DNA from: a virus
Reading direction: 5' to 3' (one strand)
Virus record (IMG/VR): IMGVR_UViG_3300013000_000010
Coordinates: 23,160 to 87,159 of that record
Length of the DNA: 64,000 nt
Part shown: positions 1-64,000 of the stretch, one piece after another
How positions within the stretch are numbered: position 1 is the stretch's first letter
Layout of the letters: every line of letters starts with the position of its first letter
Notes under the pieces: generated by a model
Database searches by the model: none
What the model saw: only the letters and a program-made list of their open reading frames with translations
What the model was told of the DNA's origin: nothing
Made by a program: the position numbers and the translations under genes

Positions 1-1
1 G

Positions 2-988
2 ATTTTCATTGATAAAAACGCTATGGGCGAAGAATGCCGCCCGATCGGCTTTATCACTGACAAGAAGACCTTTCAGCGCGCAGAGCACCTGCTGGCCGAC
101 TGGCAGAGCTTTGCCGACCTGGCAGAAGAGAAACGTCAGGCGCGCTCTATCGCGATCACGACAAACCTTTACCTGCCGGTGCCGACCCTGATCGTTGAGC
201 CGAAGCACGTCACTATCAACCGCTTCCGCGCTACGGCGACCGCGAACCACACCCGCGAAGATATCCTGAAGCGTTATGAGAAGCAGATCGGCAAGCTGCG
301 CAAGGTTCCGTTCGCTGCAGGTGCCATCATGTCGCTGGAAGACGAAATGAAGGCGTTTGAAGCCGCAGCGCCGGGTGCAATGTACCGCGCCCGCACCAGC
401 AACTACTCTGACATTCAGGTGACTGCGCGTTATACCGACGACAAAAAAGATGAGGGTGAGTCGTTCCGTTATGGCGCGCACGGCATGCTTATTTACGGTG
501 AGAACCTGAATAAAGAGCGTGATATCAGGCTGAACGTTAACAGCAACGGCGGTTACACGTCCTCTTACGACGCGATTTCCCCTGTGGCATGCTCAGTACT
601 GCCGAATGCCAAGCTGTACACGATGGAAGACGTGGATTACAGCAAGCAGCTGGCCGCTCAGCGTTCCTCTGTGGCCTATACGGTGAACACGCGCCGCACT
701 CAGTTTGAGACCAGGGCAAAGGCGAAGATTGCGAAGGCAAAGGACGCGCAGGAAGCACGTCTGTTTAAGGCTGAAATCGACGAAAACCGCGACCTGCTGG
801 AAAAGCTGGAAGCATACGACTGGGCGCTGCTGGAGAAGAAGGTTGCTGCAGGCGATACCGAACAGCTGACCATGCCGGAGATCCGCAAGCGCTACGGTGG
901 CGAAGAGCCACGCGCCGGAAAGAACATGCGCAACATGTACAGCCTGCTGCGTGAGCTGGAAAGTAACCTGAAAAACCAGGGCAAATAA
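2..988 (+). CDS. c1: C1-type primary repressor, frame open at the left window edge (likely 5'-truncated)
   Basis: RPIGFI, NLYLPVP and SSYDAISPVACSVLPNAKLYTMEDV resemble P1 C1 (RPVVVL, ILYPVP, SLYDSIEPIICDRWPQAKIYRLADI); convergent on pacB as in P1. Confidence 0.8.
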   Translation: MFIDKNAMGEECRPIGFITDKKTFQRAEHLLADWQSFADLAEEKRQARSIAITTNLYLPVPTLIVEPKHVTINRFRATATANHTREDILKRYEKQIGKLRKVPFAAGAIMSLEDEMKAFEAAAPGAMYRARTSNYSDIQVTARYTDDKKDEGESFRYGAHGMLIYGENLNKERDIRLNVNSNGGYTSSYDAISPVACSVLPNAKLYTMEDVDYSKQLAAQRSSVAYTVNTRRTQFETRAKAKIAKAKDAQEARLFKAEIDENRDLLEKLEAYDWALLEKKVAAGDTEQLTMPEIRKRYGGEEPRAGKNMRNMYSLLRELESNLKNQGK

Positions 989-1021
989 CAGTCGGTATTT
1001 TGCCACCAGCAGGCAAAACAG

Positions 1022-1045
1022 AAGGGCGCATAAGCGCCCTTTTTT
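1022..1045 (+). terminator. Intrinsic terminator after c1
   Basis: AAGGGCGC-ATAA-GCGCCCTT followed by a T-run. Confidence 0.85.
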
Positions 1046-1111
1046 ATTGCCTTGCTAACCCTAATCAACCGTTTAATAATCACTCAAAACACTCATACAT
1101 AGGATGTAAAA

Positions 1112-1816
1112 ATGAGCACTTATCGCGATGAAGATGGCAACTACAGAAGTCATACCGATCCTTACACTTCCTTTGAGTTTGAGCATCAAGCGAGCAGGCA
1201 TGAACAGGACCGATTGAACGCTGTCCCTTATTATATTCCTGAACCACCTGAACCGATTTCAGCCCCATCATTTTCTGATGGCATCACGCACACTCCCAGT
1301 AAGGACTATGTACCGGTTGAAGGTGACACAAAAATTGACATTTGGGTTAAGCCTTTTGTTGTTCTATGGGCTTACTGGTTGCTTGCCTTTCCGGCCATTA
1401 ATGCGGCATGGCTTTTACGAACATCAGGCTTCCCCTTTAGCTGGCTCGGCACCGTTTTATATTACCCCTGGACGTTACTGGTTAAAGCTATCGGCGCGCC
1501 TTACTATCTCGCATATCTTTTTGATGGTGTAGCCCAAGCCTTTGCTATGGCTGTCATTGCAGTAGTCTGGTTTTGTGTACTGAGTTATGTGTGCAACAGG
1601 CTCTGGGATACTGCGCCCCAGCTGTTAAACAAAGTTTTAAAGGGGCTGGCGATCGCCGCGATTATCCCGGTTGCGTTGGCAGTTCTGGCATACATGACCG
1701 GGTCGTTGAGTGGAGACATTGCTCAGAATTTTTGGTTTGGACACGATCCATATACCTATGTAATTAGGCATTTTTTTAACTTCCCCAGTCCCGGATATGG
1801 ATTCCCTGCCGAATAA
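1112..1816 (+). CDS. Multi-pass membrane protein, moron-like insert
   Basis: 234 aa; hydrophilic Pro-rich N-terminus then several hydrophobic segments; AGGA RBS; AT-richer than flanks; terminators on both sides. Confidence 0.8.
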   Translation: MSTYRDEDGNYRSHTDPYTSFEFEHQASRHEQDRLNAVPYYIPEPPEPISAPSFSDGITHTPSKDYVPVEGDTKIDIWVKPFVVLWAYWLLAFPAINAAWLLRTSGFPFSWLGTVLYYPWTLLVKAIGAPYYLAYLFDGVAQAFAMAVIAVVWFCVLSYVCNRLWDTAPQLLNKVLKGLAIAAIIPVALAVLAYMTGSLSGDIAQNFWFGHDPYTYVIRHFFNFPSPGYGFPAE

Positions 1817-1823
1817 TAGTCTA

Positions 1824-1846
1824 GCGAGGCCACCCGCCTCGCTTTT
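1824..1846 (+). terminator. Intrinsic terminator
   Basis: GCGAGGC-CACCC-GCCTCGC-TTTT. Confidence 0.75.
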
Positions 1847-1874
1847 ACTTACTATAGTGGTTGCCTGCTGGTGG

Positions 1875-3386
1875 TCAGGCCAGCAGCGCATCCAGCTCCG
1901 ATAGTTCGTCCAGTTTGCTCTGCGTAAAGTCAGCCATATCTTCGCTCAGTTCGGCCTCTGCCGGACGGTAGCCAATCAGGAAGATGAAGCAGTAGGTATC
2001 CCAGCGGTCAGGCGATTTGATGTTAAGTTTCTGCCGCATCTGAGGCTTCGGCACCATCATAATTCGCCCCATTTCATCCATGAAGTACGGAATCTTTGAG
2101 GCCTGCTCTGCCGTGTGCTGTGACATATCAATGCGCATCCGGCCCGACCGGATCGCGTCAGCAGCCATGATGTTCGACCAGGCGCGCTGATTCTTGAATC
2201 GCTCTCTCACCTTCTTACTGAAAGGCGGCTGCCCCCAGCGGATACTGATTGCATTAACGCCCCGGCGCTCCAGCTGCTTGAGCGTACCAGACCCCACACC
2301 GTCGCCATCTACCGCAATGGTAATGCCCGGATAGCGCTCCTGGGTGCATTCGTTAGCGATGTAGTCACCGAACGAGATCGGGTCCATTGTGCCGGGCATT
2401 TCCAGCAGCTTAAACGACACGACGCGGCGCGCATCGCCGTACCCGGACACCTTGCAGATGTTGAGGATCGACTTATCGCGCCCGTTACCGACGTCGGCGG
2501 TGGCCACCCAACCCCAGCCCTTCTCCAGATACACTTTCCGGCGCGCTGCGCGATCGCACTCATCACGCCCCAGCAGATAGCCGCTGACATTGCGCGGGAA
2601 GCGGCCCAGCACCTTCACCATGTATTCCAGCGAGTCGCGCCCGCCGTACTCCACCAGCTTTTCACGGATGAATTTCAGGGTGACGTGTGGCGCTTCCTCG
2701 GAATTGAGCACGATGGCATTCCAGAAGCCGTTAGGGTTATCCGGGTGTCGGGCTAGCGAATGGTGCGAGTCGTAGAAGTAACCACTGGGGCGAGTAGGCT
2801 GCGACATCATCAGCATGCGGTTATCTTCTTCTGTCAGCGCACCACGCATGATTGCGATCGCTTTGTCAGAGATACCCGACGCCTCATCGAGGATCAGCAG
2901 AATGTGTGCGGCGTGCTCACCGGCAAGCGCTTCCTCGTTACCCAGGCGATAGCCCTTACAGAGCACCTCCCAGATGCCCTTACGCGACTTTTCATAAAAC
3001 ATAGTGTCGGTCAGGGTGAAGTAGTTCTGAAGCCACGGGTGGCGTCTGGCGGCGTTCGCCCAGTAGGTTTTGACGTACTTGAAAACGCCGGTCTTAACCT
3101 GCCCGATTTTGTTGGCCACGATGATTACGCGCGCATCCGGGTACATGATCATGTAGATCAGCAGCATCATGGCCGTCAGGGATGATTTACCCGTACCGTG
3201 TCCCGACGTCACGGTAGTCTGGCTCCCCGTCTCCTGTACGGAGTTCATGATCTCTTCCTGCTGCCAGGTGGGGATCATGCCAAACAGCTCAACGACGGCC
3301 AGCGCCCAGTTATAGCGGTAGCGGATAACCATGTCGCGCCAGCGCGGGTCTGTCGTGACGCTCTTTATGCGCTTCTTACCGCTCAT
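1875..3386 (-). CDS. pacB: Terminase large subunit
   Basis: Walker A SGHGTGKS, Walker B LILDEASG, RNase H-like nuclease ADVGNGRD ... PDRWD. Confidence 0.95.
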   Translation of the reverse strand: MSGKKRIKSVTTDPRWRDMVIRYRYNWALAVVELFGMIPTWQQEEIMNSVQETGSQTTVTSGHGTGKSSLTAMMLLIYMIMYPDARVIIVANKIGQVKTGVFKYVKTYWANAARRHPWLQNYFTLTDTMFYEKSRKGIWEVLCKGYRLGNEEALAGEHAAHILLILDEASGISDKAIAIMRGALTEEDNRMLMMSQPTRPSGYFYDSHHSLARHPDNPNGFWNAIVLNSEEAPHVTLKFIREKLVEYGGRDSLEYMVKVLGRFPRNVSGYLLGRDECDRAARRKVYLEKGWGWVATADVGNGRDKSILNICKVSGYGDARRVVSFKLLEMPGTMDPISFGDYIANECTQERYPGITIAVDGDGVGSGTLKQLERRGVNAISIRWGQPPFSKKVRERFKNQRAWSNIMAADAIRSGRMRIDMSQHTAEQASKIPYFMDEMGRIMMVPKPQMRQKLNIKSPDRWDTYCFIFLIGYRPAEAELSEDMADFTQSKLDELSELDALLA

Positions 3387-4660
3387 CAGGCGTCGTCCTC
3401 GCCCTGTATGACGTCTATATCAGGCGGGATATCGTCATCGTCTCCGTACAGCTCCGCCGTGGCCATATAGTCAAAGTTGCCACTGAGATTACCCTCGCCC
3501 GCTGTTTCGCCGGCGCGGTTCTCTCCGTCCGCCTGGACGTCACCGAATCCCCCGCCATCCACCAGCGCTGCCACTTGTGCACGGCGTTCCTCTACAAAGG
3601 CCGCGCTGGTGGCCTGCTGCTCACGAAATTTCCGCGCATCCCGGTCCAGTTCGTCCTCAGTGACCGCGCCGCTGTCATCTACTGGCGGTTCGGCGTTCTT
3701 GAGCTCGTTCTCAAGGCGTCTGGATAATGACTCCGGCAGTTTGATACCGTGCCGCTCGATGTACTCGGCCGTCTCCAGTAAATCCCAGTCCTTTTCCTCG
3801 CGCAGCTGGTAGGCGCGGCTGATCACCTCACCGGCGTTATGCGTCAGTGCATGCTTCTCATTGTCGCGCCGGTTCTTGTCGGTGCCGCTGGCGATCGCCG
3901 CCACCCGCGTAGCGTGGTCATTGACCAGATAACCGACCTCGATCATCAGTTTGGTCATCTTGAGGATGGGGTGTGGCCCGCCGCCGCCCTGGTCATCATC
4001 CTTTTTGCCGCCGTTCTCCAGGTTACTGGCTTCCAGCTCAAACAGTTCGACCGCCCGCGCCGTGGTGCGCTTCAGCAGGTCCATGTGCGCCAGCGAGTCA
4101 AACAGCACCGTCATGGCGCTGGCTTCCACGCCCTCGCCCAGCACCTCTAATGCTGATTCGTAATCCTCCGGCCGCGGATAACCGCGCCGGTTGGCCACCA
4201 GCTTGGTTTCATGCCCTTCCTCAAACGGTTTTCCCTCCCCGCGAGGCTTTGGGGTGTGCTTCGGGCGCCCGGAATCCTGATCTCCGGCATTTATGATCTT
4301 TTTGGCATGTGAAGCATTGGGCTTTTTCTTCCCGCCAGGCTGCGCTGCTGCGTCAGCGCGTGGTTCCAGCACCCCCTCTAAAGCCGCGCTATGCCTGACT
4401 TTGCGCCCGTTTCGGCGGATGATCAGGTCTTCTTGTCTGGCGTGATCATTTTGATGATCAGAAGCGTGATCACTCGAATGATCATGATTGTGATCACCAG
4501 CCAGATCACGCATTGCGGCCAGCGCTTTGCCGTTCAGCTCCCGACGTGCGGTGTTAAACGGCAGACCGTAGTGCTCACAGTACTCTTTGACGGTTATCCC
4601 GTTCTGCGCCTTCTGCTCGATGAAGGCTTTTCTGTGGTCATCCCAGTTAACTTTGGACAT
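3386..4660 (-). CDS. pacA: Terminase small subunit
   Basis: N-terminal HTH; overlaps pacB start; contains TGATCA array like P1 pacA. Confidence 0.9.
   Translation of the reverse strand: MSKVNWDDHRKAFIEQKAQNGITVKEYCEHYGLPFNTARRELNGKALAAMRDLAGDHNHDHSSDHASDHQNDHARQEDLIIRRNGRKVRHSAALEGVLEPRADAAAQPGGKKKPNASHAKKIINAGDQDSGRPKHTPKPRGEGKPFEEGHETKLVANRRGYPRPEDYESALEVLGEGVEASAMTVLFDSLAHMDLLKRTTARAVELFELEASNLENGGKKDDDQGGGGPHPILKMTKLMIEVGYLVNDHATRVAAIASGTDKNRRDNEKHALTHNAGEVISRAYQLREEKDWDLLETAEYIERHGIKLPESLSRRLENELKNAEPPVDDSGAVTEDELDRDARKFREQQATSAAFVEERRAQVAALVDGGGFGDVQADGENRAGETAGEGNLSGNFDYMATAELYGDDDDIPPDIDVIQGEDDA
4420..4508. repeat. pac site: TGATCA (Dam-site) hexamer array inside pacA
   Basis: TGATCA at 4420, 4443, 4455, 4467, 4479, 4491 and AGATCA at 4503; two more at 4719 and 4731. 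Confidence 0.8.
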
Positions 4661-4695
4661 GGTTTATCGTTCAAAAGAGGCCAATAAACCGGGAT

Positions 4696-4714
4696 GGTAT
4701 GGAGTCTGTAATTT
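4696..4714 (-). promoter_or_regulatory. Late-promoter motif upstream of pacA
   Basis: AAATTACAGACTCCATACC; one of seven related copies upstream of late genes. Confidence 0.7.
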
Positions 4715-4845
4715 GTAGTGATCACATTAATGATCACTATCGCAGCTAACGCGCCGTTTTGGTGCCTTACTAATGGACAAAACCGGAATATGTGGTACTT
4801 TGATTGCTCGTTCGTAGTATGAAATTAACCACTGGATAAAATTAA

Positions 4846-5973
4846 ATGACTAAGAATAAAGCTGTTTTAGTGGCAGTAGACGCAGGCTCTGGTAACGTAG
4901 CGCTGACTTATGCTGAAGATGGCACAGGGCGCTGGATCACCTCGGTCACCCCTTCGCTGATACTGGAAGGCCACCAGCAGTCTTTCGCGGCTGAATCACA
5001 GTCTACGTGGCTGACAAAGGATGCCAGCGGCAAAGAGCGCGCCTACACCGTCATGAAGAAAGGCTATGACCTGTATGACACATGCGACCCTAACTATCAG
5101 GTCTCACCTGCTCACCGCGTCCTGATTGCCGATGCACTGCACCGTGCTGGCCTCGGTGGCCGTGATGTGATCATTGGTGAAACGCTGCCGGTGAATCAGT
5201 TCTACAGCGCTATGGGTGTGATTAACGAAGCCCGTATCCGTGAGAAGGTTGCCAGCCTGAAGACGCCTGTCACCAATTATCGCGATGGTAGCGAACCGGC
5301 TAACATCATTCACGTCGAAGTATTCCCTGAAGCCGTTCCTGCCATCGTTTCGGCACAGGCAGATAATCCGGAGCTGGCTGACGCTGAGCAGACGCTGGTA
5401 GTGGACCTGGGACGCTTTACCTGTGATATCGCCCTGGTTGATAAAGACCTGATGCCTGTGAAAAAGGCCAGCTATGAGCACGGCGTTCAGAAGATGATCG
5501 AGCGTGTTCATGCGCTGCTGCCAGAGTTTGAAGAAAAGCTGGGTAAATCGTTCGGTGCATCCGATCTCAGCGTTGATAGCGTTGATGCCATCATTCGTCA
5601 GGGCTATATCGGCTCCCGTCTGGAAAGCGCTAAATCGAAGCGTATTGATATCAGTGAAGTCATCAACCAGGCCGCATCTGAGCTGGCAGAGAAAATCTGG
5701 CAGGACGTGCGTGCGCTTCACCGTAATACCCGCGATGTTGACGTTGTTCTGGTTGTTGGTGGCGGCGCTAACTATATCGCTGGCAAGCTGCCAGGGCTGA
5801 CCGACCACACCGATGGCTGGCATGATGTTGTTGTTGTGCCGAATAACCCTGAAATGGCTATTGCGCGTGGCGTCTATCTGGCGCTGCAGGCCTCTGAGGC
5901 CGATATTCTGGCTGATATCAGTAGTGCGGCGTCTGTAAGCGATATTCGTAGCCGGACCAACGAGAAGGGCTAA
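4846..5973 (+). CDS. parM: Actin-like plasmid partition ATPase (ParM/StbA family)
   Basis: Actin-fold motifs VAVDAGSGNV, VVDLGRFTCD, VVGGGA. Confidence 0.9.
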   Translation: MTKNKAVLVAVDAGSGNVALTYAEDGTGRWITSVTPSLILEGHQQSFAAESQSTWLTKDASGKERAYTVMKKGYDLYDTCDPNYQVSPAHRVLIADALHRAGLGGRDVIIGETLPVNQFYSAMGVINEARIREKVASLKTPVTNYRDGSEPANIIHVEVFPEAVPAIVSAQADNPELADAEQTLVVDLGRFTCDIALVDKDLMPVKKASYEHGVQKMIERVHALLPEFEEKLGKSFGASDLSVDSVDAIIRQGYIGSRLESAKSKRIDISEVINQAASELAEKIWQDVRALHRNTRDVDVVLVVGGGANYIAGKLPGLTDHTDGWHDVVVVPNNPEMAIARGVYLALQASEADILADISSAASVSDIRSRTNEKG

Positions 5974-5975
5974 CT

Positions 5976-6518
5976 ATGGCACAGGTGATTAAATTTACCG
6001 GGCTGGAGGAAGGCGGGCTGTTCAGCCGCTCTATGCTCGAAGACTATAACAAGCTGAAGACGAATCCCGCAAAGCGCGCCTTTGTGATAAACGTTATTCG
6101 TTCGGGCTATGCAGTGGAGCAGATGGGGCTTGCACCAATCCTCGCGCTGATGGAAGAGACGTACGGTGATACGTTCATGACAATGACCAAGCGTGAGCGG
6201 CTGCAGCGTCTGCTTTCGCTAATCAGCGTCACGCTGGGTGAAACCACTCCACCGACGCCGGGTATGCAGCCGGTACAGGCACCAGTGGCTGAACCAGCAG
6301 CCGCTGTCGTTGCAGCGCCACCAGCTGAAAAGGCTCAACCGGCACAGGCCGAGAATCCTTCCAGCGAAGCCGCTCAATCAGCACGGGCCGAGAGTCAGCC
6401 GGAGGCGGTTAGCGTTACTCATAATCCGGATGACAATTCATCCAAGCGCGTAGAAGAAGCACCCAAAGGTGTTACATCAAGCGCCTTAAAGCTGCAACGC
6501 CACAGAGTTTCAGGCTAA
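5976..6518 (+). CDS. Probable partition adaptor (ParR/StbB-like)
   Basis: Directly downstream of parM; folded N-terminus and low-complexity Ala/Pro/Gln tail; assigned by position. Confidence 0.6.
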   Translation: MAQVIKFTGLEEGGLFSRSMLEDYNKLKTNPAKRAFVINVIRSGYAVEQMGLAPILALMEETYGDTFMTMTKRERLQRLLSLISVTLGETTPPTPGMQPVQAPVAEPAAAVVAAPPAEKAQPAQAENPSSEAAQSARAESQPEAVSVTHNPDDNSSKRVEEAPKGVTSSALKLQRHRVSG

Positions 6519-6525
6519 GCCGCTC

Positions 6526-6553
6526 TGCCCCGTTCACATGAGCGGGGCATTTT
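6526..6553. terminator. Hairpin between convergent partition and lpa genes
   Basis: TGCCCCGTTCA-CA-TGAGCGGGGCA. Confidence 0.55.
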
Positions 6554-6941
6554 CCATCCTTCCCCGTCTGCACATATCCATCAGTTGCCTCGCCAGCGCG
6601 CATACCGACAGCTGTTCCATTTCCTTCTTCTGCAGCACACGCTTTGTGGCGCTTTCCACACACAGCGAGTCGTAATTCAGATCCTTTCTTCCCCGCACCT
6701 TGAAAATGTAGCCGTTCATGGCCTCCAGGCGATACTGCCGGGGATAGGCATCGGGATGTACCCGGCATTGTGCGAACGGCGAACGGACAAAGGAGCGCAG
6801 GATATTCGAGATAATGCCGGTGTTCACCAACAGGTGCGGGTATTCCGTTTCCACCAGCTTAGTGACTTCGGCCACTGTCATATAGTCCTTCCTGCGAATC
6901 AACAGATCGGCCACCTCTATACTGCTCACCTTTTGCTCCAT
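6534..6941 (-). CDS. lpa: Probable late promoter activator (winged-helix)
   Basis: 135 aa wHTH-like; lies upstream of pacA on the same strand once parMR is discounted, the P1 lpa position. Confidence 0.6.
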   Translation of the reverse strand: MEQKVSSIEVADLLIRRKDYMTVAEVTKLVETEYPHLLVNTGIISNILRSFVRSPFAQCRVHPDAYPRQYRLEAMNGYIFKVRGRKDLNYDSLCVESATKRVLQKKEMEQLSVCALARQLMDMCRRGRMENAPLM

Positions 6942-7292
6942 ATACTGCTCCGCTTGTATTAACTACAAGCAATTCTAAGGATTGTATAATTCGCACAAGT
7001 GGTAATGGTTTAAATATCGCCATTATTAGCAGGTATAAGCGCGTTTTAGAGACGATTCCGGGGGCGAACGGCGCATGCCTAAACTGGCTGGTGGCTGTAT
7101 GAGTGAATGACGATCGCAGTACTGGCAGTGCATTACTGTACGCTCGATGCCGCGTAACCGGACCGCTTTAAATATAGTTTTAAGGGGGATTATCACGGTC
7201 AACCCGATTTTTTTACTTAGAGTTTATGCGATGTGTGGAGTGCTGCCGGTGCCGGGTGAGCATCTTCACCCGGACGATCATGTATCAGGCTG

Positions 7293-7691
7293 TCAGCGGA
7301 GGCTTCTCAGGAAGTGGCTGACGGTCGGGGACCACAAAGTTACTATGTCACTTCCTAACTGCTGGATGACTGCGCTGTAATCGCTTAATGGCACATGCTC
7401 CCCTGCATCACCCATAAAAATCAGTTGCTGAGATGTACCGGCTTTCGCTGCGTCCACGCTGTAGGCAAATCCGGGAGTAGAACCGAAATGCTCCACCAGC
7501 TGCTCTGCCCGCCATGCGAAACGCACACCACAGTTCTTCCGGAGCTCGAGCGTCACCGTGCCGCCGACGAGCATAGCCGAAATTTCTGTACCGGCACTGG
7601 GATAACTGCGTTTACAGGAGACAGACGTAATTTGGCAGTTGGCAGCTTGCCAGTCCAGCGCTGGCAGGTCACTGATTTTAACTGTTTCCAC
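7293..7691 (-). CDS. Hypothetical protein
   Basis: 132 aa ORF coupled to the upstream gene. Confidence 0.65.
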   Translation of the reverse strand: METVKISDLPALDWQAANCQITSVSCKRSYPSAGTEISAMLVGGTVTLELRKNCGVRFAWRAEQLVEHFGSTPGFAYSVDAAKAGTSQQLIFMGDAGEHVPLSDYSAVIQQLGSDIVTLWSPTVSHFLRSLR

Positions 7692-8275
7692 TACACCAGC
7701 CTCCAGTCGCTTGCGAGAAGATCCGTTGAGGCTGGCGCCCAGTCGGAAACCGTTAGCTTTTCGGTATCAATGAGCAAAAGCTGGGGCATCTGCGTTACGG
7801 CCACATCTTGGCTGCAATCAAAGTAGCGGGCCGGTACGCCATACATATCTGATCCATTCAGTGCTGCGCGTGTCAGCCCTCTGGTGAGGCGCAGATGAAC
7901 ACCCTTCCCCCATGCTGCCCGCGCCACTTTGCAGCCCTCTGACAGCCACAGCTGCGCGACCGCCAGCGGTGCTTGCTCCTGCCTGAAACTCAGTTCGCCG
8001 GTATCAATCATCGCTTCGTTGCGCAGGATAAGATCATTCAGCTTAATCAGCGCGGCACAGGCGGCGTGGTTCAGGGTTTCGCCAAAACCGGTCATTGTCA
8101 GGCCGCTTTTGCTGATAACGGCTGCGTATCCGTCAGTTTTGGTCTCAGAAGTCTCTGTAATGGTGTATCCCAGGCGGGCAATGACAGCCAGCAGCGCCAT
8201 GTAATCGCCTGCATAGTCGGCTTCTGCGTCTGCAATCATGGCGATCGTTGCATTCAATTGTTGAGCGGTCATCAT
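7691..8275 (-). CDS. Two-domain protein: phage ABA-sandwich-like N-terminus plus Tad2/DUF2829-like C-terminus
   Basis: C-terminal KVARAAWGKGVHL ... DWAPASTDLLASDW matches the DUF2829 pattern; N-terminal GETLNHAACAALIK resembles ABA-sandwich domains. Confidence 0.65.
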   Translation of the reverse strand: MMTAQQLNATIAMIADAEADYAGDYMALLAVIARLGYTITETSETKTDGYAAVISKSGLTMTGFGETLNHAACAALIKLNDLILRNEAMIDTGELSFRQEQAPLAVAQLWLSEGCKVARAAWGKGVHLRLTRGLTRAALNGSDMYGVPARYFDCSQDVAVTQMPQLLLIDTEKLTVSDWAPASTDLLASDWRLV

Positions 8276-8277
8276 TA

Positions 8278-8586
8278 TCAGTAGCCCCGTTTCTGCTTGC
8301 GCTTCTGCGCTGCTTGCCTGCGTTTCTTCTCTGCGGCCCAGTGCTGCTGAGCTTCCGCAATGCTTGTGGCCAAATGACGCATTCCCCGTTCGATCTCTTC
8401 CTGTATGGGTGGACGGGTCTCATCCACCAGCAGCGCTCTCACCTGCGGGACCGGAACGGTCGGCGGACGACGGGCTACCCAGCTGAGGCTTCCCATAATT
8501 GCGCCCATCAGTGCGATCTTCTTCATGCGTTTTCTCTTCCTGCAGGCGTGCCGAATCCCCGGCAGGCGCCGGTGATTAAAGTTCAC
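8278..8586 (-). CDS. Small basic hypothetical protein (true start may be MKKIAL)
   Basis: ORF in the leftward operon with a Lys/Arg-rich tail. Confidence 0.5.
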   Translation of the reverse strand: MNFNHRRLPGIRHACRKRKRMKKIALMGAIMGSLSWVARRPPTVPVPQVRALLVDETRPPIQEEIERGMRHLATSIAEAQQHWAAEKKRRQAAQKRKQKRGY

Positions 8587-8665
8587 CTGGTTAAATCCGG
8601 CGTGGGATAAGCACGGCGATAATTTGAAGCCTGCGCCGGCGCGTGGCCGGGTGGCTGTAATAGCA

Positions 8666-8765
8666 TTGTGCTGACCGGATTCGAACCGGATACCGTCCGT
8701 CTGTCCCCATCAGGCCTTACGGCTGTTACATGGAACGGCGGTTGCTTCCGTTAAGCGACAACACA
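8666..8765 (-). ncRNA. tRNA-like RNA with an extended (~50 nt) arm replacing the anticodon/variable arms
   Basis: Acceptor TGTGTTG/CAGCACA, D-arm GCTT-AACGG-AAGC, T-arm CCGG-TTCGAAT-CCGG; central arm ends in GCC-GTAA-GGC; no encoded CCA. Confidence 0.55.
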
Positions 8766-8802
8766 ACGGTAAAAGCACATTGCAGGCGCTCTTACCTGTT
8801 GT
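8763..8802 (-). repeat. Conserved stem, copy 1 (RNase III-like)
   Basis: ACAACAGGTAAGAGC ... GCTTTTACCGTTGT. Confidence 0.55.
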
Positions 8803-8808
8803 CCTGTC

Positions 8809-8973
8809 TCAGCCCGCCACCAGCTGCGCGATAAGCCATTTGTGACCGGCAAACAGTCCGGCATTCAGAAGGCAGTGAAACATGACAAACTGCATGGCTC
8901 TGATGGTCTTTGTGTAAGTGCTGTCACTCATGCGCATTGCGTCCGGATTGGCTGGCTGTCTTACCCTGATCAT
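8809..8973 (-). CDS. Possible 54-aa small protein
   Basis: MIRVRQPANPDAMRMSDSTYTKTIRAMQFVMFHCLLNAGLFAGHKWLIAQLVAG; weak RBS. Confidence 0.3.
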   Translation of the reverse strand: MIRVRQPANPDAMRMSDSTYTKTIRAMQFVMFHCLLNAGLFAGHKWLIAQLVAG

Positions 8974-8988
8974 GCCAGAAATAGCGTC

Positions 8989-9378
8989 TCAATATTCTGG
9001 TAAATAAAAACCGCGAATACGTGTTGCTAATAGCTTATTGCAAAGGGATATTGCCCCTCTCTGCGCCAGCATCAGCTGTGACTCTACGGGCGATAATTCC
9101 TGAAAATGAGGTAAGTCCTGCATCATTTTAATCATCTGATCTTCCATATCTGACAGTATTTTCAGTTCCATAATGGCGCGCTGCTGATACGGTTTAAGAT
9201 GTGAAACATCGTCCATAACGACGTAGCTTTCAGCCAGTTCCTGCTCAGTTACAAGGGCGATACAGGATCCATTTTCATCCCATAATGCGTATCTGCAAAA
9301 CCCACTATGTTTTTCTATGCGCTCAATGGTTAAAGGCTGCGGTCTTGCTAAAGCGAGACGATTTTTACCCTGCCCCAT
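8989..9378 (-). CDS. Hypothetical protein
   Basis: 129 aa; GAGAGGGA RBS. Confidence 0.7.
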   Translation of the reverse strand: MGQGKNRLALARPQPLTIERIEKHSGFCRYALWDENGSCIALVTEQELAESYVVMDDVSHLKPYQQRAIMELKILSDMEDQMIKMMQDLPHFQELSPVESQLMLAQRGAISLCNKLLATRIRGFYLPEY

Positions 9379-9535
9379 ATATCCCTCTCATAAACGTTTA
9401 TGGTGGCCGGTGCCATACCCGGCAAATAACCTCTCAAGTGACTGGTCAACCTGGTTACTGGCGGCTTTAACCCCTGTGTACGCGACTGAAGAATCGGGGG
9501 CCAGTCTTGCGATCGCAGCAGCAACTGCGAATGCA

Positions 9536-9610
9536 CCACAACGGATAGAGCACTGACCATTCCTAGTCCAATGGCGCTCTGCGCAAAGCATCAATGCTCT
9601 TTCCTGTTGG
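9536..9610 (-). repeat. Conserved stem, copy 2 (RNase III-like)
   Basis: CAACAGGAAAGAGCATTGA ... TCAGTGCTCTATCCGTTGTGG. Confidence 0.55.
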
Positions 9611-9616
9611 TATGCC

Positions 9617-9745
9617 TTATTTGCGGCGCTGCTTCTTCCTGCCGCCTCTTAACGCCCTGATGAATGTCTCGATGGCATAGATGGCCACCAGCGCGTAAAT
9701 CACGGTGAGAAATGGGTGCTCTGCAGCAAATTCTGATAACGACAT
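9617..9745 (-). CDS. 42-aa single-TM peptide missing from the ORF track
   Basis: MSLSEFAAEHPFLTVIYALVAIYAIETFIRALRGGRKKQRRK; AAGGA RBS; basic tail. Confidence 0.65.
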   Translation of the reverse strand: MSLSEFAAEHPFLTVIYALVAIYAIETFIRALRGGRKKQRRK

Positions 9746-10140
9746 AATGCGTCCTTTGTAGAGGAATGCTGTCTCTTCCAGCTGTCAGAACTAATCGCCC
9801 AGGCGCTCAACCTGCAATGACGTTATCCCGCTGGCTGGCACATTCTGTGTTGACCGGATAACCAAATAGACGAAAAGGAAATAAAACGCCCAGGCTCCGC
9901 ACCCACATGTCCCAAATGCCCCACTTTCAGCCACCAGCAGGGATCGCTGGCTTGTCGTTACTGGCCGGGTTCAATAGAGTTGCGGTGACCGTTTCCCGTT
10001 AACGCGATTGTTCACTGAGGCGGGACTTAAACCCGCTTTGCTTTCGCAGCCCATCGCTGACCGCCCGTGTTAATTCACAGGCAAGGCTTCCGCCCCGTGG
10101 ATTCCGGATCCACAACTCCTACGGTGTGTTAAAGCGATCA

Positions 10141-10218
10141 CCACAACGGCCGAGAACACTGAGCAACCACGCGCCGGGTGCTCGTTTAAGTCACCCTTCA
10201 ATGTCCTCGCCGTTGTGG
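10141..10218 (-). repeat. Conserved stem, copy 3 (RNase III-like)
   Basis: CCACAACGGCGAGGACATTGA ... TCAGTGTTCTCGGCCGTTGTGG. Confidence 0.55.
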
Positions 10219-10415
10219 GCTGGTCTTTCCCAGCAGCCACGGCGTGTTGGGGCCTGCCGATACCCTGCCCCGCCACCAGCCAAATTAGCAAGTAAACAAG
10301 GCATCGCCTGGTGTTGACGTGTAGCGCATGGGGGACTGGTGCCACCAGCTGTCCGATACGGAATCTACGGACGGGTCATGTAAAGGAATTTGCAAAACGT
10401 CAGGTAACTATTCCG

Positions 10416-10586
10416 TCCCGCGTGCGCATAGCCGCATTCCCCCATTTGTGAGCACGCTGTAAGAGGTAATCTTTCGCCAAACGCCAGGTAAAACGTCAGA
10501 TGCACCAGCGCGCTCACAAATGGTGATCCCTTACGAGGATCAGGCGGGAACGTGTTTAAGCCTCATGGGGCGTTCTATGCGCGGGA
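10416..10586 (-). ncRNA. Large nested structured RNA candidate
   Basis: Outer TCCCGCGCATAG pairs with CTATGCGCACGCGGGA; inner 18-bp stem CCATTTGTGAGCGCGCTG/CAGCGTGCTCACAAATGG; side hairpin TGATCC..GTAA..GGATCA. Confidence 0.45.
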
Positions 10587-10695
10587 TTAGTCCATCAACC
10601 GCGTTCACTGCCATGACAGGAGGGGCTACTTGCCGTTCACCGTACTCATAACACACCCGGAAAAAGCTAATAACCGGGGGCGGCCCGTTACGAAC

Positions 10696-10759
10696 TGGTG
10701 CAGGTTGACGGAATTGAACCGCCGACAATGGAACACTCTACCGACTGAGCTAAACCTGC
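10696..10759 (-). ncRNA. 64-nt tRNA-derived RNA lacking the anticodon stem-loop (tRNA-Thr-like; pseudogene or mimic)
   Basis: GCAGGTT-TA-GCTC-AGTCGGTA-GAGT-GTTCCATTGTC-GGCGG-TTCAATT-CCGTC-AACCTGC-A-CCA. Confidence 0.8.
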
Positions 10760-10937
10760 TGAATACTTGCCGGTGCATACCCGGCGCGGACACTTAGGTA
10801 TCTGGTCAACCTGTCCGCTTGCGTCACGTATGAGGTCAGGAAACCTCGCCAGATTTGCAGTGCGTTTGCCTCGCTTGCTAAAGCGTTTTCCCCGTTTCAG
10901 CCGTCAGCACACCCTGATGCACTCACGGCTGAAGCTG

Positions 10938-10962
10938 AAAAAAAGCCCGGAAACTACCGGGC
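10938..10962 (-). terminator. Intrinsic terminator in the leader of the RNA-rich region
   Basis: GCCCGG-TAGTTT-CCGGGC-TTTTTTT. Confidence 0.75.
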
Positions 10963-11016
10963 CAAAAACCCTACTACACACAGCAAAGCCTACTCTGGAA
11001 TAGACTCTGATTTGTG

Positions 11017-11056
11017 AAAAAAGAGCGGATTAAACAGACAGTTATGATTAATCCGC
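11017..11056 (-). terminator. Terminator/attenuator close to the promoter
   Basis: GCGGATTAA ... TTAATCCGC-TCTTTTTT. Confidence 0.65.
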
Positions 11057-11111
11057 CAAATGCCTATTATGATTTTTGCACGGAGCCTTAAAGCTCTTGT
11101 CAGCGGGGAGG

Positions 11112-11140
11112 AATGTACACAAAACGGAGTAATGAAGCAA
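11112..11140 (-). promoter_or_regulatory. sigma70 promoter reading leftward into the RNA-rich region
   Basis: TTGCTT-17 bp-TACATT with TG immediately before the -10. Confidence 0.6.
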
Positions 11141-11170
11141 TGAAAATCTAAGAAAACTCTTAGATTTTCA
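11141..11170. promoter_or_regulatory. Operator-like inverted repeat (candidate C1 operator)
   Basis: TGAAAATCTAAGA-AAAC-TCTTAGATTTTCA, perfect 13-bp arms abutting the -35. Confidence 0.65.
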
Positions 11171-11188
11171 AAGCAAGAAAGAAGGGGG

Positions 11189-12478
11189 TTAGCGGCGTTT
11201 TACTTTGGGGTTTCTGATGTTCTCTATGTCGCCGTTCGCCTGCGCCCACTTTATGCACCAGCTGTTCACGGCAGCGCGAATTTCATTCACAGAGGCCTCA
11301 CTCAGCCCCTTCACTTTTGCCAGCTCGTCAGGCAACTCACCACCAGCATCGGCAACCGTCTCATACCCGGCCTTTGTCAGAACGTTAAGGAGGCGTGTCG
11401 GTATGGCCAGCTCGGAAACAGGCGCAGCCTTGCCGTCAAGAATGCGTTGGTGAAGACGCGGGAAATCCTGCGCCAGACGCTTCATGATCCGTGTGTGCAG
11501 CTCGTCATTGATAGCCGTGTCCCACATCGGCGCAAGCTCAGGCAGCAGGCGGAAGACCGGGTTGCCCCATATCCCTGGCACCACGTCCATTGCCAGCATC
11601 ATCGCGGTACGGATCTGGAAGTGGAAATCAGCCGTCTCGATAGACACATCCCGGACACCGTGGAAAACGCTCAGGCCAAAGTGGAAGTTGTAGATGTAGC
11701 AGCCCACGTCGCCAGAGCCATCCGGCAGCTGAAGAAGGAACTGCTGCACATCTTCCCGGCCATCATGAAATTCGACACGCTCCTTCAGATGGTTATAAAG
11801 TGCGGTCGTCTTCATCAGGTCATTGGCCGTTGCGGCGCGCTGGCGGCGTTCTTCTCCGACAACTTTATCCGCGATGTTGAGTTTGCTCTGTAGCTCCTGC
11901 CGCTTAAGGCTGTCTTTTTTGCGATCGGCGCGCTGCTGTGAAATGGTTTTGTCACGTTCATTCAGGTCTCGCGCCAGGCGCTCAGGATTCTTGCGGCGAT
12001 ACTGTTCATATTCCTGTGAGACAGAGGTAAACGCCAGCTGCGCGGTGGTCAGGGCAGACCTGATACCCTCCAGCTGATTCTCTGCATTGATTACGCGGTT
12101 GTCCGCCTCCAGCACCCTCTGAGTAGCCGCCTCACGGGCCTCTTCAATGGCGTTCTCGGCATCGAGCCGAATTTTTGTTACTTCGTTGACCAGTGCGGAC
12201 TGCGCGCCCAGCTGCTGCTGTACCTGCTCCAGTGTGTCTAATAGCAGGTTGTAGGTATCAGCCTCATGATTGAGCCGCATGCCGATATCGATCTGGATCT
12301 GCTCCAGAGCGTTCGTGCAGTTATCAAGAAGGCGCAGCTCCAGGTCATCAAGCGTCAGGCGTTTACGGATGGAATTAAGCTGGCTGTAAGCGGTGACAAA
12401 CGCCTGGTGCAGAACATCGTCATCGACGTTGCATACAGGGAGATTTTGCAGCTGCTGGAGTGGAGCGAGTGTAGTCAT
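11189..12478 (-). CDS. pmgS: PmgS-like coiled-coil protein with C-terminal RNAP alpha-CTD-like HhH domain
   Basis: 429 aa; long coiled coil; PVSELAIPTRLLNVLTKAG...VKGLSEASVNEIRAAV resembles RpoA CTD; symbol from size and phage context. Confidence 0.6.
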   Translation of the reverse strand: MTTLAPLQQLQNLPVCNVDDDVLHQAFVTAYSQLNSIRKRLTLDDLELRLLDNCTNALEQIQIDIGMRLNHEADTYNLLLDTLEQVQQQLGAQSALVNEVTKIRLDAENAIEEAREAATQRVLEADNRVINAENQLEGIRSALTTAQLAFTSVSQEYEQYRRKNPERLARDLNERDKTISQQRADRKKDSLKRQELQSKLNIADKVVGEERRQRAATANDLMKTTALYNHLKERVEFHDGREDVQQFLLQLPDGSGDVGCYIYNFHFGLSVFHGVRDVSIETADFHFQIRTAMMLAMDVVPGIWGNPVFRLLPELAPMWDTAINDELHTRIMKRLAQDFPRLHQRILDGKAAPVSELAIPTRLLNVLTKAGYETVADAGGELPDELAKVKGLSEASVNEIRAAVNSWCIKWAQANGDIENIRNPKVKRR

Positions 12479-12536
12479 ATTGAGAATCAGATCCGCGTGT
12501 AATTTGCGGCGGATGATAACTCGAAATTAACCACTG

Positions 12537-12554
12537 TCTAAGGTTTTTCTTAGA
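12537..12554. promoter_or_regulatory. Operator-like palindrome over the pmgS promoter
   Basis: TCTAAG-GTTTTT-CTTAGA overlapping a minus-strand TTAGAC-17-TATCAT. Confidence 0.55.
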
Positions 12555-12619
12555 TTTAGTTAAACTATCAAGATGAGGTTGCTGGTGGCGTTATCGTGGA
12601 CTCCGCCACCAGCGGAGGG

Positions 12620-12916
12620 TTACAGCAGTTTCAGCGCCGTTACGGCTATGGCGGCCACAGTGATAATCATCAGCACGTTCAGCAGTACAGACGGCACTTT
12701 GATCTCGCCGGTCTCATACTCTGTCTGCGTCATCCTGCCCAGGTAGCTGTGCGAGATCAGCACTGCGTTCTCGTCAAAGCTCAGCGTAGCCCGGACGTTC
12801 TCAAGCGCCGGGCGGGAAATCTGACGTGTGGCCAGCTGGACGATTCCGGATCTCATCTTACCGTTGTCGCCCATGTAGCAGACAGTATGGTAGTGGTATG
12901 GCTTATCCTGGCCCAT
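12620..12916 (-). CDS. Hypothetical protein with C-terminal membrane anchor
   Basis: 98 aa; hydrophobic C-terminus. Confidence 0.7.
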   Translation of the reverse strand: MGQDKPYHYHTVCYMGDNGKMRSGIVQLATRQISRPALENVRATLSFDENAVLISHSYLGRMTQTEYETGEIKVPSVLLNVLMIITVAAIAVTALKLL

Positions 12917-13434
12917 CAGCTGATAACTACCCAGTCGCTGACGCGCATATCGTTAATGCTCAGTTCGTGTATCTCAACGCCGCCGTCCGGTCGGGTCAGT
13001 ATCAGCACGTCACAGCCTTCATGCTCCTGCTCAAGCGACACAAAGTAACCCGCCTCCCACGCTTCCCGGCGCATCAGCAATTCCGGATCCTCTTTCATCT
13101 TCAGCAAGGCGCGGTCATAGCTGCACGTAATGGCACCGATTCCAATTTTGCTCAAACCTTCGATCTGTGCCGTCGTCATGCGTCCGCGTCCTTCTGTTAA
13201 TGATTTTCTCAAGATGTAACTGATCCCCTTCACGCCGCCGAAATAGTTCAGCTGGCGGTTACTCATGCCGCTGCGCGACATAAGCTCCTGCTTCGGTACT
13301 TTGAAAATGCCGACGTCCATAGCCATGTCGGCAAAAACCGAAAGCCCACGGCCCAAGCCGTCGCGCGTCTTTTTACGGCGCGCATACTGCTCAAAGGTGG
13401 GGCATCCGGTAAAAAACTGCGCGTCAAAAAGCAC
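12916..13434 (-). CDS. TetR-like HTH fused to a Tad2/DUF2829-like domain
   Basis: ELMSRSGMSNRQLNYFGG (HTH); YDRALLKMKEDPELLMRREAW ... ELSINDMRVSDWVV (DUF2829 pattern). Confidence 0.55.
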   Translation of the reverse strand: MLFDAQFFTGCPTFEQYARRKKTRDGLGRGLSVFADMAMDVGIFKVPKQELMSRSGMSNRQLNYFGGVKGISYILRKSLTEGRGRMTTAQIEGLSKIGIGAITCSYDRALLKMKEDPELLMRREAWEAGYFVSLEQEHEGCDVLILTRPDGGVEIHELSINDMRVSDWVVIS

Positions 13435-14112
13435 TTATTCGCTCCAGAAACCGTCATTCTCATGCGCTGGCATTGCTTCGCCTGCTTTGAGAACTGCGTA
13501 TTGTTCCATCACGCTGATCGTCTCTTCAGGTGAAAATGATAAAAGAACGTAGTACCCCTGCTTTTTCAGGCGACGCATCCACGTCAGCTGAAACTCAGAA
13601 GGCATATTCTTACCGTGTTTCTGCTCTACCCGCATTCCGTGATAGATGCCTGCCGGTATTTCCAGGGACATATCCGGAACGCCCCGCTTTGCGCCCTCAG
13701 CCTCGATCGCTGCGGCGGTCGCCTTTAAGCGAAATCCTCCGTTTGGTACGGCATACAGATGGTCATAAATAACCCTGTTGTGACGGTGAAAATGGTCAAA
13801 GATTCGAACCTGATCGTAATGCTCTTGTTTGCCTTTGCGCAGATCGGGATTTTTGACGAGAGCGGCCAGCGCTTTTGCGTGAACCGATATTTCTAAAGCT
13901 GCCGCTAACCAGGCAGAGGTTTTGCCGGATTTTACCGACACTCCACCAGCAGATTTAACAGCTGCTTTGGTGCGGGTTTTTTGATTTTTTTTATAGGAGT
14001 GCAACCACTCTTCACTGAAGCGCATATCCGAAATTGCCAACCGATGATTAATTAGTCTAAAAAGTGGATCTGCGTTGGGGGGTATTTTTAACGCTGAGAC
14101 GGGAAAAAACAA
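13435..14112 (-). CDS. VRR-NUC family PD-(D/E)xK nuclease
   Basis: YAVPNGG ... GAKRGVPD ... VEQK ... SEFQ. Confidence 0.85.
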   Translation of the reverse strand: MFFPVSALKIPPNADPLFRLINHRLAISDMRFSEEWLHSYKKNQKTRTKAAVKSAGGVSVKSGKTSAWLAAALEISVHAKALAALVKNPDLRKGKQEHYDQVRIFDHFHRHNRVIYDHLYAVPNGGFRLKATAAAIEAEGAKRGVPDMSLEIPAGIYHGMRVEQKHGKNMPSEFQLTWMRRLKKQGYYVLLSFSPEETISVMEQYAVLKAGEAMPAHENDGFWSE

Positions 14113-14161
14113 GCCTGTAATCTACATCTTTGAAAGATAGTTATTACAGGCAGTTATCATT

Positions 14162-14326
14162 TTACTGGTGGGCCATCCACATGAACGCCAGGCTGTAAAC
14201 GATACCGAGCGTACTGAAGCAAAGCACAAGGAACCTGCCAATCACATTAGAAAAAGGCGTGGCTTTTGCCGAAAGAGTCTTGTTTGAGGTGGCATTAACA
14301 AAATCACGCTGCGCAAAATTATTCAT
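14162..14326 (-). CDS. 54-aa peptide with C-terminal TM helix, missing from the ORF track
   Basis: MNNFAQRDFVNATSNKTLSAKATPFSNVIGRFLVLCFSTLGIVYSLAFMWMAHQ; AAAGAG upstream. Confidence 0.5.
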   Translation of the reverse strand: MNNFAQRDFVNATSNKTLSAKATPFSNVIGRFLVLCFSTLGIVYSLAFMWMAHQ

Positions 14327-14386
14327 GATATATTCTCTTTGTTAGGTGCAGGGGTGTACGTCGCCAAACTGAACCCCTGCAAAGTG

Positions 14387-14414
14387 AAAGCCCGGCCTTA
14401 TGGTCGGGCTTTTT
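14387..14414. terminator. Bidirectional-looking terminator
   Basis: AAAGCCCGGCC-TTAT-GGTCGGGCTTTTT. Confidence 0.75.
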
Positions 14415-14480
14415 CTTTGTCACCACCTTAGCGGCTTAACGCAATCTAAGGGTTTTCTAATTTACCGTCAATTTAAATCG

Positions 14481-14762
14481 CTACTTTTCGTCACTTTTCA
14501 CCTGTAACAGGACTTCCCCGGCTGTTTTCAGACGTTCCAGCGCGTCCTGTAGGGCAAAAATCCAGCTGGCCTTATCCAGCTCCCGTACACGCTTTACCCT
14601 CTCCTGTGTTGATGGATTGATGACCCATACCCATGCTTCATGATCCTGGCGATTACGCATCGTAAATACCCCAGTCGGGGGGTAAAAATTCAGCTCAGCA
14701 CCATTGGCATAGGCATAGGCTTCCAGTTCCTCCAGCTTAAGGTACTTGTTCTCTCGCGGCAC
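14481..14762 (-). CDS. lxc: Lxc-like corepressor
   Basis: 93 aa; after ulx and darB as in P1; weak similarity (LEELEAYAYANGAEL; VRELDKASWIFALQDAL). Confidence 0.55.
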   Translation of the reverse strand: MPRENKYLKLEELEAYAYANGAELNFYPPTGVFTMRNRQDHEAWVWVINPSTQERVKRVRELDKASWIFALQDALERLKTAGEVLLQVKSDEK

Positions 14763-14770
14763 GGTGTCTC

Positions 14771-15199
14771 CTAAAATCTTCTTTTCTCTATGGATTCATC
14801 ATAGCTGACGTACATGTAAGGTTCAGTATCATCCGCCGAAGGCATCACGGGAAGCAGATGTACCGCGCTGAATACGGCATCGTTTTCGGTACGGTCGTCA
14901 GCGTACAGGTGCGCAGCTATGACCGTAAGAGCAGGACGTGAAAGCGAGTATATTTCAGCTACATCGCTTTCGACTATCTGCCCAAATTTAGTAGTAGCAC
15001 GTTCCAGCAATAACGTTTTGACGGCAGGCCACCACGGCCCAAAAGCCCGGTACGCAAACCTCGCACTGCTGACGCGCTTTACTAAATTTTCCAGATAGTT
15101 TACTAAAAAGGCCTCTTCGGTTCGCCCGTCCAGCGCCAGCGGTAGCAGGCTCTCGATGTAGGTTTCGGTTGGCTTGATGGTATCAATGAGTGTCGTCAT
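14771..15199 (-). CDS. ulx: Ulx (DarB packaging/chaperone factor)
   Basis: 142 aa immediately downstream of darB. Confidence 0.7.
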   Translation of the reverse strand: MTTLIDTIKPTETYIESLLPLALDGRTEEAFLVNYLENLVKRVSSARFAYRAFGPWWPAVKTLLLERATTKFGQIVESDVAEIYSLSRPALTVIAAHLYADDRTENDAVFSAVHLLPVMPSADDTEPYMYVSYDESIEKRRF

Positions 15200-15229
15200 G
15201 TTTGACGGCCCTCGCGGGCCGCTCCTAAA

Positions 15230-18200
15230 TTATGCGTTTACAATATCGTTGCGTAGCGCATCGAGATCGTGGGAGGAAGGGATAAGCCAGGCGGCTTGTG
15301 TGAACTCGTTTCCGGCTACCGGATCTTCTTCAAAATTCCAGAATTTCGCGCCGTACTTCTCTTTGATGAGATCACGCACCGCTTTGCGCTTAAGCACCGG
15401 CTTATCACTGGTGTCCGTCAGGACATAAGCGCCACCAGCCGGGAAGTCGATTTTAAAGGTGCGGTTCTTCCACTTGCGCGAAGCCACCAGCTCCTGCTCG
15501 TTTGTCATGACCTGGAAGCCATCGGACTGCTTCTCTGCCTGAACGGTACGCACGGTCGTTGCCGCGGCCGCCGCGAGTCTGTTGGCTTCTTCACGGCGGG
15601 CCTCCACAACGTCAGGCGACAGCTTGCCGGTTATCAGCGCTTTATAATCGTCCCACGTCGTCGCGTACTCGCGGTAATCGCCTTTTTCCATTCGATCCAG
15701 CCACAGATAAACCATCGTTAGCTGCCGCTTAATAGCGCTGGATGAGGCGAACGTTTCGACGTTGATTCCGGCGTCATCGAGCGCACTCAGTGCAACGCCG
15801 GCGCGCAGATAAATTGCTGCCGGTGACTCCGTTACGGTTGCTGCCCGGTCAACGTCACTGTAAGCATCAAACTTAGACTTCACCAGCAGCACGGCAATAC
15901 CGGCCTGGCTATCACTCTCGCTCATCTGGCGGAACTGCTGCAGCGCGGCGGCGGCATACTGTTCTGTCAGTGATTTGACAGCCTGCACCTTGCCGTCGGC
16001 CATCTCGTTACGCAGTTGTTCGAATATTGCTTCGTACTCATGACGGTTAGAGAAGCCCTCCATGCCGTTACGGAACTGACGAAGGCTGATAACGTTGCTC
16101 CAGTAGTAACGGTCCTGCGCCGAACCCAGGAAGGCAGCATGAGCCTCTTCATCATTCGCGCCGGTCACTGACCGCTTTTTGGGGTCATTCGCTTCGAACT
16201 CGGCCACTAGTCTGTTAAAGACTTTAACCACGTCCGCCATGCCCGCCTGCTTCCCGTAAGCCTGCAATGCTGTGTCGTAGTTACGGCCAAACATTGCCTT
16301 AAAGAAGCCCTGCGCGCTGTAGATGTTGTTGTCCACGCTGTACTGATAAAGCTCACGCTTCAACTGCTCATCGGTGTGATCCGGGTACAGCCACGTTTCA
16401 GCCGGTCGCTCTTCGCTGGCGCTGATCGTGCCTCTCAAGTAAGCCAGTTTCAGGCTGCCGTCATTGTCGCGGTAGAGCCATCCGTCGGTGTTCACATTCA
16501 GGACGCCCGCGTGAATGGCCGCGTAGAAGTCAGCACGGCTCAGCGTGTCAGCCAGGTTTACCGGCTCGATGCCCTTCACTGCTGTCTGGAGCGCTTTTGC
16601 CTGGTCACTGGTGATATCCACGCGGTCGCCCACCAGCGCAGACGGCATTTCAGCAAAGCCACCGACATTCGGACCGGTATAGCAGCGCAACGGCTTGTGG
16701 ATCAGCTCAACCTCAACCGTATTTTTCTCCGGGAAGAATTTGCGGATCTGGAATACGCCCTTTTCTTCGCGGTCATCGTTGAGCCAGATTTCATAGGTCG
16801 CGCCAATTCGCACCAGCTGGCCATCGGGCAGTTTCATGTACTGCTCCGGGGCGCGCAGCACGTCCGGATCGACTTCCAGCGCGCCGGACTTAATTGCTCG
16901 TTCCACTTCCCCGCGAGAGCGCTTAATGGTGCTGGCCGCACTTTTAGAGCGCGTCAGCGCTTTGCGTGCGCCGCTCAGCTCCTGCTCCAGCTTCTTCTGC
17001 TTCGCCAGATTTTCACGCAGTGCAGCACGCGCTACGCGGCGATCCTGACCACGCCAGGCATCAGCTGACCGCTTGCCCTCTCTTTCAAGCTCACGGTTAT
17101 AGGCTGCTTCAGCGTCGGTGACGTCCTCGCGCAGGCCATCAATCTCGCCGTTGATCGCATCAAACGCTGCTGACAGCCTGGTAATGTTCTCTTCCAGCAC
17201 TTCAACAGGTGTAGCAGCGGCGACGCTTGCCTTCAGGTAGATATCCAGCGCGGCAGCGGCTTCGCGCTCGGCCTGCTGACGGTCGGCTTCACGCTTCGCT
17301 TTCAGCTGTGCATCGACGCGGGCGCGGCGCTCTTCCGGATTAGCGGCCAGAAGTAGGCTTTGCTCTTCTTTCGACTCCACATCGCCGTTTTTAATGCTGG
17401 ATACGTCGGATTTCATGACGTCGTTGATCCAGTTTTTCTTGCGCTGCAGCGTCTCCAGACGGAACTCGTCAAATGACCCTTTGCCACAGTAGTAATGCAC
17501 GCGCATGGTGTCGCGCTCGGAGCCCACGCGGGCGCCGCGTCCGTTACGCTGGTCGATACTGGCTGGCGTCCAGGGGAGTGTCAGATGGTGCGTATCGGCG
17601 GTGCCTTTATGCAGGTTGATCCCCACTTCGGCCTTTTTGTTGCAGATGATGATTGGCGTGCGGCCTTCGTTGTAGTCGGCGGCGATCCCTTCCATACCGG
17701 CCAGCGAGGCGTCACTCTGCGCGGCCTGATAATCCTCATAGCGCGCCAGATCCTGATAGTACTTATCCCATGCGCCTTCCTTAAAGCTGCCGTCCGCTTT
17801 TTCCACCGGCTCAACCGGTTTCTTCACGGGCTTCAACTTCACGCCAGACGCTTTGCTGACTGTTGTGGCGTTGATGATGCCTATCTGCTGCTCCGCCAGG
17901 CCCAGGGCGCTGGCGATGATGCGGCGCAGCTTGTTGTGCTGGGACTTTTCATCCATGAAAATGATCTGCTTGCCATCTGGCAGGCCTGCCTTCAGGTTTT
18001 CAATCAGCGCGGCATACTTCGGCGGTACCGGGTGCGAGACGTTTTCCATGCTGATACCGGCAGCGGCGATCGCATCCAGTACCTGCTGCTCCAGCGTGTC
18101 GCTCACCATCAGCTCCACGACGCCCCCGCGATTCTTCAGCGTGGTCTTGACTACCTTGCTGGTGCGCGTGTCGGTTAGGCCGGTTTCCGCGTCCTCAGCG

Positions 18201-21200
18201 GTCTCTTCATCATCACCGACAAGCAGCTGGCCACCAGCCTCACCCGGCAGCGAGCGCGCCACCTGTTTCGCCAGCTCTGTGTCCTCTTCACGGAAGCGGA
18301 ACGTGATAGCAGAGCGGTACAGGTCCGGATCGATAACCACCTTATCCATGTCGCGGATAACAGAGAAAATGAAGTCGTCTTCGTTTTGCACAATGGAAAT
18401 ATGACCATCGCCATTGTCCTCTACGATTTCCTTTTGCCCGATACGGCTGGCGCGCAAACGGAGCTCTTCATAAAGCTCTTTCTGGTCCCGCGTCATCGGC
18501 ACGCCAACGGTTTTCTCGTCGAGGCCTGGGATCTTCACGCTGTCTTTCACGTCAGCAGCAGATTTAAGCGTCGTCCAGCGATGGAAGATGCCGCGCAGAC
18601 CATCAAGGTTTTTGAAGCCCACCAGCCCCTGCTTGTCTTCTAGTTCGCCTGAAATCTTCTGGACGGTAACGGTGTCGGTTTCCCCGAATACGCGCACAAA
18701 GTCATCCGGCGTCAGTATCCCCATCGCCTTCCACTCATCCAGCGACACGACGTGTGACAGCATGTTAAAGGCGTCAATCGGGGAGTTAACCAGCGGTGTT
18801 GCGGTCAGCATAACGACGCCGCGGCCGTTGTACTTCCTCATCATGTACTGGCTTTTCACGGCCATATCGCGGGCAATCTTGGAGACGGACGGATTAGGCA
18901 GGTAGGCCAGCTGGCCCGCTTCACGTCCGGCGCTGTGCGAGTTGCGGTAGTTATGCCCTTCGTCTGCGATCACGCTGTCAAAGTGCATATCCTCAAAGTA
19001 AGGGATCTGACTCTTTTTCTTCGTGCCGGTATCGGCGGCTTTGTCGCGGAGTTTGTTACGGGACGTGGCGGCGCGGTGCGTGGACTTCATCAGATCCGTG
19101 CGGCCATTCTCAATCTGGTTAAAGACTGCCTGACTGGAGTTTTCCTCAATCGTCTCCGGACGCATCGGAATATCGCCAAACTGCTCTTTGGTCATTATCA
19201 CGGCGCGGTAGTTGGAGACCGGGATCATGTTCATGCGCTCAAGCACGGTTGCGGCTGCGGACTCTTTCACCACGTTACGCATTACCGGCTGGCCGTCTTT
19301 GTCCAGTTTCGGCTCGTTGTTCTCGTCGCGCTCCTGGGCCTGCATGATCTGGCCATCTTCGCCGCGCACTTCATCCAGGCCGACAAACAGCATGTTCTGG
19401 AAGGCTTCGGCACTGTAGAAACTCTGTGCTTCGTGATACCAGTTCTGGAGGACGGCTTTCGGTACGACGTAGACGGTTCGCTTACTGCGCCCCACCTCGT
19501 AGTTATAGGCTTCCAGCGCCAGCGCCGTGGTGGTTTTACCCAGACCCGTGCCAAAGCCCATGATGCCGCGGCCGTCTTCCGACAGGCGCCGGACTTCCGC
19601 ATTCTGATAGCTCAGAGGAATACGTTTGCCGCTGATCTGCTTCAGCTGCAGCGAGGCAGACGAGTGCTCAAACGGAACGTAGCCGTTAAAGGCGTCGTTG
19701 TAGTCGCTGACGACGGTTTCCACATCCGGGTGCGTGCGCAGCCAGTCGTTGAAATGTGACTCCAGATCGCTGATGCGCTTCAGGTACGCATTGGCATTTA
19801 CCCCGCGTGGCTTCACGCCATTCAGGTAGTTTTCCAGCTGATTGTAGAAGCCGTCTTTGTAGCTGGCGCGCTTGAACTCGGTCACGCCGCCTTTGCTGGT
19901 GACAGAGCGAACCTGGTAGCCAGAGAAAACGCCGTCTTTGCCTGCGTAATTGTCTTCTGCGGTCAGATAACCGTTGTCGTTTTCCAGGTCCTGCGTGTAT
20001 TTGAAGTCATCAAAGCCCTGCTCGATCAGAAACTCTTTGATCAGGCGGCGGTCCAGCCAGCGGGCATTGAGGTTAACCGTAATGTCTTCGATCGGCGTGT
20101 GCTTGCGCTTCTCGTTAATGGCTTCCAGCTGGCGGACATAGTTCGCCTTTACCGGGCCATCCGGCGCGTCATCAATCAGCCCCGCCAGGCGGGAGACTTT
20201 GCCGCGCACGTTCCCGCTGGTGGCGCGGGCCAGTGGCATGATGTTGCCGTTGCCATCGAGGGCGATCTCCGGGAAGGTCGCCAGGTGCGCCAGCAGCGCG
20301 TCGTCATCCTCCGGCAGCTGGCCGGTAAACGCGGCGCGGAAGGCGGCCAGTGCAACCGGAACCAGATCAACGTCGCTGAAAAGATGTGATACCACCTGCT
20401 CCGGGCTGGCGAAATCAACTGCCACAGCCTCGCTACGGTCGATGGTGCCGTTCAGCAGCGCCGACAGATCGCCTTCACGGCTGACGTTGGCCTGAAAACT
20501 CAGCCAGCCCTTTGCGCTGGCGTCAGACAGCCCCGCCAGTTTCAGGCCTTTCGGCGTGCCGTACTGGCCCACCTCTTCGCTCACCAGGCGGGCAGCGTCG
20601 GCAATGATGCCGCTGGCGTCGCCGCCCAGCATCTGCGTATTCAGCGCGTCATTGATGCGCAGACCGATAATCGAGGCACGCATAACGCGCCATCGGTGGC
20701 CGGGCTTCTGCTGCATAGCGAAACGGATCGCGGCGTGAATGCGATCGTCAAACAGCTGCGGGTATTCCATGCTGGCGGCATACAGGGCGCGGCTGTCCAG
20801 CGACAGCATGCCGTTGATGGTGCGCGTTTTTGTCTGCAGGTCGCCAAACGTCGCCGCGCCGAACCGCTCCGCGTCGATTCCGCTCGATGCGGTGGTGGCG
20901 TCTTTGATAAAACGGGTGCCGTCATAGGTGTGCCAGACGCCAGCCATAAGGCGCTTATCACCTTCAACCGGCGACTGCCAGACAGCGGCAGGCGTACCCA
21001 GCCGATCCCAGTCGATACGGCTATCAAAGCGGCGCGACAGCGCGGCCTTCATTGCCGCATTGGTCAGCTGGCCATCTTTCTTCACGACCAGGATGTTATT
21101 GAAGTCAGATCGCTCAGTTTCACCGTGAACAAAGCGACGGCCTTCGGTTTCGAACCATTTGCCCCGGATGAACGTTGGCCATAGCACGCTTGCCGCCTCA

Positions 21201-22099
21201 AGCGACTGTTCATCGCTATCATGCACCAGCTGCGTCAGCGCTTCGGTATGCTTTCGCAGTACCCACACATCCACCACCGTTGCGGTACCGCTTTCGGCAA
21301 ACGTGCCGGACGGCATGCGGTGCGCGCCCAGGAACTCCGCCACACGGGAAACGCGATCGCGCAGCTTTTTGTTGTTGCCGCCGCCGTCGGTCATGCCGTT
21401 CGGCACCACCAGCACCACCAGCCCGCCATACTTCACCTTGTCGATGGTGCGCATCACAAAGTAGTGGCCGACGTTAGTTTCATCGCGGTAAGCGGGATCG
21501 AGCTCGGCAAAGCCAGTGCGCGAGTCGCCAAACGGCACATTGCCTACGGCATGGTCATAGCTGTTATCCGGCACTGATGCCGCCAGCTTCTCAAACGCGC
21601 CCAGGCGAACATCGTCCTCCGGGTGCAGCAGTTGGTTAATGCGTCCCGACGTGTCCGAAATCTCGGCCGACGTCATCATGGCGCCAGCCGGTTTTGTCTC
21701 CTGAAAAACGCCAGTACCGGCAGACGGCTCCAGCATGTGACCGCTGGTAATACCGTAATCGGAAAACAGATCCCAGATACCTTCCGCCATGAATGGCGGT
21801 GTGTAGTACTCATACTGACTGCCGCCGCTGCCTTCCAGACCGCCCTCGCCGCTGTAGCCCGCCAGCACCCGGCGCTGATCGTCGGTCAGTTTATTGCCGT
21901 CGAAGCCCTGGGGCAGTGAGTTAAGCAGCGCGATCGCATTGTCGTTTGCATTCCGGCGCTCACGCTGCAGGCTCACGCCTTCACGCTTGGTCACGCCAAA
22001 CGCTACTACGGTTCGCTGTTTGTGCAGGCGCATGACCAGCCGGATCAGTTCCTCAACCGATCCCGCCTCCTGCACAGCCCTGTTTACTGGATTTTCCAC
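15230..22099 (-). CDS. darB: DarB, virion anti-restriction protein (N6-MTase plus SNF2 helicase)
   Basis: 2289 aa; LEPSAGTG and GNVPF methylase motifs; GTGLGKT, DEGH, TATP helicase motifs. Confidence 0.95.
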   Translation of the reverse strand: MENPVNRAVQEAGSVEELIRLVMRLHKQRTVVAFGVTKREGVSLQRERRNANDNAIALLNSLPQGFDGNKLTDDQRRVLAGYSGEGGLEGSGGSQYEYYTPPFMAEGIWDLFSDYGITSGHMLEPSAGTGVFQETKPAGAMMTSAEISDTSGRINQLLHPEDDVRLGAFEKLAASVPDNSYDHAVGNVPFGDSRTGFAELDPAYRDETNVGHYFVMRTIDKVKYGGLVVLVVPNGMTDGGGNNKKLRDRVSRVAEFLGAHRMPSGTFAESGTATVVDVWVLRKHTEALTQLVHDSDEQSLEAASVLWPTFIRGKWFETEGRRFVHGETERSDFNNILVVKKDGQLTNAAMKAALSRRFDSRIDWDRLGTPAAVWQSPVEGDKRLMAGVWHTYDGTRFIKDATTASSGIDAERFGAATFGDLQTKTRTINGMLSLDSRALYAASMEYPQLFDDRIHAAIRFAMQQKPGHRWRVMRASIIGLRINDALNTQMLGGDASGIIADAARLVSEEVGQYGTPKGLKLAGLSDASAKGWLSFQANVSREGDLSALLNGTIDRSEAVAVDFASPEQVVSHLFSDVDLVPVALAAFRAAFTGQLPEDDDALLAHLATFPEIALDGNGNIMPLARATSGNVRGKVSRLAGLIDDAPDGPVKANYVRQLEAINEKRKHTPIEDITVNLNARWLDRRLIKEFLIEQGFDDFKYTQDLENDNGYLTAEDNYAGKDGVFSGYQVRSVTSKGGVTEFKRASYKDGFYNQLENYLNGVKPRGVNANAYLKRISDLESHFNDWLRTHPDVETVVSDYNDAFNGYVPFEHSSASLQLKQISGKRIPLSYQNAEVRRLSEDGRGIMGFGTGLGKTTTALALEAYNYEVGRSKRTVYVVPKAVLQNWYHEAQSFYSAEAFQNMLFVGLDEVRGEDGQIMQAQERDENNEPKLDKDGQPVMRNVVKESAAATVLERMNMIPVSNYRAVIMTKEQFGDIPMRPETIEENSSQAVFNQIENGRTDLMKSTHRAATSRNKLRDKAADTGTKKKSQIPYFEDMHFDSVIADEGHNYRNSHSAGREAGQLAYLPNPSVSKIARDMAVKSQYMMRKYNGRGVVMLTATPLVNSPIDAFNMLSHVVSLDEWKAMGILTPDDFVRVFGETDTVTVQKISGELEDKQGLVGFKNLDGLRGIFHRWTTLKSAADVKDSVKIPGLDEKTVGVPMTRDQKELYEELRLRASRIGQKEIVEDNGDGHISIVQNEDDFIFSVIRDMDKVVIDPDLYRSAITFRFREEDTELAKQVARSLPGEAGGQLLVGDDEETAEDAETGLTDTRTSKVVKTTLKNRGGVVELMVSDTLEQQVLDAIAAAGISMENVSHPVPPKYAALIENLKAGLPDGKQIIFMDEKSQHNKLRRIIASALGLAEQQIGIINATTVSKASGVKLKPVKKPVEPVEKADGSFKEGAWDKYYQDLARYEDYQAAQSDASLAGMEGIAADYNEGRTPIIICNKKAEVGINLHKGTADTHHLTLPWTPASIDQRNGRGARVGSERDTMRVHYYCGKGSFDEFRLETLQRKKNWINDVMKSDVSSIKNGDVESKEEQSLLLAANPEERRARVDAQLKAKREADRQQAEREAAAALDIYLKASVAAATPVEVLEENITRLSAAFDAINGEIDGLREDVTDAEAAYNRELEREGKRSADAWRGQDRRVARAALRENLAKQKKLEQELSGARKALTRSKSAASTIKRSRGEVERAIKSGALEVDPDVLRAPEQYMKLPDGQLVRIGATYEIWLNDDREEKGVFQIRKFFPEKNTVEVELIHKPLRCYTGPNVGGFAEMPSALVGDRVDITSDQAKALQTAVKGIEPVNLADTLSRADFYAAIHAGVLNVNTDGWLYRDNDGSLKLAYLRGTISASEERPAETWLYPDHTDEQLKRELYQYSVDNNIYSAQGFFKAMFGRNYDTALQAYGKQAGMADVVKVFNRLVAEFEANDPKKRSVTGANDEEAHAAFLGSAQDRYYWSNVISLRQFRNGMEGFSNRHEYEAIFEQLRNEMADGKVQAVKSLTEQYAAAALQQFRQMSESDSQAGIAVLLVKSKFDAYSDVDRAATVTESPAAIYLRAGVALSALDDAGINVETFASSSAIKRQLTMVYLWLDRMEKGDYREYATTWDDYKALITGKLSPDVVEARREEANRLAAAAATTVRTVQAEKQSDGFQVMTNEQELVASRKWKNRTFKIDFPAGGAYVLTDTSDKPVLKRKAVRDLIKEKYGAKFWNFEEDPVAGNEFTQAAWLIPSSHDLDALRNDIVNA

Positions 22100-22178
22100 T
22101 GTGTAACTTTTCCTCAGATTGCATAAAGCGAATATGCTTTATCTGATTCTAAAGGTTTATTAAATAGGGCGTATAACT

Positions 22179-23876
22179 TTGGCTACTAAAAATAAGGCAC
22201 TGTCTGTTTTAAGCGCATTGAGGCAGGCATTCCGGGGCGCGGCAGCAGAAGCACCACAAAGCCTCGCATGGACCAACGGACAGAACGTGGTCGTCTCGCG
22301 CTCCGGGCTGGCGGCAATGGCCTACAAAGAGGGAAATGCGGGGGAAATGACTTCCGCCGGCGACAGTCTTTTCCTGGGCGCGGAGCTGCCGCTGGACAGG
22401 CTGCAGCGCTATGCGATTCTGGAAGAAATGGCGAATAGCCCAACGTGCTCAGCCGCTCTGAATATCCACATTGGCCACGCACTCGCGCCGGACAAAAAAA
22501 CCGGGCTGGCGTTCTCTATTGTGCCGGTTGACCCGTCCGACGCAGAAGGCGCGGCGCGGGCCAAAGAGCTACAGGATGATTTGGGCGCGATGATTAACCG
22601 ACACCTGCCGTCGCTGGCTATGACAATGGCGATTTTCGGCGTGTCCTATGTGCGCCCTTATGCCCGCTCAGGGAAAGGGATCACCAGCCTGGAAAATAGC
22701 TATTACTCGTTGCCCTACTTCATTCAGGAGTTTTACAAAGGCGATCAGCTGGTGGGCTTCGGCGGGGACTATGTGCTTTCGCCAGACACCCATACCCGCA
22801 CACTATCTACGCCGTGGTCTCTGGTCCCGATGAAAAATCCGTACTGGACCCCGACGCGCAACGTTCAGCCCGTGACGTCCGGCAATCGTGGTTACTCTCT
22901 GCTATCAGAGGAAGAGGACAAGGAGGTTGCGGAGACGCAGAATTACGGCACCAGCTTCCTGGCGCATGCCTATGAGCCTTTCCTGAATCTGGTCGGCGCG
23001 CTGAATGCGCTGAAGGCAACGCGCTACAACGCCGCCAAAATTGACCGCCTGATTGCCCTGACAACCAACTCACTCGATCCGGTTGTCGGTGCGAACTACA
23101 CCCGCACTGTGTCGCAGACGCTCAAGCGCCACGGCGAAGCACTCCAGAAAAAAGCGGTTAACGGCAACACTATGCCAACCGTGATGAACCATGTGATCCC
23201 GGTGATGGGAGACGGTAAAAACGGCATTACGATCGACACGCAGTCGATACCCGCGGACATTACCGGCATTGAGGACGTGATGTTTCACCTGCGCCAGCTG
23301 TGCGCTGCGCTCGGTATCGACTCGACTATGCTGGGGTGGGCCGATCAGATGGCGGGCGGGCTGGGTGAAGGCGGCTGGATTCAGACGGCTATACAGGCGG
23401 CACTCCGGGCGCAGTGGCTGCGACAGGGCGCGCAGGAAATGATTTACCGGCTGATCGATATTCACCTGGCGTTCAAATACGGCAAGGTTTACCCGGTTAA
23501 GGATCGGCCCTATGTAGTTCAGTTCAACTCGATGAACACCGCCATTCAGGAAGAAGAAAGCCGCGAAATGGACGCCCGCGCCAACTTCATTACCCTGATG
23601 GTGCAGGTCATGGATGCGCTGCAGGCCAACAACAAGCTGGCGGAGAACGACACATTCATGCGCTACCTGTTCAGTGATCAGCTGAAGATGGACGGCGACA
23701 CGCTCGACAAAATGCTGGCGGAGTTTGAGAAGAGCAGGAAGAAAGCGGACGCTCAGGAGGATGAGGGCGGCGGCAGCATGATGAATGAATCTGCTCCTGA
23801 CGGCAGTGATCCGGCCAGCTGGTCCCGTGAAGAACTCATAGCCTTTGCTCGTTTTGTAACCTCACCAGACAAATAA
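22179..23876 (+). CDS. prt: Portal protein
   Basis: 565 aa; divergent from darB and upstream of the protease as in P1. Confidence 0.85.
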   Translation: MATKNKALSVLSALRQAFRGAAAEAPQSLAWTNGQNVVVSRSGLAAMAYKEGNAGEMTSAGDSLFLGAELPLDRLQRYAILEEMANSPTCSAALNIHIGHALAPDKKTGLAFSIVPVDPSDAEGAARAKELQDDLGAMINRHLPSLAMTMAIFGVSYVRPYARSGKGITSLENSYYSLPYFIQEFYKGDQLVGFGGDYVLSPDTHTRTLSTPWSLVPMKNPYWTPTRNVQPVTSGNRGYSLLSEEEDKEVAETQNYGTSFLAHAYEPFLNLVGALNALKATRYNAAKIDRLIALTTNSLDPVVGANYTRTVSQTLKRHGEALQKKAVNGNTMPTVMNHVIPVMGDGKNGITIDTQSIPADITGIEDVMFHLRQLCAALGIDSTMLGWADQMAGGLGEGGWIQTAIQAALRAQWLRQGAQEMIYRLIDIHLAFKYGKVYPVKDRPYVVQFNSMNTAIQEEESREMDARANFITLMVQVMDALQANNKLAENDTFMRYLFSDQLKMDGDTLDKMLAEFEKSRKKADAQEDEGGGSMMNESAPDGSDPASWSREELIAFARFVTSPDK

Positions 23877-23939
23877 AGTCAGGCTGAATATTATTCATAG
23901 CCGCACATGAGCTGATCCTGCGCGGCTAATCCAACCTTC

Positions 23940-24197
23940 TCAGTGCAGAAGCGAAATAACCTGCCAGTCGGCTGACAAAATATCTTCAGGTGTTGGATCA
24001 TAAATTGATAACGCGCCGGACTCGCCCATGAATATAAATTGCATCTGGCTGTCTGAGTCGGCCTGCGTAAATACGTGAATAGGTTTATCACCCCATTTGG
24101 CACGGCGACAGATGCTACTGTCTGTCTGGCTTATGGCAAGCATGGCATTGGCGAACCTAAGCACTGCCTGGGACGGCGTATAAGGGATATCAGGCAT
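23940..24197 (-). CDS. Stand-alone Tad2/DUF2829-like protein (85 aa; start at 24197)
   Basis: CRRAKWGDKPIHVF ... YDPTPEDILSADWQV; GAGGAG RBS 6 nt before ATG. Confidence 0.7.
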   Translation of the reverse strand: MPDIPYTPSQAVLRFANAMLAISQTDSSICRRAKWGDKPIHVFTQADSDSQMQFIFMGESGALSIYDPTPEDILSADWQVISLLH

Positions 24198-24330
24198 GGA
24201 GTGCTCCTCGTACAAAAGGAAGCGTCACTACGGGAGGTTCCAATCTCCGGGTGGTGACGTTGACAGGGTTGGAACTACCGGCGTACGAGGAGACCGGCCT
24301 ACCCGAAGGTAGCCCCGCCAACGCCACCAT
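24190..24330 (-). CDS. Ash/Icd-family leader peptide (46 aa)
   Basis: MVALAGLPSGRPVSSYAGSSNPVNVTTRRLEPPVVTLPFVRGALHA; stop overlaps the next start (ATGCCTGA). Confidence 0.7.
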   Translation of the reverse strand: MVALAGLPSGRPVSSYAGSSNPVNVTTRRLEPPVVTLPFVRGALHA

Positions 24331-24434
24331 TGAAACATCTGGCAAACTCCAGACGTGGTAGCGCCGGAGGCACTAAGTGCCTCCTCGTACATTCGTTCGG
24401 GGTTCCAATCCCGACCACTGTTTTACAGTGGCGC
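24320..24434 (-). ncRNA. C4/CI-type antisense RNA
   Basis: Multi-branch fold with CGGG-ATTGGAAC-CCCG loop and GTACGAGGAG, complementary to downstream CTCCTCGTAC (24283-24292) and GTTCCAACCC (24266-24275). Confidence 0.75.
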
Positions 24435-24438
24435 GCAC

Positions 24439-24466
24439 ACTATATCCCCGGCGCGGATAAATTCAA
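24439..24466 (-). promoter_or_regulatory. Promoter of the C4-ash-tad2 cassette
   Basis: TTGAAT-16 bp-TATAGT. Confidence 0.6.
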
Positions 24467-24533
24467 TATTTCTAATATGAAATTATCCACTGGTTATTAG
24501 ATCCACTGATAATCGAAGAATCGCTACCCCGAT

Positions 24534-24552
24534 AAATTACAACCTCCCTACC
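24534..24552 (+). promoter_or_regulatory. Late-promoter motif upstream of pro
   Basis: AAATTACAACCTCCCTACC. Confidence 0.65.
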
Positions 24553-24624
24553 ATCTTTTCACGCTGGCTATCGCCAGCGCTGCCGCCGCTCTGCGGGGCA
24601 TAACCCTGTGAATATGAGGTATTT

Positions 24625-25626
24625 ATGGAAGCACTCCGTACGGTGACGGATCGTTTTTCATTGATTGATAAAATTCGTCGATTTACTCCACAGAATGATC
24701 GCAACTACCTGCTGCGCTCTGTCCGCGAGACGTTCGCCAGCCTCGAAACTCTGGAGAGAATCCAGCTGGGGGAAATGTTCGGATATTACGGCCACGGACG
24801 TCGCGCCGCCTATTACGCTAAGACCGGGCGGCTCAATCTGCCGGAATTTGCGGTTGTCATGGTTGATGGGAAACCGGTGACGCTGGAAAACGTACCGTCT
24901 AACCGTACGCTGGATGTCAGCGTGGACGATAACGGCATTGTGACTCACGTTCAGGAGATTCTGGACACTGAACCTGGCAACATCGTTGACGGCATGAACC
25001 GTTCCCGCGCTGGTGGCTGGTCGTGGGCGACAGGTGGTGATGATAACGCCATTTCCAAAGTGACCAGTTTCCACGGCTTCGATTATGTGACCAATCCGAA
25101 CTACATCAGTCAGGATCACCCTGCTCTGCTGCTGGAGTCGGCCAGCGAACGCGCTGACGCTATGCACGCGGGCCTTATTGAAAAGGGGTATTCGGAGAAC
25201 CAGACGGCCGACATTATCCAGCATTTTGAAACCCTGCGCGGCCAGGCGGCAATGCTGGAGTCTGCGGATTCTTCGCTGATGGAATCTGCGCTTCACATCG
25301 AGCATGGAAAGCGTTTGGAGCTGGAGGAACGTCTGCGCAACGCGCAGCTGATGATCGAGAGTGCAGGTACTGTTGCAAAGGCGCGCCGCCGGATTATGAA
25401 GGATGCGCTGGCTAACATGCCGCTGTTTTTAAGTAAAGCCCAGCAGGCGGCACTATGCCGGATGGACACGCCGGAAGATGCGCAGATCGTCGCGGCAATG
25501 CTGGAATCAATCGGTACAAATGCGACGGCCACGCTGCCGATCGGAACCGCCCACCAGCACGCATTACCAGAGACGCGCCCGCCAGCCGTAGACTCAGCAC
25601 CGCTGCTGTGGATTAACACACGATAA
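24625..25626 (+). CDS. pro: Prohead protease
   Basis: 333 aa; YYGHG and GGWSWA catalytic-like motifs; repeated MLES processing motifs. Confidence 0.85.
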   Translation: MEALRTVTDRFSLIDKIRRFTPQNDRNYLLRSVRETFASLETLERIQLGEMFGYYGHGRRAAYYAKTGRLNLPEFAVVMVDGKPVTLENVPSNRTLDVSVDDNGIVTHVQEILDTEPGNIVDGMNRSRAGGWSWATGGDDNAISKVTSFHGFDYVTNPNYISQDHPALLLESASERADAMHAGLIEKGYSENQTADIIQHFETLRGQAAMLESADSSLMESALHIEHGKRLELEERLRNAQLMIESAGTVAKARRRIMKDALANMPLFLSKAQQAALCRMDTPEDAQIVAAMLESIGTNATATLPIGTAHQHALPETRPPAVDSAPLLWINTR

Positions 25627-25639
25627 GAAGGGAAAAAGA

Positions 25640-25669
25640 AATCGTGCCCTGAAACTGGGGGCACGTTTT
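25640..25669 (+). terminator. Terminator after pro
   Basis: CGTGCCC...GGGCACG-TTTT. Confidence 0.6.
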
Positions 25670-25702
25670 AGTCATAACTAAAAATTAGGAAAAAACTGAG
25701 TG

Positions 25703-25731
25703 TTGATCCTTTGTCGGATCGCGTTTATCAT
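25703..25731 (+). promoter_or_regulatory. repL promoter containing two GATC sites
   Basis: TTGATC-17 bp-TATCAT; GATC in the -35 and in the spacer. Confidence 0.55.
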
Positions 25732-25742
25732 CCGGCCTCAAA

Positions 25743-25953
25743 TTCAGTTTAGCGGCTGAATGTGAAGACGAAAAAAAATCGCCTGTTAGCGCAGACGATT
25801 TTCAAACAACATTGTGTGGTTTTGCGGACCACACCGGCGTTGTGCCGTACAGCTTCTGTAGCAGGAAGTTGCTTTTAAACCACTGACACAGGCATTGCAC
25901 CTGCTGTCTCGTGGAGGACATCATCTCTTAATTCCCAGTAGCAAGGAATTAAG
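25743..25953 (+). repeat. Six tandem hairpins with a shared loop motif
   Basis: Loops TTAGCG, TTAGCG, TTTGCG, GTAGCA, CATTGCA, CAGTAGCAA on unrelated stems. Confidence 0.7.
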
Positions 25954-25989
25954 GCATGCCCATGTCCCAAATATCAAGGACTCAAAAGC

Positions 25990-26880
25990 GTGTCTATAGT
26001 AGCTAAAAGCGCCGATCCCGGCAACACTTTTCCCGCATTTCGCTCAAATAACGAGCACAGTTCTGTCCGAATTACAGGCTTTGATCTCACCCATATTATC
26101 GAACTTTCCCCCCTCCCGAAGTCAGTTACCCGTGTCTTAAAATTCGCCTGCAATCTGGCCGGTTCCACGTCCGATTTCATTATCATCAAATCGCTCAGGA
26201 ATCTGGCCGAAGAAGCCGGTTGCAGTATCTCTACAGTTCAGCGTGCTTATCGTGCTGCAGTCAAGCTGGGGATCCTCAACTATGAAGAGCAGCGTGACGA
26301 GAAAAATCACAGCGTCAGCAAGCCCAGTAAATACACGTTTACCAATAAAGCGCTGTCCTTTGTCCGGGCCAGCCTGGAAGCCCTGAAAGAGGCAAATCTG
26401 AAGCCGTCAGGACGCCAGACCATAGTCCGGAGAGTTATCGCTAAGGCATTCTTTAAAAACGATTTTATCCACAGCACCCCTAGTCAGAATGAACAGGCTC
26501 CCCCTGGTCAATCTGACCAACAAGAATTAAGAGATCCCTCCAGTAAAAGAGAAATACAAAATGGGAAGCCATTAAATTCTGTGGTTGAAAAATCGTCAGA
26601 TCCTCAACCGGCCGCGGTGAAAAAATTCGGGCTCTACCAGAACACGCAAAAGCAGCTGGCGGCTGCATCGTCAGCAGCGCAGAACGAACGTAGCGCTGAA
26701 GAGTTTCAGCGAAAAGGCGGTGTACTGCATGAAGCCTATCAGGCGCTGAAGTCTACCTTCAGGGCAAAGCCTGCTGGTGGCATTAAGCCGAAAGGCCGCC
26801 GCTACTCTGACCCATTGAGCGGCAGCTTTTCGGCGGGTGTGGATTACTCTGTCATACCTGAAGGCTTTCGAGGCTGTTAA
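25990..26880 (+). CDS. repL: Lytic replication initiator RepL
   Basis: HTH LAEEAGCSISTVQRAYRAAVKLGIL; TPSQNEQAPPGQ; C-terminal IPEGFRG as in P1 RepL (IPAGFRG). Confidence 0.85.
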   Translation: MSIVAKSADPGNTFPAFRSNNEHSSVRITGFDLTHIIELSPLPKSVTRVLKFACNLAGSTSDFIIIKSLRNLAEEAGCSISTVQRAYRAAVKLGILNYEEQRDEKNHSVSKPSKYTFTNKALSFVRASLEALKEANLKPSGRQTIVRRVIAKAFFKNDFIHSTPSQNEQAPPGQSDQQELRDPSSKREIQNGKPLNSVVEKSSDPQPAAVKKFGLYQNTQKQLAAASSAAQNERSAEEFQRKGGVLHEAYQALKSTFRAKPAGGIKPKGRRYSDPLSGSFSAGVDYSVIPEGFRGC

Positions 26881-27374
26881 TCGGTAACAGTGCCACCAGC
26901 GTTCACATAGGCCGTCAGCAGCGCTTCAATCTTGTGCGTTTTCTGACCATAAGGTGAGCCAGTAAGCGAGGCCCAGATATCATTGGTTTTACTGATCGCC
27001 GTGCGGATCCGCCCTGCCAGCACGTCGGCATAAGCACCCTGCTCTTTCAGCAGCTGATCGAGTAACCGCTCCTGTGAGGCAGGACTAAAATCAGGCAGGC
27101 CCAACTGCTTTTTATAGGCAGGCCAGTAGCGATAAAGCTGCTGATAGCGGCCCGCAGCGGTTGATGCCAGGCCATTGTGATTAATCTGTTTCGCATTGCG
27201 ATGTGCAAACGGGTGATCACCGAAGTCGGTGAAGATCTCGCCCTGCATTTCGCCCAGCCCGGTCACGATGACGTCGTAGCCACGCATACGGGTTAACGGG
27301 TGAGTACTGGTTCCTTCAGAAAAGGCCAGCATGTCGCCAAAGGCTTTACGGTTGCTTGTAAATTGAATTTCCAT
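26877..27374 (-). CDS. Endolysin, lambda R-type lytic transglycosylase
   Basis: AFSEGT, YDVIV, STAAGRYQ, LPDFSPASQ motifs; no N-terminal SAR helix. Confidence 0.9.
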   Translation of the reverse strand: MEIQFTSNRKAFGDMLAFSEGTSTHPLTRMRGYDVIVTGLGEMQGEIFTDFGDHPFAHRNAKQINHNGLASTAAGRYQQLYRYWPAYKKQLGLPDFSPASQERLLDQLLKEQGAYADVLAGRIRTAISKTNDIWASLTGSPYGQKTHKIEALLTAYVNAGGTVTD

Positions 27375-27409
27375 AGGTATCGCTCACTACTAAAAATTGG
27401 AGCAGAAAC

Positions 27410-27428
27410 TGTATGGAGTTTGTGATTT
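27410..27428 (-). promoter_or_regulatory. Late-promoter motif upstream of the endolysin
   Basis: AAATCACAAACTCCATACA. Confidence 0.65.
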
Positions 27429-27486
27429 AATCAGTGATCATTTTTTTAATCTTACTTTTCCTGCTAATTTGATTTAAGGATGACTA

Positions 27487-28500
27487 ATGAAAGACAAGAT
27501 TGATCAAGCTATAAAGTCCGGTGATTTATTTTTTTTAGGCAATAAGTTACCGGAGGATTTTTATAGTGCAGTCTTAGAATGGAAGCATTTAGCCGAAGAG
27601 ACTCAAGATCCAAAATCATTTTATAACCTAGCCTACTGCTACAGATATGGTGAAGGTATAGAGCGCGACATTAACGAATCAGTTAGACTATACCGAGCTG
27701 CACTTGATGGTGGAATAGAAAAGGCCGCAGGGAAACTTTATGATTGCTATGGGACAGACCCTCTAAATAACATTATAAATCTCTTTGATCCTGAATCAAG
27801 CATTGAATACGCTGAAAAATATAAGCAAAGTGCTGTCCTTTTTTATGGCACACTAAATAAGCTGATTGATAAAGGCTATACACAATACAAATCTAAATTA
27901 AAGTCTGCTAAAAGCATAATTGATATACTTGAATTACATATTAGTTTCTTAAAAGGGACGTCTGAGTTTAAAATTTGTGCTGAAGATCTTAACAAGCAAG
28001 GCTATACGTGGGTTCCAGAACTCGTAAAGTTGATGGGATGCGAAGTTTTACACGTGTGGACGTATACAGAAGCACAAAAAACCCATTCATATATAAAAGA
28101 TGGGAATACAACTTATGCAAATGGTAGAAAATATCACACTTTAAAAACTGCCAGCTACATCGTTAATAAAACCGACCACAAGTGCCACATTTACACGCCA
28201 AATCAGGTTGAAATCCTACCTGGGCAGAGCTTTTTGTTTTCAGAAGATAATAGCAATCAAGAAGCTTCAATAAAAAGAGACTTCAGCTCTTCACGCAAAA
28301 CAATGCAAATTCCTTTTATTGATTTAAGCGAAATTAATAAAGATCTAGGTATAAAAACGGCAATAAATGTGATCGCACCTGCCTTACCTGTTAAGTATGA
28401 AGTGAAAGAAAAAAGCCTTGCAATGAGGCCAGGTAATATAATCAGTTTTTTAGGTGCAGTTGCATTTGTTGGCATGTGCATTTACTTTGCAATGCACTAA
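27487..28500 (+). CDS. Sel1-repeat protein with C-terminal TM, AT-rich moron
   Basis: FYNLAYCYRYGEGIERDINESVRLYRAA (Sel1-like repeat); hydrophobic C-terminus; AAGGA RBS. Confidence 0.75.
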   Translation: MKDKIDQAIKSGDLFFLGNKLPEDFYSAVLEWKHLAEETQDPKSFYNLAYCYRYGEGIERDINESVRLYRAALDGGIEKAAGKLYDCYGTDPLNNIINLFDPESSIEYAEKYKQSAVLFYGTLNKLIDKGYTQYKSKLKSAKSIIDILELHISFLKGTSEFKICAEDLNKQGYTWVPELVKLMGCEVLHVWTYTEAQKTHSYIKDGNTTYANGRKYHTLKTASYIVNKTDHKCHIYTPNQVEILPGQSFLFSEDNSNQEASIKRDFSSSRKTMQIPFIDLSEINKDLGIKTAINVIAPALPVKYEVKEKSLAMRPGNIISFLGAVAFVGMCIYFAMH

Positions 28501-28538
28501 AAATAATGGGCCATGAGAATGGCCCATTATCATCATCC

Positions 28539-29912
28539 TTATGAACAACGCATAAATGTTGATTCAAACATGGAAAAATTAATCCCTTTACCTTCGCCAA
28601 ATTCCTTTTCGATCTCTCCTGAAACGGCGGTCAGAACGTCGGTCAGCGTCAGCTTATCGCCGCCGAACATATCCCCTAGCGCCTGCTGCTGGTATAACAG
28701 CTCGTCATTGATCTTCTGCGCCATCTTTTTAAACGCGGCCCCGATACGTTTCGCGCTGCGGTTGTTTGCCACGATAAACAGCGCCAGTGCTTCGGCCTCT
28801 TTGCTGGATTCCTCAAAGAGTCCCTGCTGTGCCAGCACTTCCTGTATGGCCTGCCCGCTATCTTTTGCCTGACGCACCAGCTTGATCGCATCCTGCAGCG
28901 CGACGATTGCCTGCTGTTCAAGCCCATCAACCAACTGCACCCCGTCCACCAACCCGGTTACGGCCTGCCTGTGAACGTCTCCGGAAAGCATCTGCATCTG
29001 CGCAAACTCGCTTGCCGCTGTGTTAAGCGCTGTCAGGATGTTGCGCATCTCCGGATCCGGCTCTTCGGATACCAGCTTAACTAGGCGTTCGTCCTTATAG
29101 GCGCGGGCAAAGATCGCATTCTGCATACGGTCAATAAGCTGCTTCGTCGGGCGCCCGTCTTCGGTCAGCAGGCCTGCCGTCGCCGTGTCGCCAATCTCTT
29201 TCATGAATGCCCGGATAAAGCCGTCATTTGAGCGCGCCAGAAGGTTGCCGTCGTCGGACGGATTGAATATGGCCATCAGACGCTCATCGAGCATTTCGGC
29301 ATCAACAAAGGCCTTCTCACTCGCTGCCATTTCCTGCAAATCGGAGAGGTTGGAGTCTTTCGCAAACTGCGCCCGATCGACGTCAGTAATGCGCTCACGC
29401 ACCAGTACCGGCATGTCCATCTGCGCGATATCCGACGCTTTCAGGCCGTAATCTTTTGCGTGCTCAATCAGATACTGGCGGTACTCATCGGCCTGCCCCT
29501 GCTCATAGGCGCGGGTGATCCCCATCGAGCGCCCGTTACCCGACTCAACCACGTTATCTGCGCCCACGATTGGCGCGCCGTGGCTGCTCATGCCTGAATC
29601 GGTCAGCTTCGCCGGTCGGAGGTTGCCCGCGATTTTGGAGACCTGCACTTTACTGGTAAGGCGCGTGCGGTCGCGTGGCTGCAACTCAGCCGGGAAAAGC
29701 GGGTTTATGGTGCCGTCGAGGTTGTTAGAGATAATCAGGTGGCGCGCATCCACCACTTTAAACGCCGTCTTTACTTCCTGCCCTTTACCGGTCACGACGT
29801 ATGACGATCGCCCCGTTGTGGTCTGCGCTTTACGCAGTGAGCCCACCAGCCCAATCAGGGCAAATATGCTGCCAGCATCGCTCAGCAGATTTCGTAATTT
29901 CTCGTTCAGCAT
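28539..29912 (-). CDS. ddrB: DdrB-like protein (ParB-like domain)
   Basis: ELQPRDR, GAPIV, VESGNGR motifs; downstream of darA. Confidence 0.8.
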   Translation of the reverse strand: MLNEKLRNLLSDAGSIFALIGLVGSLRKAQTTTGRSSYVVTGKGQEVKTAFKVVDARHLIISNNLDGTINPLFPAELQPRDRTRLTSKVQVSKIAGNLRPAKLTDSGMSSHGAPIVGADNVVESGNGRSMGITRAYEQGQADEYRQYLIEHAKDYGLKASDIAQMDMPVLVRERITDVDRAQFAKDSNLSDLQEMAASEKAFVDAEMLDERLMAIFNPSDDGNLLARSNDGFIRAFMKEIGDTATAGLLTEDGRPTKQLIDRMQNAIFARAYKDERLVKLVSEEPDPEMRNILTALNTAASEFAQMQMLSGDVHRQAVTGLVDGVQLVDGLEQQAIVALQDAIKLVRQAKDSGQAIQEVLAQQGLFEESSKEAEALALFIVANNRSAKRIGAAFKKMAQKINDELLYQQQALGDMFGGDKLTLTDVLTAVSGEIEKEFGEGKGINFSMFESTFMRCS

Positions 29913-29927
29913 TTTGATTCCGGGAAT

Positions 29928-29950
29928 AAAAAACCCCGCCGAAACGGGGT
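29928..29950 (-). terminator. Terminator between ddrA and ddrB
   Basis: CCCCGTTTCGGCGGGG-TTTTTT. Confidence 0.6.
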
Positions 29951-29955
29951 GATGA

Positions 29956-30351
29956 TTAAGCAGCGAGGCCGCTGGCGGCTATCCAGCTGGCGGTCTGTTG
30001 TCTGGCGTCGTCGAGCTCCAGATAGACGCCGATGTAGTCACCGACGCGGCGCAGCGTCTCGACAAAATCCAGCTGCGCCTGGCTGGTGAACTTACCGGCC
30101 AGAAAGTCAGTAACCACTTCGGGAACGGGCTGATCTTCCTTCACGGAATCCGGCTGTGGCTCAGTGACCGGCGCGGGTGCCGGTTCGCTGGTGGCAGGTG
30201 CTGGCGCAGCGCCATAACCCAGCTGGAGCATGATCGTCTCCATCTGGTCATTGAGATCCAGCAGGTCCAGCCCCTTCACGGTCGGCGCTTTGATGATCAG
30301 CTCGTCCAGCTGGTCGGCTAAGTCCAGCTTTTGCAGTGCGGTCAGGCTCAT
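29956..30351 (-). CDS. ddrA: DdrA-like protein (short)
   Basis: LTALQKLDLADQLDEL...LQLGYG; between darA and ddrB. Confidence 0.55.
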   Translation of the reverse strand: MSLTALQKLDLADQLDELIIKAPTVKGLDLLDLNDQMETIMLQLGYGAAPAPATSEPAPAPVTEPQPDSVKEDQPVPEVVTDFLAGKFTSQAQLDFVETLRRVGDYIGVYLELDDARQQTASWIAASGLAA

Positions 30352-32540
30352 GCGGCCACCCCATTACGCTGCACGGCCACCAGCAGATCGCTCAGGTGCT
30401 GCACGGCGTCATTGACCAGGGACTCGTTTTCATCGAACACGCCCGCGGCCGTCAGTGCTGCGATGGCTTCCCGGACCTGGCTACGCCCAGCGCGGATCAC
30501 GTCCATATCGTCGGTATCGAGCGCAGTCAGTCCCTGGAGGTAATCAATCGCCTTCTGTGCTTCGGTGTCAGCTTCCGGCACTGGTTCCGGTGCTGGCTGC
30601 GGTTCCGGCTGTGGCTCTCCTGTGCTCAGTTCCTCCACCAGCGGAATACGCTTGCCGGTAATCATCGCGATCTCCACTGCCTTCAGATACTCAGGACTCT
30701 GATTAGCTTCCACGTAGTCCGCTGCCTGCTTGACCTGCTCAATGCCATAACCCAGCGCTTCGGCCCAAGCATTTACCAGGTCAGACGCCCAGCCTACGAG
30801 ATCGCCCAGGCGTTTCGCCGCCATCCACAATGGGTCAGTGCTTTCACGGTCGTCAGTCACGTCTGTCTCTTCCTGCTTTGGCTCACCTGCGGCCAGGGTC
30901 TGCAATCTGGCATTAATGGCCTGGTTGAAGTAGGTCAGATCTTCGCCTTCAGGGTAGGCCACGCCAGTCAGGTTTTTACGGGCAACCATGCGCACCTGTT
31001 TTGCATAGGTGTCCGGGTCTTCTGCGGACATTTCCAGATACTGCGCGGCGTAATCACCCATCTTGTCGGCCACGGTGACGGCCAGCGCATCGAGATCCGC
31101 ATGTGTCGGGATCAGCTTCAGCTCAAAGTCGGCAATCTCTTTGTCGGTCAGCGGACGGTCGTAGGAAATGATGCCGTTGCGGGCAACGCCGCTATACGGC
31201 TGGCCCGCTGCAGGCTGGTCGGTAACGGAGGCATATTCAGGCGGTACCGCGCCGATACCTACTGGCCGGTTCACCAGCGCATAGCGCCAGACTGCTGCAG
31301 TTGTGACAGGTTCCGGTTGTGGCTCTGGCTCTGGCTCTGGCTGTGGTTCAGGCTGTGGTGTTGGTTCAGGTTGCGGCTGAGGTCCGGGCTCTACCGGCGC
31401 TGCCGCACCTGCCGCAACGCGATATGGATCCACCGCACCGGTGCGATAGGCTTTCAGCAGTTTGGTAGCCGCTTTACCCATCTCAGCGCCCTGGCTGGAT
31501 TTGGACGGCATTGCAAACGTGGTCCCGTCCGCTTCGGTGATGATCACCTTGCCTTTAAGCTCTCCGTCTTGGTCATAGCTGTGATATCGGACCGTCGCGC
31601 CGTTGCTCAGCGTCGCCTGTCCGTCCATGTTCAGGCGCGCTTTAACCTGGATAGTGCGATCGCTGAAAGTGTCCGTGATCTCAGGCTCACTGGCTTTCGC
31701 CTGCTGCAGCGCCGTCAGCTGTCCGGTAAGGTCGGCATTAATCTGGCGCTGTGCTGCAACTTTGCCGCGCAGCGTCTGCTCATTATCCTGCTGCATCTGC
31801 ACGCGCGCGGTTTGTGCATCCACCACCTCCAGCAGCGCAGACTGCTGCTCAGCCAGCTTGTCCGTTTCAGCTTGCGTGGTTTCAACTTCGGCGCGCAGCT
31901 TCGTCTGTGCATCCTTCTGCTTTGTGAACTTGCCGCTGTTCTTCTCAATCAGATTAGAAAGCGCCTGCGTAACCTGCTGCAGCGATACATCCCGTCCACC
32001 GATCGGAGCCACAATGTGCGTCACATCGCGCTTGTTGATCAGGAACTGAAACGCCACCAGCGTATCCTGATTGCGGATTTTGCCGTTGTCAGCGGTCGGA
32101 GAGTGGAACACCAGCGACACGCTTTGCCCGTCTGATAATGGGATCAGCGCACTCATAACCGGTATGCTGGCCACACGGCGCACTTTACCAATCACCGCGC
32201 CGCCCACGGTTTTCTGCCCGGTCGTATCAGCGCCAGCATCGTTAGTGCCGGCGCTGATGTTGGTCCCGTTCAGGCCACGGTTTAAGGCCTTCACAAAGGC
32301 GCGCATGGTCTGGGCCAGACGCATGCGCTCGGTGCTGATCGCTTCAAACATCGCACCCTGCACCAGGCTTTCATTTCCCAGGTAGGTGTGATCGATGTCG
32401 TCGATCGTGGCGCTTTCCAGCATCATATCCGCGCTACTGCCAGTCATCAGGCCATCGTAAACCGCCTGCGCCAGGACTGCGCCCGGTGTGCGGCTCTGAA
32501 GGTCCAGCACCATACGGTTGCTTAAAATCTCATTCATCAT
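30348..32540 (-). CDS. darA: DarA, virion anti-restriction protein
   Basis: DarA N-domain LSDGQSVSLVFHSP...NKRDVT; C-domain YALVNRPVGIGAVP; PE/PQ linkers. Confidence 0.9.
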   Translation of the reverse strand: MMNEILSNRMVLDLQSRTPGAVLAQAVYDGLMTGSSADMMLESATIDDIDHTYLGNESLVQGAMFEAISTERMRLAQTMRAFVKALNRGLNGTNISAGTNDAGADTTGQKTVGGAVIGKVRRVASIPVMSALIPLSDGQSVSLVFHSPTADNGKIRNQDTLVAFQFLINKRDVTHIVAPIGGRDVSLQQVTQALSNLIEKNSGKFTKQKDAQTKLRAEVETTQAETDKLAEQQSALLEVVDAQTARVQMQQDNEQTLRGKVAAQRQINADLTGQLTALQQAKASEPEITDTFSDRTIQVKARLNMDGQATLSNGATVRYHSYDQDGELKGKVIITEADGTTFAMPSKSSQGAEMGKAATKLLKAYRTGAVDPYRVAAGAAAPVEPGPQPQPEPTPQPEPQPEPEPEPQPEPVTTAAVWRYALVNRPVGIGAVPPEYASVTDQPAAGQPYSGVARNGIISYDRPLTDKEIADFELKLIPTHADLDALAVTVADKMGDYAAQYLEMSAEDPDTYAKQVRMVARKNLTGVAYPEGEDLTYFNQAINARLQTLAAGEPKQEETDVTDDRESTDPLWMAAKRLGDLVGWASDLVNAWAEALGYGIEQVKQAADYVEANQSPEYLKAVEIAMITGKRIPLVEELSTGEPQPEPQPAPEPVPEADTEAQKAIDYLQGLTALDTDDMDVIRAGRSQVREAIAALTAAGVFDENESLVNDAVQHLSDLLVAVQRNGVAA

Positions 32541-33154
32541 GCTGCCTCTTCCAGTTGGGCGATCTGCTTTTTCAGCTGGCGGGTGATCGCCTGCTCCTGA
32601 TTAAGCTCGGTCTGTAAGCTGTCCGCATTTTTCTGTGCCGTGTCGGCATCCCGCGTCAGCTGGTCAGCCTTCTTCTGAGTTTCCTCGATACCCGCTTTGT
32701 AGGCGTCGCGCTGCTGGCGCACTTCGGCCAGCATCTGCACTGACGATTTCACACCGCGTTTTGGCTGCGGAGAGTCGTCTTTGCTGGCGGCGGCGCGTGC
32801 CATCTTGCGCGCCAGCGCCTTCTGGAATGCCGTCGAGCCTTTTTTAAATAACGCGGCCAGCTGGCGTCCCAGGTCGGAGATCGTAGTAACGTGGGTAAAC
32901 GGCACGTTTTTACCGTTCAGCTTCAGGCCGGAAATGTCGCCGCTGTCGTTGACCTGCACGGTCATAACCTGCTCGTCCATGCCGGTGAGGCCGAAGGTTT
33001 TAGTGAGAACGCCATCCTTTTTCCGGGCTGCGCCGGCGGCGGTGATTTTGGCTACTTCAAAGCCGCTGGTGGCGATCGCCTTTTTCAGCTTTGCAAGCCC
33101 CTTCTCGTTGAGCTCGTCAAAGCTCAGCAGAACGTAGGTCTTAGGATTCGACAC
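32537..33154 (-). CDS. hdf: Hdf (DarA N-domain homologue)
   Basis: 205 aa; upstream of darA; ISGLKLNGKNVPF. Confidence 0.8.
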   Translation of the reverse strand: MSNPKTYVLLSFDELNEKGLAKLKKAIATSGFEVAKITAAGAARKKDGVLTKTFGLTGMDEQVMTVQVNDSGDISGLKLNGKNVPFTHVTTISDLGRQLAALFKKGSTAFQKALARKMARAAASKDDSPQPKRGVKSSVQMLAEVRQQRDAYKAGIEETQKKADQLTRDADTAQKNADSLQTELNQEQAITRQLKKQIAQLEEAA

Positions 33155-33596
33155 GGTATTCCCCCTGCTCTGACTGGCTCAGCTGGTAGGTTCTGGTGAC
33201 GGTATCCTGCAGCGGGAAAATGCGATAAAGCGGGTTCAGGCGGCTGTTACCGTGGGTGACACGCACTGTCAGTGACCACTCGCCTGGTTCCAGATAGCGC
33301 GTATCGATCAGCAAAAACTCTTCGCTTACGCCTTTTGGTGAGAGGTCCAGCGTGCGCTGCTTGCCGGAAATGACCACTGTCGGATCATTACTATCGCGCA
33401 GCCAGTACTCAATTTTGGCTCCTGCAAGTTTACCCACGCAGGCAATGTTGAGGCGGACCGGGAATGCCAGCGCGTTGCCGCGTACGGTGGCCACACCACA
33501 TCCCAGCAGAGACACTTTTTTACGTGCAAAGGCGCAACGATCGACAACCATCGCCGCCGCCATCGCTGTGATAAACAGGTTCTGGTAATCAATCAT
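33141..33596 (-). CDS. lydB: Antiholin LydB
   Basis: YWLRD..PT.VI.G.QR and VTHG.S..NPLYRIFP as in P1 LydB. Confidence 0.85.
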   Translation of the reverse strand: MIDYQNLFITAMAAAMVVDRCAFARKKVSLLGCGVATVRGNALAFPVRLNIACVGKLAGAKIEYWLRDSNDPTVVISGKQRTLDLSPKGVSEEFLLIDTRYLEPGEWSLTVRVTHGNSRLNPLYRIFPLQDTVTRTYQLSQSEQGEYRVES

Positions 33597-33910
33597 GGGC
33601 CGGAGCCTCCTTTTGACCCAAATACGCCATTTATTGCCGCAATGAGTCGTTCTTTAAACACGGTTGAGAGTTCTCGCCAGTTGTTGCTTGCAACTAACAC
33701 GGCGAGGTAAATCACGATTTCGTCCAGTCCCTGCTGGCGGGCAAAGAAATAGGCCGTGAGGCCCGTAATCAGCGCCAGCACAAGCTCGGTGGTAAAGTTG
33801 AATACTGTCGGTCGGATACGGTATTCGCGTACTCCCAGCAGAAAAACGCCTGTGCCACTCAGCAAAGACAGGAGAAGCGAAACCGCGAGCATTTTTTCTA
33901 CATCGGTCAC
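33593..33910 (-). CDS. lydA: Holin LydA
   Basis: Three hydrophobic segments; ASNN motif as in P1 LydA. Confidence 0.85.
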   Translation of the reverse strand: MTDVEKMLAVSLLLSLLSGTGVFLLGVREYRIRPTVFNFTTELVLALITGLTAYFFARQQGLDEIVIYLAVLVASNNWRELSTVFKERLIAAINGVFGSKGGSGP

Positions 33911-33947
33911 ATACCCCCCTTAGCACCTGGTAATCAGGTGGCGAGAG

Positions 33948-33966
33948 GGTACGGAGTCTGTAATTT
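33948..33966 (-). promoter_or_regulatory. Late-promoter motif upstream of lydA
   Basis: AAATTACAGACTCCGTACC. Confidence 0.7.
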
Positions 33967-34013
33967 AGAGAGGTAAAGAAAAACAGCGCACGGGGGCGCT
34001 GTTTTAAGGGGGA

Positions 34014-34604
34014 TCAGAGTGCTGCCGGTGGTGCAGGCCAGGCAGATTCCGGCACGCTGCCAATATCTGTCTCTCTCAGCTGTCGAATATAGGCCATCCA
34101 TTCCACCAGCTGCGCCTTGTCAGTGTCCGGCAGCAAGCCAAGCGCCAGCTCCGCCTGCCAGTCGCTGATATAGGCCCGCGCTTTGATTAATAGTGAACTT
34201 CTGGTGCGCTCCGCCATTTCCTGCCGCTCTGCGGGGGTATGCTCATACGCCCGTACTTTGCCGTTACGGTAAGCCCACCCGCCTAATCTATCCATGCCTT
34301 CTGGAATATCGGAAGCGTCCACTTCTGCCACCCAGCAGTTGATTGGCCACAGCTTTGAAACATCCATGTCAAAGCTGACAATCCGGCCCGCTTCGTCATA
34401 GACAATTTTCATCGTGTCAGGTGAAAACAGTGCTTGAGATTCATACCAGTCCTGACCACTTTTGCACCGAATGAAAATAATATTCATGTCAGTGAGTGAC
34501 TGAATCTTAGCGGCCTGCTCTTTTTCTTCGTCAGTGGAAGATTCATTAATGACCGGCATATCCGGTGTATATTTTTTAAAAGGTCCGAAATTTAACATGT
34601 TCAT
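34014..34604 (-). CDS. Tail fibre assembly chaperone (Tfa/gpU-like)
   Basis: GQDWYESQ, LWPIN, WMAYIRQL...WPAPP motifs. Confidence 0.85.
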   Translation of the reverse strand: MNMLNFGPFKKYTPDMPVINESSTDEEKEQAAKIQSLTDMNIIFIRCKSGQDWYESQALFSPDTMKIVYDEAGRIVSFDMDVSKLWPINCWVAEVDASDIPEGMDRLGGWAYRNGKVRAYEHTPAERQEMAERTRSSLLIKARAYISDWQAELALGLLPDTDKAQLVEWMAYIRQLRETDIGSVPESAWPAPPAAL

Positions 34605-34606
34605 CC

Positions 34607-37600
34607 TTACGCAAAGCCTGCTGTATACCAGCCACCGTTAATACAATACTGAACACATCGCGCAGTCACGACGTCGATATATGCATCCGAGTTGTCATTC
34701 CTAGCTGAAGTTAAAACGTAGCCGCTCTCTTCAGCAAGACCGGGACCGTTCCAAGATGTTGCCTGTTTAAAACCAGCAAATCTGACGCCCGTAACAAATC
34801 TATTAAGCAAATAATTAGAGAGATATCCACCCCATATAGAACCAGAGAGATTTCCATCCGGATGTATAATTACCGCTCCATTACCGCAGCGTAAGTAGTT
34901 CTGAGCAATCACATCGCCAGCGGAGTTGATGTTGGCGTTTACAGTTAAGTTGCCACCGATGCTCACATTATGGGACATATTAACGTTGCCATTAGTGCCG
35001 CTAAAACTGAACGGTCTGAGGCTGTTATAACCGCCATCGGGATCGTTCTGATTTGTGACGAGCATGTAATAGTTTGCGCCATCGAATCTGTGGATCATAC
35101 CGATGCCGTTACCGCCAGGCGGACGTATACGCAGGCCGTTTGCATCTTCGGTGACAAATCGTCCGTAGGCATAAATCTGATTGGGACTTAAGCGAAATGT
35201 CAGCGCATTATTTGCGTAAAAATCAAGAATGCCATCCCCAGGGCAAACAAAACCTGTATCTGCGTCTCCAATATTGATAGACGCACTGGTGCTTGCAAAA
35301 ACTCCTGTACCCTGATTACCTATGCAAAAACGAGTAGAAGTGAAGATATTGCCGCGAGAATAAATAGCGTCTTCGAAGTGCGCGTCTTTATCTACAACCA
35401 GCTGCCCCTGAATATGCGACTTCGCACCAATATTCAGAAGACCGGCAACAATATTCATTGTTGCCTGACCTATTGTAGTTGCATTTGTCGGGTCAACCAG
35501 AATACGAGCGTCGTAGTCATTTAACTGTGAAGTCGATGAATTGAAGTCAATATATGGATTCGCTGAAATTAGACTGACTTGGTTCCTGAACTCCGCAAAT
35601 CCTTTAACTCGTAGCGAGTCAGTTACTTCTGCTGTCCCTCTAACAGACAGTGTCACGTAGCTATCTGGAATGCTTATATCCGTACCGCCAATGATCGTCT
35701 GACCGCGCATGTAATTTGGCGCGGTTCCCTGCATAAACAGGTTCCAGCGGCTTAATCCACTGCGTGCTGTCTGACGGCCTTCAAAAGCATAGGCTGTTGC
35801 AATACTGGCACTCGCTTTGTCATAAGAGCGGAAGGAGGTCAAAAGCGAGACTGCCGCATTGGTGTTTACAACACTGCTGTTGCCCCAGAACTCTACCAGG
35901 TCAGCTACGATCTGCCCGGTATTACCATCACCTACTGATAATTCTACCCCGAAGCCAATACCGAGCGTTTTTGCGTCTGCGCCAATATTTGCATAAGCCA
36001 TTGCAGCAATTTGCGTCGAACCGGACATATTGCCTTTGCCGGGTGCTGAGTTCCCGATTGTCAGCATGCGGCCTGTGCTGTCACTCCCGCCGCCAAGTGC
36101 AAGGTGGCCTTTGTCGCTGAAAAGCGCGATATTCTGGTTCCATGTTACGCCGTTGTTCCGGTTATCCACATCAAGGCGCAGGCTGCTACCCTCGCCTCTC
36201 AGGCGGAAGCCCGCTGCGTCTGCGTCACGATCGATGAGGGTGACAGTAGGTGCAAAGCTGTTAACTGTTATCCCCTGAGTGCCGTCACTGCTGCTGCCCG
36301 TCACCACCAGCGCGGCATTGGTCAGATCGCCTACCGCTGTTGCCCCCTTCGCAAGCACATTTACCGGGCCAGTAAAGTCAGCGCCCCTATTTACCGTAAG
36401 GTTGCCGCCGACAACCGCGTTGTTCAGGAGATTCATTGTCGAAACGTTGGTTTCGCCCGTACCGTCACCTGACAGGGTGAGCCATGTACTCGTGATTGAG
36501 TTCCCCCAGGTAACGGCATCGTTACTGTCCTTGGACTGGCCGAAATACCAGTGCAGCGTGTCATCTGACTTTTTGCCGCGCAGATAGTAGGCTTTATCTT
36601 TGGTTTTGGGCTTCAGCTGCAGCGTAGTTGCGTCAGCGGCAAAGAGTCCGGCGCCATCCGACGACAGGCCTCCGCCACCGGTGATAGCCAGTCCTCCAGC
36701 CCCCTGCAGCGTTGCAGAGCCATTCCCGCTGTCCAGCCAGAGCCGTGCAGTGACATTGCCGCTGACTGCGCGCGCATCGAGGATAGTTTTACCGCCGCCA
36801 TGACTCATGTTACTGACGGTCAAGCCACCCAGCGCCCTGCCGTTCCACTCGTCGTCCGTGGCTGAAGCCAGGCGACCATAGATATTAAAAATGCTGGTTT
36901 CACTGGCAGGCGCAACGCCATCAACCTGATCGGTGCGGACAAACGTCATGTACGCAGGGTATGGCGTTGAACGGATTACCCCAAATCGGTATCCGGCCCG
37001 GACCTCAGAGCCTACCGTCAGATCCTTTGACAGCGTTAATTTATCAGTGTTGATATTGGTCAGCTTACTGGTGCTGGTTATATCGTTATTATCGCCCGCC
37101 TTTGCTGCGCCTGCCTTGACCAGATCGGCTAGTGTCATGCTGGCGCTGTCCATGACCTTTCGCCAGCCGTTGTTGTCCGCGCCAGCTGACTGCCCGGACC
37201 ACGCCCAGTCGCCTGAAACTTTGGCGGCCAGTCGCAGATACATTACACCACCCTGCGCCACCAGCAGCTGCAGGAGTGCAGCGTCGGCATCATATTTTCG
37301 GCGCATATTGAATAGCTGGCCGCGCAGCGTCTGCGTGGTTTTGCCAAAATCAATCGGGCCATCACTGAAGGTCCCGCTCAGCGTCCAGAAGGCATTCTGC
37401 TCAGTAACTGATACATCGGCCAGTAAGGTGATTTTGCTGTCGAGTACCAGTGACGGCGCGCCTACTCCAAATGCACCTACGGCCATCAGCGCACCTGGCG
37501 TCATATCCAGAGGGCTGTTCTGCTGATCTGCCTGTGCGGCGGAACCGAGGCCGAGGTGATTACGGGCCTCTGATACGTCAGGCAGATCACCCAAATTCTC

Positions 37601-38323
37601 ACTGGCGACAAGCTGCTTCTCATTGACCAGCTGATCCAGCTCGATGTTTTTACGGAACATCGCTTTGTCGTGAATATCCGAGCCATTATTGGCAATGACC
37701 ATGTTGTTATCGATCATGCCTTTGAGGATTTTCAGCCCTTTCAGGTTGGCCGCAATCAGCTCATCATCGCTGGTGTAAATCGAATCCAGCGTGATACCGA
37801 CCTGCCGGTTGATACGGTAGTTGGTGACGATCATCGCCTGCGTAACTTGCGTGGTACCGGTTGGCACCAGTACGCGGCAGAGCTCCAGCTGGTTCGGCAT
37901 CAGCGCAACTGAGATATCCTGGGCAAAGACGCGTGCGGCCTCAACTGTGGAGGTGATATCTACCTGATCTGTCTTCACTCCCGGCTTATAGTTTGCTTCC
38001 AGCACGATACGGGTAGTTTTGCCCGCTAGGACCGGCAACGTCAGATCGGCCAGGTGCTGCACGGTGATCTGGTGTGCGTTTACGTCGATTGAGGCCGCGC
38101 CCTGCCCACCTTCCGCCCCTTTTGAGGTAACGATAACGTTCAGCCCGGAACCGGCGACCGGCGAGAAGCCCAGGTAAAAGCCGGATCGCACTATGCCTTT
38201 CAGTTTTCGGTTCAGCGCGGAACTGGTGTAGGTCTCCAGATACTGCATATCGGCCGACAATGGCGCGGTGCCATAAGCCTTCCCCGCCATAACGCCGATA
38301 TCGGTAATTTCATTACTGCTCAT
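34607..38323 (-). CDS. S: Tail fibre (P1 gpS-type N-terminus)
   Basis: N-terminal ADMQYLETYTSSALNRKLKGIV matches P1 Sc; fibre repeats; C-terminal VQYCINGGWYT tip. Confidence 0.9.
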   Translation of the reverse strand: MSSNEITDIGVMAGKAYGTAPLSADMQYLETYTSSALNRKLKGIVRSGFYLGFSPVAGSGLNVIVTSKGAEGGQGAASIDVNAHQITVQHLADLTLPVLAGKTTRIVLEANYKPGVKTDQVDITSTVEAARVFAQDISVALMPNQLELCRVLVPTGTTQVTQAMIVTNYRINRQVGITLDSIYTSDDELIAANLKGLKILKGMIDNNMVIANNGSDIHDKAMFRKNIELDQLVNEKQLVASENLGDLPDVSEARNHLGLGSAAQADQQNSPLDMTPGALMAVGAFGVGAPSLVLDSKITLLADVSVTEQNAFWTLSGTFSDGPIDFGKTTQTLRGQLFNMRRKYDADAALLQLLVAQGGVMYLRLAAKVSGDWAWSGQSAGADNNGWRKVMDSASMTLADLVKAGAAKAGDNNDITSTSKLTNINTDKLTLSKDLTVGSEVRAGYRFGVIRSTPYPAYMTFVRTDQVDGVAPASETSIFNIYGRLASATDDEWNGRALGGLTVSNMSHGGGKTILDARAVSGNVTARLWLDSGNGSATLQGAGGLAITGGGGLSSDGAGLFAADATTLQLKPKTKDKAYYLRGKKSDDTLHWYFGQSKDSNDAVTWGNSITSTWLTLSGDGTGETNVSTMNLLNNAVVGGNLTVNRGADFTGPVNVLAKGATAVGDLTNAALVVTGSSSDGTQGITVNSFAPTVTLIDRDADAAGFRLRGEGSSLRLDVDNRNNGVTWNQNIALFSDKGHLALGGGSDSTGRMLTIGNSAPGKGNMSGSTQIAAMAYANIGADAKTLGIGFGVELSVGDGNTGQIVADLVEFWGNSSVVNTNAAVSLLTSFRSYDKASASIATAYAFEGRQTARSGLSRWNLFMQGTAPNYMRGQTIIGGTDISIPDSYVTLSVRGTAEVTDSLRVKGFAEFRNQVSLISANPYIDFNSSTSQLNDYDARILVDPTNATTIGQATMNIVAGLLNIGAKSHIQGQLVVDKDAHFEDAIYSRGNIFTSTRFCIGNQGTGVFASTSASINIGDADTGFVCPGDGILDFYANNALTFRLSPNQIYAYGRFVTEDANGLRIRPPGGNGIGMIHRFDGANYYMLVTNQNDPDGGYNSLRPFSFSGTNGNVNMSHNVSIGGNLTVNANINSAGDVIAQNYLRCGNGAVIIHPDGNLSGSIWGGYLSNYLLNRFVTGVRFAGFKQATSWNGPGLAEESGYVLTSARNDNSDAYIDVVTARCVQYCINGGWYTAGFA

Positions 38324-38328
38324 GTGCG

Positions 38329-38772
38329 TTACGCCGTTTTCTGTTCGATGGTGACGATAAGACGGTAGGCCTTACCACGGAATACGGTGTCCTGCTGCAG
38401 GCACAGCACGGCAAAGGCGTTGCCGTCAGCGTCCACCAGCGTCAGCGTATTGAGGTCATAGGCTTTGCCTTCCGGAAGAATGGCTTCATCCAGCTGAATG
38501 GTGATCGAGATATCCGCGCCGGTGCTGGTGAGAACCAGAGGCGTTTCAGTGAATTTACCGGTCAGGTTGTCGTTGCTGAACGTGGAGGGAATATCCGCGA
38601 TGTTCCAGCCGCCAGCGGCGTTACTGCTTACCAGCGTGGACTTACCCCAGTAGGCTTTCACCATCTGGAATCGGGATCCCTTACCGATAGAGGATTCAGC
38701 GCGACGGATGTAGTAGTAATCCAGCAGCTTCGCTTTAAACAGCTTGCTGCTGACAGAGATAGTATCAGCCAT
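38329..38772 (-). CDS. R: Tail fibre adaptor gpR
   Basis: 147 aa between 16 and S. Confidence 0.7.
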   Translation of the reverse strand: MADTISVSSKLFKAKLLDYYYIRRAESSIGKGSRFQMVKAYWGKSTLVSSNAAGGWNIADIPSTFSNDNLTGKFTETPLVLTSTGADISITIQLDEAILPEGKAYDLNTLTLVDADGNAFAVLCLQQDTVFRGKAYRLIVTIEQKTA

Positions 38773-38803
38773 AAAAAAGCCTCTCAGAGTTAAGAGGCCA
38801 GAG

Positions 38804-38822
38804 GGTATGGAGTTTGTAAAAT
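38804..38822 (-). promoter_or_regulatory. Late-promoter motif upstream of R-S
   Basis: ATTTTACAAACTCCATACC. Confidence 0.65.
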
Positions 38823-38833
38823 CCGATGGTCAA

Positions 38834-39925
38834 CTACGCGACAAATTGCTCATAAAAAAGCGTGGCGATCGTGCTGGTGCCGTTGCCGTCGTCGGGCAGC
38901 GCCAGGACAAACTCTGGTGTCCCGTCAAACGGAAACGCCATTGTGACGCTGCTGCCGTCCGTGCTGGTGGCTGTAACGCCCTGACAGCTACCCTTCTGAA
39001 TGCCAATGTACTGCACGCCACCTTCGGTGAATAACCGGGCGCGGCTGTCAGTGGCAGCACTGGCAATATCAATGGGTGCTGGCGCTGCGTCCGGCCTGGC
39101 GCGGTAGTCATTCGTCCAGGCATCAGCGGCAAACATGTCGTAGCGTTCGCAGCGCCTTACCTGCCGCAGTGGCACTGCGGGAATATCAAACTGCTGCTGT
39201 GTGGCCATGTGCAGATTTTTGATCTCAGACTGAAGATCGGCGTATGACATTTTTGCCTGATAGTCGATACCGGCACTGATGAGCGTGATGTTCTCAGCAT
39301 CAGCACTCATTTCAAACGAGATGAAGAGCGCCAAGCCGTCAAACACAATGTGAAGCGGCAGCAGCGGCGCAATGATACGGTCAAACTGCGTCAGCAGCTT
39401 CTGCACTGCCTGATCCTGCTCCATGTAGCCATACCGCTCGTACAGCTCATTCAGCGCCACCGAGATCTGCGCCCGTGACGTCAGGAAAAACTCGCCATAT
39501 TTCGCTTCGGCAATCGCCAGGCCCTCTTTTGTGGTGAAGAAGGTGCCATAAGGTGCCAGCTCCTGATCCACGGGCGCATACAGCTCCTGCCAGCTGACCG
39601 GCAGGTTATCAAACTCACGCCAGAACGTTGAGGTGATCGGCTTATCGGTGCCTTTAAAATGCACTTCGTCCAGGCGTTGCGCCAGCAGTACGGGCCTGCT
39701 TGTGTCCGTGGTTTCAGCCACAATGAAGAAGCGGCCATATTCGCCCATGCGCAGCGTCAGATCGTCCTTATCCATTGTGTAATAGCTTTTGCGGTTGGTA
39801 ATGCGCTCCAGAATCGGCTCGATCGTATCCTCAAAAATACTCTGGAGGACGTTAGCGAACCCCGACCATAATTCAGAGCTCTGCTTTTCCGGTGTAAGAC
39901 GGTCTTTTACCCAGTTTCTGATCAT
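38834..39925 (-). CDS. Baseplate wedge protein gp16-like
   Basis: 363 aa; synteny; PLLPLHI motif. Confidence 0.7.
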   Translation of the reverse strand: MIRNWVKDRLTPEKQSSELWSGFANVLQSIFEDTIEPILERITNRKSYYTMDKDDLTLRMGEYGRFFIVAETTDTSRPVLLAQRLDEVHFKGTDKPITSTFWREFDNLPVSWQELYAPVDQELAPYGTFFTTKEGLAIAEAKYGEFFLTSRAQISVALNELYERYGYMEQDQAVQKLLTQFDRIIAPLLPLHIVFDGLALFISFEMSADAENITLISAGIDYQAKMSYADLQSEIKNLHMATQQQFDIPAVPLRQVRRCERYDMFAADAWTNDYRARPDAAPAPIDIASAATDSRARLFTEGGVQYIGIQKGSCQGVTATSTDGSSVTMAFPFDGTPEFVLALPDDGNGTSTIATLFYEQFVA

Positions 39926-39934
39926 GACCGTGCC

Positions 39935-41368
39935 TTACAGGTAGTTAAAATCAAACGTGGAGTCAGCCACATTGAGATAGATAAAATCATTCAGCTGCAG
40001 AGCCGTTTTCATGTTGTGTGGCGTCAGTTGATAAGAGATAAACAGGTTGAGCTCTTCAATGACGCGCCACAGGTCTTTAACCTGCACCTGCGGGAAGTGT
40101 TTACCGGCATCTACCCCATTCTGATCGCTGTCGCCAAATGTCGTTGCATCGCGCCCAAATTGGGCTTCCAGCGCCTCCTGAACGGCTTTCAGTGCATCAG
40201 AGAGGATGACGTTCTTTTTCGCCAGCGCAGTCAGGGAGATCGTGAATGGTTCTTCATTTGTCTGGACGTAGCGAAAGTTCTTATTGATCTCATTCGGAAT
40301 TGCCGTGACAGCGGTCATGATCATAGTTTCGAGCTCAGCCTGGGTGTAACCCGGCTTATGCCCGCAAAAGAAAATCGTATTAATGTTGCTCAGCGACTTA
40401 ACGCCGGTTGAAAGCTCCTGCTCTTGCTCACCCCAAGCGCTGATCCAAGACATACCCGGTACAGCGCCTTTCAGGAAGTACTTATAGTCGCCACCCCACA
40501 CAACCTGTTCGTCATACGCTACGTAGTACTGTGCCCGGTTGCGCGTTTCCTCCGTGCTTTCAAAGCCACTGCCGCCCGTAATAGGCGTCATGGTCATGAC
40601 TTCAATCTTACTGTTCATATCGGCAATATTGCCCGCTGGCGTCAGCTTCTGGCCCTGTGTCAGCGTGGTGTCGCCCCGGCTACACCATACATCTAGATCA
40701 ACCTTACTGCCGGTCTTCGGCATCTTGCCGATCGCGCCGTCACCAAAACGCACGCCCAGCTGTTCAGACGGCTTATAAACCAGCACGTAATGCTGGCTGG
40801 TGCCGCGAGAAAGACGGAACAGCGGGTTATTTTCCCATCGGGATTTATTTTCGTTCTCCGTCACAAACACGTCCATTGAGACGGTTTCCTCCGTGATATC
40901 ACGCGGCAGCATTACCGTATAAAACGGCGCTTCGGCGTCGATTGCGGAGGACACGTTGACGTGCTCCATCTGGCGGACGTCGTTCACAATAACACTGCCA
41001 CCAGCAGGGATAATCACCACGTCGGTTGTGACATAGGGCAGCTGCGCATTCGACAGGAACTCTGCATAGATTGGCAGCTGAATGACTTCATCCGTTTTAT
41101 TGGTGATCTTCACACTGCCCCACGACGGCGTGATCAAGTGGCCGAGATAGTTACGGTCTTCGGCTGCGGCCAGAATGCTCGACCGCTTCGTCGCCGTGGA
41201 GATAAAGCCCTCCGTGAGGCCGCGCTCAGCGGTGGTTTGTGCAGCGTAGATGATCTGTGCGCCAAACACAGCCATCATCTGAATGAACTGGCTGTTGGTA
41301 AACTTTCTCCACCAGCTGTTCGCCTGCAACTTGCCGTTAAAATTCTCCAGTAATTCTCCAATACTCAC
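39935..41368 (-). CDS. bplA: Baseplate wedge protein (gpJ-like)
   Basis: 477 aa; VRFGDG..G and GGSGFESTEETR motifs. Confidence 0.85.
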   Translation of the reverse strand: MSIGELLENFNGKLQANSWWRKFTNSQFIQMMAVFGAQIIYAAQTTAERGLTEGFISTATKRSSILAAAEDRNYLGHLITPSWGSVKITNKTDEVIQLPIYAEFLSNAQLPYVTTDVVIIPAGGSVIVNDVRQMEHVNVSSAIDAEAPFYTVMLPRDITEETVSMDVFVTENENKSRWENNPLFRLSRGTSQHYVLVYKPSEQLGVRFGDGAIGKMPKTGSKVDLDVWCSRGDTTLTQGQKLTPAGNIADMNSKIEVMTMTPITGGSGFESTEETRNRAQYYVAYDEQVVWGGDYKYFLKGAVPGMSWISAWGEQEQELSTGVKSLSNINTIFFCGHKPGYTQAELETMIMTAVTAIPNEINKNFRYVQTNEEPFTISLTALAKKNVILSDALKAVQEALEAQFGRDATTFGDSDQNGVDAGKHFPQVQVKDLWRVIEELNLFISYQLTPHNMKTALQLNDFIYLNVADSTFDFNYL

Positions 41369-41380
41369 AATTTCCCCCGG

Positions 41381-41740
41381 TTAACTTTTGTTCATGGATA
41401 CGCCCAGCGGGCCGTATGACGTGATGAATGTGATTTGCCATGTATCGACGTTTTGCGGCGCGCAGCGGATAGCACGCAGCCCCAGCCCTGGCAGATCGAT
41501 ACGCAGCTTGCGGATCAGCGCGGCCTCAATAGCCACTTCGGTTAAATGGCCGGTTTCAGAGCCGACCGGTTCATGTTTGTAGTCCTGCATGGTGTTGCCC
41601 CATCCGGGCAGACCGTAAACGCTACCCTGCGGCGTTCTCAGCCATTCCTCCAGTCGGGCAAGCCAGGCGTCTGACTCCCCCGCTTTCACCACCACCCCGC
41701 CCTGATCTACGCGCATCAGGCAGTCGATTTCGTTTTGCAT
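41381..41740 (-). CDS. pmgA: Baseplate gp25/gpW-like protein
   Basis: 119 aa; WLRTPQGSVYGLPGWG. Confidence 0.7.
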   Translation of the reverse strand: MQNEIDCLMRVDQGGVVVKAGESDAWLARLEEWLRTPQGSVYGLPGWGNTMQDYKHEPVGSETGHLTEVAIEAALIRKLRIDLPGLGLRAIRCAPQNVDTWQITFITSYGPLGVSMNKS

Positions 41741-41743
41741 GTT

Positions 41744-44700
41744 TTAGTCCTGCAGGAGTTCGTTGAGAGCCGGGTCATTGATGCTCAGGGTTGATGACGT
41801 GCGGGGAGCCGGTTGCGCCGTGTTGACCACTTTGTCCGGCGCGGTATCGCTTTTCTTCTTCGTGACGCCCAGTAGTGCCTCCAGCTGGGTGCGCATGCCT
41901 TTCAGCTCTTTGAGCATGTCCTGATCGTGACTGTTGGTGTCACCGCTCATCATCGGACGCATACCGCTGCGCGGGAGATCAGTCACATTCTGGATCTGCG
42001 TAGGGTGATTCAGCAGAGGCTGCTGTAGAGGCCTTGTCTGCGCCGCACTGGCTCCGCTCAGGTATGATTTACCGGCGCTGGTCAGCGACTCAATGCCACT
42101 GTCGAGCCAGCCGCCAGCCTTACTTGTAAGCGGTGCAATGGCACGGAGCATGCCGGGATCGGTAATGCCTGCCTGGTCCAGCACGCTGCTGATCATGTCA
42201 TTGCCGCTGAAGCCACCCAGTGTCTGACTGAATGTGTCACTGATTGCGGGCATGATCGAAGCGCTGACGGCGTTCACTCCGTCCCTTGCACCACCCAGCA
42301 TGCGATCAAACAGGCCGCTGGACTCCGGTGCGGCGGCGGGTGTCCGGGTGCTGGCCACAGTGATCGGTGCATCAGAGGTTGCAGAGCCTGGACGGGCGCG
42401 CACGCTGCCGGTTGAGACGTGAGATACAGTAGCGGGACGTGAGCGGCTGGCAATCTGATCGGGCGCCAGCGCGGCCAGCTGGAGGCCCGCGGGAAGAGAT
42501 TCACCACCAGGCAGGGACAGGCCGCTGGTAGGACGTTTGCGGGACATACCGGCCACGCCCAGGGATTCAGTTGCGCCCTGCACTTTCCCGTCAGCCCACT
42601 CATTCAGGGCTTTGATCTGCCCCCATGCACCTGCTCCAGCGTGTTTAATCTTGTCCGCTGCGCCGTTAGCCGGCTTATCCTTACCGGCTTCTTTTGCTGC
42701 AGCAACCTGCGAGGTCGTGGGCGCTGCCGGGGCCACTGCTGGCGATGCTGCAGGCGCTGGCATGGGTGTGGGAATAGCAGCCGGTGCGGCGGCGGCCACT
42801 GCGCCAGCCGTCAGCTTCACTTTGTCGCCAGCAGAATAGAGTGAGTCCACCGCAATGGGTGCCTGGCCCTGCTTCGCACGCGCTTCATTCACCGACTTAA
42901 GGGATTCGTCACTGAATTTTCCGCCGACCCACTTGCCATTTTCATTGTGGCCAATGGCGTTCATCATGAAGTCGTTCGTGACCTGCGGGTTGCCGCCTTC
43001 GATGGTGGCAATGCCACGCATCATCTGCGTCATGACTTTAGGATCTTTGAGGTCCAGCTGCTGATCGCCACGCACGCCCAGCTTTTTCGATAGTGAGTCC
43101 ACGTACTGTGACGTGTTGTTTTCACTCTCCGGCGCGTACAGCTTGATGATGTCCTGCACGGTATTCAGCTTCTTGTAACCAGCTGCTTTAGAGGTACCTT
43201 CTGAATAACTTGTCAGCTGATTCGCCAGCGCCCTGAATCCTTCCTCTGGCGTGTTGAACTTAGCGAACCGGGCCTCACCTTTACCGTTTTTGGCCTCCAG
43301 GCTTGCGCCCTCCTGCCCCACATAATTCAGGTTGCCAAAGTTGTTGTTGCGGAAGGAACGAACCTTTGCATTTGCGCCACCCACATTGAGATCTGCGCCG
43401 ATGCTGTTTTGCGCCACATCGGCATAATCAGCGGCGTTTTTGCCCTGCGTACCTACGCCGTCTTCGCCCCACTCGCCACCCTGCAGCTGTGTACCGAGGC
43501 GATTTATAGCCGTGACGGTTTTCGTGGTGCCATCAGTGATCGCTTTCGTCTGCTCAGCGCTGGTGCCGGTCAGCTTGTCATAGACGCCCGACGCGCTGGT
43601 TGAGAAGGCGCTGAACATGTCACCCACTTTGCTCAGCCCGGAATCCAGCCCTTTCGCAATGTCGCTGGTATCAAAGGTCAGTGACTTTGCCACGCCGTCC
43701 ATACCCAGCGCTGACGCTCCGGATGCTAGTAACCCGGACGCGCCGGATACCAGCCCGCCCATGTTCAGCACATTTGCTGCGGTGTACTCGCCCTTTTGTC
43801 TGCCGCTGACGGTAGCGCCTTCTTTAAGGCCAAAGGCCCTCTGCTGCCCCGCTGTGTCGTTGTAGCCTTCGTATGCGTCCATGCCAGCGCCGAACACGGT
43901 TCCGACCAGCGGGATCGCTTTAAGAGCCGTTTTACCGGCGAGTTTACCGGCCACTTTTAGCCCGCCTTTTTCTGCGGTCTTCTCCGCTGCGGCTTCCGTG
44001 GTTTTTTCAGCAACTTTTATCCCACCTTTTGCAGCGGTTTTCTCTGCTGCAGCCTGTGTGGCCTTTTCACCTGCTTTAGTCGTTTCACTGCCCGCCACGC
44101 TGCCTGCGGCTATCGTTGCACCGGCTGCAGCCGTCGTCGCTGCTACGCCACCAATCGTTGCCGCTTTTTTGCCGCCTTTGAGAACGCTCAGCGCTTTCGA
44201 CAGCAGGCTTTTCTTTTTCGGCTTAGGCTTGGGTTTAGAGGCATCGGGCTTGCCTTTGCCGTCCGGCAGCAGATCACCGGCTACGTCAGCAACATCAGCA
44301 GCAGTCGAGAGCGCACCGCGTTTACGGCCGCGGCGTTTACGCCTACCGGGGATCAGCGAATCCATGAGCCCGCCAGCTCCTTTCTCCGACACATGCGACA
44401 GCTTTTTAACCTCCTCCCGCACATCGTCCAGGGCATCCACAATGCGATCGTCATTGGCGGCAATCACTTTGGTCTGTTCCTGAGTTACCTGAATGGCTTT
44501 TGCCTGTTGCGTGGATTTAAAGCCATCAGCCGATTTTGGCTTGCCGATCGCTGGTGGCGTTCTGGCTTCGGTTGTCACTGGCGGGTGCGTCAACGGTGGC
44601 TCAATTTTCAGCGCAGCGTTGCCTTCGGTTTTACCCTGCATGAAGTTTTTCAGCGTCACGACGTTCTTTCCAACTGCGGCGGAAATGTCGTACATGCCTT

Positions 44701-45427
44701 TACCCATCATCCATAGCGGACCACCTGCAGCCGTTCCAGCCATGTCTGCGCCGGAAGACATACCATCGCTGTTCGTTTCGGTGGCAGATTCCAGCATGCT
44801 ACTCAGGGAGCGGAAAAATCCCTGCTGCTGTTTTTGCTCAGCGCGGCGCGCATTTTTTTCCTGTGTTTCGGCTGATGCAGCCGCAGAATCACTCCGTGCT
44901 GTAAAGCGCCCACTTGAATCACGCCCGCCAGCGCTCGACTTTCTGGTGTCGAATAAAGATACCTTTTCGGCCTCATAATTCCTTTTTTGTGCTTTATCAG
45001 AGTCTTTTTTAAGGCCATAACCGCCAACAGGAACTAAATTAGCCCCTACAGGTCTTTTCTGTACCTTATTAAAGCCCTTTTCGGTGCTTTTATCATTGCC
45101 CCAGTCGGTTAAACGAACGGAATTGGATTTATATGTCCTTTTTTGGTCTTTAATAAGGCTCTTTTTATTCCTATTTGGTTCCTTGCCAGAGCGGGGTGTT
45201 TTTCTGATGTTCTCGCTATTTTCCGGCTGTACATCATTTTGACCGGCGCTACGACGTGTCAGCGATCGCGTCACAGTCATCCCTGACGCGGCATTATTTC
45301 TGTCGGCGGAGGACGGCTGTTTTGTACCTGTGAGCGCATTGCGAATCAGGGTTAATTGTTTTAGCTCTGCTTCGCTGGCTTTCTGAATTGCATCAATGAT
45401 GCGGGCCTGATCCTGCTGCTTCATCAT
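41744..45427 (-). CDS. sit: Tape measure protein with muralytic-like domain
   Basis: 1227 aa, Ala/Gly-rich; RNNNFGN...FNTPEEG...YAPESENNT. Confidence 0.85.
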   Translation of the reverse strand: MMKQQDQARIIDAIQKASEAELKQLTLIRNALTGTKQPSSADRNNAASGMTVTRSLTRRSAGQNDVQPENSENIRKTPRSGKEPNRNKKSLIKDQKRTYKSNSVRLTDWGNDKSTEKGFNKVQKRPVGANLVPVGGYGLKKDSDKAQKRNYEAEKVSLFDTRKSSAGGRDSSGRFTARSDSAAASAETQEKNARRAEQKQQQGFFRSLSSMLESATETNSDGMSSGADMAGTAAGGPLWMMGKGMYDISAAVGKNVVTLKNFMQGKTEGNAALKIEPPLTHPPVTTEARTPPAIGKPKSADGFKSTQQAKAIQVTQEQTKVIAANDDRIVDALDDVREEVKKLSHVSEKGAGGLMDSLIPGRRKRRGRKRGALSTAADVADVAGDLLPDGKGKPDASKPKPKPKKKSLLSKALSVLKGGKKAATIGGVAATTAAAGATIAAGSVAGSETTKAGEKATQAAAEKTAAKGGIKVAEKTTEAAAEKTAEKGGLKVAGKLAGKTALKAIPLVGTVFGAGMDAYEGYNDTAGQQRAFGLKEGATVSGRQKGEYTAANVLNMGGLVSGASGLLASGASALGMDGVAKSLTFDTSDIAKGLDSGLSKVGDMFSAFSTSASGVYDKLTGTSAEQTKAITDGTTKTVTAINRLGTQLQGGEWGEDGVGTQGKNAADYADVAQNSIGADLNVGGANAKVRSFRNNNFGNLNYVGQEGASLEAKNGKGEARFAKFNTPEEGFRALANQLTSYSEGTSKAAGYKKLNTVQDIIKLYAPESENNTSQYVDSLSKKLGVRGDQQLDLKDPKVMTQMMRGIATIEGGNPQVTNDFMMNAIGHNENGKWVGGKFSDESLKSVNEARAKQGQAPIAVDSLYSAGDKVKLTAGAVAAAAPAAIPTPMPAPAASPAVAPAAPTTSQVAAAKEAGKDKPANGAADKIKHAGAGAWGQIKALNEWADGKVQGATESLGVAGMSRKRPTSGLSLPGGESLPAGLQLAALAPDQIASRSRPATVSHVSTGSVRARPGSATSDAPITVASTRTPAAAPESSGLFDRMLGGARDGVNAVSASIMPAISDTFSQTLGGFSGNDMISSVLDQAGITDPGMLRAIAPLTSKAGGWLDSGIESLTSAGKSYLSGASAAQTRPLQQPLLNHPTQIQNVTDLPRSGMRPMMSGDTNSHDQDMLKELKGMRTQLEALLGVTKKKSDTAPDKVVNTAQPAPRTSSTLSINDPALNELLQD

Positions 45428-45591
45428 TCCGACCTGCTGTTAGTCTTTCTCATTTGCTCTGTGAGCGTGTTATTCATCTGAATGGCGCGCCATAACGGCA
45501 GTGCGTCAACGTCACCGACTGGCTGGCGTGCGGTCAGCGTCAGGTTGTCAATGATGGTTAGCCATCCATTGAGGTGAAAATCGTGGAACAA
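45424..45591 (-). CDS. Hidden 55-aa ORF (TTG start or frameshift extension of the upstream chaperone)
   Basis: LFHDFHLNGWLTIIDNLTLTARQPVGDVDALPLWRAIQMNNTLTEQMRKTNSRSE; stop overlaps the sit start (ATGA). Confidence 0.5.
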   Translation of the reverse strand: MFHDFHLNGWLTIIDNLTLTARQPVGDVDALPLWRAIQMNNTLTEQMRKTNSRSE

Positions 45592-46366
45592 AAAATCCAG
45601 AGCGAAATGGGATAAACAGTTGAGTGGTATTCATCTGTTTATCCTCCTTTTCGCAAGCGACGGGCGGCAGAAGAAGCCGGACTTCACCGTGTGTGATTTG
45701 CATCAGCAAGCCGTGGCGCAGGTTGCGCTGCATTAACTGGATATGAGCCACCAGCGGCGCGAACTCGAGATCGGGAACCATGCTTTCCAGAATGTCGAAG
45801 CGACGATTTGCGGCCTCTTCAAAATCAGCTGGATCGTCATCCAGCGCGGTGCAAAGCGCGAACTCTGCAATACGCATGCGCATAATGGCGGTTTCATAAT
45901 CCGGCGCGTCAGCATCCGGCAGACCGGCGCGCATGCGCTCCAGCATTTCCTGCCCGCGCCCGGTCAAAGGCTTGAGCGTCCAATCAGTTGGTACGCCGTT
46001 TACCGGGACATTCACGCGCTCAACGGGCTCGATAGTTAGCAGCTCAACGGTCTCCGCCAGTTCACTCAGATCAAAGTCATAGGTGTGCAGTTCCTGACAG
46101 TGCTCACAGCTGTAGTGAAACGCCTCAAGGTTGTCAGCGCGGCTGTTGATCATGATCCACCACAGCGCTGTGCGTCGCTCCTGTGCGGTCCAGTCACGGC
46201 TGTCATTAATCGGACCTTCCTGCAGGGCATTCAGGTATTCCGTAACGCGCCGTTCGTCACCTAACACGTCGGGAGAGCAATATTTCAGGGCGTCTTTGAT
46301 CACCGGCTGTCGGAAGATGATTTCAGTGGCAGGGCGCGACGCCAGCGGCAGTGGAGGAATGATCAC
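45548..46366 (-). CDS. pmgB: Tail/baseplate assembly chaperone
   Basis: 272 aa; CEHC motif; directly upstream of the tape measure; symbol by synteny. Confidence 0.6.
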   Translation of the reverse strand: MIIPPLPLASRPATEIIFRQPVIKDALKYCSPDVLGDERRVTEYLNALQEGPINDSRDWTAQERRTALWWIMINSRADNLEAFHYSCEHCQELHTYDFDLSELAETVELLTIEPVERVNVPVNGVPTDWTLKPLTGRGQEMLERMRAGLPDADAPDYETAIMRMRIAEFALCTALDDDPADFEEAANRRFDILESMVPDLEFAPLVAHIQLMQRNLRHGLLMQITHGEVRLLLPPVACEKEDKQMNTTQLFIPFRSGFFVPRFSPQWMANHH

Positions 46367-46377
46367 AGTGTTGTCCT

Positions 46378-47100
46378 TCAGAATTTTATGAGGTTTGATG
46401 CGGATGATTGAACCTGGTTTGTAATTCCCCCTGTTACTCCTTTCAGCAGTCCGCTTGCGAGACTTCCGGCGCTGGTGTACTTCACAAATGTCACCGGAAT
46501 GGTGGCAAACTCGCCCACGGCATCGCGGGCGCGGGAGATCTCGCCGATCGTGGTGATAAAGCCTTTCATTTCCTCTTCAAGTGAGGTGCGGCCGTCCTGT
46601 GAGACACGGTAGATCCGGATGTTGAGCAGGTAGGCTGGCGGCAGATTAAAGGTGCCGTCTCCGTTATGGATCCGCGCACGGCGCTCCTTAAACTTCTGGA
46701 GAATTTCGCCATCCTCGTTATCACGAACGGTCATCGAGACAGAGCCCGCCGTGATGTGAGTGGGCTTCACGAACTCGTTACCGCCGATCAGTTTGCTTTC
46801 GGTCTCAACGTTGCCCGTGCTGTAGGTGATATCTTTCACGTACATGTCCACGCGGGAGAAGCCGTCTATCTCGATGTTCCACTGCCAGCCCTGCGCGTAC
46901 CGGATGCGCATAGCCAATTCGAGGATGGTTTTCGCGTTGGCCAGCTCAGGCGGCAGACCGGCATACGATGCGCCGGCGCCGCCGCTCATGGTGGCGGAGG
47001 CACGGGACAGGATGTTAGAGATCAGGTTGCTTCCAGCCTGTTTTGCCGTGCTGGCGGCAAAGCCTTTGATGTTCCCGGCCAGACCGTTAAAAAAGCTCAT
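46378..47100 (-). CDS. tub: Tail-tube-fold baseplate protein
   Basis: 240 aa; tube-like fold signature; symbol by synteny. Confidence 0.55.
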   Translation of the reverse strand: MSFFNGLAGNIKGFAASTAKQAGSNLISNILSRASATMSGGAGASYAGLPPELANAKTILELAMRIRYAQGWQWNIEIDGFSRVDMYVKDITYSTGNVETESKLIGGNEFVKPTHITAGSVSMTVRDNEDGEILQKFKERRARIHNGDGTFNLPPAYLLNIRIYRVSQDGRTSLEEEMKGFITTIGEISRARDAVGEFATIPVTFVKYTSAGSLASGLLKGVTGGITNQVQSSASNLIKF

Positions 47101-47109
47101 AGCGCCCCC

Positions 47110-47661
47110 TTACCAGGTGCTCATTGCGGGGATAATTGCCCGGCTGGCGGAGATCTGCATTTCCAGATCGGTTTTACGCTGGTGGAGCGTTGCCTCATCC
47201 GGCAGAAACGAGGCGTCGAACTTACCGGCGATGTGCAGGCGGCGCAGGCGCTCGACATTTGGAATGGCGATCAGCACTTCCAGGTAGTCTTCGAGCAGCC
47301 CGGTAATGTCTGCCGGTAGCTGTGTCTCTTCGTAGTCGCAGTCACGGATATTGCGGAAGTAGAGCAGGGTAAACGGCCATTTCTCGCGGCCAGTCAGCTC
47401 AAGCTCTATGGTTGAATCGTAGGGATCGGCATACACCAGCGCGCCATTGAAATCGTTCACGTTTACCAGTGACAGGTAATCAGACGGAAAAGGGAGGCTT
47501 GCGCCCCCCAGTTTCTCAATGCGTTTACGGCCTGGTACACCGGCCCGATCCTGATAGACGCCGAGAGCCTGGCGAAGAAGGCTGGTTAATAACGCCTCTT
47601 CATCCACCAGCAGCGTCGTGAAGCGCGCTTTCACGGCTTCAAGCAGTTCGACCGGCGTCAT
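47110..47661 (-). CDS. pmgC: Head-tail adaptor candidate
   Basis: 183 aa; symbol by synteny. Confidence 0.55.
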   Translation of the reverse strand: MTPVELLEAVKARFTTLLVDEEALLTSLLRQALGVYQDRAGVPGRKRIEKLGGASLPFPSDYLSLVNVNDFNGALVYADPYDSTIELELTGREKWPFTLLYFRNIRDCDYEETQLPADITGLLEDYLEVLIAIPNVERLRRLHIAGKFDASFLPDEATLHQRKTDLEMQISASRAIIPAMSTW

Positions 47662-47663
47662 GA

Positions 47664-48155
47664 TTATTCAGCCCAGTTGTAAACAACGCGCAGCGGCAGC
47701 TTCACGGCAGCAGTGGTGTCTTCAGAGCCAAAATCGACGGCATCTGAGTACACTTTGCAGTGCAGGTAGCTGCGTGTCAGGCCAGCGCTGTCGCCACCGT
47801 TCGACTCCGCTGCTGCAGCAAAGGTGATATCAACGTATTCCTTGTTGAGCACCATCTGGCGCACCGCTGCAAACACGTCACCTTTGATGGTTTCAACGCA
47901 GGTCATCTGGAACTCACCAGAGTTTTTCAGGGTGCCATGCTGGTTAAACTTCATGCCACCAGGTGCCACGTCTTCCACATCCTCACGGGCCATTTCTGGC
48001 AGCTGCGTGGTACGGATCAGGATCGACAGGTTCGGGTAGCCTTTAACGGTCATCCAGTACTCAGAGCCGATAAGTTTTTCGCCCGCGGCAAGGTTCTGGT
48101 TAAAGCGCTTTTTCAGAAAGGCAGTATCGGCTTTCGTGTTGGAAAATCCGGACAT
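47664..48155 (-). CDS. bplB: Tail tube protein
   Basis: RTTQLPEMAREDVED..PGGMKFNQHG and VYNW as in P1 BplB. Confidence 0.75.
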   Translation of the reverse strand: MSGFSNTKADTAFLKKRFNQNLAAGEKLIGSEYWMTVKGYPNLSILIRTTQLPEMAREDVEDVAPGGMKFNQHGTLKNSGEFQMTCVETIKGDVFAAVRQMVLNKEYVDITFAAAAESNGGDSAGLTRSYLHCKVYSDAVDFGSEDTTAAVKLPLRVVYNWAE

Positions 48156-48165
48156 AATTTGTTCC

Positions 48166-48756
48166 TCAGATAAACATATATGGAATATCAGACTGGTTCT
48201 GGACGCTCAGGCCAGAGCACTGGAGCGTGACGGTGTTGTGGGTGTAATGCCCTTCGGCAGTGCGGGGTGCGTCCAGCTGGTAGCCGACGTTTCGGATCAC
48301 CACATCCATCAGCTTCAGGCGACGGCCAACGTCCATGATCACGGGAAGAGGACGGCGGCCACCCGGCAGCGCAGCGTTCAATTCAGGGGAGGCCATCTGC
48401 TGCAGCGTCATGATTGCGTCCATCACTTCCACCTTCGCGTTCATCGTGGCCATCAGGTCTACAACGATGCTGAACTCAGGCGGCTGCTGGCCTTCCCAGA
48501 TAAGCAGGGAGTTGAAATCCGACTTTGATGTACTGCCGCTTACCGCCTGCACACCGCCCGCCAGCTTGCCGCCAGCAGCACTCACCGCACCGGCGACGCC
48601 GCCCAGCGAGTCATTGGCGAACGGGGATTCCCACATGGATTCAATGCTGGCTGTAGAGCCTTCCCCGATGTAGCCCACAACCATCGCCGTTTCTGACGTG
48701 ATATAGACTTTCAGGAAGGGGCTGACCCCATCTGGCATGATTGCACCGCAGATCAT
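48166..48756 (-). CDS. pmgG: Tube-initiator-like baseplate protein
   Basis: 196 aa; WESPF and LIWEGQQPPEF; synteny. Confidence 0.55.
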   Translation of the reverse strand: MICGAIMPDGVSPFLKVYITSETAMVVGYIGEGSTASIESMWESPFANDSLGGVAGAVSAAGGKLAGGVQAVSGSTSKSDFNSLLIWEGQQPPEFSIVVDLMATMNAKVEVMDAIMTLQQMASPELNAALPGGRRPLPVIMDVGRRLKLMDVVIRNVGYQLDAPRTAEGHYTHNTVTLQCSGLSVQNQSDIPYMFI

Positions 48757-48799
48757 CGCGCTATCCTCAATGCCGCCGGTCTTACCCGGCGGCTATCCC

Positions 48800-49510
48800 T
48801 TACAGGCCGCGCTTCTTACGCAGTTTCATCGACTTTTTACGGTGCGCATTTGCCATCGAGCTGTGCGCCTTCGTGCGGGCTTTTTTCAGCGCCTGCTTCT
48901 GAAGCGACGTCATGCGGCGCTTCTTCGGACGCTTGCGGATCAGCGTCACCTGGCCGTCACGCACAGCTTTGAAGGTGGCCGACTCAAGCATCGCTTCACC
49001 GCCTTCACCGCCAGCCACGGTGTAATCTGCGATCGCTTCATCGTCGTCAGCCAGGCCGGAAAGTGCCTCGAAAACGCTCTCAGCGGCGCTGTCATCGTCG
49101 TCGTCGATCATGCTGGTGACGTCATCCTGGTCTGCGCCCAGGGCTACAGCGGCGTTTGCCAGCTGGCCCAGCGCGTCGTTGAATGCGTCTACCTGCTCGT
49201 CATCCAGATCGTCGTCGTCAGACAGCGAATCCAGACCGGCCAGCACCAGCGCCAGCGCTTCAAAGCTGTCAGAATCGGCTTCGCCATCGGCCACCCAGCC
49301 CGCCAGCAGTGAAGCGGCTACGGAGCGGGCGTCTTCGCCGGCGCGACGCTCCACAGCCTCAAACATCGCCACATTGCGCGCAGATGCGGCGTTGCCTAAG
49401 CCCGCGCTTTCCAGCATGGAATCTTTAATGGCTGGCTCTCCAGCTGCAGCAGGTTTCTCGAATGCAGCACCCAGCAGGCCATGCGTTCTGTGATTAAAAA
49501 TGTTGTTCAT
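48800..49510 (-). CDS. Virion morphogenesis protein (gp21-like; start likely 49510)
   Basis: MLES/MFEA processing motifs, acidic core, basic tail; GAGG RBS before MNNIF. Confidence 0.7.
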   Translation of the reverse strand: MNNIFNHRTHGLLGAAFEKPAAAGEPAIKDSMLESAGLGNAASARNVAMFEAVERRAGEDARSVAASLLAGWVADGEADSDSFEALALVLAGLDSLSDDDDLDDEQVDAFNDALGQLANAAVALGADQDDVTSMIDDDDDSAAESVFEALSGLADDDEAIADYTVAGGEGGEAMLESATFKAVRDGQVTLIRKRPKKRRMTSLQKQALKKARTKAHSSMANAHRKKSMKLRKKRGL

Positions 49511-49521
49511 AATTTCCTCTG

Positions 49522-51099
49522 TTAACGGAACAGCGTTGGCTTGCCGACGATGCGGCGTGAAGATCCGGTAGGGCAGACAGACCAGGAGGCTTCCCACAGG
49601 TCGATATCTTTTTGCACCACGGAGACAACAAACGGCTCAGTGCCTTGCGTGACGTCACGCGGTTTAACCAGTGCCTCAGCGGCTACGAAGCGCTCCAGCA
49701 GATCGGTTAAGCCATCAGTCAGGCCTTTGAAGGTGATACCGTCCGGCTCATGCTTCAGCGCTTCTGCCACGTCATAAAAACCGCGTGCGATCGCGTTCAT
49801 CAGCGAACTGATGTGCTGCAGGCGCAGGTAGTTGTTTTTGGCGAACGTAGTCAGGGAGTCGTCGATATACATGTTCCCGGCTTTATCGAGGCTTACCGGA
49901 TTGATGCGCGCAGTCACAAAGGCCTCGCGGTCGATCTCGTCCAGATTCGGGATAGGCTTGATGTTCTGACGGTTGATGATTGCGCGCGACACGCCAGCAG
50001 GTGAGTAATGCCAGCCACCGACGTCGGAGACCAGCGCCACGCCTTTGGCTTTCGCCACAAACGCATCACAGGAGATCCCCCAGTTAACGTTGGTGCCGGT
50101 GAATGCGTCGCGTGCGGTGTACGGCCAGTAGTAACGTGCTGGCTGATGTGAACCGCCGAGCCCGTGGCCCTGCGCCTCCGCCATCGCCGCTGCAGACAGC
50201 TGCGCACCATGCACGTCGTAGAACATGTCGGTACGGGTGTCTTCCGCCAGCTTGACCAGCGCCGCGATCACGGTCGGGTCATAGCAGCCCAGCGACAGTA
50301 CAGCCGTCCAGGAGAACATGGATTTACGCAGAACCGTCAGGGCTTTGGTGTAGTCAGCCGTGGCAATAGCAGACAGATCGCCATCAATGCCGCCGCTAAA
50401 CTGCATATCGTCGAAGCCTTCAGTGATAGGCTGCATCAGCGTTTCAACGTCGTCCGATACGATAGCGCGAAGGCGGGTAGAGCCATTTTCCAGCGCGGTC
50501 GGCAGGAAGGCAGGCGAACCCATGTCGCTGGTGGCATTGGTGTTGAAAGAAATCTGATGGGATTCCAGCACTGACTCAACGCCAGCCGCGTCAACTTCCT
50601 TCAGCGTCAGGATGTAGAAGCCCGGTGCCGTTTTGTCAGCTTCCATGCTCAGAGTGCGATTTGCTGAGGCGTCGCCATCTTCGATGTAGATCATCGCTGC
50701 AGCGCCAGCCGCCAGAACCGGATCGGAAGACGGCGCAAAGTTGCTGGCCACCACGCTCAGCTCCTGCATGGTGGTATCAGCCATCAGGGACAGGGCAGGG
50801 ATCTTCATACCCGGCGCCGCCACACGGACCACATAACCATCACCGCCGTTAACGGCAGTCGCTACGTGGCGCAGCGGCTCAAATGCCGCACCGCTGCGCG
50901 GGTGAATGGCTTCGCCCAGCACCGCTTGATAGTTATCAGCCGTGACGCGCAGAACAGCGCCGATTTTGCCGCGGCGGGCAATAACCAGACCGGCAAAGAC
51001 GGACGCGCCGCCAGATGCAACGGAAGTCGTCGCATCAGCGTTGACTTCCTGCACCGCAATGCCGGACGCCTGGCCCACAGAAAAACGAATCTTATTCAT
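49522..51099 (-). CDS. Tail sheath protein gp22
   Basis: 525 aa; GWHYSPAGVSR and YIDDSLT sheath motifs. Confidence 0.9.
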   Translation of the reverse strand: MNKIRFSVGQASGIAVQEVNADATTSVASGGASVFAGLVIARRGKIGAVLRVTADNYQAVLGEAIHPRSGAAFEPLRHVATAVNGGDGYVVRVAAPGMKIPALSLMADTTMQELSVVASNFAPSSDPVLAAGAAAMIYIEDGDASANRTLSMEADKTAPGFYILTLKEVDAAGVESVLESHQISFNTNATSDMGSPAFLPTALENGSTRLRAIVSDDVETLMQPITEGFDDMQFSGGIDGDLSAIATADYTKALTVLRKSMFSWTAVLSLGCYDPTVIAALVKLAEDTRTDMFYDVHGAQLSAAAMAEAQGHGLGGSHQPARYYWPYTARDAFTGTNVNWGISCDAFVAKAKGVALVSDVGGWHYSPAGVSRAIINRQNIKPIPNLDEIDREAFVTARINPVSLDKAGNMYIDDSLTTFAKNNYLRLQHISSLMNAIARGFYDVAEALKHEPDGITFKGLTDGLTDLLERFVAAEALVKPRDVTQGTEPFVVSVVQKDIDLWEASWSVCPTGSSRRIVGKPTLFR

Positions 51100-51145
51100 G
51101 TGAAATGTCCATGAAATGCCCCCTTAACGGGGGCGTTAAGGGGGA

Positions 51146-52891
51146 TTAGCTGCCGGTGCCGGTGCCGGTGGCAGCTGCTTCAGGAGCGGTTTCGCCTTCG
51201 ATCTGCTTACCGGTCAGCATGTTGTAAGCGCCGACTTTGGTGTTGGTCAGGGTCAGCTTGGCGAAGTAGTTTTCACCATTGCGCGGGTGCAGCTCGTTAA
51301 GTGAAGAGCCCCAAAGCGTGGTGCGGTTGACCAGCGACGGGTTGGTTTCGTGGACATACGGAATGGCCGGAACTGCGTCACCCGCGATCAGGCCAGCGTC
51401 ACCGATAGAATCACCGCGGCCGTAGAAAAGAATGTCCTCTTTAGCCAGCGCCACGCCGTCTACCACGAACTGATCGCAGATAGCGGTAGGGACTTCGAAG
51501 ATCTGATAAATACCGAACAGGGTGCCGATACGCTGGATGTACGGTGACTGCACAAAGTTAGGATCAGCCTGGAAGACGTTAGCAGGCAGGCTCTTCAAGA
51601 AGTTCGCCGCCTCACCACCAGCGAAGCCGCCACGGATACCGGCCTTACGGGTACGGTTCACCATGTCAGTGCTCAGCTGGGTGATCGCGTGCTTCATCAG
51701 GCCTACCCACGATTCGTAGGTCTGGCCTTCCGGCAGTGCCACGTCAAATTCACGGTTATAGACGTTATGGAATGCCATCGTGCGCAGACGCATCATGTCC
51801 TGCTCATGGCTCAGCCAGTTACGCATAGCGGTAAACTGGGTAGACGACAGATTGATGCCAAATTCACGGCTCAAATCAGATGCGGCCATAACGGTGTGTT
51901 CAGACGCGATCACGAACTGCGATGGCTTAACGGTGAACTCACGCATGGACTGGTTGATAACCGGGATCAGGCCTGGTGCCTTCTCGACGTTGATCTCAAC
52001 CTGTGCCGCCAGCTCAGTACCCTTAGCCGGTGCATCGGTAAAGGTCACAGCAATGGTGCCTTTGTCGTAATCGACCTTACAGGTGGCCGCGAAAGCATTG
52101 CCTTTGACGTCTTTATCAGAGAAATACAGATTGCCGTCGCCGTCATCGACTTTGCCCGGACGACGGTTAATCAGCAGCTTGGCGCGGCCAGCGCGAATCG
52201 GCATATCAGCGCCTTCCACGGTCTTCATGGAGAAGGTGAAGGTTTTCTTGGTGCCGTCTGGCTGCATCGCAGCAGGGAACGGATACAGGCGTTTCATCTG
52301 CGAGTACACAGCAGCAGACTGCATGTGCATTTCGTCGCCCTGGTCAAAGCTGCCGAACTTTGTACCGGCGACGTTCAGGAGCTCGTAAATCTTCGCTTCA
52401 TCGCGCTCACACGGGACAAAGGTACATGCGTCGCTGGTGGCCGCGCCCAGTACAGCAGGCAGGATCAGAGCGGCAAACTGCGCCTGGCGCATTACACCAT
52501 CAGAAGTGCGCATGTCAGCCGCGACAGATTCAAACATCGCCTTGCCGTTGCCTTCGTGCTTCTCAGCCGCTGATTCAACCATCAGGTTTTCCAGCGCACG
52601 GCTGGCGTTCGCCAGCTGATCAGCTGGTGGATAGTGACCGTGACGCTCTTTGTACTCGATCATGCTCGACGCCCAGGCAGTGCCGACAATGCGGCAGAAC
52701 TCCGGGTTAACGCCTTCAAACATCGGATCCTGGCCTGCTGCAGCGCCAATGTTCCGTGACATTTCGACGCGATCGGTAATCATCGCGCCAGAAGCATTGC
52801 GCTGTGCATCAACGGTAAAAGCCATGACACGCGAAGCACGGGTCATGATGTCCTGCTCACGCATACGTGCAGGGGTAATATCTTTGCTCAC
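51146..52891 (-). CDS. Major capsid protein gp23
   Basis: 581 aa; MFES propeptide cleavage motif; adjacent to the sheath gene as in P1. Confidence 0.9.
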   Translation of the reverse strand: MSKDITPARMREQDIMTRASRVMAFTVDAQRNASGAMITDRVEMSRNIGAAAGQDPMFEGVNPEFCRIVGTAWASSMIEYKERHGHYPPADQLANASRALENLMVESAAEKHEGNGKAMFESVAADMRTSDGVMRQAQFAALILPAVLGAATSDACTFVPCERDEAKIYELLNVAGTKFGSFDQGDEMHMQSAAVYSQMKRLYPFPAAMQPDGTKKTFTFSMKTVEGADMPIRAGRAKLLINRRPGKVDDGDGNLYFSDKDVKGNAFAATCKVDYDKGTIAVTFTDAPAKGTELAAQVEINVEKAPGLIPVINQSMREFTVKPSQFVIASEHTVMAASDLSREFGINLSSTQFTAMRNWLSHEQDMMRLRTMAFHNVYNREFDVALPEGQTYESWVGLMKHAITQLSTDMVNRTRKAGIRGGFAGGEAANFLKSLPANVFQADPNFVQSPYIQRIGTLFGIYQIFEVPTAICDQFVVDGVALAKEDILFYGRGDSIGDAGLIAGDAVPAIPYVHETNPSLVNRTTLWGSSLNELHPRNGENYFAKLTLTNTKVGAYNMLTGKQIEGETAPEAAATGTGTGS

Positions 52892-52944
52892 AATTCAGCC
52901 CTTTTTTCAGGGCGCGGCTGCGAGGGAATTTTTGACGAGGCAAA

Positions 52945-52963
52945 TTTATGCGGTTTGTACTTT
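52945..52963 (-). promoter_or_regulatory. Late-promoter motif upstream of the capsid gene
   Basis: AAAGTACAAACCGCATAAA. Confidence 0.55.
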
Positions 52964-53060
52964 GCGGTGTGAGGGTGGCAAGAAAAGATTTTAAAATCTA
53001 AGGAAAATATTTATTTTTTGATGTACCTTTCCGCCATGTAATTGACCACTGGTAATCCTC

Positions 53061-53483
53061 ATGTCTTATAAGCTCTATTTTCAGTACGGTAACGGCACTA
53101 AATCGCACACCTTAGCAACCGGAAGCCAGCGCGACGCCCGTCACCATCTGGACTATCTGCTCAGCGAAAAAGAGCCACGTTCACTGGCTAAGCAGATCGT
53201 CATCATGTATGGCGCTGAAATCATCATGGAGGCATGCCCGACGTTAGAGGACGACGCTATCCGTGGCATGGCACGCTGGCGCAGGGCAGGCAATACGCAG
53301 CAGATGCACAACCCGGTAACAGCGTCCATTTACATGCCACTCGCGGCGCGTGAATTTCTGGTTAACCAGGGTGACGGTTCCCTGGCAGCGGGCATGCGTA
53401 AAATTATGCTGGAGATTGGCGGGCCGGAAGTGGCTGCGGGCTACATGGTAGAAAATCAGGGCGAAGCCATCGCTGAGGCATAA
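53061..53483 (+). CDS. UpfA-like hypothetical protein
   Basis: 140 aa; divergent from the capsid gene and convergent on the spanins. Confidence 0.65.
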   Translation: MSYKLYFQYGNGTKSHTLATGSQRDARHHLDYLLSEKEPRSLAKQIVIMYGAEIIMEACPTLEDDAIRGMARWRRAGNTQQMHNPVTASIYMPLAAREFLVNQGDGSLAAGMRKIMLEIGGPEVAAGYMVENQGEAIAEA

Positions 53484-53485
53484 AG

Positions 53486-53513
53486 AAAAACCGCCCTGAT
53501 GGGCGGTTTTTTT
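53486..53513. terminator. Bidirectional terminator
   Basis: AAAAA-CCGCCC-TGAT-GGGCGG-TTTTTTT. Confidence 0.85.
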
Positions 53514-53814
53514 ATAGCTTCTGATTATGATCGGAAATCAGGTCGTTTCGCCGGTTGCATTCATCCACTAATGTCAGTATTCGCGCCACATAAGCGGGTA
53601 ACTGGTCAGTGAATCCAGGTATGTTCTCATCCACCTGGCACGGCTGGTAGGCCTGCGCTTTTTGAGGCGGCAGCTCCACCAGTTTTGTAACCGTCACGAC
53701 TTCGGGTGTTAATGGCACGGGCTTTGTCCCGGAGCATGCGAATAACGCTGGCAGGCAAAGCAGTATGATTAACACCAGCAAGCAATATCGCACGGTTGAT
53801 CTCATCAATTTCAT
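53512..53814 (-). CDS. Outer-membrane spanin lipoprotein
   Basis: Signal peptide with lipobox LFAC; Pro-rich; overlaps the i-spanin 3' end in another frame. Confidence 0.8.
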   Translation of the reverse strand: MKLMRSTVRYCLLVLIILLCLPALFACSGTKPVPLTPEVVTVTKLVELPPQKAQAYQPCQVDENIPGFTDQLPAYVARILTLVDECNRRNDLISDHNQKL

Positions 53815-54151
53815 TCTGACTATCCTCTTTAATTTTCACTAATTCCTGCTCCAGCGCCGCCTGTTTCTGCGCGTATTCCTGCCGGTCTTTTTCCCGCTCA
53901 GCTAGGGTCCGCTGCAGCGTGGCCGTCTGCGCCTGTTGATCGGAAAGCGCGGTTTTCAGCGTGCTGTTATTGTCGGTGAGCCTTTTGTTGTTGGTGGTAA
54001 GCGTATCGTTAGCTGATTCCAGCTCCGCAACGTGCGCCAGGTGGTCCGTAACGGTCACGTAGCCCTTATGGCCCAGCAGCAGCAGAGCCGCGCATAGCGC
54101 CACGGCGACAGCGCGTTTAAGCCAGCCGGTGAAGGTGATTTCACTGAACAT
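53627..54151 (-). CDS. Inner-membrane spanin (start likely 54151)
   Basis: N-terminal TM followed by a long coiled coil. Confidence 0.8.
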   Translation of the reverse strand: MFSEITFTGWLKRAVAVALCAALLLLGHKGYVTVTDHLAHVAELESANDTLTTNNKRLTDNNSTLKTALSDQQAQTATLQRTLAEREKDRQEYAQKQAALEQELVKIKEDSQNEIDEINRAILLAGVNHTALPASVIRMLRDKARAINTRSRDGYKTGGAAASKSAGLPAVPGG

Positions 54152-54204
54152 GGTTATTCCTGTGTAAGCGCAGCCATGACGGCTGCGTGCATGAAAAAGG
54201 GCAA

Positions 54205-54489
54205 TCAGTTCACCTGGAATCCGGCATCGCCTGTTGCGACTGTCGATCCGCATGAAACCTGATCGTCAACGCACACAATGCCTTTGCCGTTAATGGTGAA
54301 CCACGGACGGCCAGAGACCGCCTTGCCGTTGTGAGTGCTTTTCCCGTCCGTGTGATCCTTAAACAGTTTGCCATCCACCAACACGGCCTTGCCGTTGATG
54401 GTTAGCCCCGCGTCAGCCTCAGCGGTCTGACGTGAAGGGAAGGCACCGTGTCCGGAACAAACGGAGTCCAGCGTACCGGCAGCAGGCAT
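54205..54489 (-). CDS. PAAR-like spike tip protein
   Basis: 94 aa; CSGHGAFP...TINGK...H..H...CG metal-binding pattern. Confidence 0.85.
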   Translation of the reverse strand: MPAAGTLDSVCSGHGAFPSRQTAEADAGLTINGKAVLVDGKLFKDHTDGKSTHNGKAVSGRPWFTINGKGIVCVDDQVSCGSTVATGDAGFQVN

Positions 54490-54516
54490 TAGCTGCCCCC
54501 GGCGCCAGAGCGCGTT

Positions 54517-54714
54517 TTACTGGTCATCAGGTATCAGCTCCAGATCCCAGCGACGGTAGTTAAGCGGGCAGGTGTAATGGGGATGCTTCAGCACATAGCG
54601 CTGTCCATCCTCCAGCCAGTCCACCCGGTCAACCACGCATATCGCCCCCTCAAACAGATTCCCACGCAGACGCACGCGAGAACCTTTGCGGATCGGCTTT
54701 TCGGCCGCGATCAT
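54517..54714 (-). CDS. Small SH3/KOW-like hypothetical protein
   Basis: 65 aa; coupled to the upstream gene. Confidence 0.55.
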   Translation of the reverse strand: MIAAEKPIRKGSRVRLRGNLFEGAICVVDRVDWLEDGQRYVLKHPHYTCPLNYRRWDLELIPDDQ

Positions 54715-55292
54715 TACGACTCCATCAGCTCGTAGAAATCATCCGGGATATCGCTGAAGGTTACGAACAGGCCCAGCCAGACAGCACGGCTGGCATCTGT
54801 GATGTAGCGCGACAGCTTGACGGTACTCAGTACCTTCTCAACCCATTTGGTCTGCGTCAGTTGGTCAGCCGGTGACATTGTGCTCCATACGTCGGTGGAC
54901 ATATCGCGCCCCAGGTTAAGCGCGTAGATCGCGGCCCACATGACCGGCATCAGATCGACGGTCGCAGGCTCGTCAGATAGTGAGTCCTTTACCTCCAGGT
55001 AGTACTCCGCTGTCGCAAGGCAGACATAGGTTGGGATCAGCAAATAGCGGTGTTCCGGACGCATGGCCATCATGCGCACGCGAGTATTCTCCGCCGTGGC
55101 GTTTGCCATCGTCTGCTCAATCATGGCGTTGCGAGAGGTGCGCTGGGATGGGGTAAGACGCCAGTACGGCGTTTCCATCAGGGTGCGCGTTTCACGCGAA
55201 TAGTCATATTCATAGGAAAATTGAGTGTCTTCGCGCATTGCCATATTCAGGTTATGGAATAGCTCAAAGTGCGTGGTCTTACGGTTGCTCAT
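54714..55292 (-). CDS. Hypothetical protein heading a late operon
   Basis: 192 aa; late-promoter motif upstream. Confidence 0.7.
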   Translation of the reverse strand: MSNRKTTHFELFHNLNMAMREDTQFSYEYDYSRETRTLMETPYWRLTPSQRTSRNAMIEQTMANATAENTRVRMMAMRPEHRYLLIPTYVCLATAEYYLEVKDSLSDEPATVDLMPVMWAAIYALNLGRDMSTDVWSTMSPADQLTQTKWVEKVLSTVKLSRYITDASRAVWLGLFVTFSDIPDDFYELMES

Positions 55293-55324
55293 AATTCATC
55301 CGATTGTGTAATTGGAGCGAGGAG

Positions 55325-55343
55325 AATAGGGGGTTTGTAATTT
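55325..55343 (-). promoter_or_regulatory. Late-promoter motif
   Basis: AAATTACAAACCCCCTATT. Confidence 0.6.
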
Positions 55344-55487
55344 AGAGGGGGGTGAGCGATGGCAACACAAAAAGATTTTAAAGTATAAAATTTACTTAAA
55401 AATTTATTTATGTTTTTGACACTTTTCCCGTATAGTCTGGTTTCGCGGCAGGTTGTGCCGCTGCTCACTGAAGAAAAGGAATGCAAA

Positions 55488-55889
55488 ATGAACGATGTTT
55501 ACGGACGAATGATCACCGATGCTAATTTGCCTGTTAAGAAAACCGTGCTGGCATCGTCTGAAAGAACTGGCGTGCAGCTGCTGGACTGCGGTGAGGACTG
55601 CCAGGGACGCTATGAAGTGATCACAGACAATATGCTGGTGGCCTGCACCGACGATTACGCGAGAGCGCGGGATTACTATTTCAGAGAGACCAGCCGTATC
55701 AGTAATGAATGTCAGAGCGCTTACAACGTAAGGGCGAGGGAGGCAAAGGCAGCAGGCCTTATCGGCTATCTTTTCCGTGAATATGCCTGTGAGCGCATCA
55801 CGATGGATCAGGCTCTTCAGCTGCTAAATACCCCTCGCGGTATTCCAGCGGAATCATTACCGATGTTCAGAAGCAACGAAACAAATTAA
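55488..55889 (+). CDS. Hypothetical protein (start likely 55488)
   Basis: AAGGA RBS before MNDVYG. Confidence 0.65.
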   Translation: MNDVYGRMITDANLPVKKTVLASSERTGVQLLDCGEDCQGRYEVITDNMLVACTDDYARARDYYFRETSRISNECQSAYNVRAREAKAAGLIGYLFREYACERITMDQALQLLNTPRGIPAESLPMFRSNETN

Positions 55890-56036
55890 CCTTATATCAG
55901 GCCGTATCTTCCTAATATCTCTGCATAATATTGCGAATAGCTTTATGGCAATGAAGGATTTTATTGCATAGAAAACATGCGCATATAAAATTGCGTTAGA
56001 ATGACAGCACGCTTTAAGGACGAAAGGTGATGAAGC

Positions 56037-56357
56037 ATGATAGTTAATGAATCAGAGCTATTGAAATCAGGCTTTACTGACGCTGATTTGAAGAAAATAA
56101 AAAATAATATTGAGAACTATGGTGGATCGCTGAATCAGGCTGTAGTTGATTTAAAGAACAGGTTTAGTGTGTTGTTATGGATCGCTTCAGCCTGCGTGCT
56201 GGTGTTTATCTTTCTTCTCTGTTTCTCAACTAAGCCATACATTTTAGGCGGAGGTCTGTCTCTGCTTATCGCAGTAGTCATTGTGACATTTATCCAACCG
56301 CCAGTATTGGCCTGGAAGTCATGGCGCTACTGGCGGTTGAAGAAAGAATCAGTTTGA
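56037..56357 (+). CDS. Two-TM membrane protein
   Basis: 106 aa; two hydrophobic segments; AT-rich. Confidence 0.75.
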   Translation: MIVNESELLKSGFTDADLKKIKNNIENYGGSLNQAVVDLKNRFSVLLWIASACVLVFIFLLCFSTKPYILGGGLSLLIAVVIVTFIQPPVLAWKSWRYWRLKKESV

Positions 56358-57161
56358 ATTGTCACCCACACTGATCAAATCAAACGTCACTTTAGCCTTT
56401 ACACCCCAGCCCACAATTTTCATGGTCAGTTTAGGGCGGCTCATGGTGTCAACTTTGCGGTAATAATCGCCAGCCATCCATCGGTATAGCCGCCATGCAC
56501 CAGGCTTTTTCGCCAGCCCATAAACGCTGTAAATACTGGATAAAAGCGTTACTCCGTTGTAGAAAGCCAGTCCCGACTGCGGCCTGAATCCCATGAATTT
56601 CGCGGCCTGCATTGCACCGTCGGCAAACATGCCTTCGGTTTGCACGTCAGACAGGCCAGAAATAAGCTCTTTTGATATCCCATTAACACCGTCCATAACG
56701 AGAACAGCACCGGCCAGTACGCCGAGAGGTGTCATCGTCGAGATCATCAAAGCACCGCCGACAACAGCAAAACCTGAAATCACGACATGAACAGCGGAAA
56801 TCACATAACCCACAATTTTGTTGTTTTCGCGCACGAACTCCACTTTGGCGTATAGTTCGGCTTTCTTGGTCAATAGTAGTCGCGCTTGCTCTTCCAGGCT
56901 CTCTGTTTCGAATCTGAGATTCTTAACGCATTCCAGGCATTCTTCATCAGATTTTGCCTGTCGGGCCGCGACGAACTGCTTATCAACGACGGATTTTATT
57001 TCCTGAACAAACTGTAATCGGGTAAGCCCATCCTTGAGATGGAAAGCTGCCAGCTTATTGGCTGTGTTAATCAGCTTTCTGGCTTCAAGATTGACCATTG
57101 TTTCAGCCCAGGCTTTATTCCTCCCACCTGAGCGCATCATTTCAAGTAAGGCTGCGTCCAT
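56349..57161 (-). CDS. DUF4225-like protein (start likely 57161)
   Basis: MDAALLEMMRSGG...; hydrophobic hairpin GYVISAVHVVISG...GAVLVMDG; GGGAG RBS. Confidence 0.65.
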   Translation of the reverse strand: MDAALLEMMRSGGRNKAWAETMVNLEARKLINTANKLAAFHLKDGLTRLQFVQEIKSVVDKQFVAARQAKSDEECLECVKNLRFETESLEEQARLLLTKKAELYAKVEFVRENNKIVGYVISAVHVVISGFAVVGGALMISTMTPLGVLAGAVLVMDGVNGISKELISGLSDVQTEGMFADGAMQAAKFMGFRPQSGLAFYNGVTLLSSIYSVYGLAKKPGAWRLYRWMAGDYYRKVDTMSRPKLTMKIVGWGVKAKVTFDLISVGDNSN

Positions 57162-57256
57162 TTTCGTCTCCCTGTACATTACATCATCAATAATACTCGC
57201 TGATTGCTGGCTGTAAACAAAAGCGGCCCGTTCCATCCTGAAAGTAAAGATCAAAT

Positions 57257-57285
57257 AATAAACCCCGCACAGAGCGGGGCTTATT
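57257..57285. terminator. Terminator after dmt
   Basis: CCCCGC-ACAGA-GCGGGG flanked by A/T runs. Confidence 0.7.
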
Positions 57286-57289
57286 CGTT

Positions 57290-59839
57290 TCAGAGCACGG
57301 CAATTATGTCGTTGACCGTTTTGCGCGTCTCACTTTTACAGGACACGGATCGACGTGTGGCCAGCGGGGCGATTCTGAAACCATTGCTGATATACAGATG
57401 CAGAATGGCTGGTGCGCTGCTGTTAGTGATGACCACCTTCGCCCCACGGTCCCGCGCCGCCGCCAGGCACTCCACCAGCCGCGCCTGATCCGCAAACGTG
57501 AATGAGGTGCCGCTGTAGGCCGTAAAACCGGCTTCGTCTGGCAAAGGCTCATACGGCGGATCGCAAAACACTACGTCGCCTTCACCCGCCTGCGCTATCA
57601 CATCCCCAAATCCGGCACACACGAACTCCATTTCTTTCTGCATGCCGGTGAAGTGCGCCAGCTCGCCCATCGGAAAATAGTTTGCTTCGCCCTTTTTATT
57701 CCAGCCCACATTAAACAGGCCTTTCTGGTTATACCGGCACAGTCCGTTATAGCTGGTGCGCATCAGCGCCAGGAAAAGCGCTGCATGCCGTACTGCGTGC
57801 GCCTCACGTCCGTTAAATTCATCCCGAATGGCAAGATACGCCTTATTGGACAGACAGCCTCGCTCCAGCTGGTAGGCCGTCTTAATCACGGCTTCAGGAT
57901 TACCCTGCAGCTGATTGAAGAGGTTGATCAGGTCCGGATTAATGTCGCCCAGCAGGTTACGCTTAAAGCCCGCGTTGATGAACACCGTACCACTGCCGAC
58001 GAACGGCTCAATCAGGCGCTTTCCTGCGGGCAGCATTGGCAGCACTTCATCCAGAACGGAGTATTTGCCGCCCGCCCATTTCAGGAATGAACGGGGGTAC
58101 TTGTCGTCCGGAACCTTTCGCGCCGGCGCACGCTTTTTCTTTGCCGCTGGTGGTACGGGCAGGGCAGCTGGCTGCGGCTCAATGTCGCCAGTCACAAGCA
58201 TGATTTGATTGGCAATGCGATCGCCAATCCAGCGCATAACCGGCACAGCCATAGAGTTACCGATCGCTTTGTAACGCGGACCATCAGCCGCCAGCCGGTG
58301 CGCCTCTTCTTCCGGCATGTCGGGGTGCATCAGGCGTAGATAGGTCAGTTCATCAGCGGCAAGCATATTGCGCTTCTTTTCCGGGATCAGGGTCCAGCCA
58401 TCCGGGAAGCCCTGTAGGCGCTCACACTCTTTAGGTGTCAGGCGCCGGACTTCGCACTGGCTGACGACAGAGGGGAAGCCCTGGCCGGGTTTACCGCCAC
58501 CAGCTGATAGCGCCCCGATGATCTGGCCGTCGCCATTAAACAACCGGAGCTCGCCGCGAGTGTTTTCGGCAAAAGCAGCATGATCCACACATCGTGCAAC
58601 ACATGGCGCTGCGTCACCTTTCCCCGTTTCCCCGGATTCAGCGTTAAGCGTGTGGCAAAGGTCGGCCATGTCACCGCGGCCGTTCCTCGCAATGCGAGTC
58701 TGAAAGCCATAAGCAACGGTTGGCGTGCCGCGCCCGGTGCCATCCTCAGAGGTGTCGTGACCTTCTGCGGTCAGAGTGTGGCTGACCTCACCCGTCGCGC
58801 TCTGCACAGCAAACGTCTCGACGTCAAAATCATTACGTTGGCCTTTAGCCGTCAGACACGCGGCCACGCTTAGCGCTCCTGAGCAGTTACCGCCGCCAAA
58901 CGCAACAGGAATAAAGTGACCCGCTGCTGCGCCTTCTGGCCTGCCACCAGCGCCACCAGTAAACGAATGGGCTGCAATAGCTCCAACTACCTGCCCGCTA
59001 TCTGTTTGCATGTGCGCATCAAACGCAGAAACTAAGTGACCGGCCGCGGCATGGGAGAAGTCAGGGCCACCGACTCCAGAGCCATTAGCAGTAAGGGGGG
59101 CAACTGCCTGCCCCGTTTCTCTGCGCGGCGGAGAATCCCGGCGCACGCCGTCGAACTCAAGAAGTATTTCTGCGGGATCAACGTCGTTTCGAGCACTTGA
59201 GACAACGAACACACGACGGCGGCGTTGGGCCACTCCAAAGTATTGGGCATCGAGGAGTCGCCAGGCGAGTTTGCGCTGTCGTCCAATAACACAACCAGAC
59301 TTCGGCCACTTTGCCACATGCTTGCCATCGCTTTTTTTCCATCGCCAGCCGGGACCGCTTTTGCCGTGTTCAGGTCGTGGGCCTGGTTCAAACGCTTCAT
59401 CTTCGCCAGCCATTCCGGCAAGGAAGTATCCAAAGGCGTTGTCATCTGTACTGAGGCTTCCCGGCACGTTTTCCCACAGGTGGACGGCTGGTGGTTCGCC
59501 GTCTGAGACTCGTTTTTCGTCAATTGCATTCGCTAAATCTACATAGGCAAGGGTGAGTTGACCGCGGGGGTCATCAAGGCTTTTACGGAGTCCGGCGATC
59601 GAGAACGCCTGGCATGGGGTGCCGCCAACCATCACGGCTGGGGCAGGGATGGAGCCAGCGCGAACGCCAGCGGCAATTTTGGTCATATCGCCCAAGTTAG
59701 GGACGTCCGGATAGCGGTGCGCCAGCACGGCCGCGGGAAACTTTTCGATCTCCGCGAACCATGCCGCTTTCCATCCCAGTCCGTCCCACGCGACGCTGGC
59801 TGCTTCAATCCCCGAACAAACAGAGCCGTAAGTGATCAT
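57290..59839 (-). CDS. dmt: Fusion methylase: C5-cytosine MTase plus Dam-type N6-adenine MTase
   Basis: CSGIEA, GGTPCQ, WENV, QRRRR, GNSMAV (C5); KWAGGK, EPFVGSG, DPPY (Dam). Confidence 0.9.
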   Translation of the reverse strand: MITYGSVCSGIEAASVAWDGLGWKAAWFAEIEKFPAAVLAHRYPDVPNLGDMTKIAAGVRAGSIPAPAVMVGGTPCQAFSIAGLRKSLDDPRGQLTLAYVDLANAIDEKRVSDGEPPAVHLWENVPGSLSTDDNAFGYFLAGMAGEDEAFEPGPRPEHGKSGPGWRWKKSDGKHVAKWPKSGCVIGRQRKLAWRLLDAQYFGVAQRRRRVFVVSSARNDVDPAEILLEFDGVRRDSPPRRETGQAVAPLTANGSGVGGPDFSHAAAGHLVSAFDAHMQTDSGQVVGAIAAHSFTGGAGGRPEGAAAGHFIPVAFGGGNCSGALSVAACLTAKGQRNDFDVETFAVQSATGEVSHTLTAEGHDTSEDGTGRGTPTVAYGFQTRIARNGRGDMADLCHTLNAESGETGKGDAAPCVARCVDHAAFAENTRGELRLFNGDGQIIGALSAGGGKPGQGFPSVVSQCEVRRLTPKECERLQGFPDGWTLIPEKKRNMLAADELTYLRLMHPDMPEEEAHRLAADGPRYKAIGNSMAVPVMRWIGDRIANQIMLVTGDIEPQPAALPVPPAAKKKRAPARKVPDDKYPRSFLKWAGGKYSVLDEVLPMLPAGKRLIEPFVGSGTVFINAGFKRNLLGDINPDLINLFNQLQGNPEAVIKTAYQLERGCLSNKAYLAIRDEFNGREAHAVRHAALFLALMRTSYNGLCRYNQKGLFNVGWNKKGEANYFPMGELAHFTGMQKEMEFVCAGFGDVIAQAGEGDVVFCDPPYEPLPDEAGFTAYSGTSFTFADQARLVECLAAARDRGAKVVITNSSAPAILHLYISNGFRIAPLATRRSVSCKSETRKTVNDIIAVL
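59032..59529 (-). CDS. Alternative-frame (+1) gene nested in the C5 domain; M.EcoHK31I beta-subunit-like
   Basis: 165 aa; CSLSQVLE...IPQKYFLSSTACAGILRRAEKRGRQLPPLL is a conserved motif of such nested subunits. Confidence 0.65.
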   Translation of the reverse strand: MQLTKNESQTANHQPSTCGKTCREASVQMTTPLDTSLPEWLAKMKRLNQAHDLNTAKAVPAGDGKKAMASMWQSGRSLVVLLDDSANSPGDSSMPNTLEWPNAAVVCSLSQVLETTLIPQKYFLSSTACAGILRRAEKRGRQLPPLLLMALESVALTSPMPRPVT

Positions 59840-61101
59840 GCGATCACCTCTTCAGCAGCATGAGGCGCTGCTGGTGGCTTCTCAAAGCTGATACGGCTCA
59901 TGGCTATGTCAAAGTAGCCATCATCCATTTCAATGCCAACGAAGCGGAATCCGTGGCGCACGGCGGCTTTACCGGTCGTACCGCTACCCATGAACGGATC
60001 GAGCACCACGCCACCAGCAGGCGTAACCAGGCGACACAGGTACTCCATCAGCGCGACGGGTTTTACTGTCGGGTGATAATTGCCTTGCATACTGTTTCCG
60101 CCGTTTTCGTGCTGGCGGGGTGTGCTGTCGTGGCTGAATTGTGGGCCGGGGTGCTTAACGCCTTCATGGCGCTCTTTAGAGCTCGTTTTAGCGCAGTAGA
60201 AGAAACGCGCCGTACTGCCGCTGTCGGTGTATTCGGTACTCTGATGGTTGTCTGTTCCCCAGCTGGTGCCGTCAACACTTGCCGCTTTGCTGGTGTCGCT
60301 GCGCTTACCCGTCTGGCTGGATTGAGGAAACAGCGCCAGAACCGGATCGCTGCCATCATGGATCAGGTTCGCTGGCCACCGTCCTGGCGGATTGTAGTTC
60401 TCCTGCAGGCGATCGTACTTACCGTAGCTATTAACCGTTACGGCACTGTCTGTATTGGAATCGCCGTGCTTATTCTTACTCTTGGATTCGCTTTCATCAG
60501 CATTACCAGCGAAAGGCACACGGCATTCTTCAATGTTAATCGCACCAACGCCGTCGTTCAGCAGGTTCGCCACCAGCGATCCCCGGAAGGGTTTACGCGC
60601 AACAGAAATAGGTTCATGTGCTGGTTTTAAGGCCGTTCCCCAGCCACTCCATAGCTTAATCGCATAGTGGCTGTAGTCCGTTACCTGCCGGTAAATGGCC
60701 TTACTGATGTCCATATTTTTCGGGAAGCCACTGCCGTACATCCAGGCGATAGAATCGCGGATCTCAAAACCAGCGAGGCGTATGGCCAGCGTGCCTAAAT
60801 CCTGTGTGCGGGGGCTGAAAAAGGCCAGCAAGTGTCCGCCAGGCCTGAGCACCCGCAGGCACTCTTTCCATACTGACGGACCCGGCACAAAGCCATCCCA
60901 TGATTTACCCATAAAGCCGCCGCCAGAATGCTGGTAATCATCACCGGCTAACCAGTGGCCCAGCACCTCAGCCATGTCAGGCTCTTTTGTATTCATACCA
61001 TAAGGCGGATCCGTAACAATGCTGTCTACGGAGTTGTCAGGAAGGGTGCGCAGGATATCCAGGCACTTTGCGTTATGAAGTGAAACAGCCGGGTAGTTCA
61101 T
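59836..61101 (-). CDS. Beta-class N6A/N4C DNA methyltransferase
   Basis: TDPPY near the N-terminus; HPTVKP...VLDPFMGSGTTG near the C-terminus. Confidence 0.9.
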   Translation of the reverse strand: MNYPAVSLHNAKCLDILRTLPDNSVDSIVTDPPYGMNTKEPDMAEVLGHWLAGDDYQHSGGGFMGKSWDGFVPGPSVWKECLRVLRPGGHLLAFFSPRTQDLGTLAIRLAGFEIRDSIAWMYGSGFPKNMDISKAIYRQVTDYSHYAIKLWSGWGTALKPAHEPISVARKPFRGSLVANLLNDGVGAINIEECRVPFAGNADESESKSKNKHGDSNTDSAVTVNSYGKYDRLQENYNPPGRWPANLIHDGSDPVLALFPQSSQTGKRSDTSKAASVDGTSWGTDNHQSTEYTDSGSTARFFYCAKTSSKERHEGVKHPGPQFSHDSTPRQHENGGNSMQGNYHPTVKPVALMEYLCRLVTPAGGVVLDPFMGSGTTGKAAVRHGFRFVGIEMDDGYFDIAMSRISFEKPPAAPHAAEEVIA

Positions 61102-62006
61102 CGCTTCGCCTCGCCGCCCAGCGCATCCACCAGCCCGGAGAAGAAGCCGGAAAACTCGGACGTGAAAAGCATGAAGTCGGCCAGCATGCGTGCGCGCTGA
61201 TCCTCACGGTCGATATCATCATTCTGCTCGGTGAGCATGTCGGCGTACTTAATGCCCTTAATGCTCAGGTCATCGGATACGCGGCAGAAAATGCGCTCTT
61301 GCCAATCCAGGCTAAGCTGCGTGACCAGTTTCCCGGCCTCGATGTGCGTACGCACCTCGTCACTCAGTAAATCCTGTTTTTTGCAGCGGATTTTGCCGCC
61401 GTCTTCCAGAATTGCCGCCAGCTCGGCCTCGTCGCCTAGCGCAAAACCGGCGGGCAGTTCTGCGGCGCGTAGCCATTCTGTCAGCGTCAGCTCAATGGGA
61501 TCAGCGGTCATCATTGGAATAACCGGCAGGGAGCCGATAGTTTTACGCAGCAGCGCCAGCATATCCTCAGCGGCTTTCGCGCTGGCGGCGTCAACATAGA
61601 TACGGCTGTTAACGCTATCGATCCAGATATAGGACTCAGAGCGACGCGTGAAAGCACGCGGCAGAAGCACACACAGTGCCTCGTCTCTCAGACTGACTCT
61701 TTCGCTGCGGCGTACCTTGCGCGCCTGTTCACGCTCGATTATCTCCACTTTCTCGGCAACGTAATCGTTGAGCGTTGCGGCTGGCATAATTTTGGTTTCA
61801 TGCTGACAGCACAGCAGGTACTGGCCGTTCACGGCCAGCAGTAGGCCGTCTGACGTGACATTGATCCAGCCTGATTTAGCCATGTCCTGCGCTGCGCAGG
61901 GGGAAAACGTCATCGCCTGCAGCTGCTGCTCCAGCTGCTCCGCATCGAGCGGAATATCCCGGTTCAGGCTGTAGGCCATGACGTTTTTAAAGAAGGGTGA
62001 TTTCAT
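61098..62006 (-). CDS. rdgC: Recombination-associated protein RdgC (P1 HrdC)
   Basis: FFKNVMAY, KIMPAA, LLPRAF, GKLVTQLSLDW. Confidence 0.95.
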   Translation of the reverse strand: MKSPFFKNVMAYSLNRDIPLDAEQLEQQLQAMTFSPCAAQDMAKSGWINVTSDGLLLAVNGQYLLCCQHETKIMPAATLNDYVAEKVEIIEREQARKVRRSERVSLRDEALCVLLPRAFTRRSESYIWIDSVNSRIYVDAASAKAAEDMLALLRKTIGSLPVIPMMTADPIELTLTEWLRAAELPAGFALGDEAELAAILEDGGKIRCKKQDLLSDEVRTHIEAGKLVTQLSLDWQERIFCRVSDDLSIKGIKYADMLTEQNDDIDREDQRARMLADFMLFTSEFSGFFSGLVDALGGEAKR

Positions 62007-62039
62007 TCAGGAATGTCTCAACTTATAGCGTTAACACAT

Positions 62040-62057
62040 TCTAAATAATATTTTAGA
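62040..62057. promoter_or_regulatory. Operator-like palindrome upstream of the rdgC-methylase operon
   Basis: TCTAAA-TAATAT-TTTAGA, same geometry as the 11148 and 12537 sites. Confidence 0.55.
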
Positions 62058-62070
62058 TTTAAGATAACCC

Positions 62071-62679
62071 TTACTGCTTGAACTCGAATTGCGGTGCGGT
62101 TGCGCTGAATGGCCCGCCAGACTGGAACACAATTTTCCCGCCAGCTTTGATAGTCAGGTCGCCGCCGACATCAATTACCAGGTTCCCCGGCCCCAGCAGA
62201 TAAATATCTCCGCCTTCGTTCATCCCGACACGCGAACCGCTGGCCGTATTGGCAATCTCGTACCCGCCACCAGCAGATCGGATCTCCAGCAGGTTATTGC
62301 GGTGCGACACAAAATCCGTTGTTGGATTCAGGGAAGGGCGCGCCGGCGCGCCGCCCACTGCTGGAGGCTCATACCCGCCACCCTGGCCGGATGCTTCAGG
62401 CGCGACGCTTGGCACGCCGCCCGGTGCCGACTGCGCAGCGCCGGTGATTAGCGGGCGTCGTGTGTCCGGCTTCCCGCGGCCGTCTTTGTAAGGAAACTCC
62501 ACCCATACCTGATCGCCTACAATGCAGGGTACAAACGTGTTGCCGATCGGCAGCTGATATTCCGCCCAGGGCAGGGTATCTGCATCTACGTCCGCCCACT
62601 GGGGAGTGAGGCGGATCTGCGCCCGCATGTGTCCCTGCGGGTCTTTTGTGGCCGTGATTATGGCGCGCTGCTTACTCAC
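62071..62679 (-). CDS. Baseplate spike gp5 (gpV-like OB fold)
   Basis: DPQGHMRAQI...LPWA...GDQVWVEF. Confidence 0.85.
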   Translation of the reverse strand: MSKQRAIITATKDPQGHMRAQIRLTPQWADVDADTLPWAEYQLPIGNTFVPCIVGDQVWVEFPYKDGRGKPDTRRPLITGAAQSAPGGVPSVAPEASGQGGGYEPPAVGGAPARPSLNPTTDFVSHRNNLLEIRSAGGGYEIANTASGSRVGMNEGGDIYLLGPGNLVIDVGGDLTIKAGGKIVFQSGGPFSATAPQFEFKQ

Positions 62680-63665
62680 TGATTGGGTACTCCTAAAATC
62701 ATGCGCGTGGTGTAGCCAATCCGATCCTCATGGTGAATGACCGCAACGGCGATAAAGTTTTTCGGTAACGTTTCGTCTACCTGGTTCTCCGCGTCATAGC
62801 GATGGATCTGCACGCCGATAATCATGCCAGCGGTGACGTCTGCGTTGCCGCTGACCTCAATATCCAGCTTAGGGACGATCACCCGCGCCATGTTGGTCAG
62901 CGTTGCCACATCGGCGTCAGAAATGTATTTGACCGGCTTCGTCTTATCGCCCACGGCCACGTAGCCCTCTGTCATGGAGTAGCCGACATACTGATAATCC
63001 CGGCTGCTGGTGGCGGCGGCATCCTGATTGATGTTGCTCAGCTTGCTGATCGTGTATTCGGCCTGCGGATTGTTGGCCTCATAGACAAATGCCGCCTTTG
63101 TGCCGATCAGCTTTGCCATGTCCTTCATGCAGAATTTCCCGCGGGCGCACCACACCAGCGCGCCGTGATCTTCCGCTATCTGGCGCAGCACGCCGGACGG
63201 CTTCTCGCCCATATTGAGGTGATAGGTCATCGCTTTGCGGAAGGCATCAGCCTCAATCGTCATTTTGCCTGCGAACTCGGCCATGACGTCACCTGGCTGG
63301 CGGTCGGCATACAGCCGCACGCGGGCGGATGGGGTTTTGAGACGCTTCAGGTCCGCGGACACAGCGATGATCCGCACCACGTCACCGCTGGCGGGCGCGG
63401 ACGTCACGAAAAACGTCTCTGTATACGCGCCGCGCTGCCCGGTCGGGTCGCCCAGCTCTGCCACCAGCTCAGCGCCATACCGGGCACCCATTTCGTCCAC
63501 CAGCTTTCCGGCTGGGTCGTGCGTCTCCAGCACCAGCAGCGGCGAAGTTAGCGACGTCTTCTCAATGTAAATCACAGACGTTATCCAGCTGCGCGGCATT
63601 TCCACGCCATTAAGCAGGACCGACTGCAGGAAATACTGCATGGGCTTGTTTTGCTGATCAGCCAT
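62676..63665 (-). CDS. Baseplate hub gp6 (gpD-like)
   Basis: 329 aa; between 24 and 5. Confidence 0.8.
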   Translation of the reverse strand: MADQQNKPMQYFLQSVLLNGVEMPRSWITSVIYIEKTSLTSPLLVLETHDPAGKLVDEMGARYGAELVAELGDPTGQRGAYTETFFVTSAPASGDVVRIIAVSADLKRLKTPSARVRLYADRQPGDVMAEFAGKMTIEADAFRKAMTYHLNMGEKPSGVLRQIAEDHGALVWCARGKFCMKDMAKLIGTKAAFVYEANNPQAEYTISKLSNINQDAAATSSRDYQYVGYSMTEGYVAVGDKTKPVKYISDADVATLTNMARVIVPKLDIEVSGNADVTAGMIIGVQIHRYDAENQVDETLPKNFIAVAVIHHEDRIGYTTRMILGVPNQ

Positions 63666-64000
63666 CAGTTGCCCCCTGGTGCCAGCTGGGTGTCATACCG
63701 GACGCTCCGGGCATCAACCTCATGCGCGGTCAGCACATCCACCATGACAATCAGCGACGCCTGGCAGGCGTAAATCCGATCCTGGGTGAATGGCGGTGAC
63801 ATATCGCTGAACATGATGGTTTTGGCGTCCTGAATGCTGCAGTTGATCTCAACGGGCCAGTTGACCAGCTTTTCCTGCGCCTTGAAGTTAGTGGTGAGCC
63901 GGGAGCGGAAGTTAGCGGCCAGCGTGTTGCACATCAGCGACAGCGTATCTTTGTCACTGGCAATCAGCGTGATGGAGTAATTGAGCGAGGCCTGCGTAGC
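63665..64000 (-). CDS. Tail terminator gp24-like, 5' part outside the window
   Basis: Frame open to position 64000; synteny 5-6-24. Confidence 0.6.
   Translation of the reverse strand, partial: ATQASLNYSITLIASDKDTLSLMCNTLAANFRSRLTTNFKAQEKLVNWPVEINCSIQDAKTIMFSDMSPPFTQDRIYACQASLIVMVDVLTAHEVDARSVRYDTQLAPGGN

Follow-up and report, generated by a model that had tools for sequence, protein, structure and literature searches.

A tRNA region without decoding tRNAs: a chain of conserved, putatively structured non-coding RNAs in a D6/P1-type Pantoea phage-plasmid

The minus strand of positions 8590-11180 of the window, the 64,000-nucleotide stretch of viral DNA analysed here, corresponds to the gene-poor, 2.6-kb "tRNA region" of a D6/P1-type Pantoea phage-plasmid and is flanked by a PmgS-like gene on one side and a Tad2-like gene on the other. 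Judged by comparison with relatives, this island is a co-oriented minus-strand chain of conserved, folded non-coding RNAs (Table 1), which bears out the initial annotation in its central claim, including the presence of tRNA-derived units; the number of decoding tRNAs within it is zero. The reading that we consider probable is that a D6/P1-type island of tRNAs and small RNAs lost its decoding tRNAs and now consists of modular RNAs under selection, in which tRNA-shaped units would serve as cutting handles.

Table 1. Features of the island, in the order in which they would be transcribed
Feature	Positions	Strand	Description and basis
Palindromic operator-like site	11145..11166	-	AATCTAAGA-N4-TCTTAGATT; sequence
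Promoter-like site	11112..11140	-	TTGCTT-17-TACATT; putative, read from sequence
Intrinsic terminator-like hairpin 1	11017..11056	-	GCGGAUUAA...UUAAUCCGC, then U run; conserved in relatives
RprA-like unit	10938..10998	-	GAGUAG, UUGCUGUGUGUAGU (10986-10973), intrinsic terminator 2 (10963-10938)
Leader	10766..10936	-	Conserved hairpins, four or five in number; one of them, CCGG-GUAUGCA-CCGG, lies just 5' of the tRNA-like RNA
Anticodon-armless tRNA-like RNA	10696..10759	-	61 nt plus encoded CCA; from phage tRNA-Thr
Module d	10519..10695	-	5' hairpin and kissing-loop core (core 10519-10645); starts right after CCA
Module e	10444..10521	-	Long hairpin, 16-bp base stem, variable tip
Module f	10328..10445	-	STnc100/PasD-like multi-stem RNA
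Hairpins including module g	10144..10327	-	Module g, ~20-bp branched stem, 10144-10218
Unit h	9984..10143	-	~160-nt multi-branch structure; RNAalifold
Variable spacer, cargo insertion point	9747..9983	-	Comparison with relatives
orf42	9617..9745	-	Small hydrophobic protein, basic tail, AAGGA ribosome-binding site; kept in all clades
Unit M2	9395..9550	-	Non-coding, 155 nt, near-invariant; repeat copy 2 (UUGUGGUG/CACCAUAA) closes it
129-aa cargo ORF	8989..9378	-	Exactly between conserved units
40-aa ORF	8809..8931	-	Annotated CDS in relatives
Hairpin and tRNA-like RNA 2	8666..8796	-	Hairpin, 8768-8796; tRNA-like RNA 2, 8666-8765, 100 nt

Coding content, conservation and covariation

ARAGORN called no tRNA within the window, and the complete 90,665-bp genome contains no tRNA match besides those of the island. 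Searches of the region by megablast and blastn against INPHARED phages returned no match. Outside the island, the window contains a true C4 RNA (24247-24334). The poverty in ORFs noted from the outset proved real: positions 9746-11188 contain no conserved ORF, and relatives differ there by indels of 1, 11 and 41 nt. Only three short ORFs of the island look real. Third-position bias among relatives was restricted to orf42 (14, 11 and 31 variable columns by codon position), which relatives also annotate as a CDS, and the 40-aa ORF (8, 9 and 27). Neither orf42 nor the 129-aa ORF belongs to a Pfam family, and the latter occurs only in the window and in L001-type relatives, most relatives being without it. 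Comparison of relatives places cargo genes at the borders between RNA units; for instance, the spacer at 9747-9983 is missing or replaced in L004 and L005, L001 and L003 have TerB and DUF3927 genes inserted there, and L002 and L006 an SPFH/protease gene.

Relatives with only about 73% identity in the flanking genes retain 81-99% identity in the ORF-free block. Covariation among relatives, the check suggested by the initial annotation, was assessed with our own test on 21 sequences and compensatory changes were found: 97.4% of cells were paired, compared with 96.1 ± 0.1% in column shuffles (0 of 300 reached the observed value) and about 40% when partners were slid, and 14 pairs had changed on both sides, compared with 9.5 ± 1.5 in shuffles (4 of 300). 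The covariation is modest in the Pantoea set because its sequences are related and only about 11% different; together with the variable tips of the hairpins, the compensatory changes support RNA structure. As RNAalifold applied globally over 800 nt produced spurious long-range pairs, only local helices were used. Comparison shows that the units are better conserved than the neighbouring genes and have been shuffled as modules between phage lineages. In the RNA-labelled runs X4-X8 the element occurs only within 98-kb whole-plasmid contigs, which makes them uninformative on transcription, and the raw RNA-seq runs X19, X20, X22 and X23, from strains without the element, gave zero reads on the region.

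RNA units from promoter to tRNA-like RNA 2

The promoter and operator of the initial annotation are both present as motifs, the promoter-like site scoring below the threshold of the consensus scanner; the simple scanner called no other promoter either. Its -10 region is conserved in all clades. The operator palindrome is kept in the close Pantoea clade and not in the L002 clade, and its second copy (3 mismatches; 0.01 expected by chance) is confined to 12535-12556, which lies upstream of the PmgS-like gene. Since the operator is shared with that gene, a head-morphogenesis gene of late type, the "early" timing assigned to the transcript is doubtful. Similarly, a single long transcript is not the simple expectation, given that two intrinsic terminators, absent from the initial annotation, directly follow the sole promoter-like site. 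A P1-type C1 operator near the promoter was considered and rejected, as only a weak ATTGCT match was found, of which the window contains no further copy.

Intrinsic terminator 2 was called by the scanner, and the 14-nt core that precedes it is identical, in the same position before the terminator, in the RprA of the Pantoea host. The Enterobacter plasmid homologue of this unit scores 63.4 bits with RF00034 (gathering score, 70); the window copy, which has only the 3' core in common with RprA, gave no Rfam match to RF00034 at E<=10. The leader hairpins that follow are kept in six of six relatives, with tips that vary.

Two tRNA-shaped RNAs with abnormal anticodon arms had been annotated, and comparison with RF00005 (gathering score, 29 bits) upheld both. 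The first (10699-10759, minus strand) scores 47.4 bits, has 3 nt in place of the anticodon arm and is followed by CCA; 52 of 64 positions are identical to the tRNA-Thr of D6, and the 12-nt deletion that separates them corresponds to the anticodon stem-loop. This armless form is kept in the ~81%-identical L002/L041 clade, where U6-A67 has become C6-G67, and other relatives carry in the same slot a different allele that is likewise anticodon-defective, so that the arm was lost twice independently in one slot. tRNA-like RNA 2 has an acceptor stem, a short D arm and a canonical T arm; the place of its anticodon arm is taken by a GNRA-capped arm of ~50 nt, and it has no CCA. It scores 27.3 bits in the window, under the cut-off, and 45.9 bits in its L002-clade homologue, which has a 35-nt insert; five pairs of the long arm have changed on both sides (RNAalifold, 18 sequences). 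Acceptor stem, D arm and T arm (UUCRANY loop) are present in both units, with stems kept by compensatory changes, and an anticodon stem with a 7-nt loop is missing from both. On this comparative evidence, the tRNA-derived units are unable to decode and are held by purifying selection.

Module d, which scores 133 bits in the window with our own model (R1), has an invariant core of 22-24 nt, and 46 IMG/VR contigs, together with 6 genome contigs, contain its 22-nt invariant motif. Its loop-loop pairing is present in 16 of 16 cognate sequence types, compared with 15 of 196 non-cognate pairings (permutation p<5e-5); stem P_a covaries from C-G to U-A and stem P_e has many compensatory changes. The module also begins directly after the CCA of the alternative allele of the armless tRNA, and in L073 and L088 it starts directly after the CCA of a true tRNA-Met gene. 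Copies in lambdoid-type prophages lie in the early-left leader, with a cI-like HTH gene immediately before them and an intrinsic terminator immediately behind, and in Enterobacter plasmids module d is also found 5' of the RprA-like terminator. Many prophage copies have no tRNA upstream, which indicates that a tRNA handle is not required for module d. An Rfam search of the module identified no known family, and a literature search with its core sequence gave chance matches only.

The base stem of module e is kept with CG/UG/UA changes, while its tip carries a 41-nt deletion in L001 and L028 and is replaced in the L002 clade. Module f consists of a closing stem (AUGGGGG/CCCCCAU), a GAAU motif and a 3' hairpin (CUGG-UGGCA-CCAG), the closing stem showing complementary differences between lineages. 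A search with nhmmer connected it with the STnc100-like copies in D6 (E 1.8e-6) and in Leclercia, whose own scores with RF02076 (gathering score, 47) are 39.6 and 36.4 bits, respectively; the window copy had no match to that model at E<=10 when 8300-11500 was searched. Compensatory pairs were obtained with RNAalifold within 10144-10327 (e.g., CG/UA, AU/GU/GC, GC/AU/UA and GU/CG). RNAalifold also supported the nested structure of about 170 nt proposed earlier, here delimited as unit h, which comprises an 8-11-bp closing stem, GNRA-capped hairpins and a GCCUGUG...CACGGGC hairpin with compensatory pairs (UG/GU/UA/GC and UA/CG). Within it, the isolated T-arm of the initial annotation is retained as a T-arm-like hairpin (10019-10036) with an invariant GCGGG/CCCGC stem, but its loop (UUUAAGU) has no canonical C56. 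This hairpin matches the T arm of Pantoea tmRNA weakly, at 16 of 18 positions (E 0.7). An arm complementary to the host tmRNA was rejected, the best match being 10 nt (E 0.7), as was a phage tmRNA-like tag template, since no tag-like frame exists in the region. Group I and II introns and self-cleaving ribozymes gave no Rfam match at E<=10 in the window region and L054.

Unit M2, found only in the Pantoea group, is about 90-98% identical even where its flanks are about 73% identical, and includes a candidate hairpin in T-arm position, GCCGG-GUAUGGCA-CCGGC. Its interpretation as a 67-aa gene was discarded on account of stops, frameshifts (1-nt indels), the lack of an open frame across relatives and the absence of codon periodicity (10, 12 and 13 variable columns by codon position). 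The claim that one stem is present in three copies was confirmed: CCGTTGTGKTG occurs at 10139, 9534 and 8759 (copies 1 to 3), always on the minus strand and inside the island (0.08 expected). The first copy lies on the 3' strand of module g, and the third forms the 5' acceptor strand of tRNA-like RNA 2.

Processing handles and rival explanations

Under the processing reading, transcription would start near 11112, from the promoter flanked by the operator, with possible additional entry from the upstream PmgS-like gene. The two terminators would stop most transcripts and thereby yield short RNAs; the second of these would end in the RprA core and probably acts as an Hfq-type mimic of the host's RprA. 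Transcripts that read through would be cut at the tRNA-shaped units by host tRNA-maturation enzymes, with RNase P acting on the 5' side and RNase E and exonucleases on the 3' side, to yield module d with a defined 5' end, downstream units and short cargo mRNAs; the long perfect stems in modules e and g may be cut by RNase III. The tRNA derivatives would thus be retained as cutting and stabilising handles rather than as decoders. RNase P is the enzyme that matures the C4 RNA of P1/P7 and the CI RNA of P4, and the Escherichia coli sRNA 3'ETS-leuZ is released from a tRNA precursor. Processing of the island RNA by RNase P or RNase III is plausible, and the armless tRNA, located exactly where true tRNAs sit in other phages and directly 5' of module d, fits the role of a handle.

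A different emphasis, which we advance tentatively, would make module d a new phage RNA class, defined by its kissing-loop fold and 22-24-nt core, that acts on a conserved host machine (e.g., RNA polymerase, as a put-like modifier) in temperate phages of enterobacteria, which represent three or more genome types, with the armless tRNAs as its handles or as CCA-end decoys. For the prophage copies, position alone fits an RNA of the HK022 put type, a two-stem element shortly behind an early promoter that renders RNA polymerase resistant to terminators. It is doubtful that module d, and perhaps other units, form a put- or nut-like cis-acting leader that works on RNA polymerase or its own transcript, so that terminators are passed and the cargo, Tad2-like, lpa and pacA genes are reached, the island then being no source of trans-acting RNA. 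The location of the module in the early-left leader of prophages and before the RprA-like terminator in Enterobacter plasmids agrees with this, and the invariant core suggests binding to a conserved host machine; in the window, however, both strong terminators precede module d. We find it improbable that the anticodon-less RNAs are decoys that absorb host defence or toxin enzymes recognising the acceptor/T-arm half or the CCA and thereby protect host tRNAs during phage growth while leaving decoding undisturbed. The retained acceptor, D and T arms and CCA, the repeated loss of the anticodon arm and the vicinity of the Tad2-like anti-defence gene and variable cargo genes would suit such a function, but the locus is associated with neither a defence system nor a toxin, tRNA-like RNA 2 has no CCA, an encoded CCA is ancestral in enterobacterial-type tRNA genes, and the conserved junction between CCA and module d is explained more directly by a processing role.

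Two further explanations have still less in their favour. One is that the stretch 9984-10695 (~710 nt) folds as a single large ornate RNA of the GOLLD/ROOL kind. It is ORF-free, adjoins a tRNA-like RNA, has many GNRA loops and T-loop-like motifs, and all Pantoea-group elements conserve it as one block. This reading is very unlikely, because other elements carry the modules individually or in part (Enterobacter plasmids and prophages have d alone, Leclercia has d-e-f, and D6 has f-like copies), long-range pairs show no covariation, and GOLLD and ROOL had no Rfam match at E<=10. Least credible of all is that the island comprises decaying tRNA pseudogenes and spacer DNA that hitch-hike or serve as recombination or insertion sites for cargo. 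Cargo does sit at unit borders, the anticodon-arm defects are simple deletions, and a deletion between two CCGUUGUG copies in L030 indicates that the repeats recombine; against this, the region is more conserved than its flanking genes, its stems carry compensatory changes and its loop-loop contact covaries, and the armless form persists over about 19% divergence with a compensated acceptor pair.

Significance and comparison with known systems

Phage tRNA regions are usually taken as aids to codon usage. Here, a complete temperate phage keeps tRNA shapes without decoding, which suggests that a structural role, as handle or decoy, is separable from the decoding role and makes the island a clean system for testing the former. 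Its unannotated RNA genes include a copy of the RprA end, a distant STnc100 relative and a conserved kissing-loop RNA. The phage copy of the working end of RprA could rewire RpoS and biofilm circuits in lysogens, and module d, an RNA shared with lambdoid-type prophages, may control transcription, to judge from its position. In addition, the units delimit exchanges of cargo and anti-defence genes, which bears on how phage-plasmids gain accessory genes.

Non-decoding tRNA-like sites for RNase P and RNase Z define the ends of neighbouring RNAs in MALAT1-mascRNA and in the tRNA-miRNA units of gammaherpesvirus 68. mascRNA, at about 61 nt, is as long as the armless RNA of the window; these systems belong to another domain of life and share no homology, and the analogy is one of mechanism only. 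The C4 RNA of P1/P7, the CI RNA of P4, 3'ETS-leuZ and the species 1 and 2 RNAs of T4 are derived from precursors by way of tRNA-type shapes or adjacent tRNAs. The island resembles them in placing small structured RNAs beside tRNA-type shapes, with processing in the window being putative, and differs from them in that its putative handles are several otherwise complete cloverleaf derivatives lacking only the anticodon arm.

RprA is an Hfq-dependent sRNA of enterobacteria, and the phage unit shares with it (RF00034) GAGUAG and the 14-nt core, placed immediately 5' of a Rho-independent terminator; the 5' half of the phage unit is unrelated, its Rfam score is far under the gathering score, and it is phage-borne and placed behind a phage operator. 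Module f shares with STnc100/PasD the 7-bp closing stem, GAAU, internal hairpins and the 3' CYGG-WGGCA-CCRG hairpin beside the closing stem, although the window copy lies beyond the reach of the Rfam model. STnc100 itself has no assigned function (bioRxiv 10.64898/2026.05.13.724894; PMC12370729).

The closest counterpart is the tRNA region of D6 and P1, which has the same position and likewise combines, in the same order and on the same strand, a VRR-NUC gene, a PmgS-like gene, an ORF-poor stretch, a DUF2829/Tad2-like gene, lpa and pacA, and whose tci-type cargo recurs in some relatives of the window phage. The region lies between pmgS and lpa in D6, and its tRNA genes are interleaved with tciA and tciB. 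The initial annotation had regarded the locus as undescribed in P1-like phages. This is accurate for the anticodon-less tRNA derivatives, module d and the RprA-like unit and not for the region as a whole, since P1/D6 phages have an annotated tRNA region (D6 record; PMC6799933) and STnc100 is a published family of prophage sRNAs. The order in D6 is PmgS-like gene, gap, tRNA-Asn, tRNA-Thr, tRNA-Ser-like, STnc100-like RNA, tciAB, tRNA-Met, lpa and pacA. D6 carries four decoding tRNAs, compared with none in the genome of the window phage, and is without module d and M2, whereas the corresponding slots of the window hold anticodon-defective derivatives.

Identity and reading frames of the island

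Comparison with relatives shows that the island (8590-11180) is a conserved minus-strand chain of predicted folded RNAs, in which non-decoding tRNA derivatives occupy defined places. The genome containing the window is a complete virus record of 90,665 bp with terminal repeats. Its gene order around the island is that of phage D6 and of ~90-kb plasmids of Pantoea, Leclercia, and Enterobacter: a VRR-NUC gene, two small genes, a PmgS-like gene, an ORF-poor stretch, a DUF2829/Tad2-like gene, lpa, and pacA. In D6, the counterpart is an annotated tRNA region carrying tRNA-Asn, tRNA-Thr, a Ser/Sec-like tRNA, tciA, tciB, and tRNA-Met (see also PMC6799933). Given this shared order and the annotated tRNA stretch of D6, we identify the island as the tRNA region, of D6/P1 type, in a phage-plasmid of Pantoea. 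Among Pantoea records, NZ_CP045723 and NZ_CP134741 are examples that carry the element itself or one closely related to it.

Some further observations concern the relatives themselves. Homologues of the Tad2-like gene are annotated there as MW1434-family or DUF2829 proteins. In D6, the gap behind pmgS gives a weak match to permuted tmRNA at 6744-6917 (24 bits, E 0.04), and a second STnc100-like copy, not annotated, follows tRNA-Met at 9287-9390. One plasmid, CP060164.1 (L006), is filed under Acinetobacter venetianus; its hit coordinates and its identity to the window match the Pantoea sp. PSNIH1 phage-plasmid, so its host label may be wrong or it may represent an unusual host jump.

All the sequence features listed in the initial annotation are present. 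The reported scarcity of genes holds: no ORF is conserved between 9746 and 11188, where relatives carry 1-, 11-, and 41-nt indels. Three short ORFs within 8590-9750 behave as genes. Variable sites among relatives fall at the three codon positions as 14, 11, and 31 in orf42 and as 8, 9, and 27 in the 40-aa ORF, and the 129-aa ORF is cargo found in some relatives only. A 67-aa ORF over 9388-9591 was rejected as a gene, having stops and frameshifts in relatives and lacking codon periodicity. The motif CCGTTGTGKTG, described as a repeated stem, does occur three times, always on the minus strand and within the island (0.08 expected).

Features of the island and its surroundings (window positions)
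Feature	Position	Strand	Remark
Tad2-like (Thoeris anti-defence 2) domain gene	7691-8275	minus	PF11195, E 4.6e-10; directly downstream of island
tRNA-like 2	8666-8765	minus	
Repeat copy 3	8759	minus	
40-aa ORF	8809-8931		
129-aa ORF	8989-9378		
M2	9395-9550	minus	Near-invariant unit
Repeat copy 2	9534	minus	
orf42	9617-9745		
Unit h	9984-10143	minus	
Repeat copy 1	10139	minus	
Module g	10144-10218	minus	
Module f	10328-10445	minus	
Module e	10444-10521	minus	Long hairpin
Module d	10519-10695	minus	
Armless tRNA-shaped RNA	10699-10759	minus	
Promoter-like site	11140-11112	minus	Behind palindrome
PmgS-like gene (429 aa)	11189-12478	minus	Directly upstream of island
Second operator-like palindrome copy	12535-12556		3 mismatches; directly upstream of PmgS-like gene
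C4 antisense RNA	24247-24334		

Conservation, structure, and modularity

The block 9985-11180 is 81-99% identical across 40-odd relatives, against ~73% for the genes on either side of it in the distant clade. Variation is concentrated in hairpin tips; for instance, the long hairpin (module e) has lost its tip in the related loci L001 and L028, and the L002 clade has a different tip there. In a set of 21 distinct sequences, pairing in the predicted helices reaches 97.4%, versus 96.1±0.1 after column shuffling (none of 300 shuffles reaches the observed value), and a slid-partner control gives ~40%. Likewise, 14 pairs are changed on both sides versus 9.5±1.5 in shuffles (4/300). This excess of pairing and double changes supports RNA structure moderately, because the sequences are related and of low divergence.

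Judging from profile searches, the units of the island travel separately: Leclercia plasmids carry d together with e and f, in Enterobacter plasmids d is the only one shared, and two f-like copies plus a g-like piece occur in D6. Cargo always sits at unit borders, including TerB plus DUF3927, an SPFH/protease gene, and the 129-aa ORF. In a separate contig, IMGVR_UViG_3300031413_000007 (L030, ~6340-6360), a natural deletion fuses the CCGUUGUG repeat of module g/h to tRNA-like 2. Everything between repeat copies 1 and 3 is missing (unit h, orf42, M2, and the 40-aa ORF); therefore, recombination between the repeated stems occurs.

tRNA-shaped RNAs without a decoding arm

The two tRNA-shaped RNAs with abnormal anticodon arms were confirmed. 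With the Rfam tRNA model, the armless RNA reaches 47.4 bits; it has 3 nt in place of the 15-position anticodon arm and is followed directly by an encoded CCA. It is identical to the tRNA-Thr of D6 at 52/64 positions and differs from it by having lost 12 nt of the anticodon stem-loop. The same form is kept in the L002/L041 clade, only ~81% identical, where acceptor pair U6-A67 has become C6-G67. In other relatives, the slot is filled by a different RNA of 73 nt, a CCA-bearing tRNA derivative of class-II type that arose by deletion from an odd 83-nt tRNA-like gene seen in Leclercia plasmids. With two separate deletion derivatives in one slot, the sequences indicate that the anticodon region was lost twice there, while acceptor, D, and T arms and CCA were retained. 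In tRNA-like 2, the acceptor stem and a canonical T arm are likewise kept, and the D arm is short. Its anticodon arm is replaced by a ~50-nt GNRA-capped arm in which five pairs differ at both positions from clade to clade; the homologue of tRNA-like 2 in the L002 clade scores 45.9 bits as tRNA, with a 35-nt insert. ARAGORN called no tRNA in the window, and the tRNA model over the whole genome matched nothing beyond the island's tRNA-like RNAs: the phage lacks decoding tRNAs altogether.

Other unusual units occur in relatives. Pantoea PSNIH1-type plasmids (L002 and L006, 4537-4617, minus strand) carry a further tRNA-like gene of 50 bits, without counterpart in the window, whose anticodon loop has 9 additional nt and which ARAGORN reads as "tRNA-Stop (tta)". 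Over-long calls of 81-82 nt adjoin module d in L066 (6186-6266, "tRNA-Ala ggc") and L084 (5269-5350, "tRNA-Gln ttg") and may be further non-canonical tRNA-like units.

Module d, small-RNA units, and proposed working of the island

Module d spans ~175 nt and begins directly 3' of the CCA of the armless RNA. Its 22-nt motif, invariant across genera, was found by exact search in 46 contigs of IMG/VR and in 6 contigs of species-representative genomes. The fold is predicted to have two stems, one of 6 bp with a C-G to U-A covariation and one of 5 bp, with an internal loop between them, and a terminal hairpin in which compensatory variants are numerous. A kissing loop is predicted between the apical loop and the 3-4 nt ahead of a conserved C-GYY, with GGA/UCC as the pairing in this phage. 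The complementary triplet is present in 16/16 sequence types versus 15/196 non-cognate combinations, and a 4-bp match in 7/16 types versus 0/222 (permutation p <5e-5). With a covariance model of the module, the window copy reaches 133 bits; the model gives no match on the D6 locus and finds one match in 151 Enterobacterales genomes (the reference genome and a 150-genome sample drawn around it), namely the reference genome itself. No Rfam family matched module d, and a literature search for its core sequence found no paper containing it.

Other units resemble known small RNAs. Module f has the layout of STnc100, which is published as an sRNA of prophages (bioRxiv 10.64898/2026.05.13.724894; PMC12370729). 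Its window copy does not match the RF02076 model; nhmmer ties it to STnc100-like copies in D6 and Leclercia, which score 36-40 bits (gathering score 47). Directly before terminator 2 lies an RprA-like unit (GAGUAG...UUGCUGUGUGUAGU) with a 14-nt core identical to host Pantoea RprA, in the same place before the terminator. An Enterobacter plasmid homologue scores 63 bits against RF00034, and in prophages the core directly follows module d. A tmRNA-like tag RNA was looked for in the island and not found.

RprA-like 3' modules (UUGCUGUGUGUAGUCUUUGCC plus terminator) also lie at 3894-3996 in L047 and 5369-5469 in L054; Enterobacter phage-plasmids have them (63 bits), as do lambdoid-type prophages, where they come immediately behind module d. 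Exact copies of the 23-24-nt core are also present in the Erwinia jumbo phage pEa_SNUABM_1 and in three E. coli phages, LLS, Eeyore, and Flotzy.

The initial annotation proposed one long early transcript cut by RNase P and RNase III. Transcription would start at the promoter-like site, whose palindrome recurs only before the PmgS-like gene; the island and that gene probably share one regulator. The two terminators would yield short RNAs with ends at 11017 and 10938, the second bearing the RprA core; a single long early transcript, in its simplest form, is at odds with these terminators and with the late-type operator partner. In transcripts that read through, RNase P and the enzymes of 3'-end maturation would cleave at the tRNA-shaped units, which would free module d and the units behind it and split off the short cargo messages. 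The best argument for such a processing-handle role is that the CCA-to-module-d junction is conserved behind three different tRNA or tRNA-like genes; in L073 and a Pectobacterium chromosome (L088), module d directly follows a normal tRNA-Met-CCA. RNase III cleavage of the 16-20-bp stems is possible, judging by their length. Many carriers of module d are 41-48-kb prophages. There it forms part of the early-left leader, with a cI-like HTH gene immediately preceding it and an intrinsic terminator following. This position suggests a put-like cis-acting role, but the window copy lies downstream of both terminators, which counts against that reading. In runs X4-X8, labelled transcriptomic RNA-Seq, the whole ~98-kb plasmid assembles as one contig; these libraries therefore contain DNA or are mislabelled and are not evidence of expression.

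As far as we found, the selected anticodon-less tRNA derivatives, the kissing-loop module d, M2, and the RprA-like phage RNA are apparently undescribed in print. The tRNA region, STnc100, and RprA are already known, and the island belongs among the known phage tRNA/small-RNA islands.

Follow-up and report, generated by a model that had tools for sequence, protein, structure and literature searches.

Gene organization around the fusion ORF

The window analyzed here, a stretch of 64,000 nucleotides, comes from a P1/D6-like phage-plasmid of Pantoea, in a virus record of 90,665 bp that has direct repeats at its termini. It carries P1/D6-type genes for PmgS-like, Ulx-like and Lpa proteins and for a DarB-like protein of 2289 amino acids. 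On the minus strand of the window lies an ORF of 172 amino acids, in which a predicted TetR-type helix-turn-helix (HTH) domain is followed by a domain of the Tad2 fold. We refer to its product as the fusion protein. The features of the ORF and its neighborhood are as follows.

11189..12478, minus strand: PmgS-like gene, the end of the conserved block
12620..12916, minus strand: downstream gene, 98 amino acids, phrog_3177; it holds the pmgR position of phage D6
12916..13434, minus strand: whole fusion ORF, TetR-type HTH plus Tad2 fold, 172 amino acids (GTG start 13434-13432, TGA stop 12918-12916)
12919..13122, minus strand: minimal Tad2-fold domain, residues 105-172, acidic (pI about 4.5), from Pfam, the AlphaFold2 model, Foldseek and VIA
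13123..13146, minus strand: inter-domain segment IGIGAITC, residues 97-104, of low model confidence
13126..13434, minus strand: N-terminal domain, residues 1-103, modelled as two short helices and then TetR-type alpha1-alpha5 (pI about 10)
13243..13293, minus strand: predicted HTH, residues 48-64 (helices 48-55 and 59-64), from the model and aligned to the TetR_N HTH
13442..13447, minus strand: Shine-Dalgarno sequence CTGGAG, 7 nt 5' of the GTG, kept in 26 of 27 loci
13435..14025, minus strand: upstream PmgM-like VRR-NUC gene, 48% identical to P1 PmgM
14771..22099, minus strand: Ulx-like and DarB-like anti-restriction genes, upstream

A sequence-only reading of this DNA had placed the ORF exactly, and the sequence strings that it quoted were found. 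The TAA stop of the pmgM-like gene directly abuts the GTG start of the fusion ORF, the Shine-Dalgarno sequence sits within the 3' end of the pmgM-like gene, and the TGA stop shares one base with the ATG of the next gene. Related loci were drawn from species genomes and IMG/VR, and the ORF was intact and of full length (172–184 amino acids) in all 27 of them; the open frame of the most distant locus, L051, is 188 amino acids. GTG was the start codon in 26 of the 27 loci. The start in L051 is ambiguous, and its orthologue in the distant relative L005 begins with TTG. GTG and TTG starts throughout the family would suit a regulator better than a stoichiometric sponge, and the conserved GTG together with the position inside an operon likewise speaks against a sponge of that kind. 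An internal start at M86, from which a free Tad2-like product of 87 amino acids would be made, was considered and dropped, because the distant clade lacks the AGGA-like motif in front of it, and the Glu-Gly codons account for this motif.

The gene order is constant among the relatives: DarB-like, Ulx-like, a small conserved gene, a 54-amino-acid membrane peptide (in most relatives), PmgM-like, fusion, PmgR-like and PmgS-like. Phage D6 has the same gene block, and P1 has pmgN to pmgQ in the slot and no Tad2-like domain anywhere. The occupant of the slot in D6, orf11 (66 amino acids), was compared with the fusion and found to be unrelated. The slot, which follows anti-restriction genes, is therefore an accessory position whose content varies.

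Two more Tad2-like genes are present in the same genome, at 7691-8275 (minus strand, 194 amino acids, 40.3 bits) and 23940-24215 (minus strand, 91 amino acids, 31.5 bits). Both pass the cut-off of the Pfam family PF11195, and both have W-G in place of the W-N motif and thus lack its Asn. With these two genes in the genome, a plain sponge role would already be covered. PF11195 matches were found three times in D6, at syntenic or similar places, and not in P1. Near the lpa gene of L005 (12444-12899), a protein of 151 amino acids matches the Pfam family Sequestin (PF21825), and one ESM Atlas cluster unites Sequestin and a Tad2-like domain in a single protein of 158 amino acids.

Several small elements lie upstream of the pmgM-like gene. 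The 54-amino-acid ORF (14162-14326, minus strand) has a hydrophobic C-terminal half and likely encodes a membrane peptide; it is found in L001, L022 and L023, and a 58-amino-acid version in L005. A hairpin with AT-rich 19-bp arms, followed by TTGTTTTTT (14113-14151, minus strand; kept in L001), is located directly 3' of this ORF and abuts TTG 14112, the start of the pmgM-like gene in the ORF list and in the Pantoea plasmid annotation. As the homologues of 190–196 amino acids begin at the equivalent of ATG 14025 (MRFSEE...), the true start is probably this ATG rather than the TTG, and the hairpin would be a terminator or attenuator. A stem-loop at 14340-14380 (minus strand; GCAGGGGT...ACCCCTGC) comes after a conserved terminator hairpin (14380-14419), just upstream of the small ORF. 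At the corresponding place in L005 (6625-6665) the arms read GCGGGT...ACCCGC, that is, the pairing is kept and the sequence changed, and the stem-loop may be a structured leader RNA.

For transcription, two raw-read RNA runs with the same species label gave no reads. Two RNA-library runs (X10 and X13), compared with positions 11000-15400 of the window, contained a 98-kb contig from a phage-plasmid of about 90% identity. Because its depth is flat, this contig cannot show transcription, and it is probably DNA carry-over or a high-copy episome.

The C-terminal domain adopts the Tad2 fold

A Tad2-like domain had been called by eye at the C-terminus, and profile and fold searches agreed with this call. 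PF11195 (Tad2-like, formerly DUF2829) covered the C-terminal 68 residues from end to end (residues 105-171 on profile positions 2-73 of 73) with 21.3 bits and an E-value of 4e-4; this score, and the 23.1 bits obtained in a six-frame search, are below the gathering cut-off of 25 bits. The profile matched all six close family members weakly, with scores under or close to the cut-off, which was exceeded by the most distant member, P0010 (35% identical; 28.5 bits). The full-length AlphaFold2 model, which was made with eight family sequences, had a mean pLDDT of 84.5, and its C-terminal domain was composed of one helix, four or five strands, a short helix and a last strand. When this domain was searched against the PDB with Foldseek, the best 23 rows were all Tad2 proteins (SPO1 Tad2, ModTad2, HgmTad2/AcrIIA7 and SptTad2), with E-values of about 4e-3, a probability of 1.00 and TM scores by target of up to 0.76. 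VIA, an aligner that works independently of Foldseek, gave Z values of 9.8 to ModTad2 (9EIB) and 9.7 to AcrIIA7 (8KBI), with an rmsd of 1.7–1.8 Å over 66 of the 68 residues. A DUF2829 cluster of the ESM Atlas also matched the C-terminal domain with a TM score of 0.70.

The N-terminal domain resembles TetR-type DNA-binding domains

The N-terminal domain was modelled alone with AlphaFold2 (pLDDT 89.8, pTM 0.83). The model contains two short helices, a long helix (21-41), the helices 48-55 and 59-64, another long helix (67-81) and a short one (88-96). In the comparison by VIA with 48,161 PDB representatives, the best 50 entries were TetR-family DNA-binding domains without exception (50 of 50; Z 5.7–8.0), and the best match was KstR in its DNA-bound form (Z 8.0, 70 residues). 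The full-length model returned two Tad2 rows and then the same list of TetR proteins. TetR proteins also ranked first in Foldseek, with a probability of about 0.9, an rmsd of 1.1–2.6 Å over 52–61 columns and E-values above 1.

Since the Z values for this domain fall in the range where the tool warns of a common helical arrangement, an independent profile-profile test was performed with hhalign, using 12 aligned TetR_N domains from E. coli K-12 as the reference. Residues 23-70 were aligned in register with alpha1-alpha3 of TetR_N, with a score of 19.7, a P value of 0.004 and a weak probability of 8%. As controls, 200 column shuffles gave a mean score of 10.6 (sd 2.0, maximum 16.8) and the reversed query gave 9.6; none of the 200 shuffles reached 19.7. 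By sequence, Pfam TetR_N (PF00440) gave no match at E-values up to 1, and the domain was left unnamed by Pfam, PHROGs, NCBIfam and the PDB sequence search.

The fold searches and the profile comparison together place both domain calls above chance, and the per-domain check with AlphaFold and Foldseek gave a TetR-type fold for the N-terminal half, where a TetR-type HTH had been called, and a Tad2 fold for the C-terminal half. The scores for the N-terminal half are moderate but very consistent. The N-terminal domain (residues 19-103) is predicted to be a divergent TetR-type HTH domain, formed by residues 19-96.

The conserved positions of the N-terminal domain were identified from 21 unique sequences. 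A basic arm (R19, R20, K22 and R24) was invariant, as were R60 and L62 in the HTH region and Y64, G66, G67, K69 and G70 at and just after the HTH. The pI of the N-terminal domain was 9.7–10.2 and that of the C-terminal domain 4.5–5.7 in all clades. From these properties and the fold we infer that the N-terminal domain binds DNA. In the inter-domain segment, G98, I99 and A101 were invariant in all clades.

Distribution and selection of the fusion

An exhaustive profile search of 1.8 billion representatives detected three real clusters with the same two-domain layout and one protein with tandem Tad2 domains, and neither half was found alone in this search. The tandem protein, P0012 (139 amino acids, metagenomic), has two Tad2-like domains in one chain. 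Two further candidates, P0009 and P0011, were rejected as repeat proteins whose scores are summed chance matches. A separate search for longer Tad2-containing proteins yielded only the fusion family and the 194-amino-acid paralogue family. The fusion was present in six plasmids of PLSDB, all of 87–96 kb and non-mobilizable, of which five are from Pantoea and one is labelled Acinetobacter; in four species genomes out of about 185,000 (Pantoea in three cases, Enterobacter in one); and on 23 contigs of IMG/VR. Among the sources searched, the fusion is confined to phage-plasmids of about 90 kb from Pantoea and Enterobacter. The fusion protein had no match by tblastn in 50,697 phage records. The PDB sequence search with the full-length profile gave one chance-level row (E 0.47) and no Tad2 or TetR chain; the feature search of the ESM Atlas gave no useful match, and the fold search there retrieved DUF2829 clusters only and no HTH-Tad2 cluster. 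In the literature, we found no paper on a Tad2-HTH fusion.

Both halves of the protein are under purifying selection, as the dN/dS values within clades were 0.07–0.26 for unsaturated pairs. Between the 172-amino-acid and the 184-amino-acid clades, dN was 0.8–0.9 for the C-terminal domain and 0.27 for the N-terminal domain, and the former is thus about three times more diverged.

The ligand pocket is only partly retained

In SPO1 Tad2, the main contacts to gcADPR are made by W25, N26, W73 and D79; T78, I63 and T65 are near the adenine, and D67, H71 and S76 hold water molecules. HgmTad2 has W21/N22 and S90/T92/D93 at the equivalent places, and a long insertion in which it binds cyclic dinucleotides. 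The Asn of the W-N motif binds phosphates in both proteins. The solved Tad2 proteins are homotetramers, in which the SPO1 pocket is formed between protomers and the dimers pack via alpha2 and beta2 (10.1101/2023.05.01.538930).

The pocket was mapped on the fusion protein by HMMER alignments of the Tad2-domain profile to the solved chains, and the variation at each position was taken from the 21 unique sequences, as follows.

SPO1 W25: W126, invariant
SPO1 N26: position 127, occupied by E, K, P, A, G or Q
SPO1 W73: position 156, His or Tyr
SPO1 D79: D162, invariant
SPO1 T78: position 161, occupied by N, E, D, P, Q or S
SPO1 S76: S159, Ser in 20 of 21
SPO1 D67: D150, Asp in 20 of 21

Two of the four gcADPR contacts are therefore kept, one is conservatively changed (position 156) and one is lost (position 127). 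Conservation of the Tad2 pocket residues was seen for W126 and D162, and not for the Asn of W-N or the second Trp. The insertion between beta2 and beta3, which contains alpha2 and forms the V-shaped dimer, is a gap in the alignments with 8SME and 8KBI, and the model has only a short loop in its place. Because this dimer insertion is missing, oligomerization in the manner of Tad2 is not assured. A four-copy prediction for residues 100-172 scored 0.02 against a mark of 0.42, a value that speaks neither for nor against oligomerization.

In a set of 17 close relatives, variation within the C-terminal domain was highest at positions 166, 153, 127, 145, 161 and 128, and five of these (127, 128, 153, 161 and 166) map to the loops and the short helix alpha3 that line the Tad2 pocket. 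Such hypervariability is unlike what is expected of a pocket that binds an invariant small ligand canonically. It would fit surface loops under relaxed constraint, a specificity that has been retuned, or binding to a protein partner. Ligand control at an inter-subunit pocket is possible, and any such ligand is probably not bound as gcADPR is bound by canonical Tad2. Sensing of a host alarm molecule by the fusion protein is regarded as rather doubtful.

Search for operator sites

To find candidate operators, perfect inverted repeats with half-sites of 6–8 and spacers of 0–12 were collected that are common to the genome and two distant relatives. No operator-like palindrome of this kind was common to the relatives, either near the gene or genome-wide. 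The shared repeats were GC-rich terminator hairpins or TGATCA repeats near a parM-like gene, and among the promoter-proximal inverted repeats upstream only terminator-like hairpins were common to the relatives. The P1 C1 operator consensus had no match in the window with up to three mismatches, and comparison with the P1 late promoter LPpmgL gave no usable motif. The TGATCA-centred inverted repeats lie in the divergent region beside the parM-like gene (about 4443-4718 of the window and about 72817-73094 of G002) and are shared with a distant relative; they are likely a partition site of the parC type.

A proposed DNA-binding regulator with a Tad2-fold domain

The reading that we prefer, to which we attach roughly even confidence, is that the fusion protein is a phage-plasmid regulator of low abundance that binds DNA and has the Tad2 fold in place of the effector and dimerization domain of TetR. 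Residues 19-96, the divergent TetR-type HTH, would contact DNA, and the minimal Tad2-fold domain of 68 residues would stand in for the all-helical domain of TetR proteins. By analogy with the Tad2 tetramers, this domain would join two or four chains, and the HTHs thus paired could bind a repeated or palindromic site. Both the oligomerization through the Tad2 fold and the regulatory role are inferred. Against this reading, the fusion gene lies in the middle of a block of co-directional pmg genes, not beside a divergent promoter as many TetR genes do; Pfam TetR_N does not match, the Z values do not exceed 8.0, the Foldseek E-values are above 1, and no operator was detected in the searches described above.

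The sequence-only reading went further and proposed that the phage senses host defence messengers with this protein and changes transcription in response. For the architecture on which the proposal was built, a TetR-type HTH plus a Tad2 fold, support came from the predicted structures, the fold searches and the comparison of profiles. The canonical gcADPR pocket is incomplete, with two of four contacts, and the putative sensing with a change of transcription is only weakly favoured. In its explicit form, a one-component sensor, the Tad2-fold domain would bind a messenger of host immunity, such as gcADPR, His-ADPR or a cyclic nucleotide, and through allostery would switch the binding of the TetR-type domain to DNA. 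The architecture follows the logic of TetR itself, in which the HTH precedes a domain for ligand binding and oligomerization; the fusion protein retains W126, D162, S159 and D150 and the Tad2 motifs R-x-x-W and D-W; and the conserved inter-domain segment suits coupling between the domains. The purifying selection on the C-terminal domain within clades also agrees with it, as does the location of the gene, an accessory slot of variable content downstream of darB and ulx, which are anti-restriction genes. However, the phosphate-binding Asn is replaced by six different residues in the family, the pocket-lining positions vary most even among close relatives, the SPO1 W73 is His or Tyr, and the cyclic-dinucleotide insertion and the alpha2 dimer element are both absent. 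We consider this one-component sensor unlikely. The same low probability is given to the variant in which the putative sensor has a Tad2 pocket retuned away from gcADPR, reads an immune messenger or another nucleotide-derived signal, and switches the TetR-type domain. If it were true, the phage-plasmid would reprogram its transcription when host immunity fires, toward counter-defence or between plasmid maintenance and lytic growth, and the hypervariability of the pocket loops would be explained by adjustment of the pocket to signals that differ between hosts.

It is quite unlikely that the protein is bifunctional in the way of AcrIIA1 and AcrIIA13-15, with the C-terminal domain as a working sponge or inhibitor and the HTH as a repressor of its own operon, and with no allostery between them. 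The combination of a conserved N-terminal HTH and a variable anti-defence C-terminal domain has a precedent (10.1101/799403). The faster divergence of the C-terminal domain between clades beside a conserved N-terminal domain, and the anti-restriction neighbors darB and ulx, are in line with this possibility. On the other hand, a sponge must be abundant, yet the gene begins with GTG or TTG and is internal to an operon; in addition, the pocket contacts are kept only in part, and no promoter-proximal inverted repeat of operator type is common to the relatives.

The Dar proteins are packaged in the P1 capsid. In a further reading, the protein would be an adaptor that does not bind DNA: its N-terminal domain would bind proteins (for example for capsid loading with the Dar proteins, or the PmgM-like nuclease), and its Tad2 fold would serve as a scaffold or bind some variable protein of the host. 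This would agree with the translational coupling of the gene, seen in every relative, to its pmgM-like and pmgR-like neighbors, with its position downstream of the DarB and Ulx genes on their strand, with surface loops whose hypervariability would be more typical of protein-protein arms races than of an invariant small molecule, and with the only moderate similarity to TetR, but it is very unlikely in view of the strongly basic domain with its invariant HTH and basic arm and of structural matches that are exclusively TetR DNA-binding domains, DNA-bound complexes included.

To our knowledge, Tad2 proteins have been described only as free sponges for Thoeris and CBASS messengers. In the regulator reading that we prefer, the joining of the Tad2 fold to a DNA-binding-type domain in a conserved phage-plasmid family means that this fold is also used as a building block of regulators. 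Should the domain still bind a signal, this would be the first case of a phage that controls its own genes by reading a host immune messenger instead of simply removing that messenger. If no signal is bound, a sponge fold would have been recycled as an oligomerization domain, and caution would be needed before every DUF2829 match is annotated as an anti-Thoeris protein.

Comparison with known systems

The solved Tad2 sponges are SPO1 gp34.65 (8SME/8SMF/8SMG and 8WJE), ModTad2 (9EIB and 8V3E), HgmTad2/AcrIIA7 (8KBI-8KBM) and SptTad2 (8WJD). The fusion protein shares with them the fold of residues 105-172 and retains R-x-x-W, the pocket Asp and the terminal D-W. It differs from them in the DNA-binding-type domain of 103 residues in front and in the GTG start. 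It also lacks both the Asn of W-N and the insertion with alpha2 between beta2 and beta3, and has His or Tyr in place of the second pocket Trp. The alpha2 insertion provides the dimer interface in Tad2 and the cyclic-dinucleotide site in HgmTad2.

The likeness to TetR regulators (KstR 5UA2, NalC 8KE8, AcrR 6A4L and E. coli AcrR) lies in the N-terminal alpha1-alpha4, which superpose with Z values of 5.7–8.0 over 55–85 residues, and in the order of the domains, with the HTH first and then a domain that could dimerize and bind a ligand. Unlike these regulators, the fusion protein has an alpha/beta Tad2 fold instead of an all-helical C-terminal domain and an extra conserved segment of 18 residues at the N-terminus, and its gene has no divergent target gene beside it.

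As in AcrIIA1 and AcrIIA13-15, a conserved N-terminal HTH is combined in one phage protein with a faster-evolving C-terminal domain of an anti-defence type. In proteins of this type, the HTH binds inverted repeats in their own promoter (10.1101/799403). The fusion protein differs from AcrIIA1 and AcrIIA13-15 in the class of its HTH and in its C-terminal fold, and no such promoter repeats were found. The Csa3-type CARF-HTH regulators of CRISPR loci are encoded by the host and consist of a CARF fold and a winged HTH. They embody the concept of a domain for immune messengers joined to a domain that binds DNA, and they would be functional analogues only if the fusion protein were a sensor.

What the first reader, a model, noticed from the sequence alone, without database searches (positions are those of the whole stretch)
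23940..24466. C4-type antisense switch drives a Tad2-like anti-defence gene instead of an antirepressor
Seen: promoter, then a C4-like RNA carrying GGATTGGAAC and GTACGAGGAG, then complementary targets (24283-24292, 24266-24275) inside a 46-aa Ash/Icd-like ORF, then a second copy of both elements (24237-24245, 24204-24213) in which GTACGAGGAG contains the RBS of the next gene. The ash stop overlaps that start (ATGCCTGA). Known: in P1 immI this architecture gives a burst of icd-ant expression on entry and silence in lysogens. Known: Tad2/DUF2829 proteins sequester immune signals (gcADPR for Thoeris; some homologues bind cyclic nucleotides). Inference: the entry timer has been repurposed to express an immune-signal sponge just after infection, and the target can pair with either C4 or the sponge RBS, forming a switch.
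Basis: partly seen in the sequence, partly recalled or inferred. Interest (0 to 1): 0.78.

Follow-up and report, generated by a model that had tools for sequence, protein, structure and literature searches.

The report
Antisense-RNA switch gating a Tad2-like gene
A Pantoea P1-like phage-plasmid carries the classic phage P1 "C4" antisense-RNA switch, but its only cargo is a small protein with the fold of Tad2, a phage sponge for bacterial immune signals, rather than the usual cell-division inhibitor and antirepressor; this pairing is conserved in relatives and I found no paper on it.

Summary
The C4 RNA is the middle element (24334-24247, minus strand; Rfam RF01695, 81.8 bits). The upstream copy (a1 24411-24402, b1 24390-24381) and the downstream copy (a2 24245-24237, b2 24213-24204) are its targets. 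This is the P1 immI layout. b2 holds the Shine-Dalgarno sequence 6 nt before the ATG of an 85-aa gene (24197-23940). That gene passes Pfam Tad2-like (31.6 bits). Its model (pLDDT 90.5) matches only solved Tad2 structures.

The 90.7-kb phage has one C4, no other predicted C4 target, and no detectable Icd, Ant, Rha, Bro-N or KilAC homologue.

Across 34 loop variants the C4 loop and b2 covary. All 12 checked loci of Tad2-like homologues at 29-35% identity also sit behind a C4. Their leaders are near-identical and similarity stops at the start codon.

Whether the protein is a sponge is unproven. Three main ligand contacts are kept (W, Y/F, D) and others are not. The same subfamily forms the C-terminal domain of phage D6's C4-controlled antirepressor, so a role in the immunity circuit is a serious rival.

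Earlier notes of this scan flagged C4-linked Tad2-like domains on other DNA. Verdict: a new variant of a known kind.

The parts
24478..24493 (-). Operator-like 16-mer CCAGTGGATAATTTCA. It is one of 7 dispersed copies of CCAGTGG(T/A)(T/C)AATT(T/C)CA in the 90.7-kb genome and a candidate site for the C1-like repressor. A second, half-related copy lies at 24493-24508.
   Evidence: 3 matches in the window against 0.12 expected; 7 in the genome. A C1-like repressor gene is present. Function is inferred.
24439..24466 (-). Sigma-70-like promoter TTGAAT-16-TATAGT. The predicted transcript start is near 24432.
   Evidence: It is conserved in relatives. Not shown experimentally.
24376..24432 (-). a1/b1 leader (decoy or upstream target). 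It has a first hairpin, a second hairpin that presents a1 (AUUGGAAC, 24409-24402) in its loop, and b1 (UGUACGAGGAG, 24391-24381), which partly lies in a third hairpin.
   Evidence: Rfam c4-a1b1 RF03163, 40 bits (gathering score 46.7), and isrK, 31.6 bits (gathering score 50). Exact repeats of a2/b2. The b'/b1 duplex is -23.5 kcal/mol.
24247..24334 (-). C4 antisense RNA. It has a 17-bp outer stem and a UUCG hairpin. A second hairpin has b' (CUCCUCGUAC, 24292-24283) as its loop. A single-stranded a' (GUUCCAA, 24275-24269) follows.
   Evidence: Rfam RF01695, 81.8 bits, E 1.7e-14, model 1-87/87. MFE -44.8 kcal/mol, z -4.64. 12 of 23 stem pairs show compensatory double changes in 27 relatives.
24199..24252 (-). 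a2/b2 target. a2 (AUUGGAAC, 24244-24237) sits in a hairpin loop. b2 (UGUACGAGGAG, 24214-24204) ends in GGAG, which is the Shine-Dalgarno sequence 6 nt upstream of the ATG.
   Evidence: The b'/b2 duplex is -19.9 kcal/mol. Loop and b2 covary across 34 loop variants.
23940..24197 (-). 85-aa Tad2-like gene (P0001), the only gene of the operon.
   Evidence: Pfam PF11195, 31.6 bits against 25. AF2 pLDDT 90.5. The top 24 Foldseek PDB hits are all Tad2 family, TM 0.62-0.76. BFVD hits are Tad2-like.
24190..24345 (-). 'Ash' reading frame (51 codons from TTG, 46 from ATG 24330). It overlaps the whole C4 RNA and a2/b2, and its stop TGA overlaps the Tad2-like start. Its coding status is doubtful.
   Evidence: Pfam Phage_ASH, 34 bits against 26. 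The frame is open across C4 in 69 of 75 loci, but its end point varies.

Best explanation
This is a complete P1/P7 immI-type antisense cassette: promoter, a1/b1 leader, C4 RNA, a2/b2, first gene. Its only cargo is a Tad2-fold protein.

Inferred mechanism, by analogy with P1. The operon transcript carries the C4 RNA. Once C4 is cut out and has accumulated, its b' loop and a' stretch pair with a2/b2. This covers the Shine-Dalgarno sequence and blocks translation of the Tad2-like gene. The gene would therefore be made mainly in the short period after DNA entry, before C4 builds up, and stay silent in the plasmid-prophage state. Silencing would also act in trans on a superinfecting phage of the same C4 specificity. 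The upstream a1/b1 copy can occupy the same C4 loops. It may act as a co-transcriptional decoy or as an IsrK-like small RNA that sets the timing.

The protein most likely keeps the Tad2 ligand pocket and soaks up a host nucleotide immune signal during establishment. The ligand is unknown.

Shown here: the RNA family, the complementarities and their covariation, the protein fold, the conserved pairing of C4 with this gene, and the absence of detectable icd/ant homologues.

Inferred only: processing of C4, the timing, any ligand binding, and any anti-defence effect.
For: The C4 hit is full length at 81.8 bits, and its stems covary.

The b' loop is a perfect 10-11-nt complement of b2, which contains GGAG 6 nt before the ATG. 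Among 34 distinct b' loops from 80 viral contigs, 31 have 8 or more contiguous pairs with their own b2, against 14% of mismatched combinations. Within the Pantoea clade, b', b1 and b2 change together.

The genome holds only one C4, and no other a/b site pair. No Icd, P1-Ant, ANT/KilAC, Bro-N, Rha or Coi homologue was detected.

The protein passes PF11195 above its cut-off. The model has pLDDT 90.5. Foldseek hits with E < 0.02 are exclusively solved Tad2 proteins. SPO1 Tad2 ligand contacts W25, W73 and D79 (bioRxiv 10.1101/2023.05.01.538930) align with invariant W35, Y/F66 and near-invariant D72.

All 12 checked loci of homologues at 29-35% identity have C4 just upstream. Their leaders are 88-95% identical and similarity ends at the start codon. 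This looks like cargo-allele exchange on a fixed regulatory platform.

The gene diverges much faster than, and independently of, the C1-like repressor and the pro gene, as host-interaction genes typically do.

RNA-library contigs from four studies cover parts of the leader, C4 and the gene, and one of them spans almost the whole gene (weak evidence).
Against: There is no experimental evidence for C4 processing, for repression, or for any ligand.

Several SPO1 Tad2 contacts are not kept: N26 is G36, T78 is E71, H71 is S64.

The same subfamily, with its (I/V)CRRxxW and PxDxxxxDW motifs, forms the C-terminal domain of D6's Rha-type antirepressor. The same phage also has two larger proteins containing DUF2829 domains. 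The fold may therefore serve regulation or oligomerisation here.

A C4-silenced sponge would be poorly available during induction from the lysogen.

Close relatives L070 and L018 carry a frameshifted copy, so the gene is dispensable.

In the MFE fold of the unprocessed leader, b' pairs with b2 in cis, so even the first transcripts may be partly self-repressed.
Confidence: 0.45

Rival explanations
1. The RNA switch is the same, but the Tad2-fold protein is the effector of secondary immunity itself. It could be a minimal antirepressor that binds the C1-like repressor. It could also be a ligand-sensing or oligomerising regulator of the lysis-lysogeny decision. On this reading it stands in the place of icd/ant rather than replacing them with an anti-defence function.
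For: In the survey, the first genes behind C4 are mostly icd-like or antirepressors: 29 icd-like and 7 Rha, Bro-N or P22_AR_N types. This phage has no other recognisable antirepressor. D6's C4-controlled Ant ends in a domain homologous to the whole of P0001 (BLASTP E 3e-7; hhalign E 3e-5). Every member of this Tad2-like subfamily that was checked sits behind a C4. Some canonical ligand contacts are missing.
Against: Tad2-like identity does not track C1 identity. One relative has C1 100% identical but Tad2-like 72% identical and frameshifted. Another has C1 at 82% and Tad2-like at 30%. W35, Y/F66 and D72, the equivalents of the main ligand-stacking and polar contacts, are conserved across the stand-alone subfamily. 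The D6 domain has lost the aromatic residue. No Tad2-fold antirepressor is known.
Confidence: 0.3
2. A decayed immI region. The ancestor had C4-icd-ant and the cargo was lost or replaced. C4 persists, and the Tad2-like gene is a passenger whose control by C4 has little biological meaning.
For: Cargo downstream of b2 is highly variable, and the breakpoint lies exactly at the start codon. Some relatives carry frameshifted copies. Extra unrelated genes, including a PtuA-like ATPase with an HNH protein, follow in some relatives.
Against: The leader, C4 and both target pairs are intact and nearly invariant across relatives whose cargo is only about 30% identical. b', b1 and b2 covary inside this very clade, which requires ongoing selection on the pairing. 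The association holds in every locus checked.
Confidence: 0.12
3. A type I toxin-antitoxin-like addiction module. The small protein would be toxic (RefSeq labels relatives 'MW1434 family type I TA system toxin') and C4 would be the RNA antitoxin that stabilises the plasmid-prophage.
For: The RefSeq product names of relatives. Gene control by an antisense RNA. P1 Icd, which sits at the equivalent position, is growth-inhibitory (PMC11897509, abstract).
Against: NCBIfam release 20 gives no hit for P0001. Newer names for the cluster are 'Thoeris anti-defense Tad2 family protein'. The protein is soluble with an alpha/beta Tad2 fold, not a membrane peptide. C4 is a highly structured RNA (ΔG -44.8 kcal/mol), unlike the labile antitoxin RNAs needed for post-segregational killing.
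Confidence: 0.05
4. The upstream element is the antisense RNA. The middle stretch is a translated Ash/Icd-like leader ORF that carries the targets and is translationally coupled to the Tad2-like gene.
For: The ORF passes Pfam Phage_ASH. Its stop overlaps the next start (ATGCCTGA). The frame is open across C4 in 69 of 75 loci.
Against: The middle stretch is a full-length, covarying C4 RNA. The upstream element matches the Rfam a1b1-target model. The end of the Ash frame falls at +8, -1, -16 or in-frame in different Tad2-type loci. The c4 repressors of P1 and P7 were published as antisense RNAs (Citron & Schuster 1990, as cited in PMC8198154).
Confidence: 0.03

Closest known systems
immI operon of phages P1 and P7 (a1/b1 - c4 - a2/b2 - icd - ant1/ant2); Rfam C4 RF01695 and c4-a1b1 RF03163
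   Same: Same order of elements and same RNA family (81.8 bits). The two-site (a', b') recognition is the same, and b2 covers the ribosome-binding site of the first gene. An upstream duplicate of the targets is present. A C1-like repressor is encoded in the genome, and an operator-like motif lies next to the promoter. P1-like relatives RCS47 and vB_EcoM-673R5 show the canonical C4-icd-ant/roi arrangement.
   Different: The cargo is one 85-aa Tad2-fold gene. No icd or ant homologue was detected anywhere in the phage. The cassette lies between the portal (prt) and head-processing (pro) genes on the opposite strand, next to the dar-type genes. In P1 itself (from my own knowledge of P1, not checked here) immI lies upstream of kilA-repL, and in RCS47 the cassette lies next to c1.
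Tad2 (Thoeris anti-defence 2; SPO1 gp34.65, ModTad2, SptTad2, HgmTad2/AcrIIA7; Pfam PF11195/DUF2829)
   Same: Same size and the same alpha1 plus beta-sheet fold (TM 0.62-0.76, probability 1.0). It passes the Pfam cut-off. The equivalents of W25, W73 (here Y/F), P75, D79 and D84-W85 are conserved.
   Different: Only 15-20% identity. The N26, T78, H71 and D67 equivalents differ. It has subfamily-specific invariant C30-R31-R32 and H41. It is always found behind a C4 RNA. No binding or anti-defence data exist. Tad2 family members bind very different signals (gcADPR, His-ADPR, N7-cADPR, cCMP/cUMP, cGG; bioRxiv 10.1101/2025.08.24.671296; PDB entry titles 8wjd and 8kbk), so the ligand cannot be predicted.
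Phage D6 immI-like operon (C4 - icd-like - Rha-type Ant with a C-terminal Tad2-like domain)
   Same: The same Tad2-like subfamily ((I/V)CRRxxW ... PEDxxxxDW) lies under a C4-type operon in a P1-related phage-plasmid.
   Different: In D6 the domain is the tail of a 313-aa Rha-type antirepressor behind icd, and it lacks the Y/F66 and P68 equivalents. Here it is a stand-alone first and only gene.
Gifsy-1 isrK-orf45-anrP locus of Salmonella (PMC4825925)
   Same: A leader with two hairpins and a weak terminator-like hairpin precedes the C4-type RNA. The isrK model matches below threshold (31.6 bits). The idea that a short leader RNA can act in trans on the long isoform to switch translation is relevant to the a1/b1 element.
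   Different: Below the Rfam gathering score (50). The downstream genes in Gifsy-1 are orf45 and an antirepressor that leads to AntQ. No evidence here for a separate short RNA.

Membership tests
P1/P7 immI C4 antisense system | C4 RNA gene matching the covariance model with its three-helix fold | tested here: met
   RF01695, 81.8 bits against a gathering score of 45, model 1-87/87. The MFE fold matches the consensus. The stems covary.
P1/P7 immI C4 antisense system | a' and b' in C4 complementary to a2/b2 downstream, with b2 over the RBS of the first gene | tested here: met
   b'/b2 form 10-11 bp and a'/a2 form 7 bp. GGAG of b2 lies 6 nt before the ATG. Family-wide covariation.
P1/P7 immI C4 antisense system | Upstream duplicate a1/b1 in the same transcript | tested here: met
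   Exact repeats at 24411-24402 and 24391-24381. The Rfam c4-a1b1 score of 40 bits is below its gathering score of 46.7.
P1/P7 immI C4 antisense system | Cargo icd followed by antirepressor ant1/ant2 | tested here: not met
   No match to Icd, P1-type Ant, ANT/KilAC, Bro-N or Rha in the complete 90.7-kb genome. The operon ends against the convergent portal gene.
P1/P7 immI C4 antisense system | C4 processed from the operon transcript and repressing in trans | not testable with these tools
   Only RNA-library contigs covering the region are available. They show no ends or levels.
P1/P7 immI C4 antisense system | Promoter under C1 repressor control (Op51 type) | tested here: inconclusive
   A C1-like gene is present (24% identity, E 1e-12). 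A dispersed 16-mer occurs 7 times in the genome, with one copy 12 nt upstream of the -35. Binding is not shown.
Tad2 / DUF2829 (PF11195) | Sequence match above the Pfam gathering score | tested here: met
   31.6 bits against 25, residues 15-81 on profile positions 3-73/73.
Tad2 / DUF2829 (PF11195) | Tad2 fold (N-terminal helix plus antiparallel sheet) | tested here: met
   AF2 pLDDT 90.5. PDB hits 1-24 are all Tad2 proteins, and the next hit has E 0.097. BFVD hits are Tad2-like.
Tad2 / DUF2829 (PF11195) | Ligand-contact residues of SPO1 Tad2 (W25, N26, W73, D79, plus T78, H71, S76, D67) | tested here: inconclusive
   W25 aligns with W35, W73 with Y/F66, D79 with D72 and S76 with T/S69, all kept. 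N26 aligns with G36, T78 with E71, H71 with S64 and D67 with S60, all changed.
Tad2 / DUF2829 (PF11195) | Homotetramer that sequesters an immune signal and cancels Thoeris, Pycsar or CBASS defence | not testable with these tools
   Needs biochemistry and plaque assays.
Ash protein family (PF10554) | A translated protein-coding gene | tested here: inconclusive
   The ORF scores 34 bits against 26. The matched part is the C4 RNA gene. The frame is open in 69 of 75 loci but its ends vary, and in 29 loci it runs in-frame into the icd-like gene.
MW1434-family type I TA toxin (RefSeq label of relatives) | Match to a curated NCBIfam model | tested here: not met
   No NCBIfam family matches at E <= 1. 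Current cluster names are 'Thoeris anti-defense Tad2 family protein'.
IsrK sRNA (RF01394) | Match at or above the gathering score | tested here: not met
   31.6 bits against 50.

The most novel reading that the evidence does not exclude
The C4-linked Tad2-fold subfamily (stand-alone here, fused to the Rha-type antirepressor in D6) may not be a passive anti-defence sponge. It may be the working part of secondary immunity: either a new class of antirepressor, or a sensor that binds a host immune or stress nucleotide and feeds that information into the phage's lysis-lysogeny decision.
Probability: 0.25. Interest if true: 0.85.

Novelty: new variant of a known kind. Interest (0 to 1): 0.6.

Why it matters
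How temperate phages time their anti-defence genes is hardly known. A Tad2-type gene wired to the best-understood antisense "entry timer" would give a concrete, testable case. The sponge would be made only while the incoming genome is vulnerable. It would then be shut off so that the lysogen keeps its own signalling immunity against other phages.

If the protein instead turns out to be the immunity effector, the Tad2 fold gains a second function, and P1-like phage-plasmids gain a new kind of antirepressor.

The strict pairing also makes the cassette a useful search handle. The leader is conserved and the cargo is swapped exactly at the start codon, so the cassette can be used to find early-expressed accessory genes in P1-like, D6-like and other temperate phages.

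Tried and rejected
- Megablast of the region against the phage collection found nothing. Only six plasmid records (five Pantoea, one labelled Acinetobacter) share it.
- phmmer of P0001 against PDB sequences found nothing. A profile search gave only marginal Tad2 hits (E 0.012-0.06). Fold comparison was needed.
- The first viral-contig pattern scan failed because I had the loop length wrong by one base. The corrected scan worked.
- RNAcofold and duplexfold of whole C4 against the targets gave uninformative results, because loop-loop (kissing) contacts cannot be modelled. I used short-segment duplex energies instead.
- PADLOC has no model for the Tad2-like proteins or for the small extra genes of relatives.
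- PHROGs gave only marginal hits for P0001.
- RNA-library runs are kept as contigs only, so they cannot show ends, strand or level. That two studies' contigs stop at 24411 is no more than a weak hint. Uncovered parts are not evidence.
- I tried to read the operator-like motif as overlapping a second promoter but found no convincing -35 by eye, so I left it as 'operator-like'.
- The L136/L137 context at first looked like a P2-type phage. However, its 240-aa neighbour is pro-like, so I make no claim that the module moves between phage types.
- No paper in the held library mentions C4 antisense RNA together with Tad2 or DUF2829.
Full report
**What the window is.** The window is part of a complete 90,665-bp IMG/VR virus record with terminal repeats. 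It is about 91% identical, over the queried kilobase around the cassette, to ~90-kb Pantoea agglomerans plasmids such as pPA-MXU-90. Those plasmids carry P1-type genes: portal, head-processing protein, DarB-like SNF2 protein, ddrA, lpa, Ref, a maturation control protein (P1 mat-like) and Cre-like recombinase. The window therefore comes from a P1-like phage-plasmid. The finding lies on the minus strand, in the 750-bp gap between the portal gene (22179-23876, +) and the head-processing gene pro (24625-25626, +).

**Checking the observation.**
- GGATTGGAAC: 24411-24402
- GTACGAGGAG: 24390-24381 and 24213-24204
- CTCCTCGTAC: 24292-24283
- GTTCCAACCC: 24275-24266
- GATTGGAAC: 24245-24237
- ATGCCTGA at the junction of the overlapping ORF and the 85-aa gene

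A promoter-like site, TTGAAT-16-TATAGT, lies at 24466-24439. In the whole genome the 10-mer GTACGAGGAG occurs only at these sites. The repeats are therefore real and specific.

**Which element is the RNA.**
- Rfam places a full-length C4 antisense RNA (RF01695, 81.8 bits, gathering score 45) at 24334-24247.
- It folds into the family's shape. There is a 17-bp outer stem, a UUCG hairpin, a second hairpin whose loop is b' (CUCCUCGUAC), and a single-stranded a' (GUUCCAA) (z = -4.6).
- In 27 relatives, 12 of 23 stem pairs show compensatory double changes.
- The upstream element matches Rfam's model of the a1/b1 targets (RF03163, 40 bits, below its gathering score of 46.7, local E 8.5e-9). It matches isrK more weakly.

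The order is therefore promoter, a1/b1, C4 (b', a'), a2/b2, gene. This is the published P1/P7 immI layout. In P1, C1 represses the c4-icd-ant operon and the C4 antisense RNA is needed for full repression of ant (PMC8198154 and its reference to Citron & Schuster 1990).

**The target and the gene.** b2 ends in GGAG, 6 nt before the ATG at 24197. Both a1 and a2 present AUUGGAAC in the loop of a short hairpin (sequence). Short-segment duplex energies are:
- b'/b1: -23.5 kcal/mol
- b'/b2: -19.9 kcal/mol
- a'/a1 and a'/a2: -8.8 kcal/mol each

The upstream copy is therefore at least as good a partner as the RBS copy.

**Covariation of loop and target.** I fetched 80 viral contigs sharing the C4 core.
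- They hold 34 different b' loops.
- 31 of the 34 have 8 or more contiguous pairs with their own b2 at the expected place. Only 14% of mismatched loop/target combinations reach this.
- Inside the Pantoea clade the three elements change together. The window has CUCCUCGUAC with GUACGAGGAG. pPSP-26e and pEuc3 have UUUCUUGUGC with GCACAGGGAG or GCACAAGGAG at b2, and GCAUGAGAG (pPSP-26e) or GCAUGAGAA (pEuc3) at b1.

This is direct comparative evidence that the pairing is under selection in this lineage.

**The cargo protein.** The 85-aa product (P0001) passes Pfam Tad2-like (PF11195, 31.6 bits against 25).
- A 23-sequence alignment gave an AlphaFold model with pLDDT 90.5.
- Its 24 best PDB matches are all solved Tad2 proteins: SPO1 Tad2, ModTad2, SptTad2 and HgmTad2/AcrIIA7. 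TM-scores are 0.62-0.76, and the next hit has E 0.097.
- Viral predicted structures give the same answer.

Using the HMM alignment to SPO1 Tad2 and its published gcADPR contacts, the residues map as follows:

| SPO1 Tad2 | This subfamily | Status |
|---|---|---|
| W25 | W35 (invariant) | kept |
| W73 | Y/F66 | kept as aromatic |
| P75 | P68 | kept |
| S76 | T/S69 | kept |
| D79 | D72 | kept |
| D84-W85 | D77-W78 | kept |
| N26 | G36 | changed |
| T78 | E71 | changed |
| H71 | S64 | changed |
| D67 | S60 | changed |

The core of the pocket is kept and its periphery is not. Tested Tad2 homologues sequester very different signals (gcADPR, His-ADPR, N7-cADPR, cCMP/cUMP, cGG; and the PDB entry titles). 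No ligand can be named for this protein.

**What is missing.** The genome has a single C4 and a C1-like repressor (24% identity to RCS47 C1, E 1e-12). It has no detectable Icd, P1-type Ant, KilAC/ANT, Bro-N, Rha or Coi homologue. By contrast, the P1-like phages RCS47 and vB_EcoM-673R5 have C4 followed by icd and ant/roi. In this phage the Tad2-like gene is therefore the only predicted target of C4.

**How general the pairing is.** In the survey (biased towards this C4 subtype), 75 of the 81 loci, counting the window itself, had a callable first gene after b2:
- icd-like: 29 loci
- Tad2-like: 19 loci
- Rha, Bro-N or P22_AR_N antirepressors: 7 loci
- an unknown 123-aa protein: 5 loci
- the rest were singletons

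A phmmer scan of 1.8 billion representative proteins found only 21 relatives of P0001. I looked up eight of the short ones (29-35% identity). All 12 loci recovered, plus L055, carry a full-length C4 about 50-115 nt upstream of the start. In the five leaders I aligned (window, L055, L128-L130), the promoter, a1/b1, C4 and a2 are near-identical to the window. Similarity stops at the start codon (L132 against the window is 88% identical over the leader). The regulatory platform is thus conserved while the cargo allele is exchanged or evolves very fast.

Tad2-like identity across relatives is uncoupled from identity of the C1-like repressor and of pro:

| Relative | C1-like | pro | Tad2-like |
|---|---|---|---|
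| G009 | 100% | 98% | 72% |
| G007 | 82% | 90% | 30% |

Two contigs carry a 1-nt deletion that breaks the reading frame at codon ~10.

**Why the sponge reading is not settled.** tblastn of P0001 weakly hit phage D6's annotated antirepressor. Pairwise BLASTP (E 3e-7) and hhalign (E 3e-5) show that residues 241-312 of this 313-aa Rha-type Ant are homologous to the whole of P0001. The match includes the subfamily motifs (I/V)CRRxxW and PEDxxxxDW. That Ant follows an icd-like gene in an immI-like operon.

Earlier notes of this scan had reported such C4-linked Tad2-like domains in D6-like plasmids. They had also noted that those domains lack half of the ligand contacts. I verified the D6 homology and saw that the D6 domain lacks the Y/F66 and P68 equivalents.

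This subfamily is therefore tied to C4 operons in two architectures. That fits two pictures. It may be an early anti-defence function riding on the entry operon. It may instead be part of the antirepressor machinery.
- For the sponge picture: fast evolution independent of C1, and the retained W/Y/D triad.
- For the machinery picture: the absence of any other antirepressor, and the fusion in D6.

I put the sponge reading at about 0.45 and the immunity-effector reading at about 0.3.

**Mechanism.** Steps marked "inferred" rest on analogy with P1 and IsrK.
1. Transcription starts near 24432 (inferred). An operator-like 16-mer, one of seven dispersed copies in the genome, lies just upstream of the -35. 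It may allow control by the C1-like repressor.
2. The nascent RNA makes a1/b1 first. These can occupy C4's loops as C4 emerges, leaving a2/b2 and the SD free for a first round of translation (inferred). Without such a competitor, the MFE fold pairs b' with b2 in cis.
3. C4 is released and accumulates, as in P1 (inferred). It then pairs with a2/b2 on later transcripts and on transcripts of superinfecting phages of the same specificity. This covers the SD (complementarity shown; repression inferred).
4. A weak terminator-like hairpin followed by UGUUU lies just before C4, and the isrK model matches below threshold. This raises the possibility of a separate short a1/b1 RNA that titrates C4. It would be analogous to short IsrK activating the long isoform in Gifsy-1 (PMC4825925).

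RNA-library contigs from four studies cover parts of the leader, C4 and the gene. Contigs from two studies end at 24411. This is compatible with transcription but proves nothing about ends or levels.

**The 'Ash' ORF.** The frame across C4 hits Pfam Phage_ASH above its cut-off and is open in 69 of 75 loci. Its stop lies at +8, -1 or -16 relative to the next start, or it continues in-frame. In the 29 icd-like loci it is continuous with icd. The conserved core of that Pfam family coincides with the C4 RNA gene. I found no support for a coupling role and treat the frame as unproven.

**Novelty and verdict.** The RNA switch is a textbook system and the protein belongs to a known family. What is new is the combination. 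The C4 cassette has a Tad2-fold protein as its sole cargo, and the phage has no detectable icd or ant. Every relative I checked from this Tad2-like subfamily keeps this pairing. No paper in the held library mentions C4 together with Tad2 or DUF2829. The scan itself has flagged related cases before. I class this as a new variant of a known kind, of moderate to good interest, with clear experiments available.

Noticed in passing
L128:2750-5165, L132:2836-5251, L136:2846-5252, L138:2808-5207, L055:4336-6735: In several relatives the C4-gated Tad2-like gene is followed, on the same strand, by a 509-516-aa ATPase (PADLOC PDC-M01A / PtuA-like, E about 1e-184). In L128, L132 and L136 the protein after the ATPase, of about 290 aa, was typed as HNH (PDC-M01B in L132 and L136). 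This is a candidate Septu-like defence pair next to a presumed anti-defence gene. Whether the pair shares the C4-controlled transcript is unknown.
   Followed up: partly
window 24190-24345 (-) and loci L014-L093: The conserved core of Pfam Phage_ASH (PF10554) coincides with the C4 RNA gene. In 29 icd-like loci the 'Ash' frame runs in-frame through C4 into the icd-like gene, producing long ORFs that match the 202-position profile of PHROG 6928 ('transcriptional repressor'). The protein family may largely be a translation of a structured RNA gene.
   Followed up: partly
genome 901, 4455, 6700, 27979 (window 4820-4835), 35681 (window 12522-12537), 47637 (window 24478-24493), 76196 (window 53037-53052), all minus strand: Seven dispersed copies of an asymmetric 16-mer, CCAGTGG(T/A)(T/C)AATT(T/C)CA, often followed by CATAT/CATAC. 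The pattern resembles the scattered asymmetric C1 operators of P1. These are candidate operators of the C1-like repressor.
   Followed up: partly
L070:860-1190 (-), L018:3160-3490 (-): Two contigs from different samples carry the same 1-nt deletion at codon ~10 of the Tad2-like gene (CCCAGGCAG becomes CCCA-GCAG). One of them, G009, has a C1-like repressor 100% identical to this phage. It is either a pseudogene or a programmed or assembly shift.
   Followed up: partly
L131:2281-3222 (phage D6 Ant): D6's annotated antirepressor is a Rha-type N-terminal domain plus a C-terminal 72-aa domain homologous to the whole stand-alone Tad2-like protein of this window.
   Followed up: yes
window 7694-7948 (-) and 12922-13122 (-): Two further PF11195 domains lie in the same phage, inside larger open frames of 242 and 172 aa (41 and 23 bits). 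This gives three DUF2829 paralogues in one 90-kb genome.
   Followed up: no
window 25990-26880 (+): The 296-aa HTH_36 protein beyond pro corresponds to genes called PF26868 Phage_P1_RepL in relatives (L132, L135, L138). The C4 cassette therefore lies one gene away from repL. In P1 (from my own knowledge) immI lies near kilA-repL.
   Followed up: no
L008:4303-4611, L010:3987-4466: Other relatives have different small genes of unknown function (102 aa; 159 aa) between the Tad2-like gene and the portal gene. They have no Pfam or PADLOC hits. The pro-prt gap behaves as a variable accessory-gene slot.
   Followed up: partly
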